From: a virus
Taxonomy: Duplodnaviria; Caudoviricetes
Strand: one strand, 5' to 3'
Length of the DNA stretch: 36,610 bases
Virus record (IMG/VR): IMGVR_UViG_3300012147_000038
Coordinates: 1-36,610 of that record
In this document: piece after piece, positions 1-36,610 of the stretch
How positions within the stretch are numbered: the stretch's first letter is position 1
Layout: every line of letters begins with the position of its first letter
Made by a program: the position numbers and the translations under genes
Notes under the pieces: generated by a model
The model's database searches: none
Told to the model about the DNA's origin: nothing
The model's input: the letters and a program-made list of their open reading frames with translations, nothing else

Positions 1-8
1 AATTTGAA

Positions 9-1559
9 TTACCCTTTCTTATACTTGTCTATCAACTCTTGTGCTGTCGGCTTACCTGACTTAGAGGCTCCTCCTTTTTTATAGTTGTCTTTCTTATTTT
101 TTAATAAGGCTTTAAGCTCTCCTTCATTTCTTAATCCGTAGGCTTTAGCTACTGATGTAAGTACATCATCGTTCTTATCCATTCCTCCACCGACTTTCTT
201 TCTTTTAACGTCGTTAGATAACTTACCTGTTCCTTTATCGAATAGGTCTACCGCATCTGGGTCAAGGGATTGGCCCGTAGCCTTACCTTGATACTCAAAT
301 CCTTCGTAGGCCAGTTCCCCTGAATCCAATAAGATTACTTTAGTAACCTCCATTCTAGTTCCTTGTGGCCCCATTACCGTAACATTTGACTGCTTGGTCT
401 TTGAATCGGTAGGTAATGCAAATTGAACTGCTTCACCTCTTATGTCTCCTTTTACTCCTATATACTCTTCTACTTTTAGATTTCCATCTTGGTCGGTAAT
501 AAGGGTAAAATCTGATATAGCCTTCACGACTTTCTCTTTTGCCTCCTCTTCTTTTTTCCTGTTGGCTTCTTTATTAGCTGCATTTCTAGCTGAAAAATCT
601 ATGCTGTTCTCTACTACACTATCATAAAAAGGCTTAATAGAGTTGAGGTATGTCTCTTCTATCATTGCCATGTCATTTTCTTCTAGGTCTTTAGGTTCGT
701 TGCCCATAACATCGTACCATATTGACTTAGCCTTTACGCTAGGTTGTTTAGCAGAACCTAGGTGGCTTTTTACAAGTTCTCTGGCATCTTCCTTTATATC
801 CTCCCAAGTCTGGCTCTTAGTAGTACCGAAAGACCCTACAACACCCCCTTTAACTCTTGTACCTAATTCTTTACCTATAGATTGAGCGTCGGCAGCCATA
901 TTGTAGTTTGGTACTAACTCTGGAAAACTTTGTCCCATCATTTTTTGTGGTAACTGTAAATCCTCTAGTATAGGTTGTCCGTTTTGGTCAAGAACGGGTT
1001 CTCCGTCATCGTCAAGTTGTATGGTTGAACCTATTGCCCTACCTTTTTCATCTACCCCTATTTCTAGGTTAGCTTTTCCGTAGATGCTTTCGGCCACATT
1101 AAGATATTTTTTATTCCATCCGGATAGGCTCCCGTCTTGTACACCCTCTGCAAGTTTAATATTGAAATCCGTAATCCCTTGAGAGGAGGTGGACAAAGAT
1201 TTAGAATAATTGTTAAGATTCCCTATTTTCATAATAGTCTCTGGATCGTTTGCCAAAGAAGGGTTCTTTTCTATTTGTTTGTATATCTCTAGTAACTTAT
1301 CGGAAGCACTACTAACCCCTCTTATAAAGGCTTGGTCTACGGAGTCTGTACCTGTTATAACGTCTGTAAGTGTAGATGCGTCTGATTTATAACTACTAGC
1401 TATTTTTTCTTGCCTCTCTAATCTTTCTTTTTCTTGGGCAGCTACTCTATCTTTTTGCGCTTGCTCTCTTACCGCAACGTCCTCTGCCACCTCACCAAAA
1501 TTGAATTTAGTGGGTGTAGTTTGTTGATAAGCTGCGTAATTTCCTTTAGGTATCGCCAT
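9..1559 (-). CDS. Putative internal virion (ejection) protein
   Basis: 516 aa helical/charged ORF downstream of the tail genes, the usual position of podovirus core proteins; no diagnostic motif. Confidence 0.5.
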   Translation of the reverse strand: MAIPKGNYAAYQQTTPTKFNFGEVAEDVAVREQAQKDRVAAQEKERLERQEKIASSYKSDASTLTDVITGTDSVDQAFIRGVSSASDKLLEIYKQIEKNPSLANDPETIMKIGNLNNYSKSLSTSSQGITDFNIKLAEGVQDGSLSGWNKKYLNVAESIYGKANLEIGVDEKGRAIGSTIQLDDDGEPVLDQNGQPILEDLQLPQKMMGQSFPELVPNYNMAADAQSIGKELGTRVKGGVVGSFGTTKSQTWEDIKEDARELVKSHLGSAKQPSVKAKSIWYDVMGNEPKDLEENDMAMIEETYLNSIKPFYDSVVENSIDFSARNAANKEANRKKEEEAKEKVVKAISDFTLITDQDGNLKVEEYIGVKGDIRGEAVQFALPTDSKTKQSNVTVMGPQGTRMEVTKVILLDSGELAYEGFEYQGKATGQSLDPDAVDLFDKGTGKLSNDVKRKKVGGGMDKNDDVLTSVAKAYGLRNEGELKALLKNKKDNYKKGGASKSGKPTAQELIDKYKKG

Positions 1560-1561
1560 TT

Positions 1562-2158
1562 TTATCCTGTGTATATTGGTGCTTGTGGTTTTGCTGTTGT
1601 TAGCCCTTGAGTAGTAGTTTTTACTGCACTTACTTTAGGTATTTTTGAACCTACTCCTCCCATTGCACCTATAGCGCTAAAGGCCGAACCTACTCCCGAG
1701 ACGGCAGTATTTATCCCATTAGTAGTATTCTGTCTTTGGGTATTCAGTTCATTACCCATACCTGTTAAATCGGCTTGTTCTCTTACTTCTGTAGCTTGTT
1801 GTATACGAACTTCGTCGGTCGCTCTAAGGTCTTCTATTCTTTTTTGTTGCATATCCAAATCAGCGCCTATAGTTCTAGCTGCATTTATATTTGCTGCTTG
1901 AACGCTACCTGAACCTGCCCCTACGGCACGTACTCCTCCGGCCCTAAGAGCTTGTACACTACTTGCAGTAGCTCTAGCTAACTCCTCTTGTTGAAGCTCT
2001 GCTGAAAGAGTACTTACCCTAGTGTTCTCATAGGCGTTGGTTAAATCTTGTCTTTCGTAGTTTTTAATAGCGTCGCTAATCTTATTGGCCCTCTTTGCGG
2101 AAACTACCGCTTGAGTTACACCCCCTACTATTGCTACACCTGCTGCTGCTATTGCCAT
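1562..2158 (-). CDS. Putative internal virion/pilot protein
   Basis: Ala/Gly-rich hydrophobic N-terminus (MAIAAAGVAIVGG), coiled-coil middle and Gly-rich C-terminus, typical of podovirus ejection proteins. Confidence 0.6.
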   Translation of the reverse strand: MAIAAAGVAIVGGVTQAVVSAKRANKISDAIKNYERQDLTNAYENTRVSTLSAELQQEELARATASSVQALRAGGVRAVGAGSGSVQAANINAARTIGADLDMQQKRIEDLRATDEVRIQQATEVREQADLTGMGNELNTQRQNTTNGINTAVSGVGSAFSAIGAMGGVGSKIPKVSAVKTTTQGLTTAKPQAPIYTG

Positions 2159-2207
2159 ATTGGTTTAGTTGTTTTATTTATACAAAAATACGGAAAAAAC
2201 TCGTACA

Positions 2208-2630
2208 TTAAAAGAGTCTCTTATAGTACTGGTCAACTTTAGTGTCCGCTACTTTGAAACCATTATCCAACATACTCTCAATAACTTTAGGCGTATCTGA
2301 TGTAGTCCAAAGTATTTCGTAGCCTCCGTTCTTTGCCATTGATGCTATTTGACCGAACAAGTGTGTCAGTCCCCCTTTCTTTTCGTCAAAGGGTACGTGC
2401 GGATTACTAAATGGAAACCCTACTACCGCAAATGTAGAATTAGTGTTCCAAAAAAAACAACTGTACACGGCAACGCCTTTTAAAAAGCAGACGAATACCG
2501 TGTCAATTTGTCTTATAGGTATGCAGGGAAATTCCCTGATTGCACACCAGTTTTCATAAGTAGGATAAAAATCCTCTTTAGGTTCTATAGTAACGTCGAA
2601 TTTAGACTTAATTTGTTGTATTTCTTGCAT
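2208..2630 (-). CDS. GNAT-like (acetyltransferase-fold) protein
   Basis: 140 aa ending in ...ESMLDNGFKV...; sits between tail and internal virion genes as in many podoviruses. Confidence 0.45.
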   Translation of the reverse strand: MQEIQQIKSKFDVTIEPKEDFYPTYENWCAIREFPCIPIRQIDTVFVCFLKGVAVYSCFFWNTNSTFAVVGFPFSNPHVPFDEKKGGLTHLFGQIASMAKNGGYEILWTTSDTPKVIESMLDNGFKVADTKVDQYYKRLF

Positions 2631-2665
2631 AACTAAATATACGAAATTATTACTAATCTACCAAG

Positions 2666-5600
2666 TTATGATGGCGAACTTTTGAACATATTTGTACCTA
2701 GTGCGTATAGCTCTGTTCTTGTGTTTGAACTATCTACTAAATCTATTTCAAAGTTATATCCTCTTATCTCACTACCCTCTACTCTACCTGATTTTTGAGC
2801 AAGTATAAAGTCGTTGGCACTTAATGAACCTACAGAAGTCAATGTAACGGTATTAGCCGTCCTATTTACTGCCGTAACCGTACCTACTAGAGTTGGTGTA
2901 GCATTATAAACTTCGTCTCCTATAGCTAACGAGGTGTGTATTGTATTTTTCATAGTCAACACTAGGGACGCTATCGAACTGATTTCACCTAACCCAAAGG
3001 CATTTTTAGCCGTAAGGTCTCCGGTAAGTTCGTTACGTCTCACATAAGCGTACAGCTTACCTTCTTTACGTAGGTACTCTGCAATTCCCACAGTACTCTG
3101 CGTTACAGAGATTGTTTCGTCGTTTAAGTAAGATTTTACCGTAGTGGCCCACGGCTTGTTACCCTCTATTATAAGATTCTTTAAAACCTTTATTTCAGAC
3201 GGGGCAGCGCTCACAATAACCTTTACAGTAGAGTTGTAATCATTTCCATAGAAACGGTTTCTAACAGGATTCGATTCGTCGTAATGCCTGTATAGTTGTC
3301 CGTTCTTAAAGCTGTAAAACTTATTATTAAGAGAACCCATCCATTGAGGTTGATAAGAGTAAAATGAAGGGAATCCTTTTACACCTTCGTTATAACCTAC
3401 AGTATATTGGCCTGCATCTACAAATACGTATTCTTTGTCATGTAAGTCAAAAGCTCCGAACTTTCTAGTAGACGGGTTATTTCTAAACGAGTCTTGTAAG
3501 AAGTCGGATAGACCTTTGTTTATTTCGGTTATACCGTCTTGAGAACGTCTAAGTAACGTACCCCTACGGACATCGCACCAGTATCTCATATTACCGTAGA
3601 AAGCGTGGCTCTCTGGGTGTGTAGAAATACCGTACTCTCCTGCCCATGGAGAAGGTGTACTACCTAATACGTTAGTTACCTCTCTTACAACACCGTTTCC
3701 GCCTGCATCAAATAGTATATCCTTTTCGAAAAGTACCGTGTGTACTTTATTTTCTTGGTACACCTCTAAATTAGTGTCGGCAGAGAATAGTTTTTGAATA
3801 CTACCATACTTGTCATCCATTGGTAAAAAGTTAACGGTAGACAAATTGAACTCGTTTATGCCATTAAAGTTTGTTGATTGCTCGAAAGGCTTACTGTACG
3901 TAAGGTCTGCTATTCTTTTATTCTGTTTAAATTTTTCTATATCAAGAGATGGCCTAGTGTCAATAAACATAGACCTCTCATTAAACCTGTCTTTTATTTT
4001 ATAACTCTCAAATCCATTACCCCAAGAGAATGCGTTGAAAACGTTTAAGTTCAATATCGCAGGCTGCCCTACGGTCTGGTTCTGGTCACTACCGTTGAAA
4101 CCTTGGTGGTATTTTGTAGCACCAGAAGATATGTCGTAAGTCCTACCAATTTCATAGAAGAAACTTTCGTCTATATTTAATGGAATAGTCTCGAATATTA
4201 ATGGGCTTTTAAGCGTAAGTATTTCTATACTTGCATTAGCTCTACCGGTCTCGTTGTTGATTACCCTGTAACTAGATGCAAATAACATACACATAGGCTC
4301 TCTAGGAGCTATACCGGAATATCTTCCGTCTAGTTCAAACTGTTGTGGCGGATTATGCTTAATTACTGTACCTCTTCTAAATATAACCCTATCTAAGGTT
4401 GTAGGGTATTCTATTGTATCTATAATACTATCTCCATAGAACCACTCCTCTAAGTTAGAGTATGTACCACTAGATACAAACGTTTGTGTAAACTTTATTT
4501 GGCCTGTTGAACCGCTACTACCAGTATCGTCATAAGTTATAGTTATTTGAGTACCCCCTAAAATCTGCTCCACCTCCGGTTGTGGCCCTTGGTAACTTAC
4601 TATGATTCTGTTGTCTATAAGAGAGCTTGAACCTACGTCCCAACCCTGTGTTATAGTTTCTGATTTTGCAGAGATAACCCATCTATCGGATAAATTATGT
4701 CCAGTAGAGAAACTAAACGTTATAGCTATTCCGTTACTAAGAACTTGACTACTCGTTGTAATAGGGATATCTGCGCTCCAATCATCTTCGTCGCCTTCTC
4801 TCCACCTAAATGAATCGGGTAGACCTAGGCTTACTATTTCTATTTGATATCTTATATCCGTATCTCCTGTATAAAGACCACCAGATAACCTACAGTCGTC
4901 TAAACCTCCTGTACCGTAGTATACCGGAGTCTCTTTGTATGACTCGGTTGCACCAGAAGCAACAAGTATGTTGTTTGGTGTATTACCTGTTCTAAAACCA
5001 AAGCTAGTGAAGTTATAAGTAGTAAAGTCTTCCACACTTATCCTAAACCCTTCTGGCTTTATTTTGAAATATGTTCCTGATACCTGTTCTACTGTAAGTA
5101 CGTCATCATCCTCTAAGAAGTTTTCTGGTTGATTTACTATGTTTAATACTCTAGTTTGAATAGCATCTTCAAGTATTTCAGAGCTGTCTGATTTTACGTA
5201 AATGAAATCTCCCACCTTGAACTTGTTGGCTTCGTCGGCCTCTAGTTTAAGCCATGCAAATACACCGTCCCTGTAAAATAAAGATGGTACTATTGTTTCG
5301 TAGTTAACCCTAGTTTGTTTTAAGAAGAACCTGTACTTGGTTGCCCAATATGGTGCTTCGTTGTTAACCGTAACCCGTAGTACGTTCTTTTTATTGGAAT
5401 CGCTATTAGGTATGGCCGTAGTATTTAAAGGGCTTGTAAGTACTGTACTCATACGCCCGTCCTCGTCTAGGTAAACTATACCTATCTCGTATGCCCTATT
5501 ACTCTTCATTGTTTCAGAAGCACTCCCAGAGTTTATTGTGCTTGCGCTGTGATCTACCGTAAAGTCTATTTTTATCTTAGTTCCTCCGGCATTGGTTTTG

Positions 5601-6622
5601 GTTATATTATATCCTTCTGTGTAATTACCTATTACTATCCTGTTACCTATTAATTCTAAGGCTTTAGCTTTTAGTGGTACAGCGTCGTAAAGCCTTTTTA
5701 GTTGGTCGTCGGCTAAGGCCGTAAATATTTTGTTGTTGTTAAACTTAAAAGATTGTGTAGAGTCGTCAGACCAATCTTGTTCGTCTTTGTCAAAGGCCTG
5801 TACCAAGAATACAGTATTACTGTTAGACTCTTTCATAACGATATCAACACCTATAACCTCGGCAGGGCCAACATTGAATCCAATGGTAGCCTCGTTAAAT
5901 CTGTTTACCATACCCTCATTAGAAGACACAGCGTAGTCATACCTAAAGTTCTTAGGTAAAAAAGCTGTTTCCGTAAAGGGAGATAATGCGCTAATTTCTC
6001 CATCAACATACCTGTATCTGTGCGAGAACCTTAAAAACCTTTCGGTTATGTTGTTCTCGTTTTCTGTAGGGGTGTTTGATAGTGTAAGTGTAGGTGGCGA
6101 CAGGGGCGGCCTCTTATAAAGATTTATCTGTTCGTTTGAAAATCCATTTGTGGCATACGTCTTTGCCGTTGCTATGTTGATAGCACGTATAGGGTTTAGG
6201 TCGTCTGTCCAAATAAGAATCCTTTTGTTATTGTCTGTGTCTACTATAACCCCAACGCCCGTAATTAAGTTATTGACGTTAAAATTAAGTACTCTTGTAC
6301 CGGTATCACTTAAAACTATTGCTGCCGTATCAAGTATAGTGTCGTACTCTATTACGTAGTCTCCTAGCTCTGATGTAGTGAACCAATATATCATACCTGC
6401 GCTATTGTCGAAAAATGCTCCAACAGTATTTACAGTAGTTCCTAATGACAATGTAGTCAATTGCTCGTTAGAAAGCACAGACTCTATTGCACCTGTATCT
6501 GAACCGGAAGAGTTTGAAAGTTTGACATTAAGAGCGTCTCGGTATTCGCCATCTGGCATTAACCTTGAGTCTATGTCTTTGTTCATCTTTCCGGCTAAGA
6601 AAGTATTTTTAAATTCGCTCAT
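2666..6622 (-). CDS. Tail stabilization/muzzle protein
   Basis: 1318 aa; N-terminus FLAGKMNKDIDSRLMPDGEYRDALNV and C-terminal YGISTHPES resemble crAss-like stabilization proteins; beta-rich. Confidence 0.75.
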   Translation of the reverse strand: MSEFKNTFLAGKMNKDIDSRLMPDGEYRDALNVKLSNSSGSDTGAIESVLSNEQLTTLSLGTTVNTVGAFFDNSAGMIYWFTTSELGDYVIEYDTILDTAAIVLSDTGTRVLNFNVNNLITGVGVIVDTDNNKRILIWTDDLNPIRAINIATAKTYATNGFSNEQINLYKRPPLSPPTLTLSNTPTENENNITERFLRFSHRYRYVDGEISALSPFTETAFLPKNFRYDYAVSSNEGMVNRFNEATIGFNVGPAEVIGVDIVMKESNSNTVFLVQAFDKDEQDWSDDSTQSFKFNNNKIFTALADDQLKRLYDAVPLKAKALELIGNRIVIGNYTEGYNITKTNAGGTKIKIDFTVDHSASTINSGSASETMKSNRAYEIGIVYLDEDGRMSTVLTSPLNTTAIPNSDSNKKNVLRVTVNNEAPYWATKYRFFLKQTRVNYETIVPSLFYRDGVFAWLKLEADEANKFKVGDFIYVKSDSSEILEDAIQTRVLNIVNQPENFLEDDDVLTVEQVSGTYFKIKPEGFRISVEDFTTYNFTSFGFRTGNTPNNILVASGATESYKETPVYYGTGGLDDCRLSGGLYTGDTDIRYQIEIVSLGLPDSFRWREGDEDDWSADIPITTSSQVLSNGIAITFSFSTGHNLSDRWVISAKSETITQGWDVGSSSLIDNRIIVSYQGPQPEVEQILGGTQITITYDDTGSSGSTGQIKFTQTFVSSGTYSNLEEWFYGDSIIDTIEYPTTLDRVIFRRGTVIKHNPPQQFELDGRYSGIAPREPMCMLFASSYRVINNETGRANASIEILTLKSPLIFETIPLNIDESFFYEIGRTYDISSGATKYHQGFNGSDQNQTVGQPAILNLNVFNAFSWGNGFESYKIKDRFNERSMFIDTRPSLDIEKFKQNKRIADLTYSKPFEQSTNFNGINEFNLSTVNFLPMDDKYGSIQKLFSADTNLEVYQENKVHTVLFEKDILFDAGGNGVVREVTNVLGSTPSPWAGEYGISTHPESHAFYGNMRYWCDVRRGTLLRRSQDGITEINKGLSDFLQDSFRNNPSTRKFGAFDLHDKEYVFVDAGQYTVGYNEGVKGFPSFYSYQPQWMGSLNNKFYSFKNGQLYRHYDESNPVRNRFYGNDYNSTVKVIVSAAPSEIKVLKNLIIEGNKPWATTVKSYLNDETISVTQSTVGIAEYLRKEGKLYAYVRRNELTGDLTAKNAFGLGEISSIASLVLTMKNTIHTSLAIGDEVYNATPTLVGTVTAVNRTANTVTLTSVGSLSANDFILAQKSGRVEGSEIRGYNFEIDLVDSSNTRTELYALGTNMFKSSPS

Positions 6623-6625
6623 TTA

Positions 6626-7489
6626 TTAGTCTTTGATCCACTTAGAATTACCTTTGAGGATTTGTTTAACATTATCGTATGTTATAGGAGAGATTCTTTT
6701 CTTGGCCAATCTTCTTTGATTGTACCAATCTTGCTCTGCTCTGATTTTTTCTCTTTCGGCAACAGACCTCTTTCTTTTTATAAGATTGAAGTAGATGTAT
6801 GCGTAGAGTGCTTCTTCTGCAAATTTGTGTACTCTTATTTCGTCGTCGGTTCTTTGGAATAGTCCGTCGCTTAGGTAGTCTAGTACTATAGTCCTTCCGG
6901 TAACTATGGAAGAAAATTGTATAACCCCTTGTGTCTTGTCTACTATGAAGCTACCATTTTTAAATATCTTAGACCTATCTACGTTGAAACCCCTTTGAGT
7001 AAAGTTTGCTATAAGGTCTGCATCTTCGTTTGCAATTATAGGATTAGACTCTACTGTATTCTGTATGTGGCTACCTTTAAGGATATCACCGTCTATATCA
7101 TATAAGAAATCGTAATTATCATCTTGTAAGTATGCCTGCGCTAGGTTGTAGCTTCTGTCAAACGCTAGTGGGTGTTTTTTACCTCTTTGGTCTACCCACG
7201 AAATCCTTACATAGTTTATGTAATCGTGTGGTAATGGGATTATAAGAGATGGGTCTAGGTCTAGTTCTATGGAAATTATTTCATTAACTACGTCGTAGTA
7301 TAGTTCTCTTACTCCTTTTTTTCCGAATATGGCAACACGACCCCTGTCCGTATGGGCTACATACGAATCATCGTCTTGCTCGAACATAAAGTTGTTGACT
7401 ATCTCTTCGAGAGTGCTGTATTGATAATCACCGAATTGCGAAACGTCGTCATAGTAATTATCTAAATTTGTAAAATTAGGTAAAGCCAT
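6626..7489 (-). CDS. Tail ring/adaptor structural protein
   Basis: LPHDYINYVRISW and LDYLSDGL...VHKFAEEALYAYI motifs; located in tail module. Confidence 0.6.
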   Translation of the reverse strand: MALPNFTNLDNYYDDVSQFGDYQYSTLEEIVNNFMFEQDDDSYVAHTDRGRVAIFGKKGVRELYYDVVNEIISIELDLDPSLIIPLPHDYINYVRISWVDQRGKKHPLAFDRSYNLAQAYLQDDNYDFLYDIDGDILKGSHIQNTVESNPIIANEDADLIANFTQRGFNVDRSKIFKNGSFIVDKTQGVIQFSSIVTGRTIVLDYLSDGLFQRTDDEIRVHKFAEEALYAYIYFNLIKRKRSVAEREKIRAEQDWYNQRRLAKKRISPITYDNVKQILKGNSKWIKD

Positions 7490-7499
7490 TATTTATTTT

Positions 7500-8192
7500 T
7501 TATTGTTCTTCTACTTCTTTTCTTACTTGTTTGAGGGCCTCTGCATATTGCATAATCTCCGCTTCCCTTATGTTTATTCCAAAGTAGGATAACATTCTTA
7601 TCACAAGATTAGAAAATTCAGATGTATGTAGTTCAAAGTCTTGGAAGTCGTTTGCAGAGGGATTGTAAAGCTCTACGCCACTAACTACTGTGTATGTCCA
7701 CTTAGGGTCTAAAGGCGTTCTTACGTACCTACAATTGACTCCTGACACTATAGTTGCAGGTGAAATAGTAAGTAAGTTTCCGGTTTGCTCGTATGTCGGG
7801 AATATTGTAGATGGGGCAGCTAATGATTTACCTAAAAAAGATACATACTGTCCTTCCATCTCCTCTACTACAGTTCCGTTGGCATCTATACCAAAATCTT
7901 TTATAAAGTAAAGGTCTGTAGGTAACACAAAATTAGGTGTGCTATAGGTAAGAACAGCTCTTTTTGAAAACTGGTCTATCCTTTGTCTTTGATTTAAAGA
8001 TAGGTTTGCATAGCCTTTACTTGAAAGGCCTCTTTTTTCCTTGTACTTATCTCTGGCCTCGTCCTCAAAATATCCTCTGAATATCTCCTCTTGGGCCTGT
8101 TTAGCTATAAGGTTGTATTCCGTTGGTGTGACGTTACCCCTAAGCTCTTTGTTAAGTATGGTTTTTAGTAATTCGTAGGCGTTATTAATCAT
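7500..8192 (-). CDS. Tail tubular/ring protein (head-tail connector)
   Basis: ILNKELRGNVTPTEYNL...YVRTPLDPKWTY...DFELH pattern; located after the capsid genes. Confidence 0.6.
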   Translation of the reverse strand: MINNAYELLKTILNKELRGNVTPTEYNLIAKQAQEEIFRGYFEDEARDKYKEKRGLSSKGYANLSLNQRQRIDQFSKRAVLTYSTPNFVLPTDLYFIKDFGIDANGTVVEEMEGQYVSFLGKSLAAPSTIFPTYEQTGNLLTISPATIVSGVNCRYVRTPLDPKWTYTVVSGVELYNPSANDFQDFELHTSEFSNLVIRMLSYFGINIREAEIMQYAEALKQVRKEVEEQ

Positions 8193-8230
8193 ATTTTTAT
8201 CTCTTTATTAGTAACGTAAAGATACTAAAA

Positions 8231-8257
8231 AAAGAAAAGCCCCCAAAAGGAGGCTTG
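8231..8257 (-). terminator. Intrinsic terminator
   Basis: Minus strand AAGCCTCCTTTTGGGGGCTTTTCTTTT: hairpin plus U-tract. Confidence 0.7.
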
Positions 8258-8277
8258 TCATATTAATAATTAAGGGA

Positions 8278-9072
8278 TTATCGTTTGGATATCTCTACCG
8301 CTACTTGTAACCCTTCCTCTGTTCCTAAGAACTTAGAGAAGAAATCTAAGTGGCTTTGTCCTATTGGAATAAGGCAGATTGTAGCCTTGTTATCGGCCCA
8401 CATTACTTTACCACCGTCGGCACTAACTTGGATTTTACCGGAGTTAAATGCGTGCTGTGTAATAGCTGCTCTCTTGATTTCTAAGTCGTCGAAAATGCTA
8501 ACTTCTCCGTTGTCGTCAACGAAACGGTTAACGTTTTCATCTACTAATGAGTAAAGTGAGTTCTTGATTTCCGAAGATTCCATCTTAGCTGCTTCCGATG
8601 CGTTGCTGATAAGAACGGAGGTAATTATCCTTAATTCTTCTATTCCGGTATCTTCTTTAGCTTTGGCACGGATAGCTTGTTTAACGTCTATCTTCAATTC
8701 TTCCATATCTGTGATATCGGTAGCGTCTGCTGCTGTATCTATTAGTTCAAATACTCCACCGTTTTTAGGGTGTACATCTAAGAATTGTTGAGTAAGTACG
8801 TCTGATTCTTTAGTCTCTAATAGTCCTTTTAAGAAAATGATAGGAACGACTACCGCACTTTCCGATTGCTCGTCAACGAATATAGACCTTTCTCCGGGGC
8901 AATGTCTTATTGCACGAGTATATCCTGTATTTTCATCTGGTACTAAAAGTGAGTTGTTTCTTCCAACCTTTAAGGTGAATGTAAGGGGTTGGTACCTTAG
9001 TAGTCTGTAATTCTTTGCCTTTCGTTCTGTAACGACGGTCTTCTTGGCTGTTGTAGCTCTTTTTGTTGCCAT
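8278..9072 (-). CDS. Hypothetical phage protein downstream of the major capsid gene
   Basis: 264 aa ORF with upstream TATCTTTA promoter-like box; function not recognised. Confidence 0.6.
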   Translation of the reverse strand: MATKRATTAKKTVVTERKAKNYRLLRYQPLTFTLKVGRNNSLLVPDENTGYTRAIRHCPGERSIFVDEQSESAVVVPIIFLKGLLETKESDVLTQQFLDVHPKNGGVFELIDTAADATDITDMEELKIDVKQAIRAKAKEDTGIEELRIITSVLISNASEAAKMESSEIKNSLYSLVDENVNRFVDDNGEVSIFDDLEIKRAAITQHAFNSGKIQVSADGGKVMWADNKATICLIPIGQSHLDFFSKFLGTEEGLQVAVEISKR

Positions 9073-9118
9073 TTTGTTTTAGTTTAAATTAAGTTTGAAT
9101 TATAAATATAAAGATAAT

Positions 9119-9146
9119 AAAAAAAGGGGAGCGATTAAACTCCCCT
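9119..9146 (-). terminator. Intrinsic terminator after major capsid gene
   Basis: Minus strand AGGGGAGTTTAATCGCTCCCCTTTTTTT. Confidence 0.8.
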
Positions 9147-9162
9147 ATTATTATGATGTTGA

Positions 9163-10503
9163 TTACTCGCCCTCGAAAATCATAAAGTTGTTTGCACCTA
9201 CGGTACATACACCTCTATCTGCCAAGTGGTGAACTCTCATGTGGTCGTTACCATCTGTTGGGGCGTTAGTTCCAACTGAACCTGTAATCCACGTTTTGTG
9301 ACGTCTGTTCTCCGCACCTTTAACTCTGTACTTGATAGACAAGTAAGGTTTAGTGATACGGTCAGCCATTGGGCTAGTTCCGTCGTAAACTTCTTGGTCT
9401 CCGTAAGGAACCAATAGTCCACGTACTTTTCCATCTGCCGGTGCTACTGCTCCTAAAAGAGTAGGGTCATTTAAGACTTTCCAGTCAGATTTGTAGAAGT
9501 CGTAAGTACCTCTTCTGAATCCTTGGAATCCAAGATTTACGGCCATGTCCTCGCTGTTGTCGAACATACCGAAAGAAATACCACCAGAGTAACCTGCGTT
9601 CAATGCACCTAAAAGGTCATCGATAGCTAAAGATTGGTCTCTGTCTACGTAGAACATATATTCACGGATTTTACCTTGTGCGTCGAAACGCTTCAAGATT
9701 GTGTCCCAATCTGCAAGTGTTGTTGCTAGACCGTCGAATACGTTACCTCTGATACGTACGGACTCAAAAAGTCCTTCTGTACCGTCAAAACCTGCTGCTC
9801 CGGCTTCTGAACCTGCTTCTGCTGATTCACCTTGTAGTAAACCTAATTCGATTCTGTCCTCAAATCTACGTCTTCCGTCCAGTTCAGACTGTAAGTACCA
9901 TACAAATCCACCGTTGTCCGTTTGTACCCAAGAGTCTTGAGTAATTTCAGAACCAGATGCAAGATAGTTATCTCTCTCGATAATAGTCTTGTTGTTAAGT
10001 ATTGTAAAGTCAGTTTCTAAGCTTCCGTCCATAGGGCCAGAACCTTTCAAAAATTCACTGTGAGAGATGAATGCTTTGATTCCTGTTGTTCCTACTGACC
10101 AACCTGCTGCCTTGTAAGGTAGGGCTGTAAAAGTGTCTGTTGTTACGGCAGTAATACGTCCTAATTGGAAATTAGAGCTACCGGATACCGCTACTACTTC
10201 ACCGGCACGGAATACGTGTCCTGCTTGTGTAAAAACGTTACCACTACGTCCTACTGATTCGTAAGAAGTGTGAAGACGGCCTTTTTCAGTCCAGATGTAC
10301 TGGTCAGAAGAGATAGCCTCTTCGCTCCCTAGTTCGAAAATCATACCCATAAGAGACTGGTCTCCATAGATAGAAATTAATTGTTCGTAAGCATCTGGCG
10401 CATACTGTGAAGTATAATCGAAGATGTCGATGTAGTTAGTTTGGCTAGGGGCCTTAACTGCACTAGGGCTGATTGCGTACGTTGGTGTTGATGCTAATGC
10501 CAT
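9163..10503 (-). CDS. Major capsid protein
   Basis: 446 aa; portal-scaffold-MCP order; motifs WTEKGRLH, GTEGLF, LGFQGFRRGTYDFYKSDWKVLND resemble crAss-related Bacteroidota phage capsids; strong terminator follows. Confidence 0.85.
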   Translation of the reverse strand: MALASTPTYAISPSAVKAPSQTNYIDIFDYTSQYAPDAYEQLISIYGDQSLMGMIFELGSEEAISSDQYIWTEKGRLHTSYESVGRSGNVFTQAGHVFRAGEVVAVSGSSNFQLGRITAVTTDTFTALPYKAAGWSVGTTGIKAFISHSEFLKGSGPMDGSLETDFTILNNKTIIERDNYLASGSEITQDSWVQTDNGGFVWYLQSELDGRRRFEDRIELGLLQGESAEAGSEAGAAGFDGTEGLFESVRIRGNVFDGLATTLADWDTILKRFDAQGKIREYMFYVDRDQSLAIDDLLGALNAGYSGGISFGMFDNSEDMAVNLGFQGFRRGTYDFYKSDWKVLNDPTLLGAVAPADGKVRGLLVPYGDQEVYDGTSPMADRITKPYLSIKYRVKGAENRRHKTWITGSVGTNAPTDGNDHMRVHHLADRGVCTVGANNFMIFEGE

Positions 10504-10533
10504 TGTTTAATGATTGTTTATAGTTGTTGTTTC

Positions 10534-11751
10534 TTATTTTTTTGTTCTGAAACGTAACTTACTGCCTGTTTTCGCTCCTGTGAGTTTACTTACAACGTCG
10601 GATACGTTTCCTTTTGGTTTTGAAGCAGGGGCTTGGTTGGGGATTCCGTCGATGGTAATATTACCTCCGGCTTTGATCCTTGACTCGGCTCCTACAGACT
10701 TTCCTTGCTCGAAAGCTGCTTTGACCATTGCTTCAAAATTGGTCACTTTAGCAACATCTTTAACAACGTTTGAATGGTTGTACGTTCCGTCTTCATTATA
10801 CCAATGTGGCATTTCTGCTACCATCTTTGGAAGACCTTTTTTAACTTCAACAGGTATATTATACTTGATGGTTAAATCGTCGGACAATTTCAAATCAATT
10901 GCTTCAAGGCTTGTCGATGCTTGCGTTATCCCTATATTATAAGCGTCTTGCTTCTGTGTAGAAGTCAGGTTATCCGCTCGTACTTGTTGGGCCAATGCTA
11001 TTGCATCTTGTTGCTCTTGCGTTAGTACAGCTTGTGGAGTAGAGTTTGCCAACTCTAATCTATTAGCCTCTAACTTTCCTCTACCTTCGGCAGCGAATTT
11101 TTTAAGTTCGATACTCTTTTTAATCTTATCACTTTCGTCGTCAACATTCTCGTCGTAGGAGAATCTCTGTAACTCATAGTTTAACTCTTCTTTAGTGAAG
11201 TTAGGATATTGTTTAGCTAGAGTCTCTCTTGCTATATCCATGTCTCCCATCTTAGAAAAGTCTCTAGTGTAATTAGACCATTCTGATAAAGGTAATCCGG
11301 TTTTTTCTTTCCACTCTTGCAGTTGTTTTAACTCGGGGTCGATGTTTGCCTCTTTTGGAGTCAACTCGTCAAAGTTAGTAACCGTTCTACCTAGCTTCTC
11401 GCTAAGTTTGGTTAATAACAGTTCCTCTGTTACTTCTGCACTTTGTGGAACTACTGGCTCCGGTGTTACTGGTGGTTCAGGTACTACTGGTGGGGTTGCA
11501 ACTCCTCCCGTAGGCTCTTCTCCTTCCACGGGTGGCGTATCAACTGGTGGTACGTCAACTGGTGGTGTATCTATGTTTGCCGGTGGTGTATCTACTACTG
11601 GCGGTGTGTCAATTTGTTGTTCTTCAATAGGTGGCGTATCAACTGGTGGTACGTCAACTGGTGGTGTATCTACTGCGTCTTTTGGGGCCAATATATCTAA
11701 TATTGCACCTGCTCGACTAAGGTTATCACCTTTCTTCTTGAATAATGCCAT
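10534..11751 (-). CDS. Capsid scaffolding protein
   Basis: Acidic, Pro-rich low-complexity N-terminus and helical body, between portal and capsid genes. Confidence 0.7.
   Translation of the reverse strand: MALFKKKGDNLSRAGAILDILAPKDAVDTPPVDVPPVDTPPIEEQQIDTPPVVDTPPANIDTPPVDVPPVDTPPVEGEEPTGGVATPPVVPEPPVTPEPVVPQSAEVTEELLLTKLSEKLGRTVTNFDELTPKEANIDPELKQLQEWKEKTGLPLSEWSNYTRDFSKMGDMDIARETLAKQYPNFTKEELNYELQRFSYDENVDDESDKIKKSIELKKFAAEGRGKLEANRLELANSTPQAVLTQEQQDAIALAQQVRADNLTSTQKQDAYNIGITQASTSLEAIDLKLSDDLTIKYNIPVEVKKGLPKMVAEMPHWYNEDGTYNHSNVVKDVAKVTNFEAMVKAAFEQGKSVGAESRIKAGGNITIDGIPNQAPASKPKGNVSDVVSKLTGAKTGSKLRFRTKK
11500..11672 (-). repeat. Coding repeat (DTPPVDVPPVDTPP)
   Basis: GGTGGCGTATCAACTGGTGGTACGTCAACTGGTGGTGTATCTA occurs twice on the plus strand, plus degenerate copies. 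Confidence 0.85.
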
Positions 11752-11815
11752 GTTGAATTTAATTTAGTTTATTTACTTATGTTACAAATCTACGAATAAA
11801 ATTGAATGCTATTTT

Positions 11816-14302
11816 TTACACCCTAAAATCGTCCATGCCAATCTCTCCCGTCATGGTAGCGTGTGCTGATTTAAAGTCGATTGCTTTACCGCCCCCGTCC
11901 TTACTTTGCTCTGCTTTCATTTTACTTTGTTGTGTAGCTTGAATAGCTGTACGAGTGTCTTTACGGTCTTCTTTATAAGCGTCGTCAGCCCTTTTATTAC
12001 TAGCTATTTCAGTTTGTATTCCTGTTTGGTAGTAATATTCATCTGCCATTAGCAACCTCTTGGCCTCTAGTTCTGATTGTAATTTCAACTTATCGGATTC
12101 TCTTTTAAACTCTTCTAACCTAAGTTTGCTTTCTGTTTCAAAAGAAATTTCCTCTCTCTTCGAATCGGATGCTACCTTAGCTGCTTGAGCGCTAGCTTCT
12201 CCGTTAGCTTTTATTTTTTCAAGTTCCCTTGCGTGGGCTTCTTTTATACGTTTGTCTTTTCTGACTTTAAGCATTTCGTTGGCCACAGAGATGTTGGATA
12301 TTTTTCTAATATCTATCCCATCTTCTGTACCTAGATTACCTGATGCTATTTCAGCTTGTATGTTAGCTTCTAGCATAGCTCTATCCTGTGCATCTGGTTT
12401 TAACTTAATAGTAATACCAAAATCGTGTAAGTGTAAATCTTGAATCGATTGTAAAACATCTACGTTAACCCTACCTATAGAATTTATGTAAGCGTTCTTT
12501 AAGTTAGAGTACTTGAATATATCTTTTAGCCTTAGAGATAAACCGTTGGCTAAATATTGTGTTATTTTTAATTGAGAGTCTAGTACGTACCTAGTGGCAA
12601 CGTTAGATAATGTTTGTTGCTGTTCTAAAGCTCCGTTAGATGTTCTTGGGTCAGGTAAGGCACCGTCAGCACCTTGTCCTATACCAATAGAATCCCTGAA
12701 CATTTGGAAATGGAAGTTGTGAGCATTCATTAATTGCTCTAGTCCTGCCATGGTTCCGTTGTTTAACTCTTTGATAGGCAATGATCCGTTATTGTAACCT
12801 CCATCGGATAGCCTAGATGTACCAAGTAAGTTACCTGTTTCATCGTAGTATCTAATAAGGTCTAATGCGTCGAACGAGTTACCGTCTCCTAGGTCTAATT
12901 CCTGTAGTCCGTCAACGTCGATCCAAATACCGTTAGGCTTGGCCTTGGCTACGAATTGTTGTATCTTAACTTGAATTTGTTGTAGTTGGTCTACATATTG
13001 TATAACCCTATCAACTAAAGATTGAATACGACCTTGGTAAAGTTCTGGTGCATAAACTACATAGTTTGAAGAAACTTTATTGTTTATAAAACCTTCTGGC
13101 CTTACCATGTTGCTACATTCTCTGTAGTTGAATATCATATCGGTACCTAAGATTAGAGAACCTTCGTACCAAACCTCTTGTACATCTTCTAAAATGTCGT
13201 AGTCTTTGAACCCTTGTTCTGACTCTTTAGCTAGTTGCTCTGGTGTTTTTATGAAGTCCGATGATTTTTCTGTTATAGAATAGCTACCATTACTTCTGTA
13301 TTTTTTCTTAAATACGTTTCTCTTGGTTGTCTTGAACGTAAAGTCAAGTACGTCTACCATACTGTTAGGTAGGTCTTCTCCCCTATACCAAAATTCATTT
13401 GATATACGGTTATAGCCTTGCCATTCGTTTGATACGTTTTTATATTTTTCTAATTCGTCCGGAGTGAATTTCTTACCTGCTAGTCTACCTACTTCGCTGA
13501 TTGTTTGTCTCCTAACAACTCCGTAGTAGTTTACATTGTCGAAATTACTTCTGGTCGGGTAGGCCCAAACCATGTCGGCAGGGTCTCTATATTCTGCAAC
13601 GATGCCTTTAGTTGGGTCGGTTCTGTGGTGCAATGCAGCCACACCTATTTCAACTAAATCTTTAAGCATCATTTTTTGAGTCTCGTCGTACTCGTTTAAT
13701 TCTAAGGTATATTTAATTGCTTGCTCTATCGCTATTTCGATGGCGGGCTTATACTGTAGTTTCATGTGTAGGTCGATTTCTGCATCACTATCAGGAATCT
13801 CGCCTATGCCGGCAGGCGTTAAGTCCACTCCTAAAAGTTCTTTAGCGTCTGTCAACATTTGCTTGGCGTACATATTTTTTTTTAATATGTCCTTATACTC
13901 GTCTCTCAATCCTTGAGATATACCATCAACGGCTTGGGCATCTATTTCGTATAGACGCTCCGTCATTTGGTTAACTACTAGTTTTATAAATTTAGGAAGA
14001 ATTTGAATCGGCCTCCAATCATAGTTAGTGTATGATTCGCCACCGGTACCGTCAGTAATAAGTTTTTTTACTAATCCAGTATCATGTTCTCCACGGGCAT
14101 ACTTCCTCTGCTCGTCCATTCTAAGACGTTTATCGTAGAATTGATTTGCCGTGTTGCCACTCCTTATAAAGAACCATTCATGCTCTATAAGTTTGGCGAA
14201 CTGTAGGCCGTACTCGTCGCTAGCCTTTTCTTCGGAGCTAGCAAACGGGTTTGGTGTAACTCTGTGGTTAGCTACTTTTAAATATGATTTCTTTCTTGCC
14301 AT
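11816..14302 (-). CDS. Portal protein
   Basis: 828 aa directly after terminase; YDWRPIQILPKFIKLVV and coiled-coil C-terminus. Confidence 0.85.
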   Translation of the reverse strand: MARKKSYLKVANHRVTPNPFASSEEKASDEYGLQFAKLIEHEWFFIRSGNTANQFYDKRLRMDEQRKYARGEHDTGLVKKLITDGTGGESYTNYDWRPIQILPKFIKLVVNQMTERLYEIDAQAVDGISQGLRDEYKDILKKNMYAKQMLTDAKELLGVDLTPAGIGEIPDSDAEIDLHMKLQYKPAIEIAIEQAIKYTLELNEYDETQKMMLKDLVEIGVAALHHRTDPTKGIVAEYRDPADMVWAYPTRSNFDNVNYYGVVRRQTISEVGRLAGKKFTPDELEKYKNVSNEWQGYNRISNEFWYRGEDLPNSMVDVLDFTFKTTKRNVFKKKYRSNGSYSITEKSSDFIKTPEQLAKESEQGFKDYDILEDVQEVWYEGSLILGTDMIFNYRECSNMVRPEGFINNKVSSNYVVYAPELYQGRIQSLVDRVIQYVDQLQQIQVKIQQFVAKAKPNGIWIDVDGLQELDLGDGNSFDALDLIRYYDETGNLLGTSRLSDGGYNNGSLPIKELNNGTMAGLEQLMNAHNFHFQMFRDSIGIGQGADGALPDPRTSNGALEQQQTLSNVATRYVLDSQLKITQYLANGLSLRLKDIFKYSNLKNAYINSIGRVNVDVLQSIQDLHLHDFGITIKLKPDAQDRAMLEANIQAEIASGNLGTEDGIDIRKISNISVANEMLKVRKDKRIKEAHARELEKIKANGEASAQAAKVASDSKREEISFETESKLRLEEFKRESDKLKLQSELEAKRLLMADEYYYQTGIQTEIASNKRADDAYKEDRKDTRTAIQATQQSKMKAEQSKDGGGKAIDFKSAHATMTGEIGMDDFRV

Positions 14303-14332
14303 TCTGTTGTATGATATTTACTTACAAATATA

Positions 14333-16987
14333 CTAATTTTTTCCCCTCTCTTTTTTAAAGGTACTTGTTATTCCTTTATTACTGTAGGTTCTAAGTAAAG
14401 ACCTGTTCTTTTTAGGGTCATTACCCTTTGGTCTAGGTACGTATTTCTCTTTGTTGCATCCCATTATGGCCAACCCGCTAGATATTGTAGCATCGTGAGC
14501 AGTTCTGGCATTAGGGTTAAATTTCATCCAATCCATAATAGTGTCGTTGAATGGCATGGTTCCCATGGTTCCTTCTGGTCTATATTTTATACCGTCCGGC
14601 ACTGTTGACTCTCCTAAGTGATGTTGTATATGGCTTCTGATACCGTTTTCGTGTGCATCAAGTATATCTTTACTCTGCATAGGTTGTCCTCCCAATACAA
14701 GGTCATCTCCGTCTAGTTTAGTTTTGTCGACCCTGTTCATAGAGAATGGTCTAGCCAAGTTGTTGAATAGATATCTTACAAAATCTCTCCTGTTGTTCTC
14801 CGCTAGTATAGGTAGTCCGTAGAACCAAGCTGCCATAAAGATATCCTCGTTGAAAATATCTTGTGTTGCAGGTTTATCTATGTACTCGAATAGAAACTTT
14901 CTTGCAGGCACGCCATAGCTATTAGCCTTTGTGTAGGCGTGTGCTGCTCCTTTAGATGCTTTATTTTTTCCTTGTACGTACGAACCAAAACAATCCACTC
15001 CTATACAACCGTAGTCGTTCATAGGGGTATACAAGTTTCTTATCTTCTTTACATTGTTTCTTAGTTTTTGAGTATCGTCTACTTGACTAGGCATCCACCA
15101 AACTTTGAATCTACCGTATTTATCCGGTACAAATTCTACTTTAGAGAATCTTACGTCGCCTTCCCATTTAAAATTACCTTTTGTATATAATGGCTTATCG
15201 ATGCTTAGCTCTTCGTTATGATCCCATTGGTCGGTTAACTTTGTTAAGTTGAATACACAGGCATCGGCCTCGTCTCTCATGGCGTGAGCCTCTGTCATAG
15301 GGAATGCACGGTAAGCGGCATTTAGGGCCACATCTCCCTGGTTCTTAGCATCTGCATAAAGCTCTTTAATAGCTTGTATAGAACCTTTTCTTATTGGGTC
15401 TCCAAAAGTATTAAGAGTACCTTTTGGTGGGTTTTCTGTCCAACATTTACCATAGATATCAATACAATCTTCGTAGTTGGTATATGCCGGCATAAAGTAG
15501 GAATACAGTTTAGTTGAGGTATACCCAGATGGTTGTCTATCGGCTACCTTAGAGTTTTTGTATAACACTTTAAAATCTTCTCCACCTTTGTCAAGTTTAC
15601 CCATGGTAGAACCTAAGAACACTTTACCCACAACACGTCCACCACGGAAAGTAGTAGGCAATAGTGTGTTAAGGTGTTCGATATAAGACGCTCTATCCCA
15701 CTTGGCAGACTCGTCCCCAATGTATAATTTCATGTGCTGACCATCATAAGCCTTAATTTTAGTAGCCTCAAAATCAGTTTCACTATTTATATAGCCATCC
15801 GTAGATGTGTTTTTTTTCTTTTTCTCCTCTTTAGTGGAGTTGGATGGCTTACCGAAGTTTAGTCCAGTAGGGGAATCCGCTTTACCTTTAGTGATAGGTT
15901 GAAAGAAGAAAGGCCACTCTTGGAATGTATATGATAATTTGTTGAACGCTTTTCTGGCGTCGTCGTCCGTCATAGATGTTAGCCCCGTTCTGGCACCTTT
16001 AACTCTTGTTATAAGTTCTAAAGAGTCTGACATCATTCCATAGGTATATCCAGTCTGACGGGACTTTAAAAATATTTGTCCCATAGACCTTTTATCTATG
16101 TAGCAGGCTTCCTTGTGGTAGTATAGTAATAATTGTGCTTGCCTGTAGCTTGGGTATATCCCGTCATCGAACATACGGCCCCATTGTAGCTGCATATAGT
16201 GTCTAGGAGATAGCCAAGTGGGTGTACCATTGTTGTAAAACCATACTCCCTCTCGTCTACGTCTGAACTCTTCCATTATATAGTCCATATAAGGGTCGGT
16301 ATTGTCCGGGGTAAGGCCTTTAGGCATTTTCTCTCTTATCCAATACTGGTCTCTTTTAGGCTTATCGTGAAATAGTATATCCTTTCTGTCCCTTGGTGGG
16401 TGAGGTAGTTGTATTTTTAGTCCGTCTAATTCAATTATTTCACCTCTTGAACCCTTTGGGTCTATTACTATGGCATCCTCTTCTTCGTTGTACCATTTTT
16501 TATAGTAGTTCTTTATAGGAAAAAACTCTCCGTATGCGAACTTCTCCGCAAAACCCCTCTTAAATTCGGATTCTTGGAGTGTAACTGTACCTGTTTCGTA
16601 CTGATGTTCAAGTTCTATTAACGAAGACTCTAACTCTGTTATAGAGTTAAGAACCAATAATTTTGTCTGCGCTGCTAGTTTGTGTTTGTGTGACTCTAGT
16701 GTAGAATAATCTATAGGCGCTCTAAGGGCCTTTCTAAGTATTTTGATGGAGTCGTTCCCCGAACCTATCAAACGTTCAACATAGAAGCTGAATTTATGGT
16801 CTGACGGTGCGTTAGGGCTATTTACCCACTTAGATAATAGCTCTTTTGCAGTTCTGAACGATACTAGCTTAGAGTCCATAGAAGCTTTGACCTTATCTGG
16901 CTCGATAAAGTCTACCTCCATTTTGTAATCAAGTCCGTCAATTACAATTTCTAATGCTTCTTGAATATCGGCAGAGAGTCCTCTCAT
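14333..16987 (-). CDS. terL: Terminase large subunit with N-terminal extension
   Basis: Walker A-like LKSRQTGYT, Walker B YIGDESAKW, coupling motif GST, RNase H-like IGVD...AENN...HDATIS. Confidence 0.92.
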   Translation of the reverse strand: MRGLSADIQEALEIVIDGLDYKMEVDFIEPDKVKASMDSKLVSFRTAKELLSKWVNSPNAPSDHKFSFYVERLIGSGNDSIKILRKALRAPIDYSTLESHKHKLAAQTKLLVLNSITELESSLIELEHQYETGTVTLQESEFKRGFAEKFAYGEFFPIKNYYKKWYNEEEDAIVIDPKGSRGEIIELDGLKIQLPHPPRDRKDILFHDKPKRDQYWIREKMPKGLTPDNTDPYMDYIMEEFRRRREGVWFYNNGTPTWLSPRHYMQLQWGRMFDDGIYPSYRQAQLLLYYHKEACYIDKRSMGQIFLKSRQTGYTYGMMSDSLELITRVKGARTGLTSMTDDDARKAFNKLSYTFQEWPFFFQPITKGKADSPTGLNFGKPSNSTKEEKKKKNTSTDGYINSETDFEATKIKAYDGQHMKLYIGDESAKWDRASYIEHLNTLLPTTFRGGRVVGKVFLGSTMGKLDKGGEDFKVLYKNSKVADRQPSGYTSTKLYSYFMPAYTNYEDCIDIYGKCWTENPPKGTLNTFGDPIRKGSIQAIKELYADAKNQGDVALNAAYRAFPMTEAHAMRDEADACVFNLTKLTDQWDHNEELSIDKPLYTKGNFKWEGDVRFSKVEFVPDKYGRFKVWWMPSQVDDTQKLRNNVKKIRNLYTPMNDYGCIGVDCFGSYVQGKNKASKGAAHAYTKANSYGVPARKFLFEYIDKPATQDIFNEDIFMAAWFYGLPILAENNRRDFVRYLFNNLARPFSMNRVDKTKLDGDDLVLGGQPMQSKDILDAHENGIRSHIQHHLGESTVPDGIKYRPEGTMGTMPFNDTIMDWMKFNPNARTAHDATISSGLAIMGCNKEKYVPRPKGNDPKKNRSLLRTYSNKGITSTFKKERGKN

Positions 16988-17568
16988 AAAGTTGCTAAAA
17001 TATCTTGGTTACGCATTTTGTAATACGTCTTTCCTTTAAGTTCGTACTCGTGTTCGCTGTTTTCTTGAAAAGCTATCGTGTCTCCCTCTTTTACCCCTTT
17101 ATCTATAAGTTGTTGATTTGGGTAGGCTACTTTACCTATTAAGGGCTTCATTCCCCTGTAGCTATCTTCTTCGACCTCTAGGCCGTTGGATAGTTTTATT
17201 GTACCTGCCGGAATAGGTTCTATAAAGACAAATGGTGCTAATGCGTTCCATTTATCCTCCCCCTCTTTCATGTACATGAATATTTCTGTAACCGGTACAA
17301 AAAATACATTCTCGTCCATGGCGAATACACTAGGTCTTTTTTTACCTTTTGCTCCCCATGATTGACGACAAATATTGTGATGGAATAATAGGAAATCTCC
17401 TTTGTCTACAATAACTCCTTTAGGGGCATCTATTACTTTGCCCACACGATTAACGTGTTCGACGCTATCTATAGAATTGTTTGTTGAGAATTTTGTGCCA
17501 TTATCTAGTTCTACGTAGTTGTTATAAGAATCTTCAACTCGTACTAAAAAATATATTGTGGATTTCAT
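16984..17568 (-). CDS. GroES-like co-chaperonin (two GroES-like halves)
   Basis: GKVIDAPKGVIVDKGDFLLF and GKVAYPN...GVKEGDTIAF...EYELKGKTYYKMRNQDILATL, resembling GroES. Confidence 0.65.
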   Translation of the reverse strand: MKSTIYFLVRVEDSYNNYVELDNGTKFSTNNSIDSVEHVNRVGKVIDAPKGVIVDKGDFLLFHHNICRQSWGAKGKKRPSVFAMDENVFFVPVTEIFMYMKEGEDKWNALAPFVFIEPIPAGTIKLSNGLEVEEDSYRGMKPLIGKVAYPNQQLIDKGVKEGDTIAFQENSEHEYELKGKTYYKMRNQDILATL

Positions 17569-17814
17569 TTACTCGAAGTTTAAATCATACTCTGCTTCTA
17601 GTATGTGTTCTTCTGAAACGCTTTTCCATAATACCTTGGCTGCGTCTTTATCTGTAGCTGATTTGACGTAGATATCCAACATACCTTCCGAATCGCTAGG
17701 AACTATGTCCGTGATTTGGATAGTTTGTTTTAGGTATTTGTAAGTCTTTACATAAGCTATACAGTTCGAGAAACTGTCGCCTACCGTTATTTTTCTGTAG
17801 TTTTTTGTTGCCAT
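17569..17814 (-). CDS. Hypothetical protein
   Basis: 81 aa ORF abutting the next gene; promoter-like TATCTTTA upstream. Confidence 0.7.
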   Translation of the reverse strand: MATKNYRKITVGDSFSNCIAYVKTYKYLKQTIQITDIVPSDSEGMLDIYVKSATDKDAAKVLWKSVSEEHILEAEYDLNFE

Positions 17815-17934
17815 TATAGTTTAATTTAAGTTAATTATGTAAAGATAAGCATAATACTCGTACTTCCAAACTACTATTAATCCGTAAAATAGACGCCGGA
17901 AACGTTTATATTTGTAGATGGTTCTAATCAAGGG

Positions 17935-19482
17935 TTAATATTGTTCTATTTTAATAGTTCCATTCAACAACCCGTCCCCCATAGTAGTACCGTCAACACT
18001 TACTACCTGTATAAAAGTTGAGTCAAGTACTACTCTTGCACTCCGAGCTTGGGTCGAATTGTTCCATTGTGAAAAGACTACATGGCATCGAGCCGGGTTG
18101 TGGTTTGCACCTACGGTTGGTATTATCCTGTATACACCAACGCCATCCCTTCTCCAAGTATATCCACTTGAGTTATCATATAGTGCAGTCACTGATGGAT
18201 TAGAAGTACCTGATTGCGTTATTCTTGCTACGTAGGTTGTATGATTGGGAGAAAGAGACTCTATTTTATCTCGTATTGCGTTTTTTGACGGGACTTCTAA
18301 ATTACCGTTCCAAGAACTTTCATCGTAAGCATCGTCTCCCGATAGGATAAAATCATTGGCAGTCGATGTTCCATTAATGGTGACACCTGCATTAGTAGTG
18401 GTGAGTCTTATATTATTGTTATGGAATATTTGCATCCCTCCGTTTTCACTATGTAGCCATACCCACTTGTTATTGGTATCATCAAAGACCCCACATTGTG
18501 TATCAGTACCTAAGAACGACCAGTACTGGTTGGAAGGGTTGTTCCTTATTTGGAAACCTGCCCAAGCCCCTACTGACAACGGCCATGATTGTAACAGACC
18601 GGGCCTGTCACCACTGTTCGATAATCTAATAGTATTATTAATCTCTAATTCTACAGCTTCCAATCTACCGGCAGCATCCCTTCTGGCTAGTGTATTCGCT
18701 GTCGGTTGTACATCTACTGGTTGGTTGCCTGAATGCCATACAGTTCTACTAATTGTACCGTCGCCATATTCCAGTCCGTTCAAATCCCCTCCCTCTTTTA
18801 TTAATAATTGCGCCCCTCCGTCTTGGTTATTTATAGCTACATCGTTGTTGGCAGTCGATACCGTCCCTATGTACCAAAGAGGTGTATTTGCACTATCTCT
18901 TGCAAGCATGTAATTCTGTGCCGTATTATCTGCCCTTAGACCCGTACCTAGCGAAATGAACGGTACTGTACCTTCCGCACTTATCCTACCTCCTGCGGTT
19001 ATAGTACCAGTAACGGTAAGATTTCCCGTCATAGTATCGTTTTCATCACTACGTAGGAACTGTGTTGAATTTAAACTATCCAATGTATCGGCATCAATGT
19101 TCAATGCATCGATTACCGACTTTCTAATACCTATTTCATCAATCGTCCAAGTAACATTGGCTGAACCGTTGACGGATTTAGATGTTACGCCTATAGAAAT
19201 ATCTCTCGAAGTACCCCATTCGTCGTTAGATGACTCCCCAAATATTAGTCCATCTTCCGTACCATTAACCATAACAGTTTTACCTGCCTGACCTACATAG
19301 TCTACCGGAGTATCAAATAAAGTAGTGAAATTAGTTGCCGTACCATTAGCAAGTCCTATGATGTCGGCAATCCTAAAGTTTCTAGTTCTGTTAGAATCTT
19401 CTGGGTCTGTTCCTATAACATAGTCTTCAAATGTCGGTAATGTTTGGTAATCGTATATGTCTGTTCTAAATATTCTTGCCAT
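17935..19482 (-). CDS. Tail fibre protein 2
   Basis: DADTLD..FLRSD fibre motif and VWHSGN motif; about 250 aa paralogous to 19970..22522. Confidence 0.8.
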   Translation of the reverse strand: MARIFRTDIYDYQTLPTFEDYVIGTDPEDSNRTRNFRIADIIGLANGTATNFTTLFDTPVDYVGQAGKTVMVNGTEDGLIFGESSNDEWGTSRDISIGVTSKSVNGSANVTWTIDEIGIRKSVIDALNIDADTLDSLNSTQFLRSDENDTMTGNLTVTGTITAGGRISAEGTVPFISLGTGLRADNTAQNYMLARDSANTPLWYIGTVSTANNDVAINNQDGGAQLLIKEGGDLNGLEYGDGTISRTVWHSGNQPVDVQPTANTLARRDAAGRLEAVELEINNTIRLSNSGDRPGLLQSWPLSVGAWAGFQIRNNPSNQYWSFLGTDTQCGVFDDTNNKWVWLHSENGGMQIFHNNNIRLTTTNAGVTINGTSTANDFILSGDDAYDESSWNGNLEVPSKNAIRDKIESLSPNHTTYVARITQSGTSNPSVTALYDNSSGYTWRRDGVGVYRIIPTVGANHNPARCHVVFSQWNNSTQARSARVVLDSTFIQVVSVDGTTMGDGLLNGTIKIEQY

Positions 19483-19502
19483 TTTGTTTTTGTTTTATAA
19501 CT

Positions 19503-19970
19503 TTATTCAAGCCATGGTGATTGAGTTACCCCTATTGTTAACGAGCGTGTAGGAGTTCCTGATGTCGTTGTTATTACTATTACACCAAGTCTAAAACCTC
19601 CCGTTCCGTTTGCACTTACTCTGCAAATAATATTAGCATCATTGTTAGAACCGCTTGCTCCGCTTATAGTTATCCAAGAAGCGTTATCTGAAATACTCCA
19701 AGTTGTGTTTGAACTTACAGAGAAAGATTGACTAGAAGCACCTGATCCGAAGGAAAAGTAACTAGGACTCCTACTAAGGGTATTGGTACCTCCCCCCGAA
19801 TTATCGTAATCCCTGAATTCCAACAGACTGGTAGCAGGTGCCGTAAAATATGTAGGATTATAAGAGGCTGTTACGGCATCCGAGATACAATCGACTAAAT
19901 CGTTAGTTGTAGGATTTACCTCGTCCACTACATCTTGTAAACTAAAGGTTGTTGTATTTGGTACTGCCAT
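19503..19970 (-). CDS. BACON-domain virion-associated protein
   Basis: C-terminal FSVSSNTTWSISDNASWITISGASGS...VSAN...R.G.I.I...VTQ matches the BACON (Ig-like) pattern. Confidence 0.75.
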   Translation of the reverse strand: MAVPNTTTFSLQDVVDEVNPTTNDLVDCISDAVTASYNPTYFTAPATSLLEFRDYDNSGGGTNTLSRSPSYFSFGSGASSQSFSVSSNTTWSISDNASWITISGASGSNNDANIICRVSANGTGGFRLGVIVITTTSGTPTRSLTIGVTQSPWLE

Positions 19971-22522
19971 TACATTAATTCTTTAATAATAAGTTCTAAC
20001 TTGGATTCTAACATCTCAATCCTTTTATCCTGTTCTGCACATTTTGCTACCAGTAAATCTATATAGGCAACGGACTTCATCCCATCATCATCTGTCCTTA
20101 CGAACTCTGGGTTAGTTTCTTCTAATTCCTGTGCTATTACACCATACCTAATCTGTTTATCCTCACCCATGGTAAATGACTTCCATGCAGTAGGTATATG
20201 GGGTATATCCAAATCTTGAATATTCTCCTTTAACCTTTCATCGGATGATAGGATAAAGTTAGTGGCAGTAGCTGTTCCAGTAATGGTAATACCTGCATTA
20301 GTAGTGGTGAGTCTTACATTACCGTTATGATGAAATTCTGTGCCTCCGTTTTCATAATGTAGCCAGACCCACTTGGTGTTGGTATCATCAAAGACCCCTA
20401 CATTATTATCATCACCCATGAACGACCAGTACTGGTTGGAAGGATTGTCCCTTATCTGGAAACCTGCATAAGGTTCTGCTGTCAACGGCCTTGTTTGTAA
20501 CAGACCGGGCCTGTCACTACTGTCATATAACCTTAGAGTATTAATCTCTAATTCTACAGCTTTCAATCTACCGGCATAATCCCTTCTGGCTACGGTATTG
20601 GCAGTTGGTGTTGTTGTTATTGGTTGGTTACCGGAGTGCCATACAGTTCTGGTAGTACTTCCGTCGTAATATTCCAGTCCATTTTCTTCCCCACCATCCT
20701 TTATTCTTAGGAAAGCATTTCCGTCATAGTTGAATATGACTACATCGTTGTTGCTAGTAGATGCCGTCCCTATGTACCAAAGAGGTGTATTTGCACTATC
20801 TCTAGCTACCCAGTAGTTTTGTGTCGTATTATTTGACATTAAACCTGTACCTATTGAATCGAAAGGAATCGAACCTTCCCCTGTTATCCTACCTTCTGCG
20901 GTTATAGTACCAGTAACGGTAAGATTTCCCGTCATAGTATCACTTACATCTTTTCTTAAAAACTGACTTGCCTGTAAACCATCTACGGTATCTGCATCTA
21001 AACCACTACCTGCTCCATCGTTACCGTCTGTCCATATTTTTCTCCAATTCCAAGCCCCAGATTCTGAATTTCCTAGAGAATAATCATTATTACCACCAAA
21101 ATGTTTATAGATTGCCATATTACGACCATCACTACCACCGTTAATAAATAATGTTTGTCCAAAACCAGACGCGTAGTTTGTTGATGAAGTTGAATTGGAG
21201 GTAACCAATAATCCTCTAGCAGGTACATTATAATCAGAAAATACTGTGTTTGCATTGCTTTGATTACCTCCCGTTTGTACCCAATCTGATTGAAGGGATT
21301 TTACCCCTAAGTTGCCTGTGATTGAACCACCAGATGTGGAAAGCTTACCATTAAGTGCGGATTGAAGCCCTGTGATATTAGCTATTACATGCGTATGTGA
21401 GGAATTAGCTTTCCCATCAAGTGCAGACTGTAAATCTGTTTGGTCAGCTAAAGTACCTCCTAAATCTCCCCAATCTGTACTGGTCGAAACAACTTGCCAT
21501 GAGCCGTCACCTCTTAAAAATGTCGAAGAACTGGCAGTACCTGTTGTGTTTATATCCGCTATGTCAACAGATAATAGGTATGCTTGTAAGTCCGTAATGT
21601 CTGCCTCTACATGAGTGTGTCCTAGCAATGAATAAAAATCATCGTAGTCCTCCTCTAAGGCAAGTATAGCTGCCGTTCTTCCGAACACAGATGACACCCC
21701 TCCTAATATCGTACCCCAAGTACCGTCACCACGCAACCAAGTGGATGCGCTAGCTGTACCGGTAGTATTGATATCCGATATGTCGACAGACGTTAAGTAT
21801 GTTTGTAAGTCCGTAATGTCTGCCTCTACGTGAGTGTGTGTCAAAGGCGTTCTGGCATCTGACAATCTTGCATCGTTTGTATCTATTAAAGTATTACCGG
21901 TAAGTATAGCGTTAAGTTTAGCTAACGTATCTATGTCCGCAGATAATAGATAATCTTGTAAGTCGGTAATGTCTGCCTCTACGTGAGTGTGTGACGTAGG
22001 TGCATCTCCTACAAACATAAAGTTACCGCCTGTTAATGAGGTATTGAATTGTGCCTTTGTTCCGGTAATACCCACAATAGACGATTGGTCTCCTGTGTTA
22101 GTACCTGAAACGTTATCTAAATCTATGTCGTATGCCTGTACTGTCGTACCTATGTCAGAAGGTAGTAAATAAGCCTGTAGGTCGGTTATGTCCGCTTCTA
22201 AGTGTGTATGTCCCAATAATGAGTAGAAAGAGTCGTAGTCGGCCTCCTGTCCCGTTACAGCACCGGTTCTGCCAAATACAGAGAACACGCTACCTACGCC
22301 AGATGGAGGAACCGTTACCCAAGTATTATCTTGTCGTAAATATGGTTGTCCGTCTGACGGTGCATCTGTGAAATAGCCGTAGCTTGGCAATAAACCAAAT
22401 ACGGTATCTATTCTATACGACTTTGTAATTCTACCGTCTCCTTGGTCAGACCCTACTAAAAATGAAGATGCTTCTGGTACGGTGTCAAATATATAGACAT
22501 TTGTGTTCTTAATTCTTGCCAT
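19970..22522 (-). CDS. Tail fibre protein 1 with C-terminal intramolecular chaperone (peptidase S74)
   Basis: HTHVEADITDLQ repeats, VxSVFGRT repeats, SSDERLKENI cleavage motif, GVIAQELE and SVAYIDL. Confidence 0.88.
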   Translation of the reverse strand: MARIKNTNVYIFDTVPEASSFLVGSDQGDGRITKSYRIDTVFGLLPSYGYFTDAPSDGQPYLRQDNTWVTVPPSGVGSVFSVFGRTGAVTGQEADYDSFYSLLGHTHLEADITDLQAYLLPSDIGTTVQAYDIDLDNVSGTNTGDQSSIVGITGTKAQFNTSLTGGNFMFVGDAPTSHTHVEADITDLQDYLLSADIDTLAKLNAILTGNTLIDTNDARLSDARTPLTHTHVEADITDLQTYLTSVDISDINTTGTASASTWLRGDGTWGTILGGVSSVFGRTAAILALEEDYDDFYSLLGHTHVEADITDLQAYLLSVDIADINTTGTASSSTFLRGDGSWQVVSTSTDWGDLGGTLADQTDLQSALDGKANSSHTHVIANITGLQSALNGKLSTSGGSITGNLGVKSLQSDWVQTGGNQSNANTVFSDYNVPARGLLVTSNSTSSTNYASGFGQTLFINGGSDGRNMAIYKHFGGNNDYSLGNSESGAWNWRKIWTDGNDGAGSGLDADTVDGLQASQFLRKDVSDTMTGNLTVTGTITAEGRITGEGSIPFDSIGTGLMSNNTTQNYWVARDSANTPLWYIGTASTSNNDVVIFNYDGNAFLRIKDGGEENGLEYYDGSTTRTVWHSGNQPITTTPTANTVARRDYAGRLKAVELEINTLRLYDSSDRPGLLQTRPLTAEPYAGFQIRDNPSNQYWSFMGDDNNVGVFDDTNTKWVWLHYENGGTEFHHNGNVRLTTTNAGITITGTATATNFILSSDERLKENIQDLDIPHIPTAWKSFTMGEDKQIRYGVIAQELEETNPEFVRTDDDGMKSVAYIDLLVAKCAEQDKRIEMLESKLELIIKELM

Positions 22523-23145
22523 TATCTTCTAAGTCTTATTTTCCAAGATTTTCCAATCCACACTCTACCCTCTGTGTCATAAGATGCCGAAAATGTGTTC
22601 CCTTTCTTGTTTGTGAAAATTAAATTTGCTTTTAATACGGGTGTTGCGTTTAACGATGGTACCGTCGGTACGCCTAGTTCGGAGCCTACGGATAGACTCG
22701 ACTTTTTTTTTATTTCGATACTATCTCTTACTGTTATGTAGTAGGGATTAGTTGTATATTTTACATTTTGTTCTAACAGCTTTCCCCTAGTTTTACTGTA
22801 TACGTTTATAGTTTGTAGGGTATCTACAAAAACTTGGTTGTATTCGTTTATAGTTATAGACTCTTTGAACAGACTGTCCTTAGACATCTGGTCTTTTAAG
22901 CTGTTGTATTTTTCGTAGTAGGTAGAGTCTATCTCTTTGACCTTTATGTATACCGGCTTAGGCTCGTAAACGGTGTCGAATACCTTTTCCACGCTAGGTA
23001 CAAGTATTTCTTTTTCTACAATAATATATTCTGACTCTAGTTGCTTGTCATTACATTGGTTAATGAAAAGAATTAGCCCTATAGCCAATATAACCCAAGG
23101 AAGGTATTTTAAGTATTTTTTCATATTGTCATTTTTAGAGTCCAC
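22522..23145 (-). CDS. Membrane-anchored lysis-cassette protein (possible spanin)
   Basis: N-terminal TM helix followed by a periplasmic-type domain; adjacent to endolysin. Confidence 0.45.
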   Translation of the reverse strand: MDSKNDNMKKYLKYLPWVILAIGLILFINQCNDKQLESEYIIVEKEILVPSVEKVFDTVYEPKPVYIKVKEIDSTYYEKYNSLKDQMSKDSLFKESITINEYNQVFVDTLQTINVYSKTRGKLLEQNVKYTTNPYYITVRDSIEIKKKSSLSVGSELGVPTVPSLNATPVLKANLIFTNKKGNTFSASYDTEGRVWIGKSWKIRLRR

Positions 23146-23549
23146 CTAGACGAAGGTGTAGAGGTATAGATCTCTCTTCTACCTCCCTTGGTTTTCTTAT
23201 AGTCACAATGTATAAAAGTATTGTAAACTGCGAACCTTGTGTATTCTGTATGTTGTACCAAAAGCTCTAAAAGTTCTTTTTTATTGCCCCTGAAATTCTT
23301 ACAAGTCCAATCTATAGCTCCTTTGCCTTCAAATACGTGTTGAGATTTACCGTTTCTGCCACGAGATATTTCCCATTTGTATGGCCTGTATCCAGATTTA
23401 TAGGATGCGGTCATAGGCACGCCTAGTTTCCCTCGTACGACGCTAACAGGTATTATGTGATAGGTCAAAAGTTTTTGTGCCACGTCTATGGGTATCGGGC
23501 CACCGTCTATAACTAACTCTTTAAACTTAAAATATAGATTCATAATCAT
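23121..23549 (-). CDS. Endolysin, peptidase M15 family
   Basis: SGYR...SQH...AID...FIHCD zinc-binding motifs. Confidence 0.85.
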   Translation of the reverse strand: MIMNLYFKFKELVIDGGPIPIDVAQKLLTYHIIPVSVVRGKLGVPMTASYKSGYRPYKWEISRGRNGKSQHVFEGKGAIDWTCKNFRGNKKELLELLVQHTEYTRFAVYNTFIHCDYKKTKGGRREIYTSTPSSRWTLKMTI

Positions 23550-23674
23550 TCTTTTATTAATTACAAATATACGAAAAAGTGTCGAGGTCTAATTACACCT
23601 ATGGCCTTAAACAAATAAACCCGACACTGCGGTTACAGTAACGGGTTTTTAATTATAAATTTTAAATTTGTATA

Positions 23675-24226
23675 TTAGTCTTCAAATACGTCTCCTAAAT
23701 CATGCTTATCTTTTTCTTGGTGCTTACTGACTTTCATGCCATCTAAGTCTTTGCGTATTCCGGTAACTTCTGTTGTGACCTCTTTGGCCCTCCTAAGAAG
23801 TTTCTTAAACTCTTTCCATAAGTCTATACCTCTGGCTATCTTATAATTTTCATTTATCGATTGACACTCTATAAATATCAATAGTAGTGAGACTGCTTTT
23901 ACCATTAGGCCCGGTATTCCGAATAAGGATTCTAAAATATCTCCTAGTATGTAATAATCTAATAGATAGGTTGTAAGTACAGTAAGCTGATACAGAACCA
24001 TTTTAGATATTACACCAGACATTGCCCTAGATGTAATGGGTATTTTATTTACCTTAGACTTCCATATACCTGAAATAGTGTCGAGTATAATAAAAGCTCC
24101 TACTGTAATTAAAATCCCTTTAACTGGTGCAAAGAATATTGCTATGGGCAGTACTACGTTCCAAATACTCGTGGATATCTTAACAATATGGTATTTGGCG
24201 TCGTCTAGCATTGTATAGGTTGTCAT
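23675..24226 (-). CDS. Holin (Phage_holin_4-like)
   Basis: Three hydrophobic segments; LDTISGIWKS...ITSR...IECQSINEN pattern. Confidence 0.8.
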   Translation of the reverse strand: MTTYTMLDDAKYHIVKISTSIWNVVLPIAIFFAPVKGILITVGAFIILDTISGIWKSKVNKIPITSRAMSGVISKMVLYQLTVLTTYLLDYYILGDILESLFGIPGLMVKAVSLLLIFIECQSINENYKIARGIDLWKEFKKLLRRAKEVTTEVTGIRKDLDGMKVSKHQEKDKHDLGDVFED

Positions 24227-24228
24227 TT

Positions 24229-24507
24229 TTATTTTTTCTTCCTTCCTCCTTCGCCTTTTCTTCCTCTGTTTGTTTTAGAGGATACGAAGCTATTTGTTGC
24301 GTGGTCGTAGTCCTTGTCAGCTACATCCTGACCTTTTTTCTTTGCAGCATATCTTTTAGAACCTGATTCAGACCTTTTTTTCTTTTGTTCTGGTCTGGAA
24401 TTGACTTTCTTATCCGTTGCTGCTTTTTTCCTTCTTGCTGCCGGATTATCCCTGTAATACTTAGCGGAAGCGCTTAAACTTCCTTTTGGTTTTTTCTTTG
24501 GTGCCAT
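24229..24507 (-). CDS. Small very basic protein (degenerate HNH-like tail)
   Basis: Start moved to ATG 24507 because MYICT is the translated promoter TATATTTG; K/R-rich with DYDH...NRGR. Confidence 0.65.
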   Translation of the reverse strand: MAPKKKPKGSLSASAKYYRDNPAARRKKAATDKKVNSRPEQKKKRSESGSKRYAAKKKGQDVADKDYDHATNSFVSSKTNRGRKGEGGRKKK

Positions 24508-24524
24508 AGTACAAATATACAATA

Positions 24525-24553
24525 AAAAGGGGGAGTCGTAGTTGACCCCCCTC
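24525..24553 (-). terminator. Intrinsic terminator
   Basis: Minus strand GGGGGGTCAACTACGACTCCCCCTTTT; also T-rich on the plus side, so possibly bidirectional. Confidence 0.75.
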
Positions 24554-24575
24554 TTTGTTTTTTATAGACTCAATA

Positions 24576-25073
24576 CTAAACTGTTACGAAACTTTTGACT
24601 ATTGTAATAAACAATATGTCCTTGGCTTTTTGTTGAAAAGGAAGCTCTCTGTAAGTCACCATACATGGGTGGGTCTTTTTTATAGGGTCTTTTTCTTTCC
24701 CGTAACTCCAACCGTCTTCGCATTTTTGTGCCACCCAAGAGTCGTGCATATCTTGTGGCCTTGCGTTAGGATTCTCATGGAAATACTTTACTCCTTGCAT
24801 GGCACTGTCATGTACCCACTTAGGCGCTTCATCCCAAGGTACTTGGGAGAAGTCACCGTGTCCCTCGCAAAAAGCTCGGTTCACTTCGTGACAAGTACGG
24901 GCTATTCTTTCTGCAATAGATAGCTCTGTAGAGGGCTGAAACTTTCCCTCACCTTCTGTCAAGATTATTCCATCCGGCCCTTCTTTACCCGGCTCTAGGT
25001 TCATACTTAGTTGAAGGTTTACTCCCTCTGTTACTCCCTCTGTTACTTTTTTTGTTGCCCTTTTCTTACTCAT
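24576..25073 (-). CDS. RyR-domain protein
   Basis: HDSWVAQKCEDGWSYGKEKDPIKKTHPCMVTYRELPFQQKAKD matches the RyR repeat consensus. Confidence 0.85.
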   Translation of the reverse strand: MSKKRATKKVTEGVTEGVNLQLSMNLEPGKEGPDGIILTEGEGKFQPSTELSIAERIARTCHEVNRAFCEGHGDFSQVPWDEAPKWVHDSAMQGVKYFHENPNARPQDMHDSWVAQKCEDGWSYGKEKDPIKKTHPCMVTYRELPFQQKAKDILFITIVKSFVTV

Positions 25074-25084
25074 TTTAAATGGCT

Positions 25085-25639
25085 TTAATTATTATTCTTT
25101 ACTTTTTCATTGAAGACTTTGAACAGGTCTACTAACTGTTGGTCTTTTTTATCCCTACTCCTCACTATTACATTTCTCCTAGCGCTCATTGGAACCTCTT
25201 CCTCTAGCATGCACATCTTGTGCATTTTCTTCATAAGCTCGTTGGCTTTGTGACTTAGTACGTAGTAAATCTTTGAGCCACTTTTGCTCCACATTGCTAT
25301 CCAACCCTCTTTTTTCATTTTCTTGAATATGGTATAATCGTTTATACCTAACTCCTTCATAAACTTTGAGAATTGTCCGGATGTGAATATGTGTATAGGA
25401 TATAAATAGAAAAGTATGTCAAGTTGTCTTGCGGTCAAACTGTGGTTTCTTCTGGCCCATGTTCTTATCATGTGAGAGTATTGTAAAAAATTATACTCCA
25501 TGTTCGAAGTCCTAACTTTCTGCTTATACTCTTTCTGCTTTTTTAATGGCATTCTTTTAAATAGTATATTTTTTTCTAGCTTTTCATGTATGAAGCCTTC
25601 GTACCTTCTCCTCTTATTAAATCTCTCTTCTAGCTCCAT
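25085..25639 (-). CDS. Putative winged-helix (MarR-like) DNA-binding protein
   Basis: LTARQLDILFYL...FKKMKKEGWI...YVLSHKA pattern; basic. Confidence 0.55.
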   Translation of the reverse strand: MELEERFNKRRRYEGFIHEKLEKNILFKRMPLKKQKEYKQKVRTSNMEYNFLQYSHMIRTWARRNHSLTARQLDILFYLYPIHIFTSGQFSKFMKELGINDYTIFKKMKKEGWIAMWSKSGSKIYYVLSHKANELMKKMHKMCMLEEEVPMSARRNVIVRSRDKKDQQLVDLFKVFNEKVKNNN

Positions 25640-25676
25640 TTAGATAAATGTAGTGAAAATATTTGTAAACACCAAA

Positions 25677-25706
25677 TAAAAAAGCCTCCTTTTTAGGGGA
25701 GGCCTT
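25677..25706 (-). terminator. Intrinsic terminator
   Basis: Minus strand GGCCTCCCCTAAAAAGGAGGCTTTTTTT. Confidence 0.75.
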
Positions 25707-25727
25707 ATTTAGTGGTTGGTTATTATA

Positions 25728-26270
25728 TTAGTTTGAGTTTTCGGTAGTCGCTACGGTATAAAGTGCTGCAAGTTTAGTTACAGTCCACTCATAAGTTTTA
25801 AAAGGCGTGTTACCTCTTATGGCCAATGCTGTATAGGTTGCGTCGCCGGTTGCTCCGGATCCTGTTGATGCAACTCTATCCTCTATACCTTCTATAAAGT
25901 TTAATAGGGCCAAGAAAGACCTTACGGTACAATCGTTGACTGTACTAGCTTTTAAGATATCTATAGGACGTCTTGTAGATAAGGCTGCTCTACCTATTGA
26001 GCCAAGCTCTACACTAGATGTTTCTGACACGAAATCGCAAGTGAACGTAGTTTCGTTAGTAATTACAATGTCCCATACAGAACTATCGTAAGGGTTGTTA
26101 CCTCTTGCAACTACTCCGTCGTATGTGCCGTTTGCTACTCCGTCGGCTTGCATTTCAGCGATTACGTTTGCCAATCCTCTAAATGCTTCTACAGAAGCTA
26201 CTGCATTGCCCGTAGGCAATACTAAATCAATTTGTGGCAAATATGCCAATGCTGCTACTCCTTTTCCCAT
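25728..26270 (-). CDS. Hypothetical protein with internal duplication
   Basis: Has its own promoter (TATCTTTG) and terminator; RGNNPY..W and RGNTPF..W halves. Confidence 0.65.
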   Translation of the reverse strand: MGKGVAALAYLPQIDLVLPTGNAVASVEAFRGLANVIAEMQADGVANGTYDGVVARGNNPYDSSVWDIVITNETTFTCDFVSETSSVELGSIGRAALSTRRPIDILKASTVNDCTVRSFLALLNFIEGIEDRVASTGSGATGDATYTALAIRGNTPFKTYEWTVTKLAALYTVATTENSN

Positions 26271-26322
26271 GATATGTTTTTGTTTTAATGGTTATATGTC
26301 AAAGATAAGAAATGTATTTTAA

Positions 26323-26496
26323 TCAGTTTTGACCCCTTAGTATAGTCTTGACTATCCTACTTGTATCTATACAATGTTTAATGTAATCCTGTACTTCGCT
26401 TGCAGCCTCGAAATTGAATACGGAAAGTAGTTCTCTTTTTATATCGGACAACTGCTTGGGGCTTTTGTTTATAAGGTTTGATATATTTACTTTCAT
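26323..26496 (-). CDS. Small hypothetical protein (57 aa)
   Basis: Hand-translated MKVNISNLINKSPKQLSDIK...; tightly packed in the operon. Confidence 0.55.
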   Translation of the reverse strand: MKVNISNLINKSPKQLSDIKRELLSVFNFEAASEVQDYIKHCIDTSRIVKTILRGQN

Positions 26497-26497
26497 A

Positions 26498-26638
26498 TTA
26501 TTTAGTTTCTTTTATTAATATACTTCTTTTACCCGTGGTGTAGTCTATAATCTCGATAACTTCTGTACCCTCTATAATACCGTACTTATTCCACCACTTC
26601 TCTGCCTCTATAAAATCTTGATGTTCTATTCTATTCAT
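26498..26638 (-). CDS. Small hypothetical protein (46 aa)
   Basis: Hand-translated MNRIEHQDFIEAEKWWNKYG...; overlaps the recombinase stop. Confidence 0.55.
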   Translation of the reverse strand: MNRIEHQDFIEAEKWWNKYGIIEGTEVIEIIDYTTGKRSILIKETK

Positions 26639-27344
26639 TTTCGTATAATTTAATTAAGTTAGATACTTGTATAGGGTAAAACTTATTTCCCCTTGAGGTT
26701 TTAAAGCCTCCTTTGTTAAGTGCGTTTGCAATAGCGTTCAAAGAGTGGTCTGGTCGCATCCTAGAAGCCATGGCGTAAGCTCTAACATTGTTTTGGTCAG
26801 CAATGGCCTTAGCTCTTCTTGTTCTCTTAGAACGCTCTCTGGACTCGTCTGAAAGGTTTTGAGGGCTTCCTAATGAAGTAATCCTTTTACCTTCTTTAGT
26901 AATGTGAAAACCATTAACGTCTATATTGTCCTTAATTCTACCTAAAGCATCCTTAACACGTTGCTTAGTTTTATCCTTTTCCTCTTTGGCCACTAAGAAC
27001 TTAATATGCTTAGAGAAAGTCGTATCGTGCGGAGAGTCTGCCTCTATAAAAGGGATACCCTCTTCGTCAAGTCTGGCCATGGTCATAAAACCTGCACGGG
27101 ACAATCTGTCTATGCGGTGTACTATCAGGGTCGCACCGTTGATATTACAAAGGTCTAATGCCCTATCGAAACCATCTCTGACGACGGCACCTCCGCTTAC
27201 TATTTCTTCCTCTATCGCTATTACCGTTCCTCCGTACACACTGATGAACTTTCTTACAGCCTCCTTTTGCACCTCTAAACCGATACCATCCCTTTGACTT
27301 TCGGTTGACGCCCTGTAATACGCTACGTATTTTGTATTCTCCAT
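26631..27344 (-). CDS. Serine recombinase (resolvase/invertase catalytic domain plus short recombinase-type DNA-binding domain)
   Basis: YVAYYRASTESQ catalytic Ser, VSG, HRIDRLSR, C-terminal SLNAIANALNKGGFKTSRG. Confidence 0.92.
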   Translation of the reverse strand: MENTKYVAYYRASTESQRDGIGLEVQKEAVRKFISVYGGTVIAIEEEIVSGGAVVRDGFDRALDLCNINGATLIVHRIDRLSRAGFMTMARLDEEGIPFIEADSPHDTTFSKHIKFLVAKEEKDKTKQRVKDALGRIKDNIDVNGFHITKEGKRITSLGSPQNLSDESRERSKRTRRAKAIADQNNVRAYAMASRMRPDHSLNAIANALNKGGFKTSRGNKFYPIQVSNLIKLYENE

Positions 27345-27368
27345 TTTGATTTGATTTTATTTATTAAT

Positions 27369-27527
27369 TTACTGCCACACTACTTCCGTTCCGTCACCGT
27401 AGTCGATAACTACGTAGTCGGTTTTAGGGGTTATGGCCACGCTGCCGGCCTCCATCGCCTTTAGCTCGTGGGATATTCCCATGTCTAAAAACATATCGAT
27501 CGTTTGGGACATTACTATTACTTTCAT
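27369..27527 (-). CDS. Small hypothetical protein (52 aa)
   Basis: Hand-translated MKVIVMSQTIDMFLDMG...DYGDGTEVVWQ; TATATTTG promoter near 27567-27574. Confidence 0.6.
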   Translation of the reverse strand: MKVIVMSQTIDMFLDMGISHELKAMEAGSVAITPKTDYVVIDYGDGTEVVWQ

Positions 27528-28145
27528 TTTTCTCGTATTATTTTGATTTAACTATTTCGTTCAATACAAATATAGAATAAATAATTGGGTTTAACAAACT
27601 TTATAGCAATTATTTTTAATTTATTTTTAATATGGGTAAAATCTATGGTAAATCTTCTGCCGTATAGGCCGTATCTATTGGCCTCGGGGTCTACTATAGA
27701 TAAAATCTATTATAAAAGAGTTTACTATAGATAAATTCTATGGTAAAAAGTTTTTTGGTTGGGTTATTTTTTGTATATTTACACATGTACTTATTTATAC
27801 GTCTCGAAAACACGGTTCGATAGGTACTTTTTAAAACTCTCGATGAACGGGTAGCAACGATAGAGAGCATGGGTCTAACCTAAGTAAACAGACTCGGTTG
27901 TACTAGAAAGTTTCTAGTGAAGGTTTACAAGTGTAAGGGAAACTGATATTTAAAGATGGCCTAACGTAATCTTTTGATAGCCCCCAAACTGCCAGAAAGA
28001 AATTTTTGGGTAGGGTTCTGTTAGGGAACCTCTGCCAGATTTGCATTTTATATCGCTATCGCTCATTATAAAAAGCAAACCAATACCTTTAATTAGTTTA
28101 TCTTTAATGTAAGTACTGTAATAGGTAAGAGATTAAGTAACTAAA

Positions 28146-28215
28146 TAATAACCTAAGTAAGTAATAACCTAAGTAAGTAATAACCTAAGTAAGTAATAAC
28201 CTAAGTAAGTAATAC
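28146..28215. repeat. 16-bp tandem repeat x4
   Basis: TAATAACCTAAGTAAG at 28146, 28162, 28178 and 28194, then a partial copy. Confidence 0.95.
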
Positions 28216-28255
28216 CTTAACTTAGAATATAACTTAGGAGAACCTCCCCCCCAGA

Positions 28256-28750
28256 CTAGAGAGAAGGAGTACCACTAAAATAAATGTCGGTCACTAAGTA
28301 CTCGACTTCCGTATCAAGGAGCAAGTACAATAAATAATCACTACTATAGAACATTATAGAGCAAGGGTCATTACTATGGCCGTAACCTTGCGAATGTGCA
28401 ACCTCATGCGCCATTATCACTAAAATAACATCTTCGTACTTACCTAGCATAAATGCAGGCCCCTGATTCATGTTTATATACATGCTGTAGTCGAGTCTGT
28501 TGTAGAGTCCTTCGTAGTTGGGGCCAGATATTTTAGGTGTGGTCGGCAAAGAGTCCATAACCTGTATGGTAGATATTTTACTGTAGTCTATATCTATGTC
28601 GTTTGCGCTATAAATAGAATCGAGCTTGTCGAAGTATTTTTGTAGTTGAGGTTCGACTTTGGGTGTTCTTTTCTTGAAGATGTTTATACTCATAGTTCCA
28701 TAAGTGAACATAAGCATTGCCGTAAGTAAATATAAAGTTCTTTTTATCAT
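28256..28750 (-). CDS. Secreted or membrane metzincin (matrixin-like) metalloprotease
   Basis: N-terminal signal/TM segment, HEVAHSQGYGH zinc motif and Met-turn SIMF. Confidence 0.8.
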   Translation of the reverse strand: MIKRTLYLLTAMLMFTYGTMSINIFKKRTPKVEPQLQKYFDKLDSIYSANDIDIDYSKISTIQVMDSLPTTPKISGPNYEGLYNRLDYSMYINMNQGPAFMLGKYEDVILVIMAHEVAHSQGYGHSNDPCSIMFYSSDYLLYLLLDTEVEYLVTDIYFSGTPSL

Positions 28751-28916
28751 ACTTACAATATAACTATTTTTTTAGTATCTTTCGACTATGAGAAAAAAAC
28801 CAACAAAAAAAACAGATAGTACTAAGAAATCTAACAACAAGGTTGCCAGATTGTACAAAAGAAAGAATGCTAGGGTTAAAAAAGCTTTGTCCTTTTCAAC
28901 CCCTAACAATACTAAG

Positions 28917-28988
28917 AACGCCTAAAAGGATTCGAACCTTTATTTGAACCTTCGTAGGGAACTGTTCTTCCATTTGAACTATAAGCGT
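28917..28988 (-). tRNA. tRNA-Arg(ACG)
   Basis: Cloverleaf, loop CTACGAA, GGTTCGAATCC; weak anticodon stem with two T-T pairs. Confidence 0.8.
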
Positions 28989-29000
28989 ATTGGGTAAGAG

Positions 29001-29083
29001 TACTCCGAGTGGGATTCGAACCCACAATCCTTACGGCAATAGGGCTTAAACCTATCGTGTATAGCCATTTCCACCACCGGAGC
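29001..29083 (-). tRNA. tRNA-Leu(TAA)
   Basis: ATAGG-TTTAAGC-CCTAT, long variable arm, A73. Confidence 0.92.
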
Positions 29084-29088
29084 AGTTG

Positions 29089-29162
29089 TACGAGAGGTGG
29101 GAGTCGAACCCACAAATTTCAGGGTCTAAACCTGTTGCCTATGCCGATTCGGCTACTCTCGC
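29089..29162 (-). tRNA. tRNA-Leu(TAG), short variable arm
   Basis: CAGG-TTTAGAC-CCTG, canonical T arm, A73. Confidence 0.85.
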
Positions 29163-29168
29163 ATTAAG

Positions 29169-29243
29169 TGTCAAAGACCAGAATCGAACTGGCGTAACCT
29201 ATTTCACAGATAGACCGCATTTCCAATTATGCGCACAATGACC
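29169..29243 (-). tRNA. tRNA-His(GTG)
   Basis: CTAT-CTGTGAA-ATAG; encoded G-1. Confidence 0.85.
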
Positions 29244-29250
29244 ATGTTAG

Positions 29251-29322
29251 TTAGGGATGGTGGTATCAATCCACCTTCTTCTGGCTCAAAACCAGATGTA
29301 ATAGTCAGTATACTAATCCCCA
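29251..29322 (-). tRNA. tRNA-Gln(TTG)
   Basis: TCTGG-TTTTGAG-CCAGA; atypical T-loop ATTGATA. Confidence 0.8.
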
Positions 29323-29363
29323 AGATAAGCTTATTGACTAATATTGTCGATTATAAGCTTTTG

Positions 29364-29438
29364 TACTACCGACGAGACTCGAACTCGCATTGCACACCTT
29401 GAAAGGGTGGATTCCTATTCCGTTTAGAAGACGGTAGC
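29364..29438 (-). tRNA. tRNA-Glu(TTC)
   Basis: CACC-CTTTCAA-GGTG, canonical T arm. Confidence 0.9.
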
Positions 29439-29484
29439 AAATACACTTCATCGTTATGGCGATTATAGTGTTAACTTAACTTCG

Positions 29485-29557
29485 TCGGGTAGGTAGGACT
29501 CGAACCTACATTCTCCGGCTTCCAAGGCCGGCACGTATCCAATTTTGTCACAACCCG
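29485..29557 (-). tRNA. tRNA-Pro(TGG)
   Basis: CCGGC-CTTGGAA-GCCGG, C1-G72, A73. Confidence 0.92.
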
Positions 29558-29570
29558 ATTGTATTAAATG

Positions 29571-29603
29571 AAAAAAGCCCTCCGAAATTAATCGGAAGGC
29601 TTT
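29571..29603 (-). terminator. Attenuator terminator of tRNA operon C
   Basis: AAAGCCTTCCGA-TTAATT-TCGGAGGGCTTTTTT just upstream of tRNA-Pro. Confidence 0.88.
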
Positions 29604-29628
29604 AGTTTATTATACTAGCTATGGATCG

Positions 29629-29721
29629 TTACTCAAACAATTCCTCACTACCAAACATACTAACTCCTCCCGAGATTCTCGGTTGTTCTAAGAGTTGTGT
29701 ATGTAAGCGTGTTGTTTTCAT
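29629..29721 (-). CDS. Leader peptide C (30 aa) MKTTRLHTQLLEQPRISGGVSMFGSEELFE
   Basis: Hand-translated; lies between promoter and terminator; R/L/H/Q/E/P run matches downstream tRNAs. Confidence 0.8.
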   Translation of the reverse strand: MKTTRLHTQLLEQPRISGGVSMFGSEELFE

Positions 29722-29727
29722 AATAAT

Positions 29728-29758
29728 CAAATATACAAAAAATAATCGTTACTTCAAA
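29728..29758 (-). promoter_or_regulatory. Bacteroidota housekeeping-sigma promoter
   Basis: TTTG (29755-29758) N19 TATATTTG (29728-29735). Confidence 0.85.
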
Positions 29759-29781
29759 ACTTTAAGTAACTTATTTTTAAA

Positions 29782-30117
29782 TTATCTTTTCTTTCTACCG
29801 TTAAAAGTCATTCTTTTACCTACCGATTTATCTCCGGCACTACCGATATTGTAAATTCCCCTAGCCTTACGAGCAGAGGGTATAGTATCTTTTTTAGCTT
29901 GTCTGGCCATGTGTTGAGCTTCGGACTCCCCACGTTTGTTAGCCGGTGACTTACCACTAAAGAAATTTGCCATAGAAGCTTTGGACGTAGCTTTTTCAAA
30001 CTCCGTACCGTACATCTGTGTTGCGTAGTAAGGACTTATAGTCTTACTCTCTTTTTTTTCTTTGCCATTACCCTTACCCTTACCCTTAGTTTTAGGGTCT
30101 GTTTTTTTTCTTGCCAT
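29782..30117 (-). CDS. Small basic hypothetical protein
   Basis: 111 aa, K/R-rich, own TATATTTG promoter at 30144-30151. Confidence 0.65.
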   Translation of the reverse strand: MARKKTDPKTKGKGKGNGKEKKESKTISPYYATQMYGTEFEKATSKASMANFFSGKSPANKRGESEAQHMARQAKKDTIPSARKARGIYNIGSAGDKSVGKRMTFNGRKKR

Positions 30118-30184
30118 TATATCACTGTTTTAACGTTAAGTAACAAATATACAAAAAAAATAAGGGGGCCACTACGACCCATTG

Positions 30185-30256
30185 AATCCAAGACAGGAAT
30201 TGAACCCGTATAGCGCAGCTTTGCAGGCAGGCCCCCTCTCCGTCAGGTTCTTGGAC
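30185..30256 (-). tRNA. tRNA-Cys(GCA)
   Basis: Loop CTGCAAA, U73; weak anticodon stem. Confidence 0.8.
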
Positions 30257-30263
30257 ATAATTG

Positions 30264-30337
30264 TTCGGCAGGTGGGAATCGAACCTCACTCCTTTCGCTT
30301 TTCAAACGAACGCTTCTACCAAGTTAGCTTCTCCCGA
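30264..30337 (-). tRNA. tRNA-Phe(GAA)
   Basis: TTCGT-TTGAAAA-GCGAA. Confidence 0.85.
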
Positions 30338-30344
30338 GTATTTG

Positions 30345-30412
30345 CACACGCCCAAAGAGTCGAACTCTGTTCTAAGGGGTTGGAATCCTCTTGCCTCCAC
30401 AGGCTGACATGC
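30345..30412 (-). tRNA. tRNA-Trp(CCA); alternative register Gly(TCC)
   Basis: GAGGA-TTCCAAC-CCCTT; G73 favours Trp; very short D arm. Confidence 0.7.
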
Positions 30413-30466
30413 ATGTAAAATAATTTCCAGTATATGGCCTTTTATGCTAAATACTTTCCATTATAG

Positions 30467-30551
30467 CGATTAGGGTAGGATTCGAACCTACGATGGGATT
30501 TCTCCATTGGCTTAACAGGCCAGACCGTTCGGCCACTACGGCAACCTAATC
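30467..30551 (-). tRNA. tRNA-Asn(GTT) with long variable arm
   Basis: TGGC-CTGTTAA-GCCA, G73, extra ATGGAGAAATCCCAT hairpin. Confidence 0.85.
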
Positions 30552-30556
30552 GTTAG

Positions 30557-30640
30557 AAGAGGGCAACGGACTTGAACCGTAAGGGATTAACCTCAACACG
30601 TTTAGCAAACGGTTCCGGACACCTACCCGGTTTACTCTCT
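30557..30640 (-). tRNA. tRNA-Ser(GCT)
   Basis: CGT-TTGCTAA-ACG, long variable arm. Confidence 0.82.
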
Positions 30641-30677
30641 ATGCTGTAACTAATTTATGCTACTTTAGTTACATTGT

Positions 30678-30766
30678 TGGAAGAGGATAAAGGAATCCAA
30701 CCCTCACCAGATACTATCCGATGGCCTGGGGTTCAAACCCAGTTCGTACGCAGTACGCTATCCTCC
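30678..30766 (-). tRNA. tRNA-Ser(TGA)
   Basis: CTGGG-TTTGAAC-CCCAG, long variable arm, encoded CCA, atypical T-loop TTGGATT. Confidence 0.82.
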
Positions 30767-30771
30767 ATGTG

Positions 30772-30854
30772 TGGGTAAAGGTGGACTCGAACCACTCCTC
30801 CTAAGAGACCAGATTTACAGTCTGGCTGCTATATCCGAATAGCTTTCTCAACCC
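30772..30854 (-). tRNA. tRNA-Tyr(GTA)
   Basis: CCAGA-CTGTAAA-TCTGG, extended variable arm. Confidence 0.88.
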
Positions 30855-30864
30855 ATTATAAAAC

Positions 30865-30895
30865 AAAAAACCCCTCGCTTGGGGAACGAAGGGTT
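30865..30895 (-). terminator. Attenuator terminator of tRNA operon B
   Basis: AACCCTTCGTT-CCCCA-AGCGAGGGGTTTTTT just upstream of tRNA-Tyr. Confidence 0.88.
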
Positions 30896-30935
30896 ATTCA
30901 ATCAAAATCAAAAATCAAAATTATGAGTTTATAGA

Positions 30936-31016
30936 TTAAGTGCATAAGTTACTCCCTTCGTGCCTGTTATTACAGAACGAATACCAAAAGGAATTATATG
31001 TACTTAATGTTTTCAT
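30936..31016 (-). CDS. Leader peptide B (26 aa) MKTLSTYNSFWYSFCNNRHEGSNLCT
   Basis: Hand-translated; 11 consecutive Y/N/S/F/W/C codons match downstream tRNAs. Confidence 0.85.
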   Translation of the reverse strand: MKTLSTYNSFWYSFCNNRHEGSNLCT

Positions 31017-31020
31017 ATTG

Positions 31021-31051
31021 CTAATATACAACTTTTTTTGTTATCTACAAA
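31021..31051 (-). promoter_or_regulatory. Bacteroidota-type promoter
   Basis: TTTG (31048-31051) N19 TATATTAG (31021-31028); a second TATATTTG box at 31086-31093. Confidence 0.7.
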
Positions 31052-31111
31052 CTTTATAGGTAATTATTTTTTTTTCTGCCATAAGCAAATATAGTAAAAA
31101 AAGTAAAAGGT

Positions 31112-31170
31112 AAAAAGGCCGACACTAAATATTCTATAGAGAGAGTGAGGAGTTGGGTGTTGCCGGCCTT
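31112..31170 (-). terminator. Probable terminator closing tRNA operon A
   Basis: AAGGCCGGCAACAC...GTGTCGGCCTTTTT long hairpin plus U-tract. Confidence 0.55.
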
Positions 31171-31183
31171 ACGGAAAGAGTAG

Positions 31184-31253
31184 TCGGAGTGTGGGGAATC
31201 GAACCCGCATCCACAGAGATATAAGCTCTGATAGCATACCTACGCTCACTCCA
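31184..31253 (-). tRNA. tRNA-Ile(TAT)
   Basis: CAGAG-CTTATAT-CTCTG, GGTTCGATTCC, compact D arm. Confidence 0.78.
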
Positions 31254-31270
31254 ATATAATATAAATTTAG

Positions 31271-31350
31271 TACCTGTCTAGGGACTCGAACCCCAATTCA
31301 CAACTCCGATTACGATTACCAATTTAGAAAAATGGCTCGGTTACACAGGC
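31271..31350 (-). ncRNA. Non-canonical tRNA-like RNA with TCT (Arg) loop and no normal D arm
   Basis: Acceptor GCCTGT/ACAGGT-A and canonical T arm; interior CCATT-TTTCTAA-ATTGG nested inside CCGA/TCGG. Confidence 0.6.
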
Positions 31351-31356
31351 ATGTTG

Positions 31357-31429
31357 TATCTCTGGATGGAATCGAACCACCGTCTCTTGCTTGTAACACA
31401 AGGGCCTTAAACCACTAGACGACAGAGAT
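31357..31429 (-). tRNA. tRNA-Val(TAC)
   Basis: CTTGT-GTTACAA-GCAAG; unusual G32. Confidence 0.88.
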
Positions 31430-31518
31430 ATAAAGGCCACTACTAAAGCAGCGACCTCTGCAAAAGACTTACTCTGGGACACTTCAAGACTTCACGAGAG
31501 GTATAGTAAGTACTGTTG

Positions 31519-31592
31519 AGCATTTTACAGGAGTCGAACCCGTATTCTCTACATTACAAGTGTAGTGCCATTTCCTATTCAGCCAAAAATGC
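31519..31592 (-). tRNA. tRNA-Thr(TGT)
   Basis: CTACA-CTTGTAA-TGTAG. Confidence 0.9.
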
Positions 31593-31597
31593 ATAAG

Positions 31598-31672
31598 CGG
31601 TACTAAGGGGAGTTGAACCCCAAATTTTAACCGAGTGACAGTCGGTTTCCTCTCCAAGAGGCCCATAATACC
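31598..31672 (-). tRNA. tRNA-Asp(GTC)
   Basis: ACCGA-CTGTCAC-TCGGT, G73. Confidence 0.88.
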
Positions 31673-31704
31673 AGATAGTAGATTTCAGTTCTACTGGACT
31701 GTAT

Positions 31705-31780
31705 TGGTAGCAGCGACGGGAATCGAACCCGTGTCTTTGGCTTATGAGACCAAGCTGGAACCTCTCCAGTCTACGCTGCG
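31705..31780 (-). tRNA. tRNA-Met(CAT), initiator-like
   Basis: TTGGT-CTCATAA-GCCAA, C1-T72 mismatch, encoded ACCA. Confidence 0.85.
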
Positions 31781-31783
31781 ATT

Positions 31784-32269
31784 TTAATTGTTTAAAATAT
31801 AATTTAATGTTCCTTTACTAGAAATATTAAATTTTTCCATAGTCTTTCTATAAGACCTATTAATTTTATGAAACTCCTTAACGCTTTTTTGGTCGTATTT
31901 CCTGACAAAAGAAGTTGCATATAATGACTTTTTTATTCTATCCTTCTTAGGAATATCCATCATGTTATCGGAGGCAGACCCTATTAAAATATTGTCCCTA
32001 GAGTTATTCTCGGAATCACCATCTAAGTGTCTAACTAATATACCTTCTTCAAAAATCTTGTTTCCATATTTTTGAAAAGCTTGAAGTCTATGGATAAAAA
32101 TTCTCGTTACCTTATCGTCGAACCTCATATTAAAACTAAGATACCCCTTACTATTCTTAGATAAGGAGAGTTCAGCCACTCTAACACCTCTAACTGAGCC
32201 ATCTAAAGTAACTCTATAACCTCTGTCGTAAGCTTCTATAATTAAAAGCGTTTGTTTATTTTCTTTCAT
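31784..32269 (-). CDS. HNH homing endonuclease
   Basis: IHRLQAF...VRHLDGDSENNSRDNI; start moved to ATG 32269 because MLYICT spans the promoter TATATTTG at 32274-32281. Confidence 0.85.
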   Translation of the reverse strand: MKENKQTLLIIEAYDRGYRVTLDGSVRGVRVAELSLSKNSKGYLSFNMRFDDKVTRIFIHRLQAFQKYGNKIFEEGILVRHLDGDSENNSRDNILIGSASDNMMDIPKKDRIKKSLYATSFVRKYDQKSVKEFHKINRSYRKTMEKFNISSKGTLNYILNN

Positions 32270-32324
32270 AGTACAAATATACAACAATTTTTCGAACTAT
32301 GCAAGGAGTTACTTTATAATATTG

Positions 32325-32397
32325 AGCAAAATGTGGGAATCGAACCCCGTCTACGCATTGGAAGTGCGTCGCTTTGAGCCATTAAGCTACATCTTGC
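32325..32397 (-). tRNA. tRNA-Gly(TCC)
   Basis: ACGCA-CTTCCAA-TGCGT, U73. Confidence 0.9.
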
Positions 32398-32686
32398 ATG
32401 GAGGCTCTCTTTTAAAGTTGAAAGCAGTAAACGCTCTTTTGTTGAGGTAGTAGGATTTGAACCTACGAATCGTTCCCTTATCAGGGGAGTGCCTTAACCG
32501 GACTTGGCCACACCTCAATATTAAAGCCTCTTCGATTTCTCTTTTAGAGACTTTGTTTCTTATTTTCCTTCTGTCTTCGTTGGTGCAATATTCACACCTA
32601 CACTTGTAACGTACATTAAGGTCTTTTAAAGGATTACCTTCTTTAAAGACATTACCTTTTTTATCTTTTCTCAAGGTTCTGCTCAT
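32387..32686 (-). CDS. Small basic CxCxxC protein whose frame runs through tRNA-Ile
   Basis: MSRTLRK...YKCRCEYC; the first ~56 codons lie in the tRNA spacer. Confidence 0.5.
   Translation of the reverse strand: MSRTLRKDKKGNVFKEGNPLKDLNVRYKCRCEYCTNEDRRKIRNKVSKREIEEALILRCGQVRLRHSPDKGTIRRFKSYYLNKRAFTAFNFKREPPCKM
32442..32517 (-). tRNA. tRNA-Ile(GAT)
   Basis: TCCC-CTGATAA-GGGA, A73. Confidence 0.9.
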
Positions 32687-32705
32687 AACATAGTTTCAAT
32701 TTTAG

Positions 32706-32776
32706 TACCCCTAGAAGGTATTGAGCCTTCTTCCACGGTTTAAAAGACCGTTGCATCACCTTAATGCTTTAAGGGC
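32706..32776 (-). tRNA. tRNA-Lys(TTT)
   Basis: ACGGT-CTTTTAA-ACCGT; atypical T-loop CTCAATA. Confidence 0.85.
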
Positions 32777-32797
32777 ATATAAGTATGAAAGGTTATT

Positions 32798-32875
32798 TGG
32801 TGGAAGTCACGGGTATCGAACCCGTCTCACTCTGATTGCAAATCAAAGTCGCCTTGCCTTGGTTCATGCACCCCC
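32798..32875 (-). tRNA. tRNA-Ala(TGC)
   Basis: TTTGA-TTTGCAA-TCAGA, G3-U70, encoded ACCA. Confidence 0.88.
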
Positions 32876-32877
32876 AT

Positions 32878-32907
32878 AAAAAAACCCTCCTTATTAGGGG
32901 AGGGTTT
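32878..32907 (-). terminator. Attenuator terminator of tRNA operon A
   Basis: AAACCCTCC-CCTAATAA-GGAGGGTTTTTTT ending 2 nt before tRNA-Ala. Confidence 0.88.
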
Positions 32908-32933
32908 GTGTTGTAATTAATGTACTATTAACA

Positions 32934-33011
32934 TTACAGCATATAAATCCCTCCCAAGAGCTTCCCGCCCTTAGTTCTGATATCCGTCGCTATGTCTATA
33001 ATTGTGTACAC
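32934..33011 (-). CDS. Leader peptide A (25 aa, GTG start) MYTIIDIATDIRTKGGKLLGGIYML
   Basis: Hand-translated; 15 consecutive T/I/D/A/R/K/G codons match downstream tRNAs. Confidence 0.75.
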   Translation of the reverse strand: MYTIIDIATDIRTKGGKLLGGIYML

Positions 33012-33053
33012 TGAAAATATTCTTTATTTAATGGTTAATATTACTGTCGGTTA

Positions 33054-33085
33054 CAAATATAAGTAAAATAACCATACAAAACAAA
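33054..33085 (-). promoter_or_regulatory. Bacteroidota housekeeping-sigma promoter
   Basis: TTTG (33082-33085) N20 TATATTTG (33054-33061). Confidence 0.85.
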
Positions 33086-33106
33086 TTATATTCAACTTTT
33101 TTTAAA

Positions 33107-33256
33107 TTAAATATCTTTACCCGTCTTCTTTTCTATTTTTTCCTCTACTTTATCTGAAATAAAGTTGAAAAGGGATTGTAAATTCTTGTTGTTTTTTAAA
33201 ACTAAGGCGAAAATAATGGCCCCTAAAACTGCTCCTGAAATAAATGTTAAAATCAT
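33107..33256 (-). CDS. Small membrane protein (49 aa)
   Basis: Hand-translated MILTFISGAVLGAIIFALVLKNNK...; TATATTTG at 33281-33288. Confidence 0.65.
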   Translation of the reverse strand: MILTFISGAVLGAIIFALVLKNNKNLQSLFNFISDKVEEKIEKKTGKDI

Positions 33257-33793
33257 GTGTATATTTTTAAAAGTTAGATACAAATATAGGTAAAAAAATC
33301 CAGTAAAAAGTTTGTCACCACTAAAAAATGTTAAAAATTACATATTTTTGCACTAACTTGTAGAGGTATTTCACTCAAACGGTTTTAAGTCATAGTATAA
33401 TCCGGGGCCTCCGAGCCGAGAAGCAAATCGCTTTTATTTTCGGGGCCGGGCCGTCCGTTTTACGTTTTTCTGCCAAAATTTTTAGCTTTTTTATATGACT
33501 TATGTGTCTGATATTCAGCATACTATGGGTTATAATTGATACCCCCATACTTCAATTTTTTGTAGCTGGTTTTGCCCCGTTTAAAGTATGTTGAACAGGT
33601 GTTTGACAAATGTTATGTGGCTTATGTATCCATTAACTATAGCTTTTGCCTATCCTGAGTTATTGCATGATAGATTTTGTCTATGATGGATGTCCTCTCG
33701 TATCACCGCCACAACTATAAATTTTACCTATCATATACTTTGCCTATCGTTGTTGCCATAACTATAGATTTTGTCTATGATGCCATTGCCCGG

Positions 33794-33840
33794 TATGTGC
33801 TACCTGATATGTGCTACCTGATACGTGCTACCTGATACGT
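33794..33840. repeat. 14-bp tandem repeat x3
   Basis: TAYGTGCTACCTGA at 33794, 33808 and 33822. Confidence 0.9.
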
Positions 33841-33979
33841 TTAACCCGCTTGCTAGTATGGTACGCCCGTGCGCACATACGCCCGCGTGCGCTAATACCT
33901 ATAGTAGCCCACCGATTACCGTTTATCGGATTTTTGTGCATTTCGTCGAATAAATTGTTTAAAATCCTTTTATGTATTG

Positions 33980-33987
33980 TATATTTG
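33980..33987 (+). promoter_or_regulatory. Plus-strand (early-type) promoter -7 box
   Basis: TATATTTG; near-duplicate context with TATGTTTG at 34222-34229. Confidence 0.65.
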
Positions 33988-34024
33988 TAGAGCCGATAGG
34001 CATACGTTCTTTATCATGTTTGTT

Positions 34025-34141
34025 TCTTTATTTGTCCCGGTGTATGGATACCTAGTATGTGTCCCGGTGTATGAGTAACTTTGAAATCTTTATTTGTCCC
34101 GGTGTATGGATACCTAGTATGTGTCCCGGTGTATGAGTAAC
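34025..34141. repeat. 55-bp direct repeat x2, each containing two TGTCCCGGTGTATG units
   Basis: 34025-34079 is identical to 34087-34141. Confidence 0.92.
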
Positions 34142-34879
34142 CTTAAAAGGTCTAAAATTGGCAGTTTAACCGATTTTTGTGCATTTCATCGAATAAATTT
34201 TAAAAATCAAATATGTGTTTGTATGTTTGTAGTGTCAATATGACAAACGTTCTTATTATTATTGTAATTTATAACCCCTATTAAGTTAGAACACCTTGAG
34301 AAAGTGTTTAGGTGCTATCGAATCAGGTAGGCAGGAGGTTTGCAACAACGGATATTTGCCGTGTAAAGCCAACTAGTTTAGATAGGGTAATTAGTGCCAA
34401 AGTGGAGAAATCCTAAATGTGCCAAATTTCTAGTAATACCCCGTTGTTATTTTGTTATTGAATTTGCGTTATAGTTATGCAATCCGCTTCCCATGCAGCG
34501 GTAAAAGTTTGGGGAACTGAAATATTGAGTGGTTCTCATGTGTATAGCATGAGAGGTGTAAAAAATCCGATTAGATATAAAAGTCGGTTCTTATTTAGGG
34601 GAAAGTTCCCATCTTTGAAGGCACGCTCAATTTTCAAGATGTTAGCGATAAAGGCGCAATCCGTCAAAACGGATACGGGGGCAAACCCCGTACAATGGTT
34701 AACTACTATTGAATACCTTGTTGAAAAATAAAATCTAGTACTATGGGTTTTATAGTTTAGACTACTTTAAAATGTACGAAAAGTAAAAAACTATAGATAT
34801 TATACTAGCTAGGTAGATGTAGAAAATATTCTACCTAGCAACTAAACACCTCAAAACGGGGTGTATTTTAAGTTTAAAA

Positions 34880-35302
34880 ATGGCAATATTGCCAAACAAA
34901 TTGTTAAATAATTATATTATGAAAATTAGCACAAAGAATGTAAAAGCCGAAGTTAAAACAGGTAAAAACAAAGGTATGACGACATACAAAAGTCAAGTAT
35001 TAGAGGTTAACCGTGCCTTAAAGAGAGAAAACAAGTCTCTTAGCGGGTGTATTAAATTCCTTTTATGTTTCTCAAAAGAAACAGGATTAGATCCCAACCG
35101 TATTAAAATACTACGTTTTATCCAAAAGGATGACGCTGCATTTAAGTCGTTCAAAAGTATAGTTAGGGTTAGTAAGTCCGGTAACCATAGCCCGTTCTAT
35201 ATATTGCAGACCCTAAACAAAAACCTCTCTGATCTTAACAAGCCGAAGGTAAAGGCAGCACCCAAGGCAAAGGTAAAGGCAGCACCCAAGGCAAAGAAAT
35301 AA
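34880..35302 (+). CDS. Basic protein with histone H1-like PKAKVKAA tail
   Basis: C-terminal PKVKAAPKAKVKAAPKAKK; true start may be a downstream Met; followed by a terminator. Confidence 0.7.
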   Translation: MAILPNKLLNNYIMKISTKNVKAEVKTGKNKGMTTYKSQVLEVNRALKRENKSLSGCIKFLLCFSKETGLDPNRIKILRFIQKDDAAFKSFKSIVRVSKSGNHSPFYILQTLNKNLSDLNKPKVKAAPKAKVKAAPKAKK

Positions 35303-35325
35303 TAATACCAACTCAAGTAGACCAT

Positions 35326-35359
35326 AACCCCTATACTGTAATTGTATAGGGGTTTTTTT
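35326..35359 (+). terminator. Intrinsic terminator
   Basis: AACCCCTATAC-TGTAATT-GTATAGGGGTTTTTTT. Confidence 0.85.
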
Positions 35360-35453
35360 ATTATCACATAAATACCTTATGGCATTGTTCGGTACATCCT
35401 TAAATAATATAGGACGGGGTTCGATTCCCTACTTGCCACTAAAATATACAACT

Positions 35454-35723
35454 ATGTACGCATTAACTGAACACGAAAATTGGGACACGTTTGCAATAAT
35501 GAATGAATACCCTAACAAAGAACTATTAGAAAAACAATTTTTATTTGCCGTAAAGGAAGAGGCAAGCTGCGAAAATGTAATGCCTTCCGATAATAACGTG
35601 GATATAGCAAGTATTATATTGTCCGTGGATTGGGGAATAAGTAAGTACATAGACGTTATATGTCACGACGAAATGGAAGCTTGGGCAGTAAGAATAGAAA
35701 TAAAAAAGATAACAACCTATTAA
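35454..35723 (+). CDS. Hypothetical protein
   Basis: Start moved to MYALTEH because the upstream part is a structured T-arm-like element. Confidence 0.6.
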   Translation: MYALTEHENWDTFAIMNEYPNKELLEKQFLFAVKEEASCENVMPSDNNVDIASIILSVDWGISKYIDVICHDEMEAWAVRIEIKKITTY

Positions 35724-35742
35724 TCAAATAAAAATAGAAACC

Positions 35743-35868
35743 ATGAACAATACAGGAAACGAAATACTAGATCTTTACGTTGCAATGGCTACGTACATAG
35801 TACTAATGGCTTTTGCCTTTACTATGTACAGAGCCTTTAAGAGTTGGTATAACGACACGAAAAAATAA
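35743..35868 (+). CDS. Small single-TM protein (41 aa)
   Basis: Hand-translated MNNTGNEILDLYVAMATYIVLMAFAFTMYRAFKSWYNDTKK; A-rich upstream region. Confidence 0.6.
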   Translation: MNNTGNEILDLYVAMATYIVLMAFAFTMYRAFKSWYNDTKK

Positions 35869-35879
35869 ACAAACTGTCA

Positions 35880-36413
35880 ATGAAACGGCTACTTTTACTT
35901 TTACTTATTATAATCACTACCAACATATCCGCACAGGATAGAGAAACAGAGTTCAAGGTTTACATACCATTAAGAACATATCACTTCGACCAGAACCCCG
36001 ACATGGCTTACCATAATACAGAGGGCGGCCACGGTGTCGTAGGTATCTATAGAAGAACCGATGGTAGATGGTTCAATGACTTACAGGCAGGTGTACTGGC
36101 CAACAGCTACCATAGATTATCTTTTCTATTACAATACGGAGTAGGTAGGAGCATAGGTAAACTGGACATATCGGCTAACTTAGGATTGATTAGCGGTTAT
36201 CAGAATCTATTCAGACCTTACATAAAGACCAACGGTGAATATGACCATAACGGAATGACTAACGACCTCACAACGAACCTACCAAGCATAATGAGGAACA
36301 ATGGCATACTACCTGCTGCAAGTGTAAGTATATCTTATAAGACAGGGATAGTATCGCCCCTACTTGTAATCAGTCCTAATTATCTGAACGCAGGTATCGT
36401 GATTAATTTATAA
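35880..36413 (+). CDS. Exported small outer-membrane beta-barrel-like protein
   Basis: Sec signal peptide (MKRLLLLLL...ISAQ), alternating amphipathic strands, NSY and GLISGY motifs. Confidence 0.6.
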   Translation: MKRLLLLLLIIITTNISAQDRETEFKVYIPLRTYHFDQNPDMAYHNTEGGHGVVGIYRRTDGRWFNDLQAGVLANSYHRLSFLLQYGVGRSIGKLDISANLGLISGYQNLFRPYIKTNGEYDHNGMTNDLTTNLPSIMRNNGILPAASVSISYKTGIVSPLLVISPNYLNAGIVINL

Positions 36414-36433
36414 GACACAGTAAAATAAACAAC

Positions 36434-36610
36434 ATGAAGAAAATACTGTTAATTTTCACTATCAACACAATCATGGCAAGTTGTGCCATAACTAAACAGG
36501 ACAAAATAGAATCGACCGTTGTATCATGGGGGGGTTGTTGTAAGTACGAAGTAAACACGGACGACACAATTACATACTATGATTATACAGTCCAAAGGTA
36601 TCAAGAGGAC
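36434..36610 (+). CDS. Putative lipoprotein (truncated by window end)
   Basis: MKKILLIFTINTIMASC lipobox. Confidence 0.6.
   Translation, partial: MKKILLIFTINTIMASCAITKQDKIESTVVSWGGCCKYEVNTDDTITYYDYTVQRYQED

Follow-up and report, generated by a model that had tools for sequence, protein, structure and literature searches.

What phages gain from their tRNA genes is a question of several decades' standing, and the control of these genes has hardly been studied. Both matters are raised by a phage described as one of Flavobacterium-like bacteria (the host is putative), whose IMG/VR record IMGVR_UViG_3300012147_000038 was analyzed here as a single window of 36,610 nucleotides. The window carries three tRNA operons, each with a short ORF and a terminator ahead of it: does translation of the ORF decide whether the tRNAs are made and, if so, what does the ribosome sense?

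Organization of the tRNA array

The array comprises 24 tRNA genes on the minus strand, as are all features described below, in three operons of 10, 7 and 7 (two genes were assigned by hand). A sequence-only reading had reported one layout common to all three operons, and every part was indeed found three times: a Bacteroidota promoter, an ORF of 25-30 codons, and an intrinsic terminator 7-17 nt 5' of the first tRNA. The promoter motif, TTTG-N19/20-TANNTTWG, has six matches in the window relative to 1.03 expected, a number reached by none of 100 shuffles, and three of the six stand 5' of leader ORFs A, B and C (33085-33054, 31051-31021 and 29758-29728, respectively). Passages of the work on the Bacteroidota consensus place the start site 4-5 nt from the -7 box (PMC6847099). 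Promoter A, of the -33/-7 type, has a predicted 5' leader of ~37 nt; the start codon lies 4 nt past the -7 box in B and 6 nt past it in C, so that these mRNAs are predicted to be leaderless and near-leaderless, respectively.

Operon A (31183-32874) encodes Ala-UGC (putative), Lys-UUU, Ile-GAU, Gly-UCC, Met-CAU, Asp-GUC, Thr-UGU, Val-UAC, Arg-UCU (putative) and Ile-UAU; operon B (30184-30854) encodes Tyr-GUA, Ser-UGA, Ser-GCU, Asn-GUU, Trp-CCA, Phe-GAA and Cys-GCA; and operon C (28916-29557) encodes Pro-UGG, Glu-UUC, Gln-UUG, His-GUG, Leu-UAG, Leu-UAA and Arg-ACG, with a terminator-like hairpin (28872-28903; terminator scan) 3' of the last tRNA. ARAGORN identified 17 tRNAs at its default and 22 at a relaxed score. 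The putative tRNA-Ala(UGC) (~32874-32798) and tRNA-Arg(UCU) (~31350-31270), named by neither ARAGORN nor Rfam, were assigned by hand from the anticodon loop and from a gene that phi4:1, Panino, phi38:1 and locus L064 carry at the corresponding position. All 61 sense codons are shared out among the three operons with none read by two, and the grouping tracks the first codon base for 20 of the 24 tRNAs (0/50,000 permutations). An HNH endonuclease gene that the sequence-only reading had omitted (31784-32269) is inserted in operon A and has its own -7 box at 32281, which may allow the six distal tRNAs to bypass attenuator A; together with further -7 boxes within the array (31093 and 30151), it may provide routes round the switches discussed below.

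Codon content of the leader ORFs

Each leader had been claimed to hold an almost unbroken run of codons for its own operon's tRNAs, and the counts agree. Codons 3-17 of leader A (32934-33011; 25 codons, GTG start) are all served by operon A tRNAs, while those of operon B serve 12 of codons 5-17 in leader B (30936-31016; 26 codons) and those of operon C serve 9 of codons 5-14 in leader C (29629-29721; 30 codons). Over codons 4-14 the match is 11/11, 9/11 and 9/11 for A, B and C (P = 1e-3, 7e-5 and 6e-5), and over the whole ORF, with no choice of segment, it is 19/24, 15/25 and 13/29 (binomial P = 0.009, 1e-4 and 0.007, with the phage's own coding codons as background); in these counts any tRNA of a four-codon box is credited with all four codons. 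Because 54% of all coding codons in the phage belong to operon A, agreement with this operon is cheap. Together, the matching runs hold a codon for 22 of the 24 tRNAs, the exceptions being Val and Met of operon A.

Synonymous changes exceed non-synonymous ones across seven close leader pairs, with pS 0.37 versus pN 0.11 for leader A (two pairs) and 0.41 versus 0.09 for leader C (four pairs). In a frame-blind indel test, 14 of 23 gaps in class C were not multiples of three. The L064 homologue of leader A has ATG where the window has GTG; an ATA start for this leader was considered and dropped, since homologues align gap-free from the GTG.

Terminators, antiterminators and the modeled switch

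Terminators A (32882-32907; -13.4 kcal/mol), B (30869-30895; -14.3 kcal/mol) and C (29574-29603; -19.1 kcal/mol) are predicted intrinsic hairpins with GC-rich stems and U tracts immediately 5' of the first tRNA. They are three of the top four among 18 terminator-like sites in 27000-36610, in each case with a separate promoter and ORF lying 120-180 nt upstream.

The earlier reading also had late leader codons pairing with the terminator 5' arm, a claim that stood in part. Folding predicts a 1:2 (protector or pause) hairpin in A (32954-32974) with an antiterminator segment at 32945-32955, a 1:2 hairpin in B (30981-30957) overlapping its antiterminator segment (30961-30946; together 30946-30981), and a 1:2 hairpin in C (core 29683-29671) overlapping its antiterminator segment (29673-29662; together 29662-29696). 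In B (7/300) and C (5/300) the pairing stands above shuffles; in A (33/300) it does not when taken alone. The segment corresponds to codons 19-23 in A, 19-24 in B and 17-20 in C, the last being mid-ORF.

The leaders were folded, with and without a ribosome, at equilibrium on truncated RNA; the ribosome was assumed to cover 9 nt beyond the A-site codon. In this model the antiterminator is free while the ribosome occupies the control codons and covered once it has moved beyond them: while the ribosome is on early codons, antiterminator occupancy in the nascent RNA stays at ~0.8-0.97, and it drops below 0.5 once the ribosome reaches codon 17 in A, 17 in B and 15 in C. The matching runs end at codons 17, 17 and 14, respectively, which is the modeled point of antiterminator loss (17, 17 and 14-15). 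The full transcript at equilibrium behaves otherwise: the terminator prevails in C wherever the ribosome stands and in B at all positions except one, and A alone flips (codons 10-15); the switch must therefore be kinetic. With no ribosome, the full-length fold terminates, whereas the nascent RNA prefers the antiterminator in A (0.92) and C (0.79). As modeled, the switch has less in common with a trp-type stall at a single site than with a race of the ribosome against RNA polymerase.

Comparison across phage loci

Comparison loci were found through tRNA motifs or tRNA similarity, blind to leader content; eight that proved identical to the window count together with it as one. The first set gave 140 terminator rows, of which 53 were distinct and 40 were kept (five lacked an ORF, three had fewer than three tRNAs and five had more than 15). 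A held-out set of 40 loci, 12 of them with fewer than three tRNAs, gave 31 rows, 18 of them new and 12 kept (one dropped without an ORF, one with fewer than three tRNAs and four with more than 15). The comparative counts use ORFs chosen by rule, which clearly mis-picked four leaders (L001:4596, L042:5779, L002:6337 and L003:6060) and missed others (A of phi4:1 and C of Gundel_1), so the measured codon match is lowered.

Permuting leader codons against tRNA sets, a check proposed with the sequence-only reading, upheld the codon match. Over the whole ORF, the own-operon match of rule-chosen leaders is 0.42 relative to 0.24 when permuted (40 rows, 0/20,000), and in the held-out loci, with the rule unchanged, it is 0.52 relative to 0.34 (12 rows, 0/20,000). 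The predicted co-variation of leader and tRNA set thus extends to held-out loci and holds across 14 different tRNA groupings; when one row was taken for each grouping, P was <=0.0005 in 200 of 200 random picks. Matches are most frequent 9 to 2 codons ahead of the structure-defined switch, where each position matches in 25-32 of 34 leaders, and fall to 5-7 of 36 directly past it. For example, a Glu codon occurs in the class C leaders of 9/9 operons with tRNA-Glu relative to 1/10 without, a pattern that is less clean for Asn and Leu-UAA. The third module of Panino, which was predicted before it was retrieved and lies at a distance of 40 kb on the opposite strand, carries a matching B-type leader.

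Leader and terminator also co-vary. In B and C alike, pairing is better between a leader and its own terminator arm than between that leader and the arms of class mates (each 0/20,000); the same swap test was not significant in class A (1180/20,000). Antiterminator pairing exceeds 95% of shuffles in 24/40 rows relative to 6/39 control terminators (Fisher P = 6e-5, a test that overstates independence, as the rows are related by descent). The remaining 16 of 40 rows fail this 5% test, and in L039 and the C leader of L060 the codons match while antiterminator pairing is absent by the shuffle test.

Four loci (L029, L032, L088 and L093) have a single long leader ahead of one whole array, and 6 of 28 held-out loci with at least three tRNAs have no rule-detected terminator, some of them being cut by the flank. 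By the same rule, the array of Sphingomonas phage PAU has no terminator and the chromosomal array L121 has neither terminator nor leader. Protein-based searches yielded one and three loci, and a scan of species genomes, a narrow sample for host chromosomes, yielded one (L084). RNA contigs of runs X1-X5, which carry no information on ends or levels, map to the homologous array of L038, where terminator A is spanned by X4 and X5 and terminator B by X1, X2 and X4; the stem of terminator C is covered by none of X1-X4, with X3 joining across it and skipping 34 letters in the manner of a hairpin artefact.

Proposed mechanism and alternatives

The codon match, the co-variation of leader with tRNA set and of antiterminator with terminator, and the coincidence of the run's end with the modeled switch point make it very probable, judging from the sequence, that each operon is under a ribosome-mediated attenuator that senses slow decoding of its own codons. 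The attenuator proposed by the earlier reading is thereby retained, the exception among its supports being antiterminator/terminator co-variation in A, which is not significant. Host RNA polymerase would start at the promoter, and a ribosome would load at once, B and C being predicted leaderless. Quick passage over the 10-15 test codons would bring the ribosome to codon 15-17 and over the antiterminator segment; the terminator would then form, and no tRNAs would be made. A lag anywhere in the run would instead leave the segment free to pair with the terminator 5' arm while the 3' arm is still to be transcribed, and polymerase would continue into the tRNA genes. Decoding would then regain its speed through the newly made tRNAs, so that the circuit would act as a negative feedback loop.

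The sensed unit is likely the tRNA and not the amino acid, because operon A carries one Arg isoacceptor (UCU) and operon C another (ACG), a division that the leaders mostly respect. Against a clean division, codon windows of class C leaders hold 7 AGR alongside 18 CGN codons. Any decoding slowdown would trip the device, including tRNA cleavage, decay of host tRNA, uncharged tRNA or ribosome stress. Its putative purpose is likely to make good the host tRNAs lost to cleavage or decay in the course of infection, and defence nucleases are a candidate trigger to which we give somewhat less than an even chance.

Slightly less than an even chance is given to an attenuator whose signal is a general decay of host tRNA late in infection, or a shortage of amino acids, instead of defence nucleases. 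The joint sampling of 22 of 24 tRNAs by the three leaders, the single long leader before a whole array in four loci, which resembles a general supply sensor, and the modeled antitermination in A and C without any ribosome are all consistent with this, as is an Anabaena tRNA array that general translational stress induces, according to the available text of PMC8421152. Against it, extra tRNA would be no cure for a missing amino acid, the groups cross biosynthetic families and split Arg by isoacceptor, and three separate sensors permit a group-specific answer that a general signal does not need. Moreover, portions of PMC11555353 report that tRNAs of phages rescue infection against retron-Eco7 and PrrC, the rescue depending on promoter strength. 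It is tempting to suggest a modular surveillance of the host tRNA pool, in which the three attenuators detect the group destroyed by a nuclease and induce only the matching set, although this hypothetical scheme is offered tentatively and is judged less likely than not. Hypothetically, the groups may be classes of anticodon loop with a common nuclease or modification target and, were the surveillance scheme correct, one could read from the leaders which tRNAs come under attack together.

It is improbable that the leaders sense codons but act on tRNA-precursor processing or decay, or on Rho loading: terminators B and C do win at equilibrium at (nearly) any ribosome position, but all three hairpins are GC-rich with a U tract directly before the first tRNA, and their 5' arms co-vary with the leader segment, which is the layout of an intrinsic attenuator. 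Least probable, and already disfavored, is that the hairpins are plain operon-separating terminators or processing signals behind chance frames or small proteins with incidental codon bias, given that each has its own promoter and ORF, that leader content tracks the tRNA set in 14 groupings and held-out loci, that matches end at the structural switch and that leader and terminator co-vary, even though operons in series could use each hairpin to close the preceding transcript and the match to operon A is cheap.

Relation to known systems

The leaders of thrL, ilvL (ilvGMEDA), trpL, hisL and pheL combine a short ORF containing control codons, alternative 1:2, 2:3 and 3:4 helices, and an intrinsic terminator. 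The pheL attenuator is described in sections of PMC3082878. The multivalent enterobacterial leaders thrL and ilvL resemble the modules of the window in their control-codon ORF, overlapping helices and terminator before the regulated genes, but here the output is tRNA genes in a phage and not enzymes, each leader samples seven to eight tRNA species, and mRNAs B and C are predicted to be leaderless. Unlike trp super-attenuation, the model gives read-through in A and C when no ribosome loads. In the pheM attenuator of E. coli pheST, a leader peptide controls phenylalanyl-tRNA synthetase; this too is an attenuator over a part of the translation machinery, but it concerns one amino acid and its product is a synthetase. 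T-box riboswitches sense tRNA charging through a terminator/antiterminator switch by direct tRNA binding, with no need of an ORF. No T-box was matched by Rfam in 27000-36610 at E up to 1, and the leaders are too short for stem I, specifier loop and T-box bulge and do carry an ORF. No Rfam leader-peptide family (Trp, His, Leu, Thr or Phe) exceeded its gathering threshold, the best match being Phe_leader on terminator A (28.1 bits relative to a threshold of 55; E 0.23).

In Anabaena PCC 7120, the trn operon (L-array) is a silent, near-complete tRNA array that translational stress induces 100- to 1000-fold, with TrcR as repressor, according to portions of PMC8421152 and PMC10272220; in contrast to the modules described here, it is a single operon controlled at initiation by a protein, without codon-specific sensing, and neither "attenuat" nor "leader" occurs in the available text of PMC8421152. 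Phage tRNA clusters have also been described as counter-defence, with T5-like tRNA-Tyr acting against retron-Eco7 and tRNA-Lys against PrrC and PARIS (parts of PMC11555353, PMC11464382 and PMC10264068). These clusters are likewise able to replace cleaved host tRNA, but their expression is ascribed to a strong promoter, and "attenuat" is absent from the available text of PMC11555353.

Implications and cultured relatives

No description of codon-matched attenuators over phage tRNA arrays came up in the literature searched. A codon-matched attenuator would make tRNA shortage the trigger, which favors the view that phage tRNAs replace those lost by the host over the view that they give fixed codon compensation. 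If correct, leader-peptide attenuation would extend from enzymes to tRNA genes, with the product being the sensed molecule in a feedback loop, and the modules could serve, as they stand, to report the depletion of defined tRNA groups.

The same leader-terminator-tRNA modules are found in Cellulophaga phages phi38:1 and Calle_1 (Pervagoviridae), phi4:1, phi17:2, phi19:1 and phi10:1, as well as in Maribacter phage Panino and Tenacibaculum phage Gundel_1, where they are mostly unannotated or labeled "hypothetical CDS". As phi38:1, phi4:1, phi19:1 and phi10:1 are cultured phages of a laboratory host, the choice between replacement and codon compensation is directly testable. Relative to the window, module order, number and tRNA membership vary among these relatives and, at the same genomic position, phi19:1 carries C only and phi10:1 carries B only.

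Three leader-terminator-tRNA units

The layout proposed from the sequence alone, in which a promoter, a short ORF, and a terminator precede the tRNA genes, is present in operons A, B, and C alike, and the presence of a promoter, a codon-matched leader, and a terminator before each tRNA operon is confirmed. A promoter of the -33/-7 type precedes each operon (three of the six motif matches in the window, with 1.03 expected), the leader ORFs comprise 25, 26, and 30 codons in A, B, and C, respectively, and a predicted intrinsic terminator lies 7-17 nt 5' of each first tRNA. Start codons of B and C stand 4 and 6 nt past the -7 box, and transcription in Flavobacterium johnsoniae begins 4-5 nt past this box according to excerpts of PMC6847099, which predicts leaderless or near-leaderless mRNAs for B and C. 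Among like modules of related loci, a spacing of 4-5 nt between -7 box and start codon recurs in 8 of 14 leader-terminator-tRNA units of class B and in 14 of 22 of class C. Most host transcripts, as described for F. johnsoniae in the same excerpts, are leadered. Additional -7 boxes occur inside the array, one of them before an HNH endonuclease gene in operon A (31784-32281 with the box, minus strand), and these were counted against the attenuator reading. In Gundel_1, an HNH gene is found between terminator C and the first tRNA behind it.

ARAGORN identified 17 tRNAs in the window at its default score and 22 at a relaxed score. Two putative, atypical genes named by neither ARAGORN nor Rfam were assigned by their anticodon loops and by the genes that occupy these positions in relatives, namely tRNA-Ala(UGC), directly 3' of terminator A (32798-32874, minus strand), and tRNA-Arg(UCU), 3' of tRNA-Val, with a short D arm and a long extra arm (31270-31350, minus strand). 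Including these two, there are 24 tRNA genes (A, 10; B, 7; C, 7), which read 26, 15, and 20 codons, respectively, or all 61 with zero overlap, when any tRNA of a four-codon box is taken to read the whole box. Other unusual genes on the minus strand include an atypical tRNA-Ile(UAU), a species rare in bacteria (31183-31254), an 86-nt tRNA-Asn with a long variable arm (30466-30551), and a 75-nt tRNA-Leu(UAG) without one (29088-29162). Across 28916-32874, the genes are grouped by first codon base, with purine-first codons in A (10/10), U-first in B (5/7), and C-first in C (5/7); this arrangement, which fits 20 of the 24 tRNAs, was equalled in 0 of 50,000 permutations. The first codon base tracks anticodon position 36 and hence the usual modification at position 37. 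Other phages group their tRNAs differently.

Leader codons match the downstream tRNAs

The claim that each leader's codons match its own operon's tRNAs was borne out at codons 4-14, where own-operon codons number 11/11 in A, 9/11 in B, and 9/11 in C, scores reached by 20, 3, and 2, respectively, of the 8,664 windows that the genes of this phage provide. Over the whole ORF, the counts are 19/24, 15/25, and 13/29, with backgrounds of 54%, 23%, and 23%. The matching runs sample 8 of 10 tRNAs in A and all seven in both B and C. Leader A carries AGA and ATA, corresponding to the Arg(UCU) and Ile(UAU) tRNAs of its operon, and leader C carries CGC (Arg-ACG), with one AGA at codon 15, at the edge of the run.

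Comparative analysis was based on loci collected by tRNA similarity or tRNA motifs, blind to leader content, with a few obtained via two neighboring proteins. A fixed rule called for a hairpin and U tract no more than 200 nt before a tRNA and an ORF ending 15-60 nt before the hairpin. The first set held 53 distinct units, of which 40 were kept; own-operon match was 0.42 vs. 0.24 permuted over the whole ORF and 0.66 vs. 0.29 at codons 4-14 (0/20,000 permutations for each). Likewise, the same rule applied to 40 later, held-out loci gave 12 new units with a match of 0.52 vs. 0.34 permuted (0/20,000). The compared units are related by descent, a point counted against the attenuator reading; when the 52 pooled units were reduced to one for each of 14 groupings, P was ≤0.0005 in 200 of 200 picks. 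From codon 4 to the structure-defined switch, 329 of 485 codons match, and past it 76 of 382.

Individual loci show how diverse the groupings are, with consecutive matches numbering 16 in L065 (Pro, Gln, Tyr, Thr, Gly, Lys), 12 in L080 (Asp, Phe, Glu, Ala), 18 in L100 (Ser, Trp, His, Ile, Met, Asn, Arg), and 9 in L106 (four Ser and one Arg). Co-variation of leader and tRNA set was also found in related phages. In class C, a Glu codon is present in 9/9 leaders with tRNA-Glu in the operon and absent from 9/10 without it, and in L060, L094, and L097, where Leu-UAA has shifted into B, the B run includes Leu codons; co-variation for Asn is weaker. Arginine codons in the sensing window comprise five AGR and no CGN in five class A leaders, and 18 CGN and seven AGR in 19 class C leaders. 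In close pairs, pS is larger than pN throughout, at 0.37 vs. 0.11 for A (two pairs), 0.37 vs. 0.18 for B (one), and 0.41 vs. 0.09 for C (four). Misses, L039 and L109 among them, were counted against the attenuator reading, as were arrays in which the rule found no terminator (6 of the 28 held-out loci with three or more tRNAs). A Lacinutrix assembly has, on a 369-kb contig and directly 3' of a protein gene, a tRNA array (L121; G001:C9:108500-112500) for which the rule found neither leader nor terminator. Finally, whole arrays of 20-38 tRNAs stand behind a single leader of 32-51 codons sampling most amino acids at four loci (L029, L032, L088, L093).

Folding and the modeled switch

Three helices are predicted for each leader: hairpin 1:2, antiterminator 2:3 (10 pairs with the terminator's 5' arm), and terminator 3:4. 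The proposed complementarity between leader and terminator arm held for classes B and C, in which a leader pairs better with its own arm than with those of class mates (0/20,000 each), but the statistics were weak in class A, which was counted against the attenuator reading: the advantage there was not significant (1180/20,000). Pairing was stronger than in 95% of shuffles for 24 of the 40 units, compared with 6 of 39 control terminators taken from these loci.

With the ribosome modeled as a mask extending 9 nt beyond the A-site codon and the RNA truncated just 5' of the 3' arm, the antiterminator stood at about 0.8-0.97 with the ribosome on early codons and fell below 0.5 at codons 17 (A), 17 (B), and 15 (C), vs. 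matching runs that end at codons 17, 17, and 14. On the full transcript, the terminator prevails at every position in C and, except at codon 15, also in B; in A it is beaten at codons 10-15 only. The switch must therefore be kinetic: in such a race, any delay inside the matching run would allow 2:3 to form first. The trp attenuator defaults to termination, whereas ribosome-free, truncated leaders gave antiterminator values of 0.92 (A), 0.46 (B), and 0.79 (C), and the model thus indicates no clear default to termination.

What the leaders may sense

Taken as a whole, the codon match, co-variation, and modeled switch agree with the attenuation logic claimed for these operons, and ribosome-mediated attenuators are likely to control all three. 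The codon match holds at the level of tRNA groups, and we infer that the sensed signal is slow decoding from any cause. Depletion of tRNA is the likely trigger, since making tRNA answers tRNA loss better than amino-acid loss and the division of Arg between operons A and C suggests sensing of isoacceptors. General tRNA decay during infection could bring about such depletion, an account whose chances fall just short of even, while cleavage by defense nucleases, and with it the counter-defense purpose favored in the sequence-only reading, is possible but somewhat doubtful.

Searches of open-access full text in PMC and bioRxiv, a scope in which subscription journals are mostly not represented, returned no paper on leader-peptide attenuation of tRNA genes, judged by title and abstract start, and none pairing phage-encoded tRNAs with transcription attenuation. 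In the retrieved portions, PMC5335546, on the phi38:1 transcriptome, lacks the words "terminator" and "leader"; PMC12482277 lacks "attenuat", "leader", and "terminator"; and PMC13015707 contains none of five terms sought.

Phage, host, and neighboring genes

The 36.6-kb phage contig carries structural, portal, terminase, and serine recombinase genes on the minus strand. Its tRNA region is nearest to those of Cellulophaga phages phi38:1, phi40:1, and Calle (Pervagoviridae) and Maribacter phage Panino, and these relatives, together with the promoter type, point to a host among the Flavobacteriia. Upstream of leader A, a 47-aa hydrophobic protein (phrog_11666; 33107-33250) is shared with phi38:1 and Panino, and in the latter its stop falls 6 nt before the leader start. 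A Lys/Arg-rich gene of 111 aa between operons B and C (29782-30117), with its own -7 box at 30151, has no PHROG match; the phi38:1 gene at this place is annotated as a structural protein. A 99-codon ORF with a Cys-x-Cys-xx-Cys motif (32387-32686) begins 3' of tRNA-Lys and extends across the tRNA-Ile gene, and its first 44 codons have no PHROG match.

Phages phi19:1 and phi10:1 (L006 and L081) have near-identical DNA upstream of one shared genomic site, at which the former carries module C and the latter module B; this suggests that the leader-terminator-tRNA unit moves as a cassette. Finally, a non-coding 16-nt tandem repeat (28138-28214; 4.8 copies, 96% matches) lies near the recombinase gene, and further repeats at 33797-33840 and 34025-34148 lie close to the strand switch; these repeats are possible origin or packaging signals.
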